A stretch of DNA of 45,138 bases from Octopus bimaculoides (taxonomy: Eukaryota), in contig NC_068982.1 of the NCBI RefSeq assembly GCF_001194135.2, positions 49,144,751 to 49,189,888 of the forward strand. Reading direction: 5' to 3'. The notes under the pieces are model-generated. The model made no database searches. It was not told the origin of the DNA and saw only the letters and a program-made list of their open reading frames with translations. The position numbers and the translations under genes are program-made. This document shows, one piece after another, positions 1 to 45,138 of this stretch. The stretch's first letter is position 1, and each line of letters opens with the position of its first letter.

Positions 1-33
<33 letters not shown>

Positions 34-47
34 CATACATGGTATAG

Positions 48-235
48 GCGTAGACATGCCTGTGTGGTTAAGAAGTTTGCTTCCTATTCTCATGGTTTTG
101 GGTTCAGTCCCACTGTGTGGAACCTTTGGAAAATATTTCTACTACAGCCCTAAACTGAATAAAATCTTGTGAGTGAATTTTGAAGGTGGAAATCAAATGA
201 TGTCCATCCTATATGCATGCATGGGTTTGTGTGTG
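48..235 (+). mobile_element. tRNA-derived SINE head (family with internal microsatellite), degenerate
   Basis: TGTGTGGTTAAGAAGTTTGCTT...GGGTTCAGTCCCACTG (A/B-box-like). Homologous to copies at 12488, 13135-13526, 31750 and 35693. Confidence 0.7.
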
Positions 236-299
236 TGACTGTGAATGTATGTCTACAGGCCTATGTGTTTGTTTACATTATCTTTTTTCTTTTGTTCAG

Positions 300-382
300 C
301 TATGGGTGGTGATATTGCTGTAATTTTCCCCTGTCAACAGGTTGTTTGTTGTCTTTGCATCTCTGAAGACATGTGGAATAAG
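300..382 (+). CDS. Candidate internal exon of an unidentified host gene: (A)MGGDIAVIFPCQQVVCCLCISEDMWNK
   Basis: Strong acceptor tcttttttcttttgttcag at 299 and donor AAG|gtatcc at 382/383. Only one frame is open (phase 1 to 0). No homology recognised. Confidence 0.5.
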
Positions 383-632
383 GTATCCCTTACATCAGGG
401 TGTCAAACTCAATCGCACATAGGGCCAAAACTCAAAGTACACTTTAGGTTGTGGGCCAAACAGGAAAAACATTTATTGAACAGACTAAAACTTTTTGAAC
501 ATGACCATGTATTGAAACAGATAGTATGTAATTTTATTCCCAAAATAAATTAACTTTAACTTAAATTACTTAAATTACTACATAAAAATATCTCTTGTCA
601 AAGTTATACAAATTTTAAATAAGAACATGTCG

Positions 633-661
<29 letters not shown>

Positions 662-666
<5 letters not shown>

Positions 667-921
667 TCAGGGAAAAGAACCAAAGTTCATGAACTCATCC
701 ATGAAAATTCACAGTCACATAGAAAAATTAATAAGTAAATGCACGATAAATAAGTATAATATAATACACAGTAAAAATCATAAAATAATGATAATATTTT
801 ATGATTTTTACTTTGTATTATATTATACTTATTTATCGTGCCTTTTCTTAATAATTCTTCTATATGTGACTGTGGATTTTCATGGATGAGTTCATGAACT
901 TTGGTTCTTTTCTCTAAATTA
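662..921. mobile_element. Foldback (palindromic) MITE inserted in a (TA)n tract inside the hAT
   Basis: Arms 662-787 and 795-921 are reverse complements, with about 10 differences over ~126 bp and a 7-nt loop. Flanked by TA / (TA)n. Confidence 0.8.
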
Positions 922-1021
922 TATATTTATATATTTTATATTGTGAAACTGAATTTAATTTTAATTTTTGATAAATTGAATTTAATTGAGTTTTTACCTG
1001 TAAATTTGGATTTTTATCCCT

Positions 1022-1023
1022 AA

Positions 1024-1083
<60 letters not shown>

Positions 1084-1086
1084 TAT
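1022..1086. repeat. (TAT)n(TA)n compound microsatellite
   Basis: Direct reading of the sequence. Confidence 0.95.
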
Positions 1087-1140
1087 AAAATGTGCTTTTT
1101 AGTAAAAATTAAAATAATAAATCAAAACTTTCAATTTTCT

Positions 1141-2950
1141 TTAAGCAGTTTTGTCCAAGCTACATACTTGGCATCTTTTCTTGGCAACGAGTTCATTAGT
1201 ATTTGGGGCATGGTTCTGTCGTTGAGATTCTCAGGATGGATTGCAGGTGTTCATCTGTGAGATGTCTCCTATTCGATGTTTTATTCATCTTCATCACAGA
1301 GAACAGCTGCTTGCAGAGATATGTACTTCCAAACAAAGACAGCATTCGCACTGCATGTAAATGGAGCTGAGGCATTGCTTCAAGTATGAAGCGAGTGAAC
1401 TGTGTGGGCCCCACAGAGTTGTACTTTGCTTTTAATGTCCCATTACACTGCAGTTCTATCAGCTCCATTTGAATCTGTACAGGTGAACTTTCCACACAGA
1501 TGGCAAATGGGCTGCGAAGCAGCTCGAAATTATTTTTACACGGTGTGAATTCTAAAGTGCTGTGCGAATTCAGTGTGGAATGCACTCAGTTTTTTCAGTA
1601 AAGTGTTGGTTTGAGAACACCATGGCACTGACTTGATTCAACATTACTTGGCAACAGGGAAAGTGAAATAAGTCCACTTGGTGTATTTATGTCTCCCATA
1701 AGCGCAGCTTCACTTGAAATGCCTTCACTCCATCATACATGTCACAGATCATGTGGTCCCATCCCTGGAGTTAGATGGTTGAAACACTGAGATGTGTAGT
1801 TATGTCCACTAGAAATGCCAACTTGCATTTCCAGTTTTCATCCCATTGAACTTTGGATTATTTTCCTTTACTGTCCATGAACTGACATATTTCTTCAACC
1901 AGCTCAAAAACGATATTGAGAACCTATCTCCGACTGAGCCACTGCATCTCCAAATGATAAGGCATGTCACCGAAATCTGAATGCATTTCTTGCAGGAAAG
2001 ACTGAAATTGGTGGTGAGTTAACCCTTTGGCTTGGATAAAATTTATGGTTTGCATTACAGTGCTCATTACATGTTCCATTTTTAAGACTTTAGCACACGT
2101 TCCCTGGTGTATGATGCAGTGATATGTTGTCAACTCACTAGCGCAGTTCCCTTCTTGCATCTTTAAATATATCCTACCCACTAGTCCACTTTTTTCACCG
2201 CACATCGCCGGTGCTCCATCTGTTGTAAGTCCAACAAATTTGTCCCAAGGCAGTTTCATGTCGGTTACACTCTGACATATTTTTCAAAAAGGTCCTTTCC
2301 TGTTGTTGTCCCGTGTATTGATATAATGTCCAAAATTTCCTCCATGATGGACAAATTGGAGTCCACTTCATGGATGAAGATAGCCAGCTATGCTGTATCA
2401 GTCATGTCAGTAGTCTCATCCACAGCAAGAAAATATGCAACAAAATCTTTTCCTTTTTCATCAACTGTGTTTTCAAATCAGTAGCCTTCTCACACACTTG
2501 ATCAGCAACCATATTTCTGCTAATACTCATGTTAGCAAACAATTGCTTCTTGTCTGGACACAAAATGTCACACATTTTCATCACACAGTTCTTCACAAAC
2601 TCTTCTTCGGTAAATGGCTGGGATGATTTTGCAATCTCCTCTGCCACAATAAAACTTACTTTAACAGCAGCTTCCTTTTGTGAGTTTGCTTTGCTTAAAA
2701 ATGTCTTTTGTAATATGGGATTCCTCCTCAACTCATCTACCTTTTGTTGCATCTACTCAGCAGTGAAGTTTTTATACTTGTCCTGATGTTTTGTCTTGTA
2801 CTGGCGTTTGTGATTATACTCTTTAAGTACAGCAACATTAGCACCACAATTAAGACACACAGTTTTGCCATCAATGTCAATAAACATGTACTAAGTTTTC
2901 CACCAGATTTAAATGGCTCTTTTTTCAGCATCGACTTTTCTCTTGGCCAT
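1141..2950 (-). pseudogene. hAT transposase pseudogene (GTF2IRD2/ZBED5/SPIN-like), multiple stops and frameshifts
   Basis: Read across frames: MAKRKVDAEK...VCLNCG..VAVLKEYN...; LAVDETTD; GLTTDGAPAMCG; YHCIIHQ; WLSR; LSLFGSTYLCKQLFSVMKMNK..RRHLTDEHLQSILRIST; NELVAKKRCQV...* ending at 1141. Confidence 0.92.
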
Positions 2951-3941
2951 TTATATAGGTAACTACTACTACTACTACTAAATGACATCACATGAAAATG
3001 ATTACCCAAAAGGCGATCAGCCAAAAGGCGGCTGTTGCAGTGCATTATGGGATTAGTAGATTTTGTATCATCAGCACTTCACAATACGTGATTAGAGTAT
3101 TGAAGGAGGTGTTTCCTAGCATGCTTCGTTGCAGTTACAGTTAAGACTTGTGACTGTATTATCATGTCACTTTAATGTACTCTTTTGTACAAACATGGGG
3201 TAATAGTTACAGTGGTGTTGTTTCTAGTCGTGTATTAAAGTATTGCTACTTTTGGTGACACCCTTTGTAATAAAGGTAGTGCAGTCAGTGCTACGTACAA
3301 TGTAATGGCCTGCTTTAGTCACACACTATCCATGTGTAGTTGTAACAAGAAGGCATTGGTGTTGTTGAGGGCAACAAAGTACACTATTTGCTAATGCCAA
3401 CATTTGGACTAATTTCATGCTGATATCAAAATGGTCCTGTGGGCTGGATGAAATTGCTGCATGGGCCAGAAGTGGCCAGAGAGCCAGGAGTTTGACATAT
3501 AAAGCTTAGCAAAATGAAGGGCATCTATCTCTAAAACAATGCCTCAGTAAACTTATGCTAAAACTTCTCCCCACAAACTACATCTCTGTCTCTGTTCAAA
3601 CATCATCTCCCTTTCTTTCATGTTTCCTCTGTTTACTATATCATTACTATTCTGCTGCCTTTCATCTTTTGCCAGTCATTCCAACATTTATCATCAGTCA
3701 TCCTTGCACCCTTGTTCACAATACACTGCAAAGACCCCTTCATCTTCAACCTCTCTACAGTTTTCACCTACTCTCCCCTACTTTCTCTTCCACTCATTTT
3801 TACCATCAACCACATCTCTATCCTTGTTCTCCATAGAAACAGAAATATAAAGTTATACATTTGAGTATGCTACTAATATGTGTGTATGTAAATTTATGTA
3901 CAGCCAGTATCTGCATACACAAAAACTCATTCTTCTGCCAC

Positions 3942-3986
<45 letters not shown>

Positions 3987-4067
3987 TATACACATATACA
4001 TACATGGAGATTACAAATCTATAACCATACACAGTATATGAATGAAGTCAACAAACTCCCAAACTCT

Positions 4068-4920
4068 NNNNNNNNNNNNNNNNNNNNNNNNNNNNNNNNN
4101 NNNNNNNNNNNNNNNNNNNNNNNNNNNNNNNNNNNNNNNNNNNNNNNNNNNNNNNNNNNNNNNNNNNNNNNNNNNNNNNNNNNNNNNNNNNNNNNNNNNN
4201 NNNNNNNNNNNNNNNNNNNNNNNNNNNNNNNNNNNNNNNNNNNNNNNNNNNNNNNNNNNNNNNNNNNNNNNNNNNNNNNNNNNNNNNNNNNNNNNNNNNN
4301 NNNNNNNNNNNNNNNNNNNNNNNNNNNNNNNNNNNNNNNNNNNNNNNNNNNNNNNNNNNNNNNNNNNNNNNNNNNNNNNNNNNNNNNNNNNNNNNNNNNN
4401 NNNNNNNNNNNNNNNNNNNNNNNNNNNNNNNNNNNNNNNNNNNNNNNNNNNNNNNNNNNNNNNNNNNNNNNNNNNNNNNNNNNNNNNNNNNNNNNNNNNN
4501 NNNNNNNNNNNNNNNNNNNNNNNNNNNNNNNNNNNNNNNNNNNNNNNNNNNNNNNNNNNNNNNNNNNNNNNNNNNNNNNNNNNNNNNNNNNNNNNNNNNN
4601 NNNNNNNNNNNNNNNNNNNNNNNNNNNNNNNNNNNNNNNNNNNNNNNNNNNNNNNNNNNNNNNNNNNNNNNNNNNNNNNNNNNNNNNNNNNNNNNNNNNN
4701 NNNNNNNNNNNNNNNNNNNNNNNNNNNNNNNNNNNNNNNNNNNNNNNNNNNNNNNNNNNNNNNNNNNNNNNNNNNNNNNNNNNNNNNNNNNNNNNNNNNN
4801 NNNNNNNNNNNNNNNNNNNNNNNNNNNNNNNNNNNNNNNNNNNNNNNNNNNNNNNNNNNNNNNNNNNNNNNNNNNNNNNNNNNNNNNNNNNNNNNNNNNN
4901 NNNNNNNNNNNNNNNNNNNN
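4068..4920. other. Assembly gap (first of nine N-runs, most flanked by (AT)n/(AC)n microsatellites)
   Basis: N-run. The other gaps are listed in the summary. Confidence 0.99.
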
Positions 4921-5373
4921 TATACACGCACACATACACATACACTCACATACACATAAGTACATAGACAGATGCATATATATATGTAATGCATATCTTT
5001 ACACATATATATATATATATACACACACACACTCACATACATGCACATGCACATATATATTGTCATTTTATCTATGAGGCTACACTAAAGCACCAGTACT
5101 TCAGAAGCCCCTTTCTTTTGGGTTAATTACACCTGACATTTACGTTTTTGAAAGCTTTGTTGTGTCAACATATTTTGTTAATATTATATACACACACACT
5201 CACACATATGGGGTGGGGTTGGCCAAAAGTAAGTACACAGTTGCCTAATATGAGTGTAATGTTCTTTTCATTTCTCTATTCCGTTTTAAGGATAAGAATT
5301 CTATGATTCTATGTTCTTATTAGCCAATTCTTTGTAGTAAAGATTGTTTGCCAACATAACATGGCAGATCGTG

Positions 5374-5531
5374 TCATGTAGCCAGCTGGAGACAATGTCT
5401 CCTGGGGTTAAGTTATAGCAACATTCGTCCTAAAACCAGGACTGCCATGTTATGTTGGCAAACAATCTTTACTCCAAAGTACTGTTGCTGAATATCTCTT
5501 GTTGTGAGATTTAAAAATAGTAATTTTCTAA
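5374..5531 (+). repeat. Left copy of 158-bp direct terminal repeat (right copy 7736-7893)
   Basis: Ungapped alignment at offset 2362 with 10 mismatches in 158 bp (~94%). Confidence 0.95.
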
Positions 5532-5925
5532 TTTATAGATCAGTGACTAGTTGTCACTTTGAAAACAATATATTTCGAACATTCTTGTTGTTTTTTGAAG
5601 AATACTGAGTGAAATTTTTTTGTGTGAAGCTGCCATCGTTGGGTGGTAGTGAGTAATTGAAAAATGAAAAGTTACGTGGAGGCTACTGGAGGTCGAGCTC
5701 TCCTAGACCCACGTGTGCTGAAGCCAGAGATGATAGAGTGGAATGAGACGTTGATAACTAAATATTATGGTATGATAAAGAAAGAAAGGTCAAACTTGAA
5801 AATGACCCTGCCAGAGAAGGAAAATGGAAAACAAGACGGTTATATTCAGAACATTTTCAAATGTAAATAGGAGAAATGAACATGTACCACAGGAAGAGAT
5901 AGAAGTATAAGAATTGGATGAGATA

Positions 5926-6286
5926 TGACGGCTCAGCAGTCTCTCCCCAGTTCTTATATTAATCATTAAAATCCAGAAATACAACAACACGAGGGATAAC
6001 GGTAACAACAAATCAATACTTTATTCTAGGTTGGTGTAGAGCCGTTTCGTTCCTGGGTGAACAGGCATGCCGCTAGAATACCAAAGAAGCTTCGACCACA
6101 TGTCGGGGTCGAGTTGGGAGATACGTGTTGTCGCCACCGCTGCTAGAGAGAAAAAGAGGTCGGACGCTATTGCTTTCTCTCCACCTGTTGCATTGCGCAT
6201 GCGTGCTCGGGTACTTCCGCTGACGGCAAGTCCCTTGTACATGCACAATGGCACTGCCCAAGATGGCGGCCACACGCGCCACTACA
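5926..6286 (-). mobile_element. Solo LTR (probably Gypsy-type), CpG-rich and relatively young
   Basis: Minus strand starts TGTAGTGGCG and ends in CA (5926, or alternatively 5919). AATAAA at 6020-6025 (minus). Removing it restores the surrounding ORF. TSD not clearly recovered. Confidence 0.7.
6194..6270. promoter_or_regulatory. Cluster of NRF1-like, ETS-like, half-CRE and YY1-like motifs in the LTR U3
   Basis: TGCGCATGCGT 6194-6204; ACTTCCG 6213-6219; TGACG 6221-6225; AAGATGGCGGC 6260-6270. Motif match only. Confidence 0.45.
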
Positions 6287-7641
6287 GAAGAAATCTTGGA
6301 GAAACAAATAGGAGAAGAGATAACGTTCTGTAACGAGGATGGAAATATGCGTCGATAGCAGTAACCTTTGTATCAGAAGAGGAGGTGAAGAAAACCGACA
6401 ACAGGCTGATACAAGGAGGAAAATGGACGTTGATGCCAAATTTTTGGGGCTACGGACTAGAGATAATCTGTGCAGTGAGCCCAAAATATTACGAAGAAAT
6501 GGCAGAAACTTTAGAACTACCAAATGGGAGAAAAGCTGGAAATAATGTTGGAGAGGTGACCTCCAAAGTGTTACAAATGTGGTGAAAGAGGGCACTTGAG
6601 AAAGAAATGTCCTAGAGCAGCAGTGAAAATGGTAGAGGAGAGTGTTCAGGAAGATATAATGGTAGAAAAAAAAGCAGAAACAGAAAACAGGACATGAAGG
6701 GAATTTTGAAGAGGTGAAACCCAGAAAAAGAGAGAGAAGGAAGTCACCAACGAGAGTGGAATTAAAGAAGTTCAAAGCAATGGAAGAGGAAACTCAACCC
6801 ACGATGAGAAACGTAGAAGATTTACCAGTAGAATTACCAGTAAAGGACTTACAAGTACAGAGTCATTCAGACCAGCACACATTCAAACACATAGACATGC
6901 AAAGGCACACAAATAATAACGAACAGAAACAAGACAACCCAGAATTACAGAAACCTAAAGACATAGACACACAGACGAAACACGTAGAATTACAGTCAAA
7001 CAAACACACAGACACACAAATACACGGACACAGAGACACACAGATATAATCCCAAGAAAGCCCAAAATTACAGAAATATAAAGAAAAAAAGAGATAACAT
7101 GCAAAACACAAACAAAAAGAAAATTATAGTGAGATGCAGGACACCCCAAACTTAAAAGAATGCAAAATTGAAAGATACTGTGAGAGATTGAACCCACTGA
7201 GGCTGGAGGTGGATGTTGAACCTCGCACCTCGGTGGTGAATTACGTGGACAAAAAGGAAAAGATGAAGTGGTAAGTCGTAATTTAATTAGAAACTGTGAA
7301 AAACATTTGGCTGAACATTTTGGTTTAAAAAAAGGAAAAAGAAAAAAGTAAATCCTGTATGAACATTTGTTTAAAAAGTTTAAAATTGTAAGGTGAAAGT
7401 GAAAAGGAAATTGTGGTTTTGCCTTGGAGCAGGGCTAGAAATTGTTATGTAAAACGTAAAGGTCTAAAAGAAAAGGAATCCATGGTTTCATCTCGCAGTG
7501 GGAGCAAGATGACTGTCTCATTTGCATTGTAATTTTATTCATTTTATATTCATCCTATCATGTGTTTTTGTTCCTGCATGTCTGTGTATGTCACCTCTGT
7601 GTTTAGGCCTTGTGCCAGTAATAAAGATTTAACCTCTAGCC

Positions 7642-7704
7642 AAACAATTATTCTGTACTGATGAAGGGAAATAACCTGGAAATCACGATACACAGATATT
7701 GTTT
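7642..7704 (+). ncRNA. Type I hammerhead ribozyme (minimal stem III, probably decayed)
   Basis: CUGAUGA 7658-7664. Stem II GGG/CCU with loop AAAUAA. GAAA 7679-7682. Stem III AUC-AC-GAU and cleavage triplet AUA at 7688-7690. Stem I UCUGU/ACAGA plus AAACAAU/AUUGUUU around an internal loop. Confidence 0.65.
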
Positions 7705-8334
7705 TGAGCTGAATGAGAGTACTAGATTCTCTTGTTCATATAGTCAGCTGGAGACAATGTCTCCTGGGGCTAAATTACAGCAACATTCATCCTAAAACCA
7801 GGACTGCCATGTTATGTTGGCAAACAATCTTTACTACAAAGTACTGTTGCTGAATATCTCTCGTTGAGAGATTTAGAAATAGTAATTTTCTAAGCTAGTT
7901 CTTTCTATAATAAAATAAGTATTCCTAATTTCAGATATTTATGATATAGCTGGAAATTTGTCCTATGTTGAAAGAAAGTGGATCATCAAACAGTACTGGA
8001 AAACAGAGAATGCAGAAATGAACTGAAAAATTTCAACAGCCAGCTCCATCAAGATTAATAATTTACAGAATACATGACAAATTTGCATAGACTGGGCCAA
8101 TCTGCTACTCCCAGAAAAGTGTTCAACTAGTCAGTGTTACCACAAAACATAATAAAATGCGTGTGGCTCAAGCATTCGCTCAAAGAATCCAAAAATCAAA
8201 AAAGAAGGATTCCAATGAACTAGGCATCTCCTGTAGAGTCCTCAGTCAACTAATGAATCCCTTACCTAAAAAGGAAATCGAAAAATATAGAGAAACTGTA
8301 TACCTACTTTTGCCCATCTCCGTATATAAAAGTT

Positions 8335-8590
8335 AATGGTAAAGTTTCCTTCTTGGGCCATACCGAGTCATAAGGGCCAGTTTCCAAGTTTCCATGGCAT
8401 ATATATTCCCCACCTGGCCAGGACACAGGTCTGTCTCAGAATTATTCACTTTTGCCAGCTGAGTGAACTGGAGCAACGTGAAAGGAAGTATTTTGCTCAA
8501 GAACACAACGCGTTGCCCGGTCCAGGAATTGAAACCACAATCTTATGATCATGAATCCAACACCATAACTACTAAGCCATATGCCTCCAC
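8335..8590 (-). mobile_element. tRNA-derived CORE-like SINE
   Basis: Minus-strand head TGGCTTAGTAG (A box) and GGTTTCAATTCC (B box), then GTGTTCTTGAGCAAAATACTT...GCTCCAGTTCACTCAGCTGGCAAAA. Multiple homologous copies in the window. Confidence 0.85.
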
Positions 8591-8743
8591 TATCCCTGTA
8601 TATATGTATGGGTTGTCCCAAAAGTATTGCTAAAGTGGGTTTAAGGTTTTTACGAACTGACATGGTTCATTCAAATTGCCCACGCTAAATAAACTAACTC
8701 ATTCTCTATAGTAAACTCTTTTTCTTGTTCTTCTTCATTACAG

Positions 8744-9003
8744 ACAAATATATTCTTCCAAGCATAGACATCATGAAGATCTTGATAAAGTGTACAGACT
8801 ATCCAGCAACTACAAGAGGCTACAGTTTCTTTAAAGAGTTAGCACCATTGACAAGCGTATTGTGCATAGAAGGAATGGAAAAACCAGCTCCAGCTTTGAA
8901 GATTAAACATACAACAGTAGATCAACTACTACAACCACTAACATATATTGCCAACAAATGGATAAATTGGTTTCCTGTCCCCACCCATTTCTACTCACCT
9001 TGA
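8744..9003 (+). CDS. Candidate terminal coding exon of an unidentified gene: (D)KYILPSIDIMKILIKCTDYP...ANKWINWFPVPTHFYSP*
   Basis: Strong acceptor ttcttgttcttcttcattacag at 8743, followed by an ~86-codon open frame in AT-rich DNA. No strong internal donor. No homology recognised. Confidence 0.55.
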
Positions 9004-9087
9004 ACCTTGAGGCTCCAGACTGTCAGCTCATCACCATTTTATCTCTTTCCAACTCCACTCTAGTCACTAACATTTTTTCTTCTTTAA

Positions 9088-9269
9088 CCCTTTAGCATTC
9101 AATTTACCCTGTCAAATGTAAAGCTTATTTATTCACATTGTTTTGAAATAATCATGGATTGTCTTGTAGCTTTGAAATATTGATGATGTGCCAGGCTGGA
9201 TTTGGCAGGTTTCAACATAAACTAGGTAAAATATTTGGGCTGAGTAAGGCCAGTTTAAATATTAAAGTG
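9088..9269. mobile_element. TTAA-flanked piggyBac-like MITE
   Basis: TTAA at 9084-9087 and 9270-9273. Termini CCCTTTAGCATT / AATATTAAAGTG match at 9/12 as inverted repeats. Confidence 0.6.
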
Positions 9270-9485
9270 TTAATGTTAGTAGCCATGTAGTTCTTCTACA
9301 ACAAGTAGACTGTTTAGTTCTGGCCCATTTTCTCATACTTTATTCCTTCATCCCTCTCTCTTCTGTAGTTCCATTCAGTCAAAGTGATCTGATCTTAATC
9401 TAGCAAACTGCATGGTGGCCTCACTAGTGTTGGTGCCATAGAAAAGGCACTCCATCGGTTATAATGAGTGTTCTAGATGATCCGG

Positions 9486-9744
9486 TTAACAGAACAGCCT
9501 GCTCGTGAAATTAACGTGCAAGTGGCTGAGGACTCCACAGACACACATTCCCTTAACGTAGTTCTCAAGGAGATTCAGCATGACACAGAATGAATTACAA
9601 GTACTACTCATTTTTGCCAGCTGAGTGGACTCGAGCAATGGGAAATGAAGTGTCTTGCTTAAGGACACAATGTGCTGCCAAGTATTGAACTCACGACCTA
9701 ACAAAGGTGAGCTGAATGTCCTAACTACTGAGTGACACACCTTC
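9486..9744 (-). mobile_element. tRNA-derived CORE-like SINE
   Basis: Shares the ttttgccagctgagtggact..gagcaa..gaaatgaagtgtcttgct core with the copies at 8335 and 33930. Confidence 0.8.
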
Positions 9745-9837
9745 ACTAAATGATGATAACACACACACACACAAACACATATACACACATAAGCACACAG
9801 AGGCATATATATATACATTATTAAGCAGCATTTTTTT

Positions 9838-10136
9838 TTTATGCACCCTTTTAAAGCCTAGCCAGGCTCATGGGCCCGGTTTCTATGGCGTATGTGTTAC
9901 CCTCCCCCCTCAGCTGGATGGGAAGCCAGTCCATCGCAGCTTTACTCAAGAAACAGGAAGAAAGAGCGAGAGAAAGTTGGGGCGAAAGAGTACAACAGGG
10001 GTTGCCACCACTCCCTGCCAGAGCCACGTGAAGCTTTAGGTGTTTTCGCTCAATAAACATACACAACGCCTGGTCTGGGAATCGAGACCGCGATCCCCCG
10101 ACCGCGAGTCCACTGCCCTAACCACTGGGCCATTGC
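9838..10136 (-). mobile_element. tRNA-derived SINE, well preserved and CpG-rich
   Basis: Minus-strand head GCAATGGCCCAGTGGTTAGGGCAGTGGACTCGCGGTCGGGGGATCGCGGTCTCGATTCC (A and B boxes). Confidence 0.8.
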
Positions 10137-10848
10137 AACTCCACAAGCAGCATATACATGTACATTTAATTGTTCACATGCTGCAGTTTTATGTTTTGTA
10201 TGAGCTGTTGGTTACATTCTTATAAAAACTTCATATCTATCTAATTCTATGCATACGTATATAGATACTTAAACACTTCTATATTTATGCATGCTTTCAT
10301 ACATATATGCATATATACATACATACATTCATAACATACAGATCCATACAAACATACCTTATCAACATATGCATACATTTATACATACAAATATACAATC
10401 ATATATACATTACATAACATGTACACATAGATACACAATATATTATATATTTGTATGTATGTATGTATGTATGTATACATATATATATATATATATACAT
10501 ACACGTATGAACAAACATACATGCACATATACATCTATGGCTGTATGTGTCTATCTGATTTATAAACAGAAGTGATGTTATCCTTCAATGAAAAGAGCAA
10601 CCTTGTTGTTTGCTCTTCTTTTTCAACTTATCAGTGATAAAACACATATAAAATGTCTTTAATCTCCACTATTCTTTTTGATGTCTTTCTCATGTTTCAT
10701 ATTTTTCTTTTTTTTTTCCTTGGTTCTATATATGCTTATATAAATGCATATGTATACGTGTGTATATGTCTAAATATACATACATATTTATATATTTTTA
10801 TTTGTGTATGTGTATATATATATATATATACATACACAAATAAAATAC

Positions 10849-10905
<57 letters not shown>

Positions 10906-11698
10906 NNNNNNNNNNNNNNNNNNNNNNNNNNNNNNNNNNNNNNNNNNNNNNNNNNNNNNNNNNNNNNNNNNNNNNNNNNNNNNNNNNNNNNNNNNNNNNN
11001 NNNNNNNNNNNNNNNNNNNNNNNNNNNNNNNNNNNNNNNNNNNNNNNNNNNNNNNNNNNNNNNNNNNNNNNNNNNNNNNNNNNNNNNNNNNNNNNNNNNN
11101 NNNNNNNNNNNNNNNNNNNNNNNNNNNNNNNNNNNNNNNNNNNNNNNNNNNNNNNNNNNNNNNNNNNNNNNNNNNNNNNNNNNNNNNNNNNNNNNNNNNN
11201 NNNNNNNNNNNNNNNNNNNNNNNNNNNNNNNNNNNNNNNNNNNNNNNNNNNNNNNNNNNNNNNNNNNNNNNNNNNNNNNNNNNNNNNNNNNNNNNNNNNN
11301 NNNNNNNNNNNNNNNNNNNNNNNNNNNNNNNNNNNNNNNNNNNNNNNNNNNNNNNNNNNNNNNNNNNNNNNNNNNNNNNNNNNNNNNNNNNNNNNNNNNN
11401 NNNNNNNNNNNNNNNNNNNNNNNNNNNNNNNNNNNNNNNNNNNNNNNNNNNNNNNNNNNNNNNNNNNNNNNNNNNNNNNNNNNNNNNNNNNNNNNNNNNN
11501 NNNNNNNNNNNNNNNNNNNNNNNNNNNNNNNNNNNNNNNNNNNNNNNNNNNNNNNNNNNNNNNNNNNNNNNNNNNNNNNNNNNNNNNNNNNNNNNNNNNN
11601 NNNNNNNNNNNNNNNNNNNNNNNNNNNNNNNNNNNNNNNNNNNNNNNNNNNNNNNNNNNNNNNNNNNNNNNNNNNNNNNNNNNNNNNNNNNNNNNNNN

Positions 11699-11729
<31 letters not shown>

Positions 11730-12487
11730 GCACACAGACACATGAACATTGGAGAACAGAAAATTTGAAACTGCATACATACAAGCGAAGAAAAAAACAA
11801 CTTTTTTTTATCCTAAAGCTAAAATTCCATTGTTATAAGCAAATGAATCAATCACTTGTACAGGAACTTTATTCTATGACATGAACAGGTTACACTTTTA
11901 GATGAGAGTACGATATATTTATGGGTGGTATAACTTGTAAGACAATGGTGCTTCTTGTGTCCTTGCCAAGTATCAGCTAATGATGAAAGTTGATGCGATA
12001 TAAAAGAAAACATTTCCCTCTTATACCGCCCCAGGTTGTTGACTTTCTAGATTGAATAAAACTATTTAATTTCTTTTATTTGTTTTTAATGTTTGTTTTT
12101 ATTTTCTTTCATCAATTCTTTTATCTTTTATAGCTTGTTGTTGTTGATTTTATGTCTGTTTTTTTCTTTTACTGTTGTTGCAAGAAAGGAAATTTAATTC
12201 CTAAATCATTTATTGAACTGAGTGTAGAAAGGAATAATAATATTCATATTCTCATATTTTGGGTTTTCTCTTTGCTTTATTCCATCCTTAGAACCTTCAG
12301 AATATATATATATATATATATACGTTTGCAGATATGTACACGTATACATACGTGCATATATATATATATATACACATAATAGTATTGAGTAGTGAGAACA
12401 AGCGCTCAAAACTGCATTTGGTGGATAAATATTCTTTATTTATGGATTAACAGTGTTACCAATGGTTTTGTGTGGAAAAATTTCACA

Positions 12488-12666
12488 GGCGTAAGAGTGG
12501 CTGTGTTGTAAGTAGCTTGCTTACGATCCATAGGGTTCCGGGCTGAGTCCCACTGCGTGGCACCTTGGGCAGGTGTCTTCTACTATAGCCTCGGGCCGAC
12601 CCAAGTGGCTGAGGACTCCACAGCCACACATTCCCTTAACGTAGTTCTCAAGGAGATTCAGCATGA
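12488..12666 (+). mobile_element. Chimeric SINE: head of one family fused to a 65-bp piece of another
   Basis: 12488-12601 matches the SINE heads at 48 and 35693. 12602-12666 matches 9519-9583 with one mismatch. Confidence 0.8.
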
Positions 12667-13134
12667 ACCCCCATGTTGCCTGCTCTAGAATTGCCTGGTT
12701 AAGAGTTCATATGGTTACAGGAACACTACAGGACACTATGTTATGGTATGTATGAGCATGTTACAGTAGTGAGGTTGAGAACACAAAGGTGCATAAAACA
12801 TCCCCACAAGAACCAAAACTAAAGTGAAGATGACTGACTTCCCATTAGTTTTGAAGTGTTTGGGTGATCCCCCTGGGACACATTCCCTAGCTTCTAATCA
12901 TGGCCAAAGGTTGAAACAGAGTGAAAATTATTTGACATGAAGGTTCAGGAGAAAACATTACATACTGTGACATCATAAGGATAATTTGAACCAAAACTTT
13001 TTGAACTACATCAATGATTCTTAATTTTGTACACAAACACAGAAACATGAGTACATGCACATTTATGCGTACATACACCTACATGTATATGCATATTATA
13101 TCTGCATTTATATCAATATGTATATCTATCTATC

Positions 13135-13526
13135 TTTTATCTTTGTGTTTCAGTCATTAGACTGTAACCATGCTGGAGTACCACCTTGAAGAATTCTTGT
13201 AGTCAAATGAATTAGCCCAGTACATCTTTTAAGCCTGGTACTCATTCTATCAGTCTCTTTTGCCGAACTGCTAAGCTACGAGGACATAAACAGACTTACA
13301 CCGATTACTTAAAAGTGCTGGGGGACAAACAGACACAAAGATATACCCAGATATACTTATATATGAATGGCTTCTTTCAGTTTCCATCTACCAAATCCAC
13401 TCACACGGCTGTGGTCAGCTCAAAGCTATAGTAGAGGACACTTTCCCAAAGTGACATGCAGTGGGATTGAACCCAGAGCCAAGTGGTTGGTAAGCAAGTT
13501 TCTTACCACACAACCACACCTGCACC
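13135..13526 (-). mobile_element. Full-length tRNA-derived SINE with internal simple repeat
   Basis: Homologous to 35693-36033 (+), 30505-31025 (-) and 32870-33032 (-). Confidence 0.8.
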
Positions 13527-15467
13527 TATATATAAAAATAGATAGATAGATAGGTAGATAGATAGATAGATATGCATACATGTTAATATATATGATGCAC
13601 ACAAACACACACACACACACACACACACATGTATATACACATACCTACAACTATGTAACAATCTTTCTGTCTTTTGCTTGCTCTATCCATCTCTATCTAT
13701 CTATCTATAGTACTCACTAGGTTATATGTTTGTTTGGAAACTGAAAATCTTTCACAATATCTTTAGAGTCTGACTGAAATGGTTGAGGGCTAACTGATTC
13801 ATTAATTAATTGATTAATTATGCAAAAGCATCTAAAATGATTATAATTTTGAATGAATGTATGAAACTACATCGACTTCATGTTGTAGTCTAACATACAT
13901 ACGAGTGTGTGTATGTGTGTTTGCTTAATACATGCATTTATCAGAGAGTAATTTGTTGTGTATGTGACAGTGGCAAAAGCTTTCTCTTAATATATCTACG
14001 ATTGTGTCAGAATGAATAACCCTTCTCTTCAGAGCCTGAAGATACTCTGGTCTTCAACAATTATTGATAGTCTACAAATATCAGCTGGGGCTCGCATTAA
14101 AATATTGCTCTCACATTTTGAACTATGGGGGTTCATCCAGAAATCAGCCACTCACCTGATTAGCTCCAGCCCCTATTCAATAATCCAATTATCACTTCTC
14201 TGACTTTTTGTAACTAACACTATAATGGCCTTTGCACTCTGGAGCTAGCTGGGTTCAGGCTGTCTCTATTCAAGTATTCATGTCAACTTGTTTCTCTTCT
14301 TCTTATCTCATTTGTTTTATTGAACACATCCAGGTCTCTCCATAATCACTACACCCAGTACTTTGTTCCAAGAATGCTGGTCTTCTGTATTTTCCCCCTT
14401 GGTCATATATTTACCATAGGTGTTGGCTTATTCAATTGGAACTTTAATGGCCTCAATGTCATGGAAATCTAGGAGAGCCTGTAAAGGCCATGGGCGCTGT
14501 CCTTTGTCCTGACCTAACAGATAAAGTAGTTTTTCTCTCTGTTAGAGATGTCATACAATATCTCCCTCGTTGGTTCAACTGGTATAAATATAAACACAAA
14601 GCAGTACGATATGATTTGAGGATGAATTGGTTAATATTTCTAAGAGGTTGGGCTATGAAATAGTTGTCCATTTCTGGCTTAAACACATATACATACACAA
14701 TTTTCTACATGATGTAAGAGAGACTTGACTGCTATGTAGAGCAGATCTGTTGATGATAGAGAGATCTCCCTCTTTGACTCAGGCATAGAGACTGAGATAA
14801 CTATCTGCTTGTATGCCCAGATAATGAATATGTTAAAATAAATTCAAATATGAAATAGGAGCAGCGCTGGTGTAAGAGATAAGAGAGTAAGATGCTTATG
14901 GTTTGAAGAAGATATGGCTGCTATTTCTAATACTTCAAGCTAACACCCTGTTGATCTCCAGTCAGATCAATTGTATATGTAAACATAAAGAGAGTGAGAT
15001 TGATTTGAAGGAATCTCCCCTCAGCTGGCTCATTCTTGAATATCACAAAGCCATGCTTGAGCAAGCAAAATGGAAAGAAACATAGAATTTCATAAAAATT
15101 TTGGTGAAGTCCAGATAACAGCAAGTACCATTCCCATTTCATGGTTAATTGGTGAACACTAGAAAAGTGCATCAAGCTGTAAAAATTATTTGCTCTGATA
15201 AAAGGTAAATGTCTAAATTTGCAAAACCCATCTAACTTATGCAATTACAAAAGACAAAAACTAAAAAAGAAAACTAAAAATATGTTTAAAAAATGTAAAT
15301 GGCAAATATGTATATATTCTATGAATTAATTTTACTGAGTTTTTGTACTGATATAAGGTAGCTATGTAAAGAATTGATCTTTTGTTTAATGTAACAAAAT
15401 ATTGTGTTAATGAATTCAACCAGGCGTGAATTAATAAAGAGTTATTTTTTAAATATATGTGTGTGCG

Positions 15468-15515
<48 letters not shown>

Positions 15516-15516
<1 letters not shown>

Positions 15517-16065
15517 TAGCAGGTATACCTGGCGTTGCCCAAGTTAAAGAGAATAGAGAAATTTTAAAATGCCATCTAGATTACACAGGTCTCAGCTGCT
15601 AGTAATAACTCTCCAACCCATGCCAGCATAGAACTTAGAGGTTAGGTGAAATGTTAAAAGAAAGTTTCCAACTCATATATGTATATAAAGTAAATACACG
15701 TAATTCAAAAACTCGTTTTGGGTAGCTTATTTCATGACCAAAACACCAGGTACAGATTATAAACAATGAAAGGCTGATTTTGGTGATTCATTTGACAGGG
15801 GTAGTAGAGAGTCAATCCAATGATAAATCCGACTTGGATCTTGAAAGTTTGCAAGAATCCTGGCTCAGTTAAATTTCTTGTGGCTTCAAATGATTTCACC
15901 TGTAGTGCAGCGTTGTATTGTCTAATTTTTGTTGGGGAAGTGCTTGGAATCTTGATCAGTTGATGACAATAATTTCTTCAATAGCTCTGGAGATTGGGGG
16001 ATTTGCAAAGAGTTTAACCTTTCCACCACTGCAGCACAGTGCAGGTGTCTCTCCAGGCCAGTTAT
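15516..16065 (-). mobile_element. Helitron relic: N-terminal RepHel fragment plus 3' terminus
   Basis: Minus-strand WPGETPALCCSGGKVKL..PSPELLKKLLSS..DSKHF...FQDPSRIYHWIDSLLP at ~15790-16065 resembles the Helitron_like_N region. Minus-strand 3' end has a degenerate GC-rich hairpin (15527-15542) followed by CTAG (15516-15519), abutting (AT)n. Confidence 0.75.
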
Positions 16066-17115
16066 AGTTTATGCAATAAACTGAGGGATGAGAAAAAATA
16101 TAAGCAGTTTGTAAAGGAATTTTGAAATGAACTGATATTTATTTGAGTGTGCTGAAGATCTTAAATTATAACAGAAAAATATATAATAGATATATATTGA
16201 GGGAAATGTGATTCCCTAACAGACTGGATGGTCATGATTGGAATGACTGTAATGATAGGTTTGATGAAAAAATACTGATCTAGGAGTTAAACAACAGCAA
16301 CAACACTCGATATTTTGACACCAACCTCAAAATTAAATGAATCTTAACATTCTTGTCAATTGTTTACTGATATCTCATTCCAAAATGGATAACTGGCATT
16401 TTCAATGGCACTATTTAAAGGGAATCTTTCATTTTCCAATGGATATTTTCTCCAAGCTCAACACAATTTACAAGGAATATGTGAACTGCAACAAAAAACG
16501 GAAAAAAAATCGAAGAAAAACTAATGTCTTTTCACCCATAACAAGCAAGTTCATAACTTCAGTTTGCTCTGTTCTAATAAGAGCTAACAAAATGTGGTTG
16601 ATTTTGTTTGCAGTTATGTTATTGTTTGTAGAATGTTATGGTGAATTAAAAGAACAAAAATAAAATTATCTGATAAGGATGTAATTAATTTGCTGTCAGT
16701 TGAAAAGAAATACTCTATAAACCAATGCATACATAATTTTGAATCATCTTGAATTTTAATTGTTCAGACTGTTTATCAAAACAAGCGGTACTAAGTGATG
16801 TACAAATGAACACAAAAAAATATACAAAAATGCAAAAGGAAATAACATACAAATGCCGTCTTAATACATTACTGGTTTAGTTAGTGTTCATATTTGCAAC
16901 TGACATAGATGTCACAACAAATTAATTTCTTGACATTATAGACAATACCTTTTGCAAAAATCTGATACTTTCAAGGTCACCTGTGATAAGAAGAGTTAAG
17001 AAGCTAACAAGGGTATCAAGACTTTCCATTATAAGAGTTTCAGCATTTTAAATCAGTACTCTTTTATAGTTCATGGGTTCTGATTTTATCAGTATGTTAA
17101 AGGTTCATAATAATG

Positions 17116-17555
17116 ATCATTATCAGTGGGTCTGACAGAATTTCTTTGGACTACAAGGGTAGCATTACAAAGGAACTACTGGGATTCCATAAGAAAAAGG
17201 AAAAACACCTTACCTGGGGCCTGTTCTTGGAGGGCAACTTTTCAGAGATAGAGGTGCAGATTCATAGACTAATGTGACATAAAGAGGAAGAAATTGCATA
17301 TAATCATTATCAGTGGGTCTGACAGAATTTATTTGGACTACAAGGGTAGCATTACAAAGGAACTACTGNNNNNNNNNNNNNNNNNNNNNNNNNNNNNNNN
17401 NNNNNNNNNNNNNNNNNNNNNNNNNNNNNNNNNNNNNNNNNNNNNNNNNNNNNNNNNNNNNNNNNNNNNNNNNNNNNNNNNNNNNNNNNNNNNNNNNNNN
17501 NNNGTGCAGATTCATAGACTAATGTGACATAAAGAGGAAGAAATTGCATATAATC
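17116..17555. repeat. Tandem duplication with a 187-bp period; second copy broken by a gap
   Basis: atcattatcagtgggtctgacag at 17116 and 17303. The unit end recurs after the gap at 17504. Confidence 0.85.
17214..17268 (-). CDS. Candidate 55-bp exon (x)YESAPLSLKSCPPRTGP(R/S)
   Basis: Acceptor tttcttcctctttatgtcacattag and donor CAG|gtaagg. Single open frame (phase 1 to 2). Short, so it could be chance. Confidence 0.35.
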
Positions 17556-17580
17556 TAGGAAGTATTTTCTGAAAGTATTA

Positions 17581-18456
17581 CGAAGTTAATCCCAAAAGTA
17601 AGGTCTCCAAAGTGCTGGGGATGCAGGAAAACTGAGCGTGTGGCTATTGAAAACACTGTTGTGTTTGTTGTGCATGCACCTGAGCTTGCCCCTGCACTCA
17701 CCTCACTGCTATGCTCAGTCTTGGTTTAGCAGTCGTATCTGATGGCGCTCCTGATTGATGCTACCACCAAGTGTGAAGCTCATGCAGTTATTTGGTTTTT
17801 GAATGCAAAAGGCATTAAAACCAAGTGAAATTCATTGCCAATTAATAGAAGTGCATAGTGAGTCATGTATGGATGTCAAAAACGTCCACAAGTAGTGTAG
17901 GGAGTTTGCAGCTGGTGTACTGAAATTCATGATGAAGAAAGAAGCGGGTGACCATCAATTTCCAACAAGACAGTCACGATGGTTGAGCAGATCTTGCATG
18001 AAAATCAGCAAATCACCCTGGATGATCTCTGCATTTTGGTTCCTGAGGTTTCCCTTTGAGTGAAAGGTTGCAATATCGGAAGGTGTGTACATTGTAGGTT
18101 CCACGAATGCTCACAGAAGACCATATATGGCAACCCACCTTATAGTCCGAACTTGACACTCAGTGACTACCACCTGTTCCCTAAGTTGAAAAAACATTTG
18201 GCCAGAATGTGCTTTCAGCAATGATGACAAGGTGAAAGATGAGGTTCAATGCTTCCTCGACAACATGGTGGTGAGCTGGTATGATATGGGCATGTAAAAA
18301 CTGCCCCAGCATCTACAAAAAGGCATCGACTGAAATGGTGATTATGTAGAAAAATAGATAAAGGTTCAAACTTTAAAATGATATAAACATCATTGACAAT
18401 AAACTTTTCTGTGATTTCTAAATGTTTTTGGAGACCTTACTTTGGGATTACTCTTG
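17581..18456 (+). mobile_element. Mariner (DD34D-type) element, internally deleted
   Basis: ~31-bp TIRs cgaagttaatcccaaaagtaaggtctccaaa / tttggagaccttactttgggattactcttg, with TA on both sides. Transposase remnant 17742-18357 contains VPRMLTED and PPYSPNL..SDYHLFPKLK..NGDYVEK*. Confidence 0.92.
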
Positions 18457-19775
18457 TAACTGCTGCAAAGTGGGTTGAATGCTTTGCACAACAGATAAAC
18501 TATTTGAAGAGTTACAAAGGAGAGGAGATGCGTTCATAAGTTGTGGGAAAAAGTACTTGAAATATTCATACTTATGCAAACGATTGTTAAAAGAGTGTCT
18601 TTAATTGTCACAAGTATTTTTTAGATACAAGTATAGATAAAAGAGATTCAACCCCTCTTTATAAACAATGCTTCAGTTTATTTTGAATATCAAGTGATAT
18701 TTAACTTTCTAAGAATATAGGCAATGACCAAAGAAACCTTTCATGTTTAGATGATAAAGACTATTATGATGCTCATCATCATCAGTAGCAGCAATATAAT
18801 GACAATCATTGTCCTTATCATCAACAAAACTAATACTACCTTTATTATCATCATCATCACCCACGTTGTCACATACACCATCTCATCGTCGTTATTATAA
18901 CTATCATAATAATCATTAAGACATATCCAGTCTTTCAATATATTAAAATTAGCTGCTAAATCACCTTCATATTTCATAAATCACCTCTACCATTTCATGA
19001 AAAGGAAAGAGCACATCCGTTTCTTCAATATCTCACTGTTCTTTCTCTTCCATCCTTTCTTTCTCACACCCTTTCTTTCTCCTTCTCTTTACATTTCTCT
19101 CCCTCATATTTTCTCACTTCTCTCTTTTTCTCTTTATTATCATTTTCATCACATCATTTAATCACACTTGCTTCTTGCATTACAAAAAGGTATGATACGA
19201 ATTCCTCACTGATTAAAATACGATGAAGTGAGTGAATGACTCAGACAAAAATATTATTAAACTGGATTGCTGTTTGAAGCTGCACTTCATTACTTCACTG
19301 TAAGAGTGTGCTAACTACCTCCCTATTGTTTTCAGTTTCAACATCACTAAGATGAACTAATGAAGAAAGTAGTTATTAACAAGTGCTTCCTTTATGACCT
19401 GCATTTTATTATCATCCCTATTGTTGTAGCATACAAACTTTGTACTAAATATTTTGATCACTCTGTACTCTTCATTCTCTCCAGAACTAAATCTAACTGG
19501 AATTCTTTCCCTCCTCAAAAGTTTGTTATTACCATTGTTATCATTAGGGTAATGTGATGGTCGAATTGTTTGCATACCAGACAAAATGTGTAGTGGAATT
19601 TCTTCTGGCCCAGTTGAGTACTAGGGTTGATGCAATTGAATGGCACCCTCCCAGAAAATTTCAGCCTTTTTGCTGCAGCAACAGCAGCAGTAATAGTGGT
19701 GGTGGTACTAGTAGTAGTAGTAGTAGTAGTAGTTTTCCCTAAAATCTTCCTCAGATCACACTGTTTATCTTAAAA

Positions 19776-19978
19776 CCCTTTTAATACCAACCTGCCCGAG
19801 ACTGCCTCTGGCTCTGTGGCACAACTTTTCTGTGATCTAAACTAAAGATCCCAATTTAAGTTTCTTTTATGTTCCAAACATCAGTTCCATGATAAAGTTA
19901 TTTTACTATATTTTTCATTATTTTTGAAATCAGTTGAAACAAAGATTTATTTTTCAAGCAAAATATGGTAACAAAAAG
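19776..19978. mobile_element. Degenerate piggyBac-like MITE
   Basis: Termini CCCTTTTAATACCA / TGGTAACAAAAAGT are a partial inverted match. Family assignment partly from recall. Confidence 0.4.
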
Positions 19979-20094
19979 TAAAAATAAAGAAAGGACATAT
20001 TAGATAATGTCGTCCAGTTTACCCCACAGAATAGGGGAAAGTAACAACTGAAGTGCAACTGGTTATGGGTTGACTTGGTTTGATCAGGACTAGC

Positions 20095-20520
20095 TTAGAG
20101 CCTGTAACAAGTTTTACAATAACTAGCAACCAAGCATTTCAAAGACAACAAGGATGGCCTTCTTCAGGGCATGTGTAGAGTGCAGTCATCTCAGTTTAGC
20201 TGAACACTAAACGAAGAAAGAGCTTCAAGGTTGGTTTAATTAGATGTACTCCATGCTTCTCAGTGTGGGCTCAATCATTTCATGGCTTGAGCATAAGATC
20301 AAAACAGAAATTTATGAGCATACTCCACCCATCTTTACTGTTACTGTTAAATGCAATGTAGGCATACATGCTAAATACCAGATCATGTAATGCCTTATAT
20401 TTTCAACAACTACATCTTAATAGAGGATGAAGGGCACTCAATTATATTGATGATATTGGCAGAGACATATAACCTGAAATTGCAGACCTACCAAAACTGA
20501 TGAGGACTGGAGATTCTTGA
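20095..20520 (+). mobile_element. Old RTE-clade LINE, C-terminal ORF2 fragment
   Basis: Decayed ACNK...MAFFRACVE...SW..H..K.EIY...PPI...DWR, similar to the post-RT region of RTE elements. Confidence 0.65.
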
Positions 20521-21247
20521 TACAGCATTGTGAAACACATTTTGTAAAAGATAGATTGCAAAAGTGTACTTTTTGAACTTTGCTACTTTATGTGAGTCTC
20601 ATTAGTATTTAGCGAAACAAGAATGGGTGATAAAATGATACAATTTAGTTGTTTTTAGCCTCTTATCAACCCTAGCCTAGTATTCATATGATAAAAGTAT
20701 TTCACTCTTTTATATATCTAGAATTAAATTGTACAATATGTCTTATTTTTACTAAGCTTGTAGTGTGTTGTTTAAGGGTGATTTTGCTGCTACTTCTAGC
20801 TAATTAATAATTTAGATCTCTCTTCTTTGGCTTCAAAGCTATTTAGTAATGTTGTAGCATTTAGTAATGTTGTAGCTATTTAGTATTTCCTGCGACACTT
20901 TGTTTTTTTTTTGTTTGTTTTTTTGCCCATTGGTTTTTAGTAAAAGTAAATTAATATGTATGTTGGAGTCTTGTTCATTTGCTTGATTGTGAGATGGTGA
21001 CCAAAGATTCCAAGACAGAATTACTGGATTCTTAATAAAGTACAACTTTAAGAAAACCATTACACAACAATCTTTCATCAACTGGTGACATAGGTATTAC
21101 TATAAATTTTTTGTGCTATTTGCTGTTACATCATAATTGGTAATGACATTGCATCTAGCATATCTGCTTAAATCCCCACAAGTAGGATTGATGGATAAGC
21201 AAAATATTTTGTTTTACATATTAGGCCCATCACAAATTCATTAATTT

Positions 21248-21421
21248 CTACACTCTCTGAGTGGTTGGCGTTAGGAAGGGCATCCAGCTGTAGAAACTCT
21301 GCCAAATCAGACTGGAGCCTGGTGTTGCCATCCGGTTTCACCAGTCCTCAGTCAAATCGTCCAACCCATGCTAGCATGGAAAGCGGACGTTAAACGATGA
21401 TGATGATGATGATGATGATGC
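21248..21421 (+). mobile_element. RTE-associated 3' UTR/SINE end with (GAT)n tail, young copy
   Basis: Near-identical to 41505-41668. Confidence 0.85.
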
Positions 21422-21599
21422 TGTCATTATAGTTAACAATAGTAATGGTCATAGCAAGATATGCAGAGATACAACTACAGTTTAGTTATAGTTAGGTCGG
21501 TATGAATCCTAAAATTCACAAGGCCAGAGCTTAACACAATTTCTATGACTTATAAGGGACTAAATTACAACATTCCCCATCCACTGAATGGAACACCAT

Positions 21600-21735
21600 G
21601 GTCTCAATTTATATTTGAGTGAATAGGAGCAACATGAAATGAAGAGCTTTGCTCGAGTACACAATGTACTGCCTGGTTGAGAAATCAAAACTATGATATT
21701 ATAATTGTGAGTGCAGCATCCTAACCTCTTGGGTC
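21600..21735 (-). mobile_element. CORE-like SINE fragment
   Basis: ggagcaacatgaaatgaagagctttgctcgagtacacaatg core shared with the other copies. Confidence 0.65.
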
Positions 21736-21804
21736 ATATGCCCTCACTGATGTCCATAGGGCAAGACATAAACAGGGATCAAGGGCACCAGAAGTTCTAT
21801 AATA

Positions 21805-22292
21805 CATCAACATCATCATCATCATTTAACCTCCGTTATCCTTGCTGGCATGGGTTGGACGGTTTGACTGAGGTCTGGAGAGCTAGCAGCTGCACCAGGA
21901 TCCAATCTGATCTGGCAATGTTTCTACAGTTGGATGCCCTTCCTAATGCCAACCACTCTGTGAGTGTAGTGGATGCTTTTTACGTGCTACTGGCACAGGA
22001 GCCAGTCAGGTGAGCCTGGCATCGATCCCATTTGGATAGTGCTTTTTACATGCTATTAGCACGAGGAAAAGTCAGGGGGTACTGGAATTGGCCACATTCA
22101 GATGGTGCTTTTTACATGCCACTTGCATGGGAGCCAGTCAGGGGTACTGGCATCAGATATGTTCAGATGATTCTATTTATGTGTCACCAGCATGGGTGCC
22201 AGTCTGGGGGTACTGGCATTGGCCATGTTCAGTTGCGACTTTTTACGTGCAACTGGCATGAGAGCTAATCAGGCAGACCTGGCATCAACCAC
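21805..22292 (-). mobile_element. RTE-associated 3' UTR containing five ~66-bp tandem subrepeats
   Basis: (CAT)n tail at 21805. The gctttttac(a/g)tg motif recurs at ~21975, 22041, 22107, 22172 and 22238. Confidence 0.8.
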
Positions 22293-22599
22293 AAGTAACT
22301 TAATAGTTTGGGTTCCAATGGAGCAGAATTTTCTCCCACGGAGCCATTTTCTGAATGGAATGCATGTTGTTCTTTCAAATTTATCAACTACATCAAAATT
22401 CCCGTGGCCAAGTTTTTTATAGATGTTTCAAATCTTGGGTCCATTTGAACTGAAGCTATTCTGCTACTGCAACCATAGCAACATGAATTGGTGATAACCA
22501 TAAGAACAACAGCAACAACCTAATCATTTGCAGCTTAAACTTCAGCTGTCTATCCTCACATACAGGTATTCATGATAATGATGAAAGCCAGATTAACTT

Positions 22600-22905
22600 T
22601 GCTGTTATCATTATCTTCATTGTCAGCTTCCTCCTCCTCCACAACACCACCACCACCATAACCCAAATCATCCTCCTCCTCCTACTTCTCCCTTCTCCTC
22701 CTCCTTTCTGTCATCTTCCTCATCTCTCACTACCATCATTATCGTCGTTGTCCTCATCATCCCACTACTGTCATCATCCTTCTCTCTTCATTCTCCTCAC
22801 CACCATCACTGCTGCTACAGCTGCCACTGCTGCCACCACTGATACCACCGCTGCTGCCACCACCACCACCACCACCACTACCACCACCACCATTACCACT
22901 ATCAT
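22600..22905. repeat. (CAT/CAC/CTC/GCT)n low-complexity trinucleotide region
   Basis: Direct reading of the sequence. Confidence 0.9.
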
Positions 22906-23279
22906 TGCCACAAGAAAAAAATCAAAAAATATTATTATTTACTTTCCTGCATTGCTGAAGACAGCATCTTTGAATTTGATTGAATCTCATACCTCACAAT
23001 GACAGTTAAATTCTTCCAACTCTTCCATGCTATGGTTATTTTCCCTCCAGACATAGAAATATCTTAGTGGTTCTTTTTCATTTCCCCCCATCATCTCCAC
23101 AAAAAACAGGAGTGAAACCAATATTTTGAGTGACAGTTGTCAACTAGTTCAACCAAACAGATCAGAAAATGAAAATAAAAATGGTCAATAAAAATACACA
23201 GAATGATAACTAAGTCTTTTTAAAAGGCATAACCATTTCTGGACATGACCCTATCACGGTTTGTGTCAAGGAAGATTAC

Positions 23280-23348
23280 CTTCTTCTAGTAAGCATCAAT
23301 GCTAAGATTTCTAGTGGATCAGAAATATTATGAAGTTTAATGCTCCTC
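23280..23348 (-). CDS. Candidate 69-bp exon RSIKLHNISDPLEILALMLTRR
   Basis: Acceptor aactaatctccacag and donor AAG|gtaatc. Phase 2 to 2, compatible with the exon at 27604-27751. Confidence 0.45.
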
Positions 23349-23420
23349 CTGTGGAGATTAGTTATGTTGTAAGTATAGACAAATGGTGATTTGTATGTGC
23401 ATCAGTACGTATGTATTGTA

Positions 23421-23423
<3 letters not shown>

Positions 23424-23506
<83 letters not shown>
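23424..23506. repeat. (TC)n microsatellite
   Basis: Direct reading of the sequence. Confidence 0.99.
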
Positions 23507-23508
<2 letters not shown>

Positions 23509-24133
23509 CACACACACATTTATGTATGTATGTACATACATACATGGACATTTCTGTTTGCTTGGATTTTTCCCCAATGTTGTATTGTGTGATTTCAAAA
23601 TAACATTTCTTCTCTCACAGAACTCACTTCTTTTTATCAATGCTAAACTGTAATTAATTTTTCTCTAATTTCTCTCTTGCTTCTCTTTTGTCTTTGAACT
23701 TGCAACTTTGTTCTTTTCATTTCTTCTCCCTTCCATTTATATGCTTTACACTCCAACACATGCACACTCCTTTATTCTCTTGTCCCTCTACATGCATCAA
23801 TGATTTTCTTCTCTTGAATAACTAAAATGTTTTTGTAATATTGTTGTATTGCAACTATTCTTTCTCTAGCTTTTCTCTTATTCTTCTCTCACTTCTCCTT
23901 TTGTCTTTCCCTGAACTCCTATCTTTTCCCTCTTATTTAAGTTCTCTTATTCATACTTTTCTTCTATGTATACACTCTTATATGTGCACATATACACCTG
24001 CCCCCACTTGGTTTTTTAACTGCACCAACCCCCTTTGAATTACATTCCCACTTGGCTCCTAAGTCCTCGCCTATTCCTTACTTTCTTTTTTTCTTCTCAA
24101 TCACTTTTCATCTTTCTCAATCCTCCTATGCTC

Positions 24134-24169
24134 TCTTCTGATGGAAGACTAATGTTTGAAACATTAAGA
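24134..24169 (+). ncRNA. Decayed minimal (dimer-type) hammerhead motif
   Basis: UCUU-CUGAUG(G)A-AGAC uaau GUUU-GAAAC-AUU-AAGA. Has one extra G in the core and GAAACAU in place of GAAACGU. Confidence 0.4.
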
Positions 24170-24184
24170 CTCTTTCCTTACTTT

Positions 24185-24272
24185 CCAGGAAGAGATGATG
24201 AGCAGTAGTTTGGCCACATCTACTGACCCTCCAACAGATGTGGCCAAACTACTGCTCATCATCTCTTCCTGG
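24185..24272. repeat. Perfect 37-bp inverted repeat with a 14-nt loop
   Basis: ccaggaagagatgatgagcagtagtttggccacatct (24185-24221) is the exact reverse complement of 24236-24272. Confidence 0.97.
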
Positions 24273-24335
24273 CTTCCAGCTTAACTCCTCTCTCTTGCTC
24301 CATCACATGCAACAGACATTAAAGATGATGATGAT

Positions 24336-24336
<1 letters not shown>

Positions 24337-24407
<71 letters not shown>
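24337..24407. repeat. (GT)n microsatellite
   Basis: Direct reading of the sequence. Confidence 0.99.
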
Positions 24408-24408
<1 letters not shown>

Positions 24409-24804
24409 TGGGGTGCTTAAAAATTTTTCAGACCAAAATTTACAGCCAAAAGAAGATAAGTTGACTTATACACCATGATGACTTTGGAGGACCAAAAACT
24501 CTATGTAAAATGCAGCAGGATTCAGAAAGATAGTGATGATGTTTAAATGTCTGCTATGTTAGATTGTATTCTGGAAAACATAGTACGTGAGAATAGGCTT
24601 ACTTCCTATGAATAAGTTTATGATTACATAAATCCACAGCAGCAAGGGAATTAGTTCAAAACTTTAGATGGTTGTTAAAACTGACTATAAAATTTAATCA
24701 GCATAATTAAATGGCACACTGAAACTGTTTGAAATCAAACTGGTAGTCACCTTGAATAGTTTTGATCATACGAAAGCATGTAAAATTCACGCAATAATAT
24801 AATT

Positions 24805-25010
24805 ACACATTTTGGCACAGGGCCAGCAATTTTGTGGTGATAGATGAGTTGATGCCATCAGCCACAGTATTTGACTGGAATTTTATTGTATCAGCCCCAA
24901 AAGGATAAAAGGCAAAGCTGACCTCAGCAAGGTCTGAACTCAGATTGTAATGAGCTAAAACAAGTACCACAAAGAAATTTTCCAATGCTCTAATGATTCT
25001 GTAGCTTATT
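24805..25010 (-). mobile_element. Old tRNA-derived SINE (same family as 27310-27523)
   Basis: aaaggataaaaggcaaagctgacctcagcaaggtctgaactcag matches the 27413-27455 region. Confidence 0.65.
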
Positions 25011-25499
25011 ACCATAATGCAAGCAACAATATTAGCAAAACATGGATATCATAAACCATGTAGGTAGACAGCTACAGAGTAACAATGTTGACTGGATATG
25101 TTAAAACCTAATAATGTAATACTATAAATATAACATTACTCAAAATACTTAAGATAATTCATTCTTTGTGAATTCAGAATTGCCTTTGTAAGCCTGCACA
25201 TCATACACTATGATGTCATACTACTTATTAAGTAGCTGTAAGGATTAGCATGATTTAGTAGTGATGGAAGCACAGTAAGTGCTGGAGATAGATTATTAGC
25301 AGCAATACTAATTGGATAAATCAATAATGTTGACATGTTAGAAACATTACTACAGAGGATCACATATTCAAATGACAGTTCTATTGGTGATGAAGAGCTG
25401 GTGATATCAACCTGCTGATGATGATATCATTATTAGCAGATATTCCACAGGAAAGATATTAAGAAGCCATTTGTTTAGTAGTTACTAACAATGCCTTTG

Positions 25500-27160
25500 T
25501 CCAAATTTAGATTTCATCCAGACTATAATTCTACCAACGTGAATCAGATAGTGTACATTTACAGAAACTTCCATTACATTTCTCTTGTAATGAACCATTG
25601 TTCCAATCTCATAAAAAGGGTTTACTGCTATTCTTAATTGTTTGCCAAGTAATTTCCTAGCTGGAGATAACTTGCATGTACCAGATGCAATAGACTGAAT
25701 AAAAAAAAAGTTTTAGTAAACACCCATCAAGCTTTCCAATTAAAGAACTGTAATATTTCAATGCAAGCATAATTGCTTCTACAGCTCTTTCAGTTGTACC
25801 ATTAAGTTTTGTACAGTGGATAGACTTTTCAATTTGCTTGATACCAAAATGGTTTAACTGATCCTTTAATTGAACAAATTCCAATGTCATTGTCATTGGA
25901 ATATGAAATTTAGAGAAGTTAGGAAAATAAATATTTTCTTACATCTATCAAGCTCCCAGTGGAATATAAAAGGCTTAAATCTAAGTAATAGCTGGATCAG
26001 CAGTGATAAAAATCCCTATGTTTTGTATATAATCCCAGAGCTGTGATTCAAATCACTTGTCAGTGCCAGAATGCCTTTATATCAAATTTAAGAGCAAGTC
26101 ACAAGATCTGACAAATTCTTCACATTCAAAATGAGGCAATCAAACAAAAGTCTTGCCTTCTTCCTGTTGTCATGAATTGTGAAAAAACTTTTGCATGATA
26201 AATGATTCAGGAATAAATAGCTTGTTTTTATCAAAGATTAGATTGTTTTACAATAATCAATTTAAAAGAATATTTGGGAAATTATCTTTCAAAGAGAGTT
26301 AAACCGGTCTTTCTCTCCCAATGCAATATTTTTAGTTTTAGATATGCACAAAGAGCACAAATTTTAAAATGATTTTTTATGATTTCAACATCAAAAACGG
26401 TTTGAAAATCCGTAACGAGTTATTCATTATTAACTTTGTCAGAATGTAATGCATTAGTAAAAAGTAGTGTATCAAAGTGATCTGAGTCACATTTAATCTA
26501 CTAAGAGCATTGGTATGACTAATAGTTTTGCCTGATATATGAATGATTTTGAAATCAAGCTGAGATAATATGAGGACCCACTTACCAATTCACTGAAAAG
26601 TTTACCTGAAAACATCATGATCCTTTTGAAAATATGAAATTTAATGGCTGATGATCAGTCTTCAGTATTAAGAATTACTCTTATAGAAGCTCTCTCAATC
26701 ATACCACACACTACAACAGACTTCACTTCCAAAACCACTCCAATTTTTTTTATTGAGCATGACTCTGTTACTCACAGAGAGACATTATTTTTTCCATTAT
26801 TAATTCAGAAGCATTAACAGTAAAAGTTAATTCATATTTGGTAAAGACTACAGCCAAAACAGAGTACTGTGTAAAACATCGTTTTACCATTTTATGAGCC
26901 TGCTCTTGATGTATTTCCCAAGTAAAAACATTCCTTTCACTTGTATGCAAAAGTTCAGCTATGTTTGCAACTTCTGGTATAAACTGGTGACAACAGTTTA
27001 TTGACTCTAAATACTTTTCAATTTCTTCTTTTGATTTAGGAACACCAATCCATTGGACTATGTCTATTTGACTATACATAGGCTAGATTTTATGCATTGA
27101 AATATTTATCCCTAAGGAATCTTTGGAGGGTGTATGATTAGTGCACTTATTTTGAGATAG
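25500..27160 (-). mobile_element. Gypsy/Ty3 LTR retrotransposon pol relic (RT connection/RNase H to integrase), heavily decayed
   Basis: PKSKEEIEKYLESIN..HQFIPEVANIAELL...FTW...QEQA...LA...ELTFTVNASE resembles the RT-RNase H link. EFVQLKDQLNHFGIKQI..S.HC.K.NG..ERAV resembles the integrase core. No LTR pair recognised. Confidence 0.8.
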
Positions 27161-27309
27161 TTGATACACTAGATCTTTTCAATCTAAAAATAAAACAAAT
27201 TTTCTTGATGTGTATGTTACCCTGATAAGTAATTATGTTATTAATTCCTTTATTGACAATGTAAAGGTCTTAATTATCACAAATATTATTTTTAATTCTC
27301 ATTCAAACT

Positions 27310-27523
27310 ACTCTTATTTCTTTATTGCCCACAAGGGGCTAAACATAGAGGGGACAAGCAAGAACAGACAAACGGATTAAGTCGATTACATCGATCCCAG
27401 TGTGACCCTGAAAGGATGAAAGGCAAAGTCGACCTCAGCAGAATTTGAACTCAGAACATAACAGCAAATGAAATACCGCTAAGCATTTCGCCCGGCATGC
27501 TAACATTTCTGCCAGCTCGCCGC
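27310..27523 (-). mobile_element. tRNA-derived SINE, well preserved
   Basis: Minus-strand head GCGGCGAGCTGGCAGAAATGTTAGC...GAGTTCAAATTC (A/B-box-like). Confidence 0.8.
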
Positions 27524-27603
27524 TCATTCAAACTACTCCGCCAGTACGAAATATCTAAGTCAAATTGAGGGGGAAAAAGCCAAAACAAAGAATGGCTTCT
27601 TAC

Positions 27604-27751
27604 ATATCAGTAAACACAATACATATCAAAGCAAGACGAACATCATCCCAGCAACGACACATAAGAATGTCCAAACGTGTTTCAGCTTCTTTGAGCTTTA
27701 TCAATGTGTATTTACTAGTTACATGCCTAAATGAAATCTGGCCTCTCTGAT
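27604..27751 (-). CDS. Candidate 148-bp internal exon (D)QRGQISFRHVTSKYTLIKLKEAETRLDILMCRCWDDVRLALICIVFTD
   Basis: Acceptor attcctctatttcctatag and donor AT|gtaaga. 48 open codons (phase 1 to 2). No homology recognised. Confidence 0.55.
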
Positions 27752-28039
27752 CTATAGGAAATAGAGGAATAATGCATTCACTAATATTGTGAATAACTGA
27801 TGGGCTGAATAAAAACTTGGTGTACACGACTGAAACAACATCAAATTAAAAGAACCATCTGTGTATCATGCATACCATAACCACAATAAACTTACTCCAG
27901 TAATTATATATCACAGTAAACTTATAACAGTAAATATATACTAAAATTTATGTACATTATTAAATTCATGGAATCTCCTTTTGTAAATGACTGATGACAG
28001 TTCAGTAACTTCTTGCTGAACAGCTTGCACAAATGAACT

Positions 28040-28270
28040 GCTTCAAAGGGATCAAATGTTTGTACTGCACATTATCTCACTCTCTCCATCAAATCGACAT
28101 TGCCTGTACAGGTGCATTGTGTACTACACATCAGATGTTGAAATGATCACCGAGCAACATGCAATGAAGTGTTTTGCTCAAGAACACAACACACTGTCTG
28201 GTCCAGGAATCAAAACCTTGATCTCATGATTGTGAGTGTAACACGGTAACCAGAAGGCCATGCAGCCTTA
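28040..28270 (-). mobile_element. CORE-like SINE
   Basis: gagcaacatgcaatgaagtgttttgctcaagaacacaac core. Confidence 0.75.
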
Positions 28271-29268
28271 TGAATCAGTAAATATAATACAGTAAACCTA
28301 TATCAATGAATAGACTTCAGTGAATAAACATTGTGAAAAAAACAAATCAGTCTATTCAGTTCAGTTGATGACTACCTCTTGAGCTATCAGGGCTGATAAT
28401 GTTCCGTGACAGACATTTTTAACCTTTATGCCATGGTACATTTGTGTTAGAAAATGACAGGATATTTAGAAAACTTTAGTATCTTTAATGCTTTGTATCA
28501 AAATTCCTTTACGGCAAAGTGCAAGGCATACACCATTCACTATTTCAAAACAATTTTAATATTTGTTGTTTTATATCATAAACTTTTGCAAAGCTGATTG
28601 TTTGCCAAAACATTTCTTATGACCTTCTTCAATGTACCGTGCATTGAAAAATGTTAAAAATTACTATTTTTTATGATTAATGATAAATAATAAATTTAAT
28701 CGCTTGTACGTATGTTTTCTTGAACACGAATGGTCCTGATCAAGAAGATCTATGATTAAAGGCATTGTAGTCATGACATCCCCATGTCTTATTCAGCAGA
28801 ATCTAACTTTAATGACATTCTCCAGTTTGTTTGCGATTTCTAGCAGAGTGAATGTCGTTGGTTTATTGAACTAAATGATAAGGAGCATCTATCTTGTCAT
28901 CATTATCCTCCATAGATAACTGAATTCATCTCAAAACACAGATTCCCAGCTTATGAAAGGAAAAATACATTAGATATGTAGTCCCAAGATACACTATGAC
29001 CAAAAGAGACAGATGGTGACAGTTGGTATATCTTTGATTTTATAATTCTGTTTGATAAGAGTAAAAACAACACCAACCATTTCATTATTTTTTTTTTAAA
29101 GACTGTTAAGTCATTTCACAATTAAGTAATACTATATTTATTTTGAAGAATATTTTGTACTTATTGATAATGTTGAGTTTTTGTTTTTTTTTGTTTTTTG
29201 TTTTTCTTTGTCCCTTCTGTATGAACTGATTTTTCCATTCATGATCATCTTACATTTCGTTTTCTCAG

Positions 29269-29383
29269 ACATAATGCATCTAAAACCACATTATGCAATG
29301 CATTCATCCCCTGAAGGAGATTTAGTTAACATTTCTAGCAGTCTTCCTTGTTGGCTTGTTTACAGAATATTTGAAAAAGCTGG
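29269..29383 (+). CDS. Candidate 115-bp exon (D)IMHLKPHYAMHSSPEGDLVNISSSLPCWLVYRIFEKA(G)
   Basis: Acceptor catttcgttttctcag and donor TGG|gtaagg. Single open frame (phase 1 to 2). Confidence 0.45.
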
Positions 29384-29837
29384 GTAAGGTTGTGTATAAT
29401 TTCATGTATAAAAAGAAAAGAGAGAAAAAAACTATCACTATCAGATCATATATTCTTTATAGATTGGCCTTTATGAATCACCAGTGAATCATAATTGAAG
29501 AGAAAATAAAGAAAAAAGAGAGAACATCATTATTAAGATAATCTACTAACTACCTCACGTACTGAAAATGCCATATTTTTTTTAATGCTTTCAACAACAT
29601 TTTAGAGTAAATCAACATAGAAAACAGAAAAGTAGACATATGTGATTGCTTTAAACATAAATATTATAAACCTCAAAGATTCTGTTTAAAAAAAAATAGC
29701 ATCAATGAATGTAATTTCCTTCACTACATATTTTCTGTGCAATTTCTGTCATTTATAACCGAACTAAGTAGGGTCACTGACAATACAATTTCTCTTTCTT
29801 TAAAAAATATAAAGATATATTTATAAAAAAATTAAAG

Positions 29838-29902
29838 GCTAAAACCAGAGTTCAAAGAAACTAGTGATGGTCTGCAGCAGGGAATAATGGGTAATAAAAT
29901 CT
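29838..29902 (+). CDS. Weak candidate exon LKPEFKETSDGLQQGIMGNKI
   Basis: Strong donor T|gtaagt but a pyrimidine-poor acceptor. Phase 2 to 1 would bridge 29269-29383 and 38514-38573. Confidence 0.2.
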
Positions 29903-30014
29903 GTAAGTAAAACACGTTCATGTGCCTTTAGGAAAAGCAAATTCTAACATTTTAGAAGGGAAGAATTCTTCTACAAGATACTGTAGCATCAAAGTATACA
30001 GGTATCTTGAATTT

Positions 30015-30470
30015 AAACTTCATCATCATCATCCTCATCATCATCATTTGCCATCCACTTTCTATGCTGGTATGGGTTGGACGGTTTGATAGGAGTTGGC
30101 TAGGCTAGGCTTTTCTGTCTGTTTTGGCATGATTTTTACAGCTGGATGCCCTTCCTAACACCAACTACTCCACAGAGTGGACTGAGTGCTTTTCACATGG
30201 CACCAGCACAGGTGAGGTCAGTTCTGGCATGGTTTATTACAGTTAGATGCCTTTACAAATGCCAACCACTTTACAATATGGACTGTATGCTTTTCATATG
30301 GCACCAGCACTGGCAGGGTCACCAAGTAACCTACAAGACAAAGATCCTTTGAGAGGAAATGTGGTAATGGAGGAGGTGATCTTGTGCCAGATGATGAAAG
30401 GTTAGAGTGAGACAGAGAGACAGAAACAGGTGTCTTGCTGTAGGGGTGATACATGGTTACCTAATCAGAG
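30015..30470 (-). mobile_element. RTE-associated 3' UTR copy with (CAT)n tail
   Basis: Homologous to 21805, 31905, 33116 and 41073. Confidence 0.8.
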
Positions 30471-30504
30471 AGAAGTAAAGAAAAATCTTGTATTTGTATA
30501 TATT

Positions 30505-31025
30505 CTTTTACTTGTTTCAGTCATTTGACTGTAGCCATGCTGGAGCACTGCCTTAAAGGGTTTTAGCTGAAGAAATCAACCCCAAAACTTATTCTTTGTA
30601 AGCCTAGTACTTATTCTGCCCAACTGCTAAGTTACAGGGATGTAAACACACCAGCATCAGTTGTCAAGTGATGGTGGGTGGGCAAACACAGACACAAAGA
30701 CACACACACAAATATGTATAAGTACATACATATACATATATATATATATATATANNNNNNNNNNNNNNNNNNNNNNNNNNNNNNNNNNNNNNNNNNNNNN
30801 NNNNNNNNNNNNNNNNNNNNNNNNNNNNNNNNNNNNNNNNNNNNNNNNNNNNNNNNNNNNNNNNNNNNNNNNNNNNNNNNNNNNNNNNNNNNNNNNNNNN
30901 NNNNNNNNNNNNNNNNNNNNNNNNNNNNNNNNNNNNNNNNNNNNNNNNNNNNNNNNNNNNNNNNNNNNNNNNNATATATATACATACACACACACAGCGG
31001 GCTTCTTTCAGCTTCTGTCTACGTG
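30505..31025 (-). mobile_element. tRNA-derived SINE with internal microsatellite, spanning a gap
   Basis: Homologous to 13135-13526. Confidence 0.75.
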
Positions 31026-31749
31026 TAACACAGTGGGACTGAATCAGAAATCACGTGGTTGGGAAAAAGCCATCTTATCACACACCCACACCATTATAAA
31101 TGTTGATTCTGTCGTTGTTGTGGCTTAGCCCAGGTCAGCCCCCGAGAAATCACATGACCAAAGATGTTCGAGCTGTAATTATCCCTCTTTTTGTCAAACA
31201 GTGAATTTATGACTGCATTAACCAATTTTTTATACCTTCTTTTTAAAATGATAGGATGTAATAAAAGGAAAACTTAACTGCTATTTCTAGAAGTCTGAGC
31301 CCCCACATAGAGGAGCAACCATATAGAGGCTTCTTTGTTGGTTCATTAAAATATCATATATTTTATAGATGCATTTTATGAATTTTGTTCTCTTGCTGTT
31401 TTAACCCATAATTCCTATATTCCTGCCATTGACTTCAAAGGGTAGCAGAAACCATAAATAAATAACTGGCTTTTGTGCCTGTTAAATTCTTCTTTCTTTC
31501 CTTTTATAATTGCATATATATGCTGTTAATAGTAGTGTTGATGGCTAAAATAGGATACTTTATTGCAACTATTTCTTAAACGCAATGTATTATTAAACAC
31601 TTTTGTTTGTTTACTTGTTGGAATAAGTATTGGTCAAATCAAAAGAGATTATAAAAGCATTTATTTACTTGTAATGATAATATTGATTTCAAATTTTGGT
31701 ACAAGGCCAGCAATGTCAGGGGAGGAGTTAAATCTTGTGAATGAACATA

Positions 31750-32130
31750 GTAGATGAACAAGGCATTGGTTGGCCAGGGGCTATAGAAGAAGACACTTGC
31801 CCAAAGTGTCACACAATGGGACTGAACTCAAAACCACATGGTTGAAAAGCAAGTTTCTTTACTACACAGTCATGCCTGTGTCATCATTAAATTTAACAAG
31901 CAAAATCATCATCATCGTTTAACGTCCATTGTCCATGCTGGCATGGATTGGACAGTTTGACCAGGGTTGGTAAGCTGAGGGACTGCACTAGACTCCAGTC
32001 TGATTTGGCATGCTTTCTACAGCTGGAAGCCCTTCCTAATGTCAACCACTCAGTGAGTGTAATGGGTGCTTTTACCTGCCACCAGTGGCATGAGTGCCAG
32101 TTGCATGACACCAGTATCTACCATGACTAT
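31750..32130 (-). mobile_element. SINE head (31750-31881) followed by an RTE-associated 3' end (31905-32130)
   Basis: Matches the families at 12488 and 21805. Confidence 0.75.
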
Positions 32131-32654
32131 GATTTCACTTGGCTTGATGGGTTTTCTATTCAAGCATGGCATATTGCAAAAGGTCTCAGTCATTTGTCTC
32201 CTCTTGACATATTCATTACTGCATGTGAAAAAGCTTTATCTAAAAGGGAAATTAAATTCTCACACTGAAATATAGGAATAGAGATTGAACTAACATGTTC
32301 TGTAATAATGATTCTGGTTTTATAAAAAAAAGAAAACATTTGAAATTAGATGATTACCTTTCATTACCATATTTCTAACCAAATACTCCATCGTTATTTC
32401 AATTAATTTTGAAATTAATGAAGAATTAATGAGAAAATAACTATGGCATCATTAAACTGGTACATAAATTGAAATAAAATTTTGATGGGAAATTTTAATT
32501 TAGATTACTTTAAAACAGGTAAAATCAAAGATCTCAGGTAGTCTAGGATGGGTATTAAAAAGGTTAATGGCTAGATTCATTGCAATTTGCATTATATGTC
32601 TTGCCTAAAAATGTTGATCAAATTTTCACATGAAAAAATATTGCCTCCCCTGTG

Positions 32655-32788
32655 TGAATATTTCAAGTACTTTTTTCCCACAGCTTATGAACGCATCTCC
32701 TCTCCTTTGTAACTCTTCAAATAGTTTATCTGTTGTGCAAAGCATTCAACCCACTTTGCAGCAGTTACAAGAATAATCCCAAAGTAAG
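32655..32788 (-). repeat. Inverted ~134-bp copy of 18436-18568 (mariner TIR tip plus flanking DNA)
   Basis: Reverse complement aligns with 2 substitutions and 1 indel. Confidence 0.95.
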
Positions 32789-33440
32789 TTTTCCATGCTG
32801 GTATGGGTTGGACGGTTTGACAGGAGCTGGTGAGGCAGTAGACTGCATCAAACTTGTGTCTGTTTTGGTCATGCTGGAGCACCACCTTGAAGGGTTTTAG
32901 TTGAACAAATCAACCCCAAGACTTATTTGTTTTAAAGTCTAGTACTTATTCCATTGGCCTCTTTTGCTGAACCGCTAAGTTATGGGTGCATGCACATACC
33001 AACACAGGTTGTCAAGTAGTTGGGGGGGGGGGNNNNNNNNNNNNNNNNNNNNNNNNNNNNNNNNNNNNNNNNNNNNNNNNNNNNNNNNNNNNNNNNNNNN
33101 NNNNNNNNNNNNNNNAGACATGGTTGGATGCCCTTCCCAATGCCAACCACTCCACAGAGTGGAATGAGTGATTTTCACATGGTACCAGCATAGGTGAAGT
33201 TAGTTTTGGTGTGGTTTTTACAGCTGGATGCCCTTCCAAATGCCAACCACTGTACAGTGTAGACTGAATGCTTTTTACATGGCACTAGCACTGTCAGGGT
33301 CACCAAGTAACTTGCAAGACAAAGATCCTTTGAGAGGGGAAGGGATATTGAAAGAGGTTATCTTGTACCAGATGATCAAAGGTAAGAGTGTGACAGAGAC
33401 AGAAACAGGTGTTTTACTGTAGAGGAAGTATATGGTTACC
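32789..33440 (-). mobile_element. Mosaic of RTE-associated 3' UTR pieces and a SINE body around a gap
   Basis: 32789-32870 and 33116-33440 match the 30015 family. 32870-33032 matches the 30505 family. Confidence 0.75.
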
Positions 33441-33929
33441 CAGCGAGAGAGAAAGAGAGAGAGATCAGATATACATATATGTTTGTATATATATCATCAT
33501 CATCATTGTCATAATTATTTTAATGTTCACTTTTCCATACCTGCATGGGTTGAATGGAGTTTGTTGAAACAGATTATCTATGGATGGATACAAACCCTCA
33601 CCTATTTCCAAATAAGGCAATATTTACCTATGGACAAACATATTCTTGTACAATATTGAAAATAAATGACACTGCCTGTATGACAGTGACACATATTTAC
33701 AACAATTGACTGATGACAAGACAAGGAGACACAAACATTCACACTTATACATACATATATACATACATACATACATACATACATACATACATGGCACGTG
33801 CTGACAGTAATTACTCAGGCTAGGCAGTTGGTGACCTTTATCTAGTAAAACACACAAAAAACAAGGGAAACATATATATATATTTATATAAATTGGCATT
33901 GTCAGTTATGACAAGTGTTCCACTCAATC

Positions 33930-34200
33930 CAATCAACAGAACAGCCTGTTTGTGAAATTAACATGCAAAACGGCTAAGCACACTACAAACAAGTGCACCC
34001 TTCACATACTTCTCAGGGAGGTTCAGTATGAAACAGAATGGGACAAGGTTGGCCCTTTGGATTACAAGTACAGCTGAGTGGACTGGAGCAACATGAAATA
34101 AAGCATCTTGCTCAAGGCAAAAAACATGCTGCCAGGAATTGAACTCCTGAGCATGAGGTCATGAGCTAAATACCCTACTCACAAAGCCATGCACTTTCAC
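33930..34200 (-). mobile_element. CORE-like SINE; 74 bp of its head is duplicated in inverted orientation at 34292-34365
   Basis: Homologous to 9486-9744. 34108-34181 versus 34292-34365 differ by one mismatch. Confidence 0.8.
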
Positions 34201-34215
34201 AAACACACACATACA

Positions 34216-34250
<35 letters not shown>

Positions 34251-34503
34251 ATATATGTATATATATATATATATACATATATAAATATATATGAGTAGGG
34301 TATTTAGCTCATGACCTCATGCTCAAGAGTTCAATTCCTGGCAGCATGTTTTTTGCCTTGAGCAATATATNNNNNNNNNNNNNNNNNNNNNNNNNNNNNN
34401 NNNNNNNNNNNNNNNNNNNNNNNNNNNNNNNNNNNNNNNNNNNNNNNNNNNNNNNNNNNNNNNNNNNNNNNTATATATATATATATGTATGTATGTATGT
34501 ATG

Positions 34504-34541
<38 letters not shown>

Positions 34542-35692
34542 TATATAAATATAATGAGAAAAGTTGTACAGAGGGATGACAAAGAAATTTACTAGAAACA
34601 CACAGATGTATGCAATCATACACTCTGCCTCATCAGTTGTTGACCAAATGTCGCCTCAGTTTCAACACTGTCCTATCCATATTGCTCAATCTGTCAATGT
34701 CAGTGATGTAAGCTGCTAGGATATAGATGAGAGGACACAATAGACAAACAACTACAGTGAAATGTTGAAACAAGGACAGCATCAGTAAAAAATAATCTAA
34801 TGACTGAATGTTAAATAAGGATGAGTTATGAGAACCAGAAAAATGTTTCCTCTCAATACCTACGTTTTTATCAATTTTTTTCTCTCTGCCTACATTTTGT
34901 TTCTTCTTTTTTTTTTCTCTACTTACCTACCCTTTTTCATTGTTTGCATTTATTTATCTTTCTGTCATATCTTTCAACCCACTCTTCCATTTTTGCATCT
35001 ATCTATCTTGCCATTTATCTCACTTTCTGTCTTTTCCTTTCCTCATTCTTCTTGTTCCTTCTCTTTTTTGATTGTGTCTGCAACTGCCCTTACACTTTTC
35101 ACCCTCTCGTCTCTATCATTCTCTTTCTCTCTCTCTCTCTTGTATTGCTATTTCTTTCTTTCTCCTACCACTCTCCCCAATGAATCTGTTCTTCCCATAA
35201 TGCTATCACTTCTCTCACTGTCTAACTCTAGCTCAGCTTTTGTCATTGTTCTCTTATCTAGTCACCCATTCAGAATAGTCTCTTTGTCTCTTTAGTCTTG
35301 TGAGGGACAAGGCAACTTCACTAGTGCTGGTGCAATTATAAAATATAGCTAGTACACCCTGTAAAGAGATTAAAGAGTTGAGTAAATTGGCAGAAACAAT
35401 GTAACATCAAGATAATTCATTAATTTTGCTAAAAATAACTTCTTTAGTACTGTATCATGATACAATGCATCTAGAAAACTCTGTAGTGTGGTTGGTGCTA
35501 GGAAATACCTCTTTCTATAGAAACTATGCCAAAAACTGGGATATGTTAATGAGATATGCTTCTCTAACTCTTGTAGAAGGTCAGTACATCTGAATAAGGA
35601 TTGACTTGGACAGTACTGATCTATTCAACTCATGCTGGTATAGAAAACAGACATAAAATGATGATGATGTCATTGATGTATAAACATATATA

Positions 35693-36033
35693 GGCATAGG
35701 TGTGGCTGTGTGCTAAGAAGCTTGCTTCCCTAACACATGATTCCAGATTCAGTCCCACGGCATGGCACACTGAGTAAGCGTCAGGTCAACTAAAGCCGTG
35801 TAAGTGGATTTGATAAATGGAAACTGAAAGAAGCCTATTGTATGTGTGTGTGTGTGTGTGTTTGTCTCCCACTACCACTTAACAACCCGTCTTGGTGTAT
35901 TTACATCCTCATAACTTAGTGGCTCAGCAAAAGAAATTTATAGAATAAGTACAAATAAGTTGATTGATGCAACTAAAAATAATTCTTCAAGGCAATGCCC
36001 CTGCATGGCCACAGTCTAATGACTGAAACAAGG
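35693..36033 (+). mobile_element. Full-length tRNA-derived SINE with internal (GT)n
   Basis: Head ggcataggtgtggctgtgtgctaagaagcttgcttcc; tail ...ggccacagtctaatgactgaaacaag. Confidence 0.8.
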
Positions 36034-36069
36034 TAATATATAAATATATAAGCATATATATATACATAT

Positions 36070-36100
<31 letters not shown>

Positions 36101-37450
36101 NNNNNNNNNNNNNNNNNNNNNNNNNNNNNNNNNNNNNNNNNNNNNNNNNNNNNNNNNNNNNNNNNNNNNNNNNNNNNNNNNNNNNNNNNNNNNNNNNNNN
36201 NNNNNNNNNNNNNNNNNNNNNNNNNNNNNNNNNNNNNNNNNNNNNNNNNNNNNNNNNNNNNNNNNNNNNNNNNNNNNNNNNNNNNNNNNNNNNNNNNNNN
36301 NNNNNNNNNNNNNNNNNNNNNNNNNNNNNNNNNNNNNNNNNNNNNNNNNNNNNNNNNNNNNNNNNNNNNNNNNNNNNNNNNNNNNNNNNNNNNNNNNNNN
36401 NNNNNNNNNNNNNNNNNNNNNNNNNNNNNNNNNNNNNNNNNNNNNNNNNNNNNNNNNNNNNNNNNNNNNNNNNNNNNNNNNNNNNNNNNNNNNNNNNNNN
36501 NNNNNNNNNNNNNNNNNNNNNNNNNNNNNNNNNNNNNNNNNNNNNNNNNNNNNNNNNNNNNNNNNNNNNNNNNNNNNNNNNNNNNNNNNNNNNNNNNNNN
36601 NNNNNNNNNNNNNNNNNNNNNNNNNNNNNNNNNNNNNNNNNNNNNNNNNNNNNNNNNNNNNNNNNNNNNNNNNNNNNNNNNNNNNNNNNNNNNNNNNNNN
36701 NNNNNNNNNNNNNNNNNNNNNNNNNNNNNNNNNNNNNNNNNNNNNNNNNNNNNNNNNNNNNNNNNNNNNNATATATATACTCACACATATATACATGCTT
36801 TCATATAATACATATATAGTCACATATATGCTTATAAATGCACTTAATCTCAAATACAGTCGTTTGCAAGACATAGCGTGTATAGGTAATCCTTGCAAAT
36901 ATTCAGACTTAAATAATGTAAAAGATTTTGTGATTGCTTCAGTATGGAAATATGCTCTCAAATAGTTAAACAGATATGCAGTTTTAATCTCCTATATGCT
37001 TACTTTAGCATTAATCCCATGTATGTATTCCAAATCGAATGAATTAAAAACATATATCTTAAGACTGCTTTAACATTAACTTTGCAAATAGTTGAATGGA
37101 TACATAGTTAAATCATATATATGCTTATGTTAGCACTTCTCTGTATATATTTACATATTCTATAAATAAATCTCTACTTGTACACTGAATTAGATAAAAT
37201 GTTTCAAGGTAGCTTTATATCAAAGTAGATTAATGGATGATTTAACAGGTATCCATTTGAATTACCTATATGCAAACTTAGACCCTGCTCTACTTAAGGC
37301 ACATATTCACAGACATTCTTACAAGACATCTATCTATCTACCTATGTTTATATATGTATATACGTGTGTGTGTACATATATATGTATGGGTGTGCGTGCA
37401 TGTATATATATATATATGTGTGTGTGTGTATGTGTGTGTATGTATGTGTG

Positions 37451-37490
<40 letters not shown>

Positions 37491-37789
37491 TACTATGATA
37501 AAGCTCTTGTAATCTACATAATATTTCAAGACATTTTTGACATTAGAATAAATTTACAAGTAATAATTGTCTCTTTTATTTTACATACCCAGTTATGTAA
37601 GGTTTTGGTTACACTGTGACTCATAAGCCTCATCTGGTTGACCAGCTTGCCCAAACCAATGCAACTCTTCCATGTCAGATGTCAAAATCAACCATTGTGG
37701 TAAGAATGTCTGCCTTGAGTTTTAGTCAAGTATGTTTGATCAGGATACATAAATGTTGCTCAATTATATTTCAGTATATATGAATACAT

Positions 37790-38045
37790 GTGAAGGTGCA
37801 TGGCCTAGTGGGTTAGGCTGCTGCACTCACGACCGCTAGATTGTGGATTCAATTTCCAGATTCAGTGATACATTGTGTTCTTGAGCAAAACACTTCATTT
37901 CACATTGCTCCAGTCCCATTTTTGACCAGACAGAAATGTTGATCTGCCTGCTCAGGGGTGCTAAGGGGTGGTATCATTCGAAGGCTAAAACAATGCAAAG
38001 TGCATTGTGACTAGCAATGTGTAACAACATCTGATACTCTGGTAG
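37790..38045 (+). mobile_element. tRNA-derived CORE-like SINE
   Basis: TGGCCTAGTGG (A box), GGATTCAATTTCC (B box), then the gtgttcttgagcaaaacacttcatttcac core. Confidence 0.8.
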
Positions 38046-38513
38046 GTCATATGAATATAAGTAATTACTATTAGGCCTGGTTTTCTTTCAGCAATGTTTA
38101 TGGCTAGGAGGAAAATGCTTGAATAGAAGTTTTAAAAATGACATTGCAATTAGTCTTACAACTTACAGGTTGTAGCATGTACAACAATGACTTTCTGGAC
38201 AATGATGATTCAGAACCTCTTATAATACTCACTAATTTACAAGCATGAACTTCAAATTCCATGAAACTGCAGACTAGTTTACTGGTACCCTTGCAATATT
38301 AGTAAACTTGTGTCATAAACAAACCTACACCTGTTGTGGGAGGCACACACAAAGACACATTCACATATTTACATATATACATACATACATACATACATAC
38401 ATTTATTAACATGCACACACACACTCCACCTTCTCCCATATATATTTTATGAAGTTATTGGTTGTGATCAATCAGAAAGTTACCATTAGTTTTTGCATCT
38501 CTTATGTTCTTAG

Positions 38514-38573
38514 TAATATTGGCAACTCCTCAAACCTGCTGGGCAGAAATACATAACCTCTTTATTAATGGAG
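38514..38573 (+). CDS. Candidate 60-bp exon (x)ILATPQTCWAEIHNLFING
   Basis: Acceptor ttttgcatctcttatgttcttag and donor GAG|gtaagc. Single open frame (phase 1 to 1). Confidence 0.35.
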
Positions 38574-41072
38574 GTAAGCATACAGTCTTAGTCGGCCAGG
38601 GTTGTGAAAAAAAGCTGAAACAAAATTCTTCAAAGCACAAGCCTTTTCTGGGTCAGATGGAACTGTTTATCTTTGATTAGTTCCACTTGTGTCTTAAAAG
38701 GGATCAGTTTATGTATGATTTCTGTTCACTAGTCAGTAAGCAGGGAATTCCATGTCTTCAACATGAATTTTCTCTCATGAGGGTACTAACTAGACATCTC
38801 ACTTTGGAAATTTAAGAAGGCCCCCCCCCCAGGTCAAACGAATTTTTTATGATCCTTTCCATCTTAGCCAAGCAAAATTTGCATCATCTACTTACATTGA
38901 GGTATGGTCCAGGTAGTTCTAGGAGTTTCCATTTAATCCTGCATGGTGTTCTCTCTTTTTTTAAAACACTGTATGTAGTTGGCCAAAGACGTTAACACCT
39001 CTCTGGAATCCTAAAAGAGAAATTATATAAGCATGTGTGTGTGTGTATATGTGTATGAGTATGGCAAGCTTCCACAAAATTTCCATTTACCAAATTCCCT
39101 CACAAAGCATTGATCAGCCTGAGATTATAATAGAAAACACTCAAAGTGTTGCAGAGTATACTTATTGTGCTATACTTAGAAGCCAGTCTTTATTTCATTA
39201 GAAATTGAACTTGAATAAAAACACTTGGAGATTATGGTACTTGGTGGAGTCAACAGTAAGATGCTTTTCATACCTAATTCAATGCATACTGCCATGCTTG
39301 GTTCAATTTCTATTAAACGAACATTTTCATTTTGCTTGGAACTTGACCAAATCAGTAGCAGTCAAACACAGTTAGTACAGTGGATTATAAGCTCCAACTT
39401 AAGAATTATGTCAGAGGGCTATGTTAAATCGGAAACATATCATTATTGCTATAAAAGATAGCTCTCTGTTCTGTATAAGACAGTCATGTATCATAAGCCA
39501 ACATCATCTGAAGCAACACGAACTCATAACTAAGTTCCAGTATACTACTTCTCTTCCCTCTCCTTCAGCTGCGTCTTCACTTCTTTATCTCCTACATCTT
39601 CTACTTCTGTCCCTCTCCTCATTTCTTCTGTTATTTTTCCTGTCTGTCTTCCTCCAATTCTGTTTGTTGTAATTGTTGTTGTTGTTACTGCTGGTGCAGA
39701 AGTAGTTGTTGGTTTGTTGTAGTTCTTCATTGTCATCTCTTTCATCATCACCATCGTTGTCATCATCATCGATATCATTTTAAATGATAACATCTATTTT
39801 TTTTTCTTACTTTTCCCCCACAACATCTCATTTGTTATTTCAGTCATAATGCTAAAGATATTAACAATTTTACACAAACATAAACACACACACATATATA
39901 AATACGCATATATATATATATATATATATATTTATTTATTTATTTATATACAAACATACATATTCATGTAGACGTATACATGCAAGCATATATATATATA
40001 TACATATATATATATATNNNNNNNNNNNNNNNNNNNNNNNNNNNNNNNNNNNNNNNNNNNNNNNNNNNNNNNNNNNNNNNNNNNNNNNNNNNNNNNNNNN
40101 NNNNNNNNNNNNNNNNNNNNNNNNNNNNNNNNNNNNNNNNNNNNNNNNNNNNNNNNNNNNNNNNNNNNNNNNNNNNNNNNNNNNNNNNNNNNNNNNNNNN
40201 NNNNNNNNNNNNNNNNNNNNNNNNNNNNNNNNNNNNNNNNNNNNNNNNNNNNNNNNNNNNNNNNNNNNNNNNNNNNNNNNNNNNNNNNNNNNNNNNNNNN
40301 NNNNNNNNNNNNNNNNNNNNNNNNNNNNNNNNNNNNNNNNNNNNNNNNNNNNNNNNNNNNNNNNNNNNNNNNNNNNNNNNNNNNNNNNNNNNNNNNNNNN
40401 NNNNNNNNNNNNNNNNNNNNNNNNNNNNNNNNNNNNNNNNNNNNNNNNNNNNNNNNNNNNNNNNNNNNNNNNNNNNNNNNNNNNNNNNNNNNNNNNNNNN
40501 NNNNNNNNNNNNNNNNNNNNNNNNNNNNNNNNNNNNNNNNNNNNNNNNNNNNNNNNNNNNNNNNNNNNNNNNNNNNNNNNNNNNNNNNNNNNNNNNNNNN
40601 NNNNNNNNNNNNNNNNNNNNNNNNNNNNNNNNNNNNNNNNNNNNNNNNNNNNNNNNNNNNNNNNNNNNNNNNNNNNNNNNNNNNNNNNNNNNNNNNNNNN
40701 NNNNNNNNNNNNNATATATATATATATATATACATATATATACACACACAAAATATATATAATATATAAATATACAATATATATATATATATTGTATACA
40801 TATATATATTATATATATATTGTATACATATATATATTATATATATATGCACATACTCACACAATATATATATTATATATATATGTATAATATATATATA
40901 TATATATATTATATATAGTACACATTATATATATATATATCATATATATATGTATAATATATATATATATATATTATATATAGTACACATTATATATATA
41001 TATATATATCATATATATATGTATAATATATATTTCATATATATATTTATTAAATATATTTATATATATATT

Positions 41073-41668
41073 CTGACCGAGACCTTTGGAAATATGTTGT
41101 GCGTGAGAAGACCCGGCAAGCCAAATGAGACCTAAATCCAAGGCCTCTGCCAGGGATGCATACCTTCCTTCATTGGACACTAAACTCCGCTTGCGAAGAC
41201 CTGCTGAGGCAAGTGAAATTGAACTCGAGCTAAATTCGACGACTGGCACCCATGCCCACATCGTCTTCTTCATTGCGAAGACCTGTTGGGGCAAGCAAAA
41301 GCGAAATCGTGATGGCACCTGTGCCCAGCATCTCCTTCCTGGCACTTGTGTCGGTGGCATGTGTAAAGTCATTCGAATGAGATTGTTGCCAGTGCCGCTG
41401 GACTGACTGGCTCCTGTGCATGTGGCACGTAAAATACACCATTTTTAGTGTGGCCGTTGCCAGTACTGCCTGACTAGCCTTCATGCTGGTAGCACGTAAA
41501 AGCACCCACTACACTCTCAGAGTGGTTGGTGTTAGGAAGGGCATCCAGCTGTAGAAACTTGGAGCCTGGTGTAGCCATCTGGTTCACCAGTCCTCAGTCA
41601 AATCGTCCAACCCATGCTAGCATGGAAAGCGGACGTTAAACGATGATGATGATGATGATGATGATGAT
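41073..41668 (+). mobile_element. 5'-truncated RTE-type LINE: last codons, 3' UTR and (GAT)n tail
   Basis: Begins DRDLWKYVVREKTRQAK* and ends ...ggacgttaaac(gat)n. The 3' end is shared with many copies in the window. Confidence 0.8.
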
Positions 41669-41679
41669 ATATATATTAT

Positions 41680-42745
41680 AGATGTCTTGCAAACAACTTG
41701 CACATGCAAGTGCTACCAGTTGATAGCTCCGCATACCGGGAGCCAGCAAGTGTATGGGGTCATCAGGAGAGAATGTGCGCCACTTCAGGGCCTACCTCTC
41801 GACGGCATCAATGTGCCCCCCTCACTGATATGAAGCCCTGCCTGCTAGATCAACTGGTTATTAAATATAGCTCAACATTTCTCTAGCCATCGCTCATCGT
41901 CTTTTTTTAACCAAATCCAGTGGCTAGCCTTCTCCACTGTAGCTTGGATATCACTCATGGTGGTATTTACCTTACGATGATTTAGGCCTAATGATAACAA
42001 CAGTCGTCTCACACTGTGTCCAACAAACCCTCTACATTTGAATTCGATTGGAAACTGCTCCGCTTTCCAGTCTGCATCTATACATTCCTCGAGGAGGTTT
42101 ACATAATGGTCAATTTTTTGAGCCTGCACTGCGTCCATGTTATCTTCATGAGGAACAGTGAATTCGACTAGATTTACAACTTTCTTTCTTTCACACCACA
42201 TTAAAATGTTCAGTTTTTTTGTAAATGGGATGGGAAAGAGTCCCTGGCACCCTGGTAAATCTGCAGTCACCTCCCAATAGCCGCTCCACTTTTCATCTCT
42301 CACAGGAAGTTTCTTGTTCTTCTTCTTGAAATGGATCCGCTGATCTGAGTGCACGAAGGTAATGAAATCTCTAGTTGGTACTTTCAACAGTTTTTTCTCT
42401 GTGTTGTTGAGATGAATTTGGTTATAAGAAGATAACCTTAAGGACCAGGTTGTGTCTCCATGTATACCTGTTCAATGCTAAAGAACAGTTGGAAAGAATA
42501 TGTTTCAGTGTTCTGACCTTTCCGCATTTGCATATATCATTCTCTGAAACTTTCCATCTTACTAGATTTGTAGGTGATGGCAAAACATCATAGGATGAAC
42601 GAATAAGAAAACTTAGCGGAGATGTGGTCCACGTCTATATCTCATCCCAACTTATTTTCCTCTCAACAACTTGTTCTTCCCATCTCGTCATCTGTCCTTG
42701 TTGAATACATCAGATCAAATAAAGCTTTCTTCTCTCTGCTTCTCT
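41680..42745 (-). mobile_element. 5'-truncated RLE-type non-LTR retrotransposon (HERO-like)
   Basis: QGQMTRWEEQVVERKISW..SPLSFLIRSSYDVLPSPTNLVRWK..CKCGK..LKHILSNC..RYTWRHN (CCHC finger). Then the open 41872-42387 frame with NILMW..VNLVEFTVPHEDN..KIDHY..FPIEFKCRGF..EKASHWIW (restriction-like endonuclease). Confidence 0.88.
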
Positions 42746-43277
42746 CGAAGTCGAACATGAACATGAAAAGAAAGTCAAACATGAACCACATCACTTTACC
42801 ATTAAGAAAATGCAAGCATTTGCATATATCAGAAAAGGTCTTTCTATGATCGAGGATATGGATGCAAATGCTCAACTTTTTCCAAGATTATGGGGACTTG
42901 TCATGAAGCATTTGCTCCTTATAATGTAATCCTTGAGGAAAAGAAGAAGACAGTTGAAGGAACTCTCAACCGGTTTTTTAAGCACATCGTACAAGAACAA
43001 CCAGAGTCAGCTGTTGATATTGAGGATCCACAGCCATCTAAATCTGCGATGTAAACCACCAGATTGTATGTACGTATTGGTAAATTTAAAATAATTTATT
43101 TTTTTTTAGTATTGCAAAATAATAATTACTGAATTTGTTTTATAAGCTTAATAAAGGCTTTTATTTTACTGTCTTATTGCAAACCACATTCATAAATAAA
43201 GCGTCTGTGATATACAATAAACACTACCAAATTCTGTTCGTAAATTTAGATTACTTTTTTTTTTTACGGTACTGTAT
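42745..43277 (+). mobile_element. pogo/Tigger-like transposon 3' end
   Basis: HFTIKKMQAFAYIRKGLSMIEDMDAN...HEAFAPYNVILEEKKKTVEGTLNRFFK...PQPSKSAM*. Possible terminus acggtactg-TA at ~43277. Confidence 0.7.
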
Positions 43278-43653
43278 TAAAAAGTAAAAATTATTTGTTT
43301 GTAAGCTTAAAATAGGTTCTTATTAACCATGTATTGTTGAAAATGCATTCATAAATAAAATACAGAACTGGGAATGGTTATTATCAGTTTAGCCTAGAGA
43401 CAAGTAAATTCAGCCTAGCTGAGCCTAGAGACAAGTTAATTTGACTTAAGTCATGTTTCCTGGAACCAATTAACAAAATAGGGTGAGGTATGCATGCATA
43501 CACAAAATATACATACATATATATACTTATACATATATATATATACACTCAAAATATATATACATACATATATATATACACATGTACAGAATATACATAC
43601 ATACACATTTATATTTTATATATATATATATACACACAAAATATGCATACATA

Positions 43654-43692
<39 letters not shown>

Positions 43693-43879
43693 NNNNNNNN
43701 NNNNNNNNNNNNNNNNNNNNNNNNNNNNNNNNNNNNNNNNNNNNNNNNNNNNNNNNNNNNNNNNNNNNNNNNNNNNNNNNNNNNNNNNNNNNNNNNNNNN
43801 NNNNNATATATATACATATACACACACACACGCACGCACACACACAAAATATACATACATACATATGTATGCATATATA

Positions 43880-44060
43880 TATGTTCACAAAGATCAGAAC
43901 CTAACTGCAGCTCTTGGTGGTCCAAATCGGATATGCAATCTATGTAGGTGTCTTTTCAAAACATTGTCTAGTTTAAAAAGCCACATCAGATACCATGATG
44001 GTTCCAAGGTGTTGCTACAGGAGGTGGTGAAACTATGCATAAGGAGTAGAGAACCACCAT
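43880..44060 (+). mobile_element. RTE-like LINE C-terminal fragment with a C2H2 finger
   Basis: ICNLCRCLFKTLSSLKSHIRYH, flanked by (AT)n on both sides with no splice context. Confidence 0.6.
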
Positions 44061-44085
44061 ATATATATATATATATATATATATA

Positions 44086-44345
44086 AACGAGTCTAATCAA
44101 TAAGTATCCGGACTGTTGTTACAAAGCTAAAGCATGCAGATTGAAGCCACTTGGCACAAATTGATCTTGAATTCTGCTGTTCATGCGCACTAAGTTTTAA
44201 CGCTCTAGCTCACTTCTGCTGTTTACAGCAGTGCTTGGAAGGAAGGTGTGTTGCATGTGATCATGACATTGACCATGATAGAGAAAGTTGGCATGGTGAT
44301 ACCCACTCAGAGGCCCATGCAAAGTTGCAGAAATGTACAGAGATG
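44086..44345 (+). mobile_element. Mariner 5' end fragment
   Basis: TIR-like cgagtctaatcaataagtatccggactg, followed by a decayed start MIEK..GDTHSEAHAKLQK. Confidence 0.6.
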
Positions 44346-45138
44346 ATAATGAGGAAGAGGAGGAGGGAGATGATTTATCTTATCTTTTACTATGGTCAGC
44401 TTTGATCTAGCATACCTATGATCAGTCAGTGTAATATATCTTTTATTGTTGAGGACAAGGTTACCTATTTTGACCATTCCTATTTTAAAAAGGAAGAGTG
44501 TTGGGATTCAAAGAGAATTGGCTGTTATTTGATGTTGATCAAGCAACACTATAGAGTAGTCACAAGCAAAATGAGGTCTGCAAGACTTTCTGACTGGCTT
44601 GCCAAATGAAAAATTGCCTTGAATTCATGCAGCCTACTTCTCAAAAGAAGGTTGCCCATGTGTCTGATGTACAATATTCTTGCTGAGTCATAAACAATGA
44701 ATAATGTACCTTAGCATAAAGTGTTGCATGGCTCCAGAGAAATGTAAACTGTTAAAAGACAAAAAGAAAATTATGTAGTTAGTATTGAAGCACATTTATA
44801 AAAACAGTCACTAAATTAACAGAACAGATTTCTAATTTTTCTACTTTCAATTTTTTTTTTTTTTTGCAAAGTAATTAATCAAATTAATTAGCTTCAAATA
44901 ACAAAAGCAAAAACAAAAACATAGAAGATTGTTGGCTGTTTTTTGATAACGTTAAAAAAAAGAATAGAAACAAATAATTAATAAATTTGAATTATGATAA
45001 TAATTTCAGAGATATTTGAATGAAAAATCTTTTTTCAAAGAATTACAATTACAGTCTTAAGAATTGATTATATATCTATAAAATGTAAAATCTTTATTGA
45101 AGACCAACAAATACTTTTTGTCAAAAAATACACACACA

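Follow-up and report, generated by a model that had tools for sequence, protein, structure and literature searches.

The segment at positions 5330–7893 of the window, that is, the whole 45,138-nt stretch of Octopus bimaculoides DNA that was analyzed (NC_068982.1), is best explained as a single insertion of an old and now dead non-autonomous retrotransposon, whose family is probably a HAL1-like half-LINE, derived from an L1-type (L1/Tx1-like) LINE and representing an invertebrate counterpart of mammalian HAL1. According to this half-LINE reading, an L1-type LINE would have lost its ORF2, with the endonuclease and the reverse transcriptase (RT), while its 5'UTR, its ORF1 gene, and the LINE 3'UTR end would have been retained, therefore leaving a "half-LINE." Judged from sequence comparisons, the ORF of the octopus family is indeed homologous to the ORF1 of autonomous LINEs, which is the relationship expected of a HAL1-type element.

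Structure of the Insertion and Variation of Its Ends

Four paralogous copies from Octopus vulgaris (L001, L002, L003, and L005) were found to be collinear with the window copy, L001 sharing 73–78% nucleotide identity with it and L002 being a 5'-truncated fragment. On the plus strand, the window copy comprises a left direct repeat (5374–5531), which corresponds to the 5'UTR of a 5'-truncated unit and aligns with homologous segments of L001 and L003; the stretch between that repeat and the ATG, which completes the 5'UTR (5532–5663, collinear with L001 9226–9391); a disrupted ORF1-type gene (5664–7274); a 3'UTR (7275–7632) with an AATAAA signal at 7620–7625 that is kept in all copies, and whose last ~65 nt (7565–7632) form a block shared with LINEs; a junction between the end of this first unit and the start of a partial second one (7633–7735), which holds a hammerhead-like motif; and a right direct repeat (7736–7893), interpreted as 5'UTR sequence belonging to this partial second unit. 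The two repeats are 158 nt long and 94% identical. The left one is preceded by an inverted 5' piece (5330–5367, minus strand), the reverse complement of repeat positions 69–106, which matches 7804–7841 at 100% and 5442–5479 at 97% and forms with the latter a fold-back enclosing a 74-nt loop. The direct terminal repeats, the inverted 5' piece, and the poly(A) signal had all been proposed in an initial annotation of the window, and these parts of it are borne out.

The ends of the insertion differ from copy to copy. An inverted 5' piece is present in all four full-length copies with a different junction in each, and left ends fall at four positions relative to the repeat start (~+1, +10 to +19, ~+45, and ~−100). 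The right end of the repeat is variable too: the window copy runs 59 nt past the point where L001 and L003 stop, and L005 has no right repeat. None of the four full copies stops at a LINE-like 3' terminus, all of them entering a second unit and covering 38 to ~230 nt of it, and a one-sided extension is seen in 3/3 insertions, with the short end at repeat position 99–106 and the long end at 157–162. The 38-bp inverted match is found only in the window copy, and a TIR DNA transposon was rejected on that basis.

A target-site duplication (TSD), previously put at ~11 bp, does exist exactly at both junctions, albeit as an imperfect 12-nt one: the left copy AGCCAATTCTTT (5322–5333, its last 4 nt overlapping the inverted piece) and the right copy AGCTAGTTCTTT (7893–7904), both on the plus strand, match at 10/12 positions, which is weak on its own as ~7% of random flank pairs reach an equal score. 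L001 displays an analogous 12-nt duplication, also with 10/12 matches and exactly at its junctions, L005 is flanked on both sides by (TA)n, and L003 has (TA)n at its left and TG/TA-rich sequence at its right, such that every copy with both ends resolved shows a target duplication of its own or sits in a microsatellite target. These variable and imperfect TSDs (window copy, L001), together with the (TA)n flanks of L003 and L005, the 5' truncation of L002, and the differing left ends, are hallmarks of target-primed reverse transcription. DIRS/Ngaro elements were rejected, given that TSDs are present and no recombinase is found. If the 158-bp repeats were short LTRs, the insertion would be a TR-GAG-like element of the LTR type with gag only, and its gag-like CCHC ORF between direct terminal repeats is consistent with that, but the repeats neither start with TG nor end with CA, direct reading reveals no PBS or polypurine tract adjoining them, the TSD is of ~12 bp and not 4–6, the right repeat end varies by copy and is missing with its repeat in L005, and the ORF belongs with LINE ORF1 rather than with retroviral Gag; this explanation is barely credible.

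The ORF is interrupted by a later, nested insertion of 377 bp (5905–6281, minus strand), flanked by the 5-bp TSD AGAAG (5900–5904 and 6282–6286). This insertion is missing from L001, L002, and the other copies, the empty site being thus visible in a paralogue, and it reads TG...TA on the minus strand. The nested insertion itself is confirmed, and it may be a solo LTR, as it was described earlier; no second copy of it was found in the window or the compared loci.

An ORF1-Type Gene Shared with LINEs

The single disrupted ORF announced by the initial annotation was confirmed by mapping it with tblastn against intact homologues (P0004, P0005, and P0006), which delimited a gene at 5664–7274 made of an N-terminal segment, an RRM-like domain, a second RRM-like domain that is mostly deleted in the window copy, a CCHC knuckle, a low-complexity linker, and a C-terminus ending in ...VVNYVDKKEKMKW before the stop codon. 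Along the plus strand, it is broken by a +1 frameshift near 5812–5831, the 377-bp insertion (5905–6281), a stop near 6331, a deletion of ~45–51 codons near 6440, a frameshift near 6530, a stop in LER*PPKC, a frameshift near 6690, and stops near 7047 and 7090. The CX2CX4HX4C knuckle previously noticed (~6566–6610) is supported by Pfam (zf-CCHC, E 1.1e-5), and so is the RRM-like segment by structure prediction: an AF2 model with a pLDDT of 72 exhibits a beta-alpha-beta-beta-alpha-beta topology, and its top Foldseek matches are all RRM proteins (the single-sequence AF2 model only reached a pLDDT of 35 and was unusable). On these predictions, the architecture of the ORF1 protein is "Jockey-like," with one or two RRM domains followed by a CCHC knuckle. 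Compared with the Jockey-like (RRM + CCHC) ORF1 proteins of non-LTR retrotransposons, the octopus ORF adds a conserved N-terminal segment (MKSYAEA...) and a C-terminal motif (..FP.DVG/NPLG..) and matches zf-CCHC as its sole Pfam family. Searching Pfam and PDB with the ORF sequence revealed nothing but the zinc knuckle, the Pfam search of the other window ORFs gave no match, exact look-ups of the 111-aa ORF of the window, P0002, P0006, and P0014 retrieved no contig, and a word-indexed protein search with a 13-member profile yielded 2 proteins only, this search being probably swamped by low-complexity words.

When the ORF2 of a related LINE served as tblastn query, no RT was detected in any part of the window, in agreement with what had been reported from inspection, and ORF2 remnants are absent from all five copies (tblastn on the window, L001, L002, and L005; direct reading of L003). 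Because all four collinear O. vulgaris paralogues are devoid of ORF2, the RT-less form is a family in its own right and not a one-off deletion, as supported by sequence from the five sampled copies through which it is known; these lie at different loci and fall into at least three diverged subfamilies. The proposal of an RT-less, non-autonomous family with an ORF1/Gag-like RRM + CCHC protein thus withstands the comparison. Two further loci, L004 (a 2.2-kb ENA contig) and L007 (a 1.7-kb Logan contig), show no terminal structure or ribozyme. One could also envision a domesticated, ORF1-like host gene, the copies being retrogenes or segmental duplicates, insofar as L003 and L005 retain intact ORFs of 257 and 379 aa, both annotated as proteins, and ORF-only contigs of a homologue recur across several sequencing runs. 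However, the copies occupy unrelated loci, where they show the same noncoding ends, fold-backs, and junctions with a TSD or a microsatellite, stops and frameshifts disrupt most of them, and the same ORF is the ORF1 of intact LINEs, which makes a host gene very improbable.

The link with LINEs is apparent from the homologues of P0004, which matches 122 representative clusters. Two of these matches lie in loci where the ORF directly precedes an ORF2: L006 (O. sinensis CM016872.1), whose ORF2 carries Exo_endo_phos, RVT_1, and zf-RVT, and L011 (O. vulgaris OX597840.1), whose ORF2 is intact (1132 aa) and has human LINE-1 ORF2p as its best match (E 2e-71). The RT-less ORFs match the ORF1 of L011 in BLASTP with E values of 1e-19 and 3e-28. 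An RT between the CCHC ORF and the 3' end, which would have turned the window copy into a simple deletion derivative had other copies carried it, is not seen within the family and only occurs in distant relatives; the nearest autonomous LINEs found share ~30% ORF1 identity only, and none is closely related. The octopus LINEs L006 and L011 have in common with the half-LINE family a homologous ORF1 with RRM-like domains and a CCHC knuckle, an ORF1 stop codon inside GTAAGT, and a 3'UTR terminal block with AATAAA. This block aligns with the 3' end of the L006 LINE with a local score of 35 that no shuffle equals (0/500), and with the L011 LINE at a score that 8/500 shuffles reach, bearing in mind that the compared LINEs are distant and that the insertions continue 38 to ~230 nt past the block. 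They differ from the half-LINE family by their ORF2 (APE-RT-zf-RVT), by unrelated 5'UTR sequences, and by the lack of an inverted 5' copy at their left edges, none being seen at that of the L011 array or of the L006 LINE save a 21-nt palindrome; L006 ends in (ATT)n. An apparent match between CTGATGAAGGG and the LINE junction CACTGATAAGGACG was dismissed as positional only, because 5'UTR homology between the half-LINE family and the LINEs is not significant.

Also relevant to the ends of the octopus family, L011 consists of at least three LINE units arranged head to tail, with the 3' end of one abutting the next 5'UTR (the tandem junction reads ...AATAAAATAAAACACTGATAA directly followed by GGACGTTAC), an arrangement that resembles the partial tandem of the half-LINE. 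Because this LINE relative forms head-to-tail arrays, the terminal repeats of the window copy can be read as a partial second unit. Instead of LTRs, they would then reflect a 5'-truncated unit followed by the first ~230–260 nt of a second, partial one, an arrangement that may have arisen from a template RNA transcribed off tandemly arrayed units, or else through an RT that left one RNA at its 5' end and resumed at the 3' end of another. As to the inverted piece, its form [inv(a..b)][x..a−1][a..b] could result from a finished first-strand cDNA that folds back and primes the second strand.

A Hammerhead-Like Motif and Penelope-Like Ends

The initial annotation had favored another scenario, in which the RT of a Penelope-like element (PLE) mobilizes the family in trans, a functional minimal hammerhead processes its RNA, and the family supplies its own nucleocapsid-like chaperone. 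The ends of the insertions do match published hallmarks of PLEs, namely a pseudo-LTR (pLTR) in the form of a partial tandem, an adjacent inverted 5' copy (here in 4/4 copies), and an extension at one end only (here in 3/3) (PMC8557442). PLEs and their non-autonomous derivatives (animal retrozymes, MRC1 of Chlamydomonas, and Chlamys-2_cBra) share with the octopus family these three features as well as variable TSDs, microsatellite targets such as the (TA)n beside two copies, and a 3' string resembling a hammerhead core (PMC8557442; bioRxiv 10.64898/2026.07.22.740005). Moreover, the PLE Chlamys-2_cBra has a gag-like zf-CCHC ORF upstream and a hammerhead at its 3' end, and many Penelope families exist in Octopus (PMC13282606). 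These PLE-like end structures stand against the half-LINE reading, which leaves them unexplained.

The motif itself (helix I 7651–7657/7691–7696, CTGATGA 7658–7664, GAAA 7679–7682, plus strand) carries in the window copy all 11 core nucleotides of a hammerhead near the 3' end, with UA at 7689–7690 and a nominal cleavage after 7690, and a three-helix fold can be drawn, as had been claimed. A descriptor built post hoc to fit it would be matched by chance ~0.03 times in random sequence as long as the window, and helix II pairing is maintained by different bases in three copies. Nevertheless, the fold needs mismatches, with an A.G at 10.1/11.1 that leaves the closure of helix II non-canonical and unpaired and an A.C at 2.1/1.1, and the candidate passes a relaxed descriptor only. 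The Rfam hammerhead has no match at E<=10 in the window, L001–L003, or L005, and Rfam searches at gathering threshold and E<=10 on the window, L001–L003, L004, and L005 gave nothing but noise, from microsatellites or from hairpins scored as "miRNA." The folding energy does not stand out (z = −0.9), and core nucleotides are paired in the minimum-energy fold. The core is complete in the window copy only, the others reading GACA (L001), AAAA (L002), TTGATAA (L005), and tentatively CTGGAGT (L003), and the intact LINE relative reads CTGATAA at a comparable place.

Furthermore, the motif is not part of the repeat: it sits 45 nt upstream from the right one, has no counterpart in the left one, and occurs once per unit. 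None of the four left-end positions coincides with the predicted cleavage site at −45, which speaks against the suggestion that self-cleavage generates the 5' end of the template RNA. Neither the window nor the compared loci show a PLE RT, no GIY-YIG domain turned up, and the Penelope connection is further weakened by the gene and the 3'UTR end, both homologous to those of L1-type LINEs with an APE-RT ORF2, and by the tandems that a LINE relative forms as well. Altogether, the hammerhead is most likely fortuitous, being neither canonical nor conserved, and mobilization by a PLE RT with a functional ribozyme seems unlikely.

Retrozymes are small and noncoding elements. A combined scenario can be conceived in which Penelope-type integration goes with a working hammerhead assembled at the head-to-tail junction in the subfamily of the window copy: one unit would contribute the CUGAUGA box with its 3' tail, the following unit the GAAA box and the helix I partner with its 5' start, and multimeric transcripts would be self-processed. 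We consider this highly unlikely; if true, it would make the family the first protein-coding, retrozyme-like element, made from LINE parts.

Comparison with Mammalian HAL1

In mammals, HAL1 ("half-L1") is a derivative of the L1 clade that keeps the 5'UTR-ORF1-3'UTR layout without ORF2 and spreads as its own family (PMC5753468). The octopus family resembles it in being non-autonomous, in having kept 5'UTR-ORF1-3'UTR and lost ORF2, and in forming a family of its own. It departs from HAL1 by its ORF1, which has the RRM + CCHC ("Jockey-like") architecture when mammalian L1 ORF1 is of the coiled-coil/RRM/CTD type, by the lack of a poly(A) tail, by insertions that are partial tandems with a 5' fold-back, by the distance (~30% ORF1 identity) to the nearest autonomous relatives found, and by its cephalopod host. 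On the half-LINE reading, the ORF1 protein would bind the RNA that encodes it, and a related autonomous LINE would provide, in trans, the ORF2 protein that inserts a copy by target-primed reverse transcription; the family is probably mobilized by a LINE RT.

These results matter for annotation, as several Octopus "uncharacterized protein" models are ORF1 remnants of this family. They may also matter for the classification of transposable elements, which could be misled by the association of a partial tandem, a 5' fold-back, and long/short ends mimicking supposed PLE diagnostics; because they mimic features held to be diagnostic of Penelope-like elements, these odd ends merit a proper census. 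From an evolutionary perspective, half-LINEs, so far known as mammalian HAL1, would also have arisen and diversified in cephalopods, where an intact ORF1 long kept without ORF2 fits the idea that an RNA chaperone of its own may help such an element to compete for a borrowed RT.

An RT-less, ORF1-only family in Octopus

The window sequence is AT-rich animal DNA with plentiful microsatellites and assembly gaps, and the initial annotation correctly delimited within it an element (5330-7893) that lacks a reverse transcriptase (RT) and encodes only an ORF1. Comparison with intact homologues confirmed one disrupted ORF with a CCHC knuckle, namely a single gene running from 5664 to a stop at 7272-7274, whose zinc knuckle (KCYKCGERGHLRKKC) matches zf-CCHC. 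The gene carries at least four stops and three frameshifts, has lost about 45-51 codons near 6440, and is interrupted by a 377-bp insertion (5905-6281) that is flanked by a 5-bp target site duplication (TSD; AGAAG, 5900-5904 / 6282-6286) and found in none of the paralogues. This insertion is plausibly a solo LTR, as its minus strand runs TG...TA and contains an AATAAA; a search of the window, L001, and L002 gave no other copy. In the intact homologue P0004, the N-terminal MKSY... and NKTVIF... segments share one reading frame, which marks the +1 shift of the window copy and of L001 as damage. As first noted, the window lacks any detectable RT, and a tblastn search using the ORF2 of a related LINE gave no match there. 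Elsewhere in the window, several ORFs of 110-170 aa (1196-2752 and 41872-42387, minus strand) look transposon-like by eye; Pfam matches none of them.

Word-indexed protein searches returned relatives from Octopus only, one ENA contig excepted, which places the window in an octopod genome. They also led to four further copies on four O. vulgaris chromosomes: L001, collinear with the window copy from one terminal repeat to the other and 73-78% identical to it in nucleotides; L002, a 5′-truncated fragment; and L003 and L005, with intact ORFs of 257 and 379 aa. The ORFs differ at up to about 50% of their amino acids, and at least three old subfamilies must therefore exist. The same 3′UTR directly follows the ORF in all copies, leaving no RT ORF between the CCHC ORF and the 3′ end, and tblastn with the related LINE ORF2 found no match in the four loci testable, L003 being covered by direct reading of that locus. 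The RT-less form is thus a family and not a lone copy. As for the proposed linkage of ORF, hammerhead, and terminal repeat, the ORF and 3′UTR occur together in all copies, but the hammerhead core is incomplete in the other copies (tentatively so in L003) and L005 has no right repeat. A 294-aa homologue (P0011) was also observed on near-identical 1.7-kb contigs from at least six sequencing runs (L007-L010, Logan SRR11869384-94); these contigs contain no RT and possibly represent an expressed ORF1-only element elsewhere.

P0004 matched 122 representative clusters when searched exhaustively with HMMER, and the long members of this set have no RT domain. When modelled by AF2 from 13 homologues (pLDDT 72), residues 61-133 form a beta-alpha-beta-beta-alpha-beta unit followed by a second alpha/beta unit, and the best Foldseek matches are RRM proteins (e.g., nucleolin, La, and RBM28), with probabilities up to 0.99 yet E-values of only about 0.03, in keeping with the RRM-like segment initially proposed. 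The family ORF, with its RRM-like unit(s) followed by a CCHC knuckle, thereby resembles the "Jockey-like" ORF1p of non-LTR retrotransposons, which consists of one or two RRMs and then a CCHC knuckle (PMC3905857).

Autonomous LINE relatives and a shared 3′UTR block

For two homologues the genomic surroundings could be established, and each proved to be the ORF1 of a complete LINE. At L006 (O. sinensis), the ORF precedes reading frames with Exo_endo_phos, RVT_1, and zf-RVT; at L011 (O. vulgaris OX597840.1), a 503-aa ORF1 precedes an intact ORF2 of 1132 aa that carries these three domains too and, among solved structures, best matches human LINE-1 ORF2p (E 2e-71, vs. 1e-24 for R2). BLASTP aligns RT-less ORFs with L011 ORF1 over ~210-220 residues (E 1e-19 and 3e-28). 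Moreover, the last ~65 nt of the window 3′UTR (7565-7632, ...TGTATGTCACCTCTGTGTTTAGGCCTTGTGCCAGTAATAAAGATTTAA) align to the extreme 3′ end of the L006 LINE, a score that 0 of 500 shuffles equalled (8 of 500 for the weaker alignment to L011). From this ORF1 homology and shared 3′UTR block, it follows that the element body is the 5′UTR-ORF1-3′UTR of an L1-type LINE without ORF2. Mammalian HAL1 has the same design, being an L1-type LINE that lost ORF2 (PMC5753468), and the window element is a cephalopod analogue of HAL1. Its assignment to the Penelope/hammerhead world was thus mistaken, as ORF1 and the 3′ block are LINE-derived and the hammerhead is unsupported.

The ORF1 stop codon lies inside GTAAGT in the L006 LINE and inside GGTAAGT in the window (7268-7276) and at the ORF ends of L001, L003, and L005. 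This sequence resembles a consensus splice donor, and the donor-like site is kept in the RT-less copies. In the L006 LINE, a polypyrimidine tract comes next and an AG stands just 5′ of the ORF2 ATG, so that the ORF1-ORF2 spacer (~53 nt, at 9803-9860) is intron-like; a gene predictor used GTAAGT as a donor.

A hammerhead-like motif and Penelope-like ends

That the hammerhead-like motif of the window once cleaved appears improbable. The motif has all core nucleotides and admits helices of 5, 3, and 2 bp; three copies maintain helix II pairing despite base differences, and the core would return in a majority consensus of the four copies. However, the fold needs A.G at 10.1/11.1 and A.C at 2.1/1.1; a strict descriptor rejects it (a relaxed one, written to fit the motif, gives ~0.03 matches per random window); Rfam hammerhead models match neither the window nor any other copy at E<=10; and the minimum-energy fold, of ordinary energy, pairs part of the core. 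At the homologous position, L001 has GACA for GAAA, L002 AAAA, L005 UUGAUAA for CUGAUGA, and L003 tentatively CUGGAGU. The intact LINE unit junction reads CUGAUAA. The motif lies outside the repeat, once per unit, at the inferred two-unit junction, and neither end of any copy falls at the nominal cleavage site, contrary to the suggestion that self-cleavage produced the 5′ end.

Mobilisation of the family by the RT of a Penelope-like element (PLE) is unlikely but retains some weight. PLE insertions typically show partial tandems, adjacent inverted 5′ copies, and one-end extensions (PMC8557442), a list matched by the end structures of the family: each of three partial-tandem insertions has one "short" (repeat position 99-106) and one "long" (repeat position 157-162) junction (window 5330 and 7893; L001 9029 and 11282; L003 ~9331 and 11779), reminiscent of the one-sided PLE "tail," the window copy carrying its long end on the right, L001 and L003 theirs on the left. 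A PLE combining a gag-like zf-CCHC ORF1 with a 3′ hammerhead, Chlamys-2_cBra, is also on record. Against this, the conserved LINE 3′ block points to a LINE RT, as does a LINE relative that occurs in tandem.

Tandem units, variable ends, and inverted 5′ copies

This relative is the apparently intact L1-type LINE of L011, where at least three units stand head to tail (3447-18280, period 5284 nt). At the unit junction, the 3′ end ...AATAAAATAAAACACTGATAA abuts the next 5′UTR, GGACGTTAC..., with which the left edge of the array also coincides; an assembly gap obscures the right side. Except among telomeric or rDNA-specific elements, LINEs seldom form tandem arrays. The 158-nt direct repeats of the window copy (5374-5531 / 7736-7893) were recovered as annotated, at 94% identity. 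By analogy with the L011 array, the window sequence beyond the conserved 3′ block (which ends at 7632) and about 33 further nt is best read as entering a partial second unit, the "right repeat" probably being its 5′UTR.

The ends vary. Relative to the repeat start, left ends fall at about +1 (window), +10 to +19 (L001), about +45 (L005), and about -100 (L003); right ends fall at repeat position 158 (window) or 99 (L001 and L003), and only about 38 nt beyond the unit boundary in L005. At the window junctions, the proposed TSD (AGCCAATTCTTT / AGCTAGTTCTTT) is exactly placed and L001 has its own 12-nt duplication of the same kind (10/12), but taken alone the window duplication is weak, because 7% of random flank pairs score equally. 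Both flanks of L005 are (TA)n (5570-5625, 7723-7750), L003 has (TA)n on the left (9280-9330) and TG/TA-rich sequence on the right, and the L006 LINE sits between (ATT)n tracts (7725-7780, 13352-13385), which suggests microsatellite-biased integration or microsatellite-like tails.

The inverted 5′ piece also stands: 5330-5367 matches 7804-7841 (38/38) and 5442-5479 (37/38) in reverse complement. Indeed, all four full copies start with an inverted duplicate of the form inv(a..b), x..a-1, a..b, with loops of a few to about 100 nt, as would arise if completed first-strand cDNA folded back as its own primer. In L005 (5688-5806) and L003 (9359-9811), the inverted and direct copies form long, near-perfect hairpins, which Rfam scores as miRNA precursors (mir-2012, E 3.5e-6, below gathering). 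Elements with such hairpins could yield hairpin-derived small RNAs, and the family stands out chiefly for this unusual insertion architecture.
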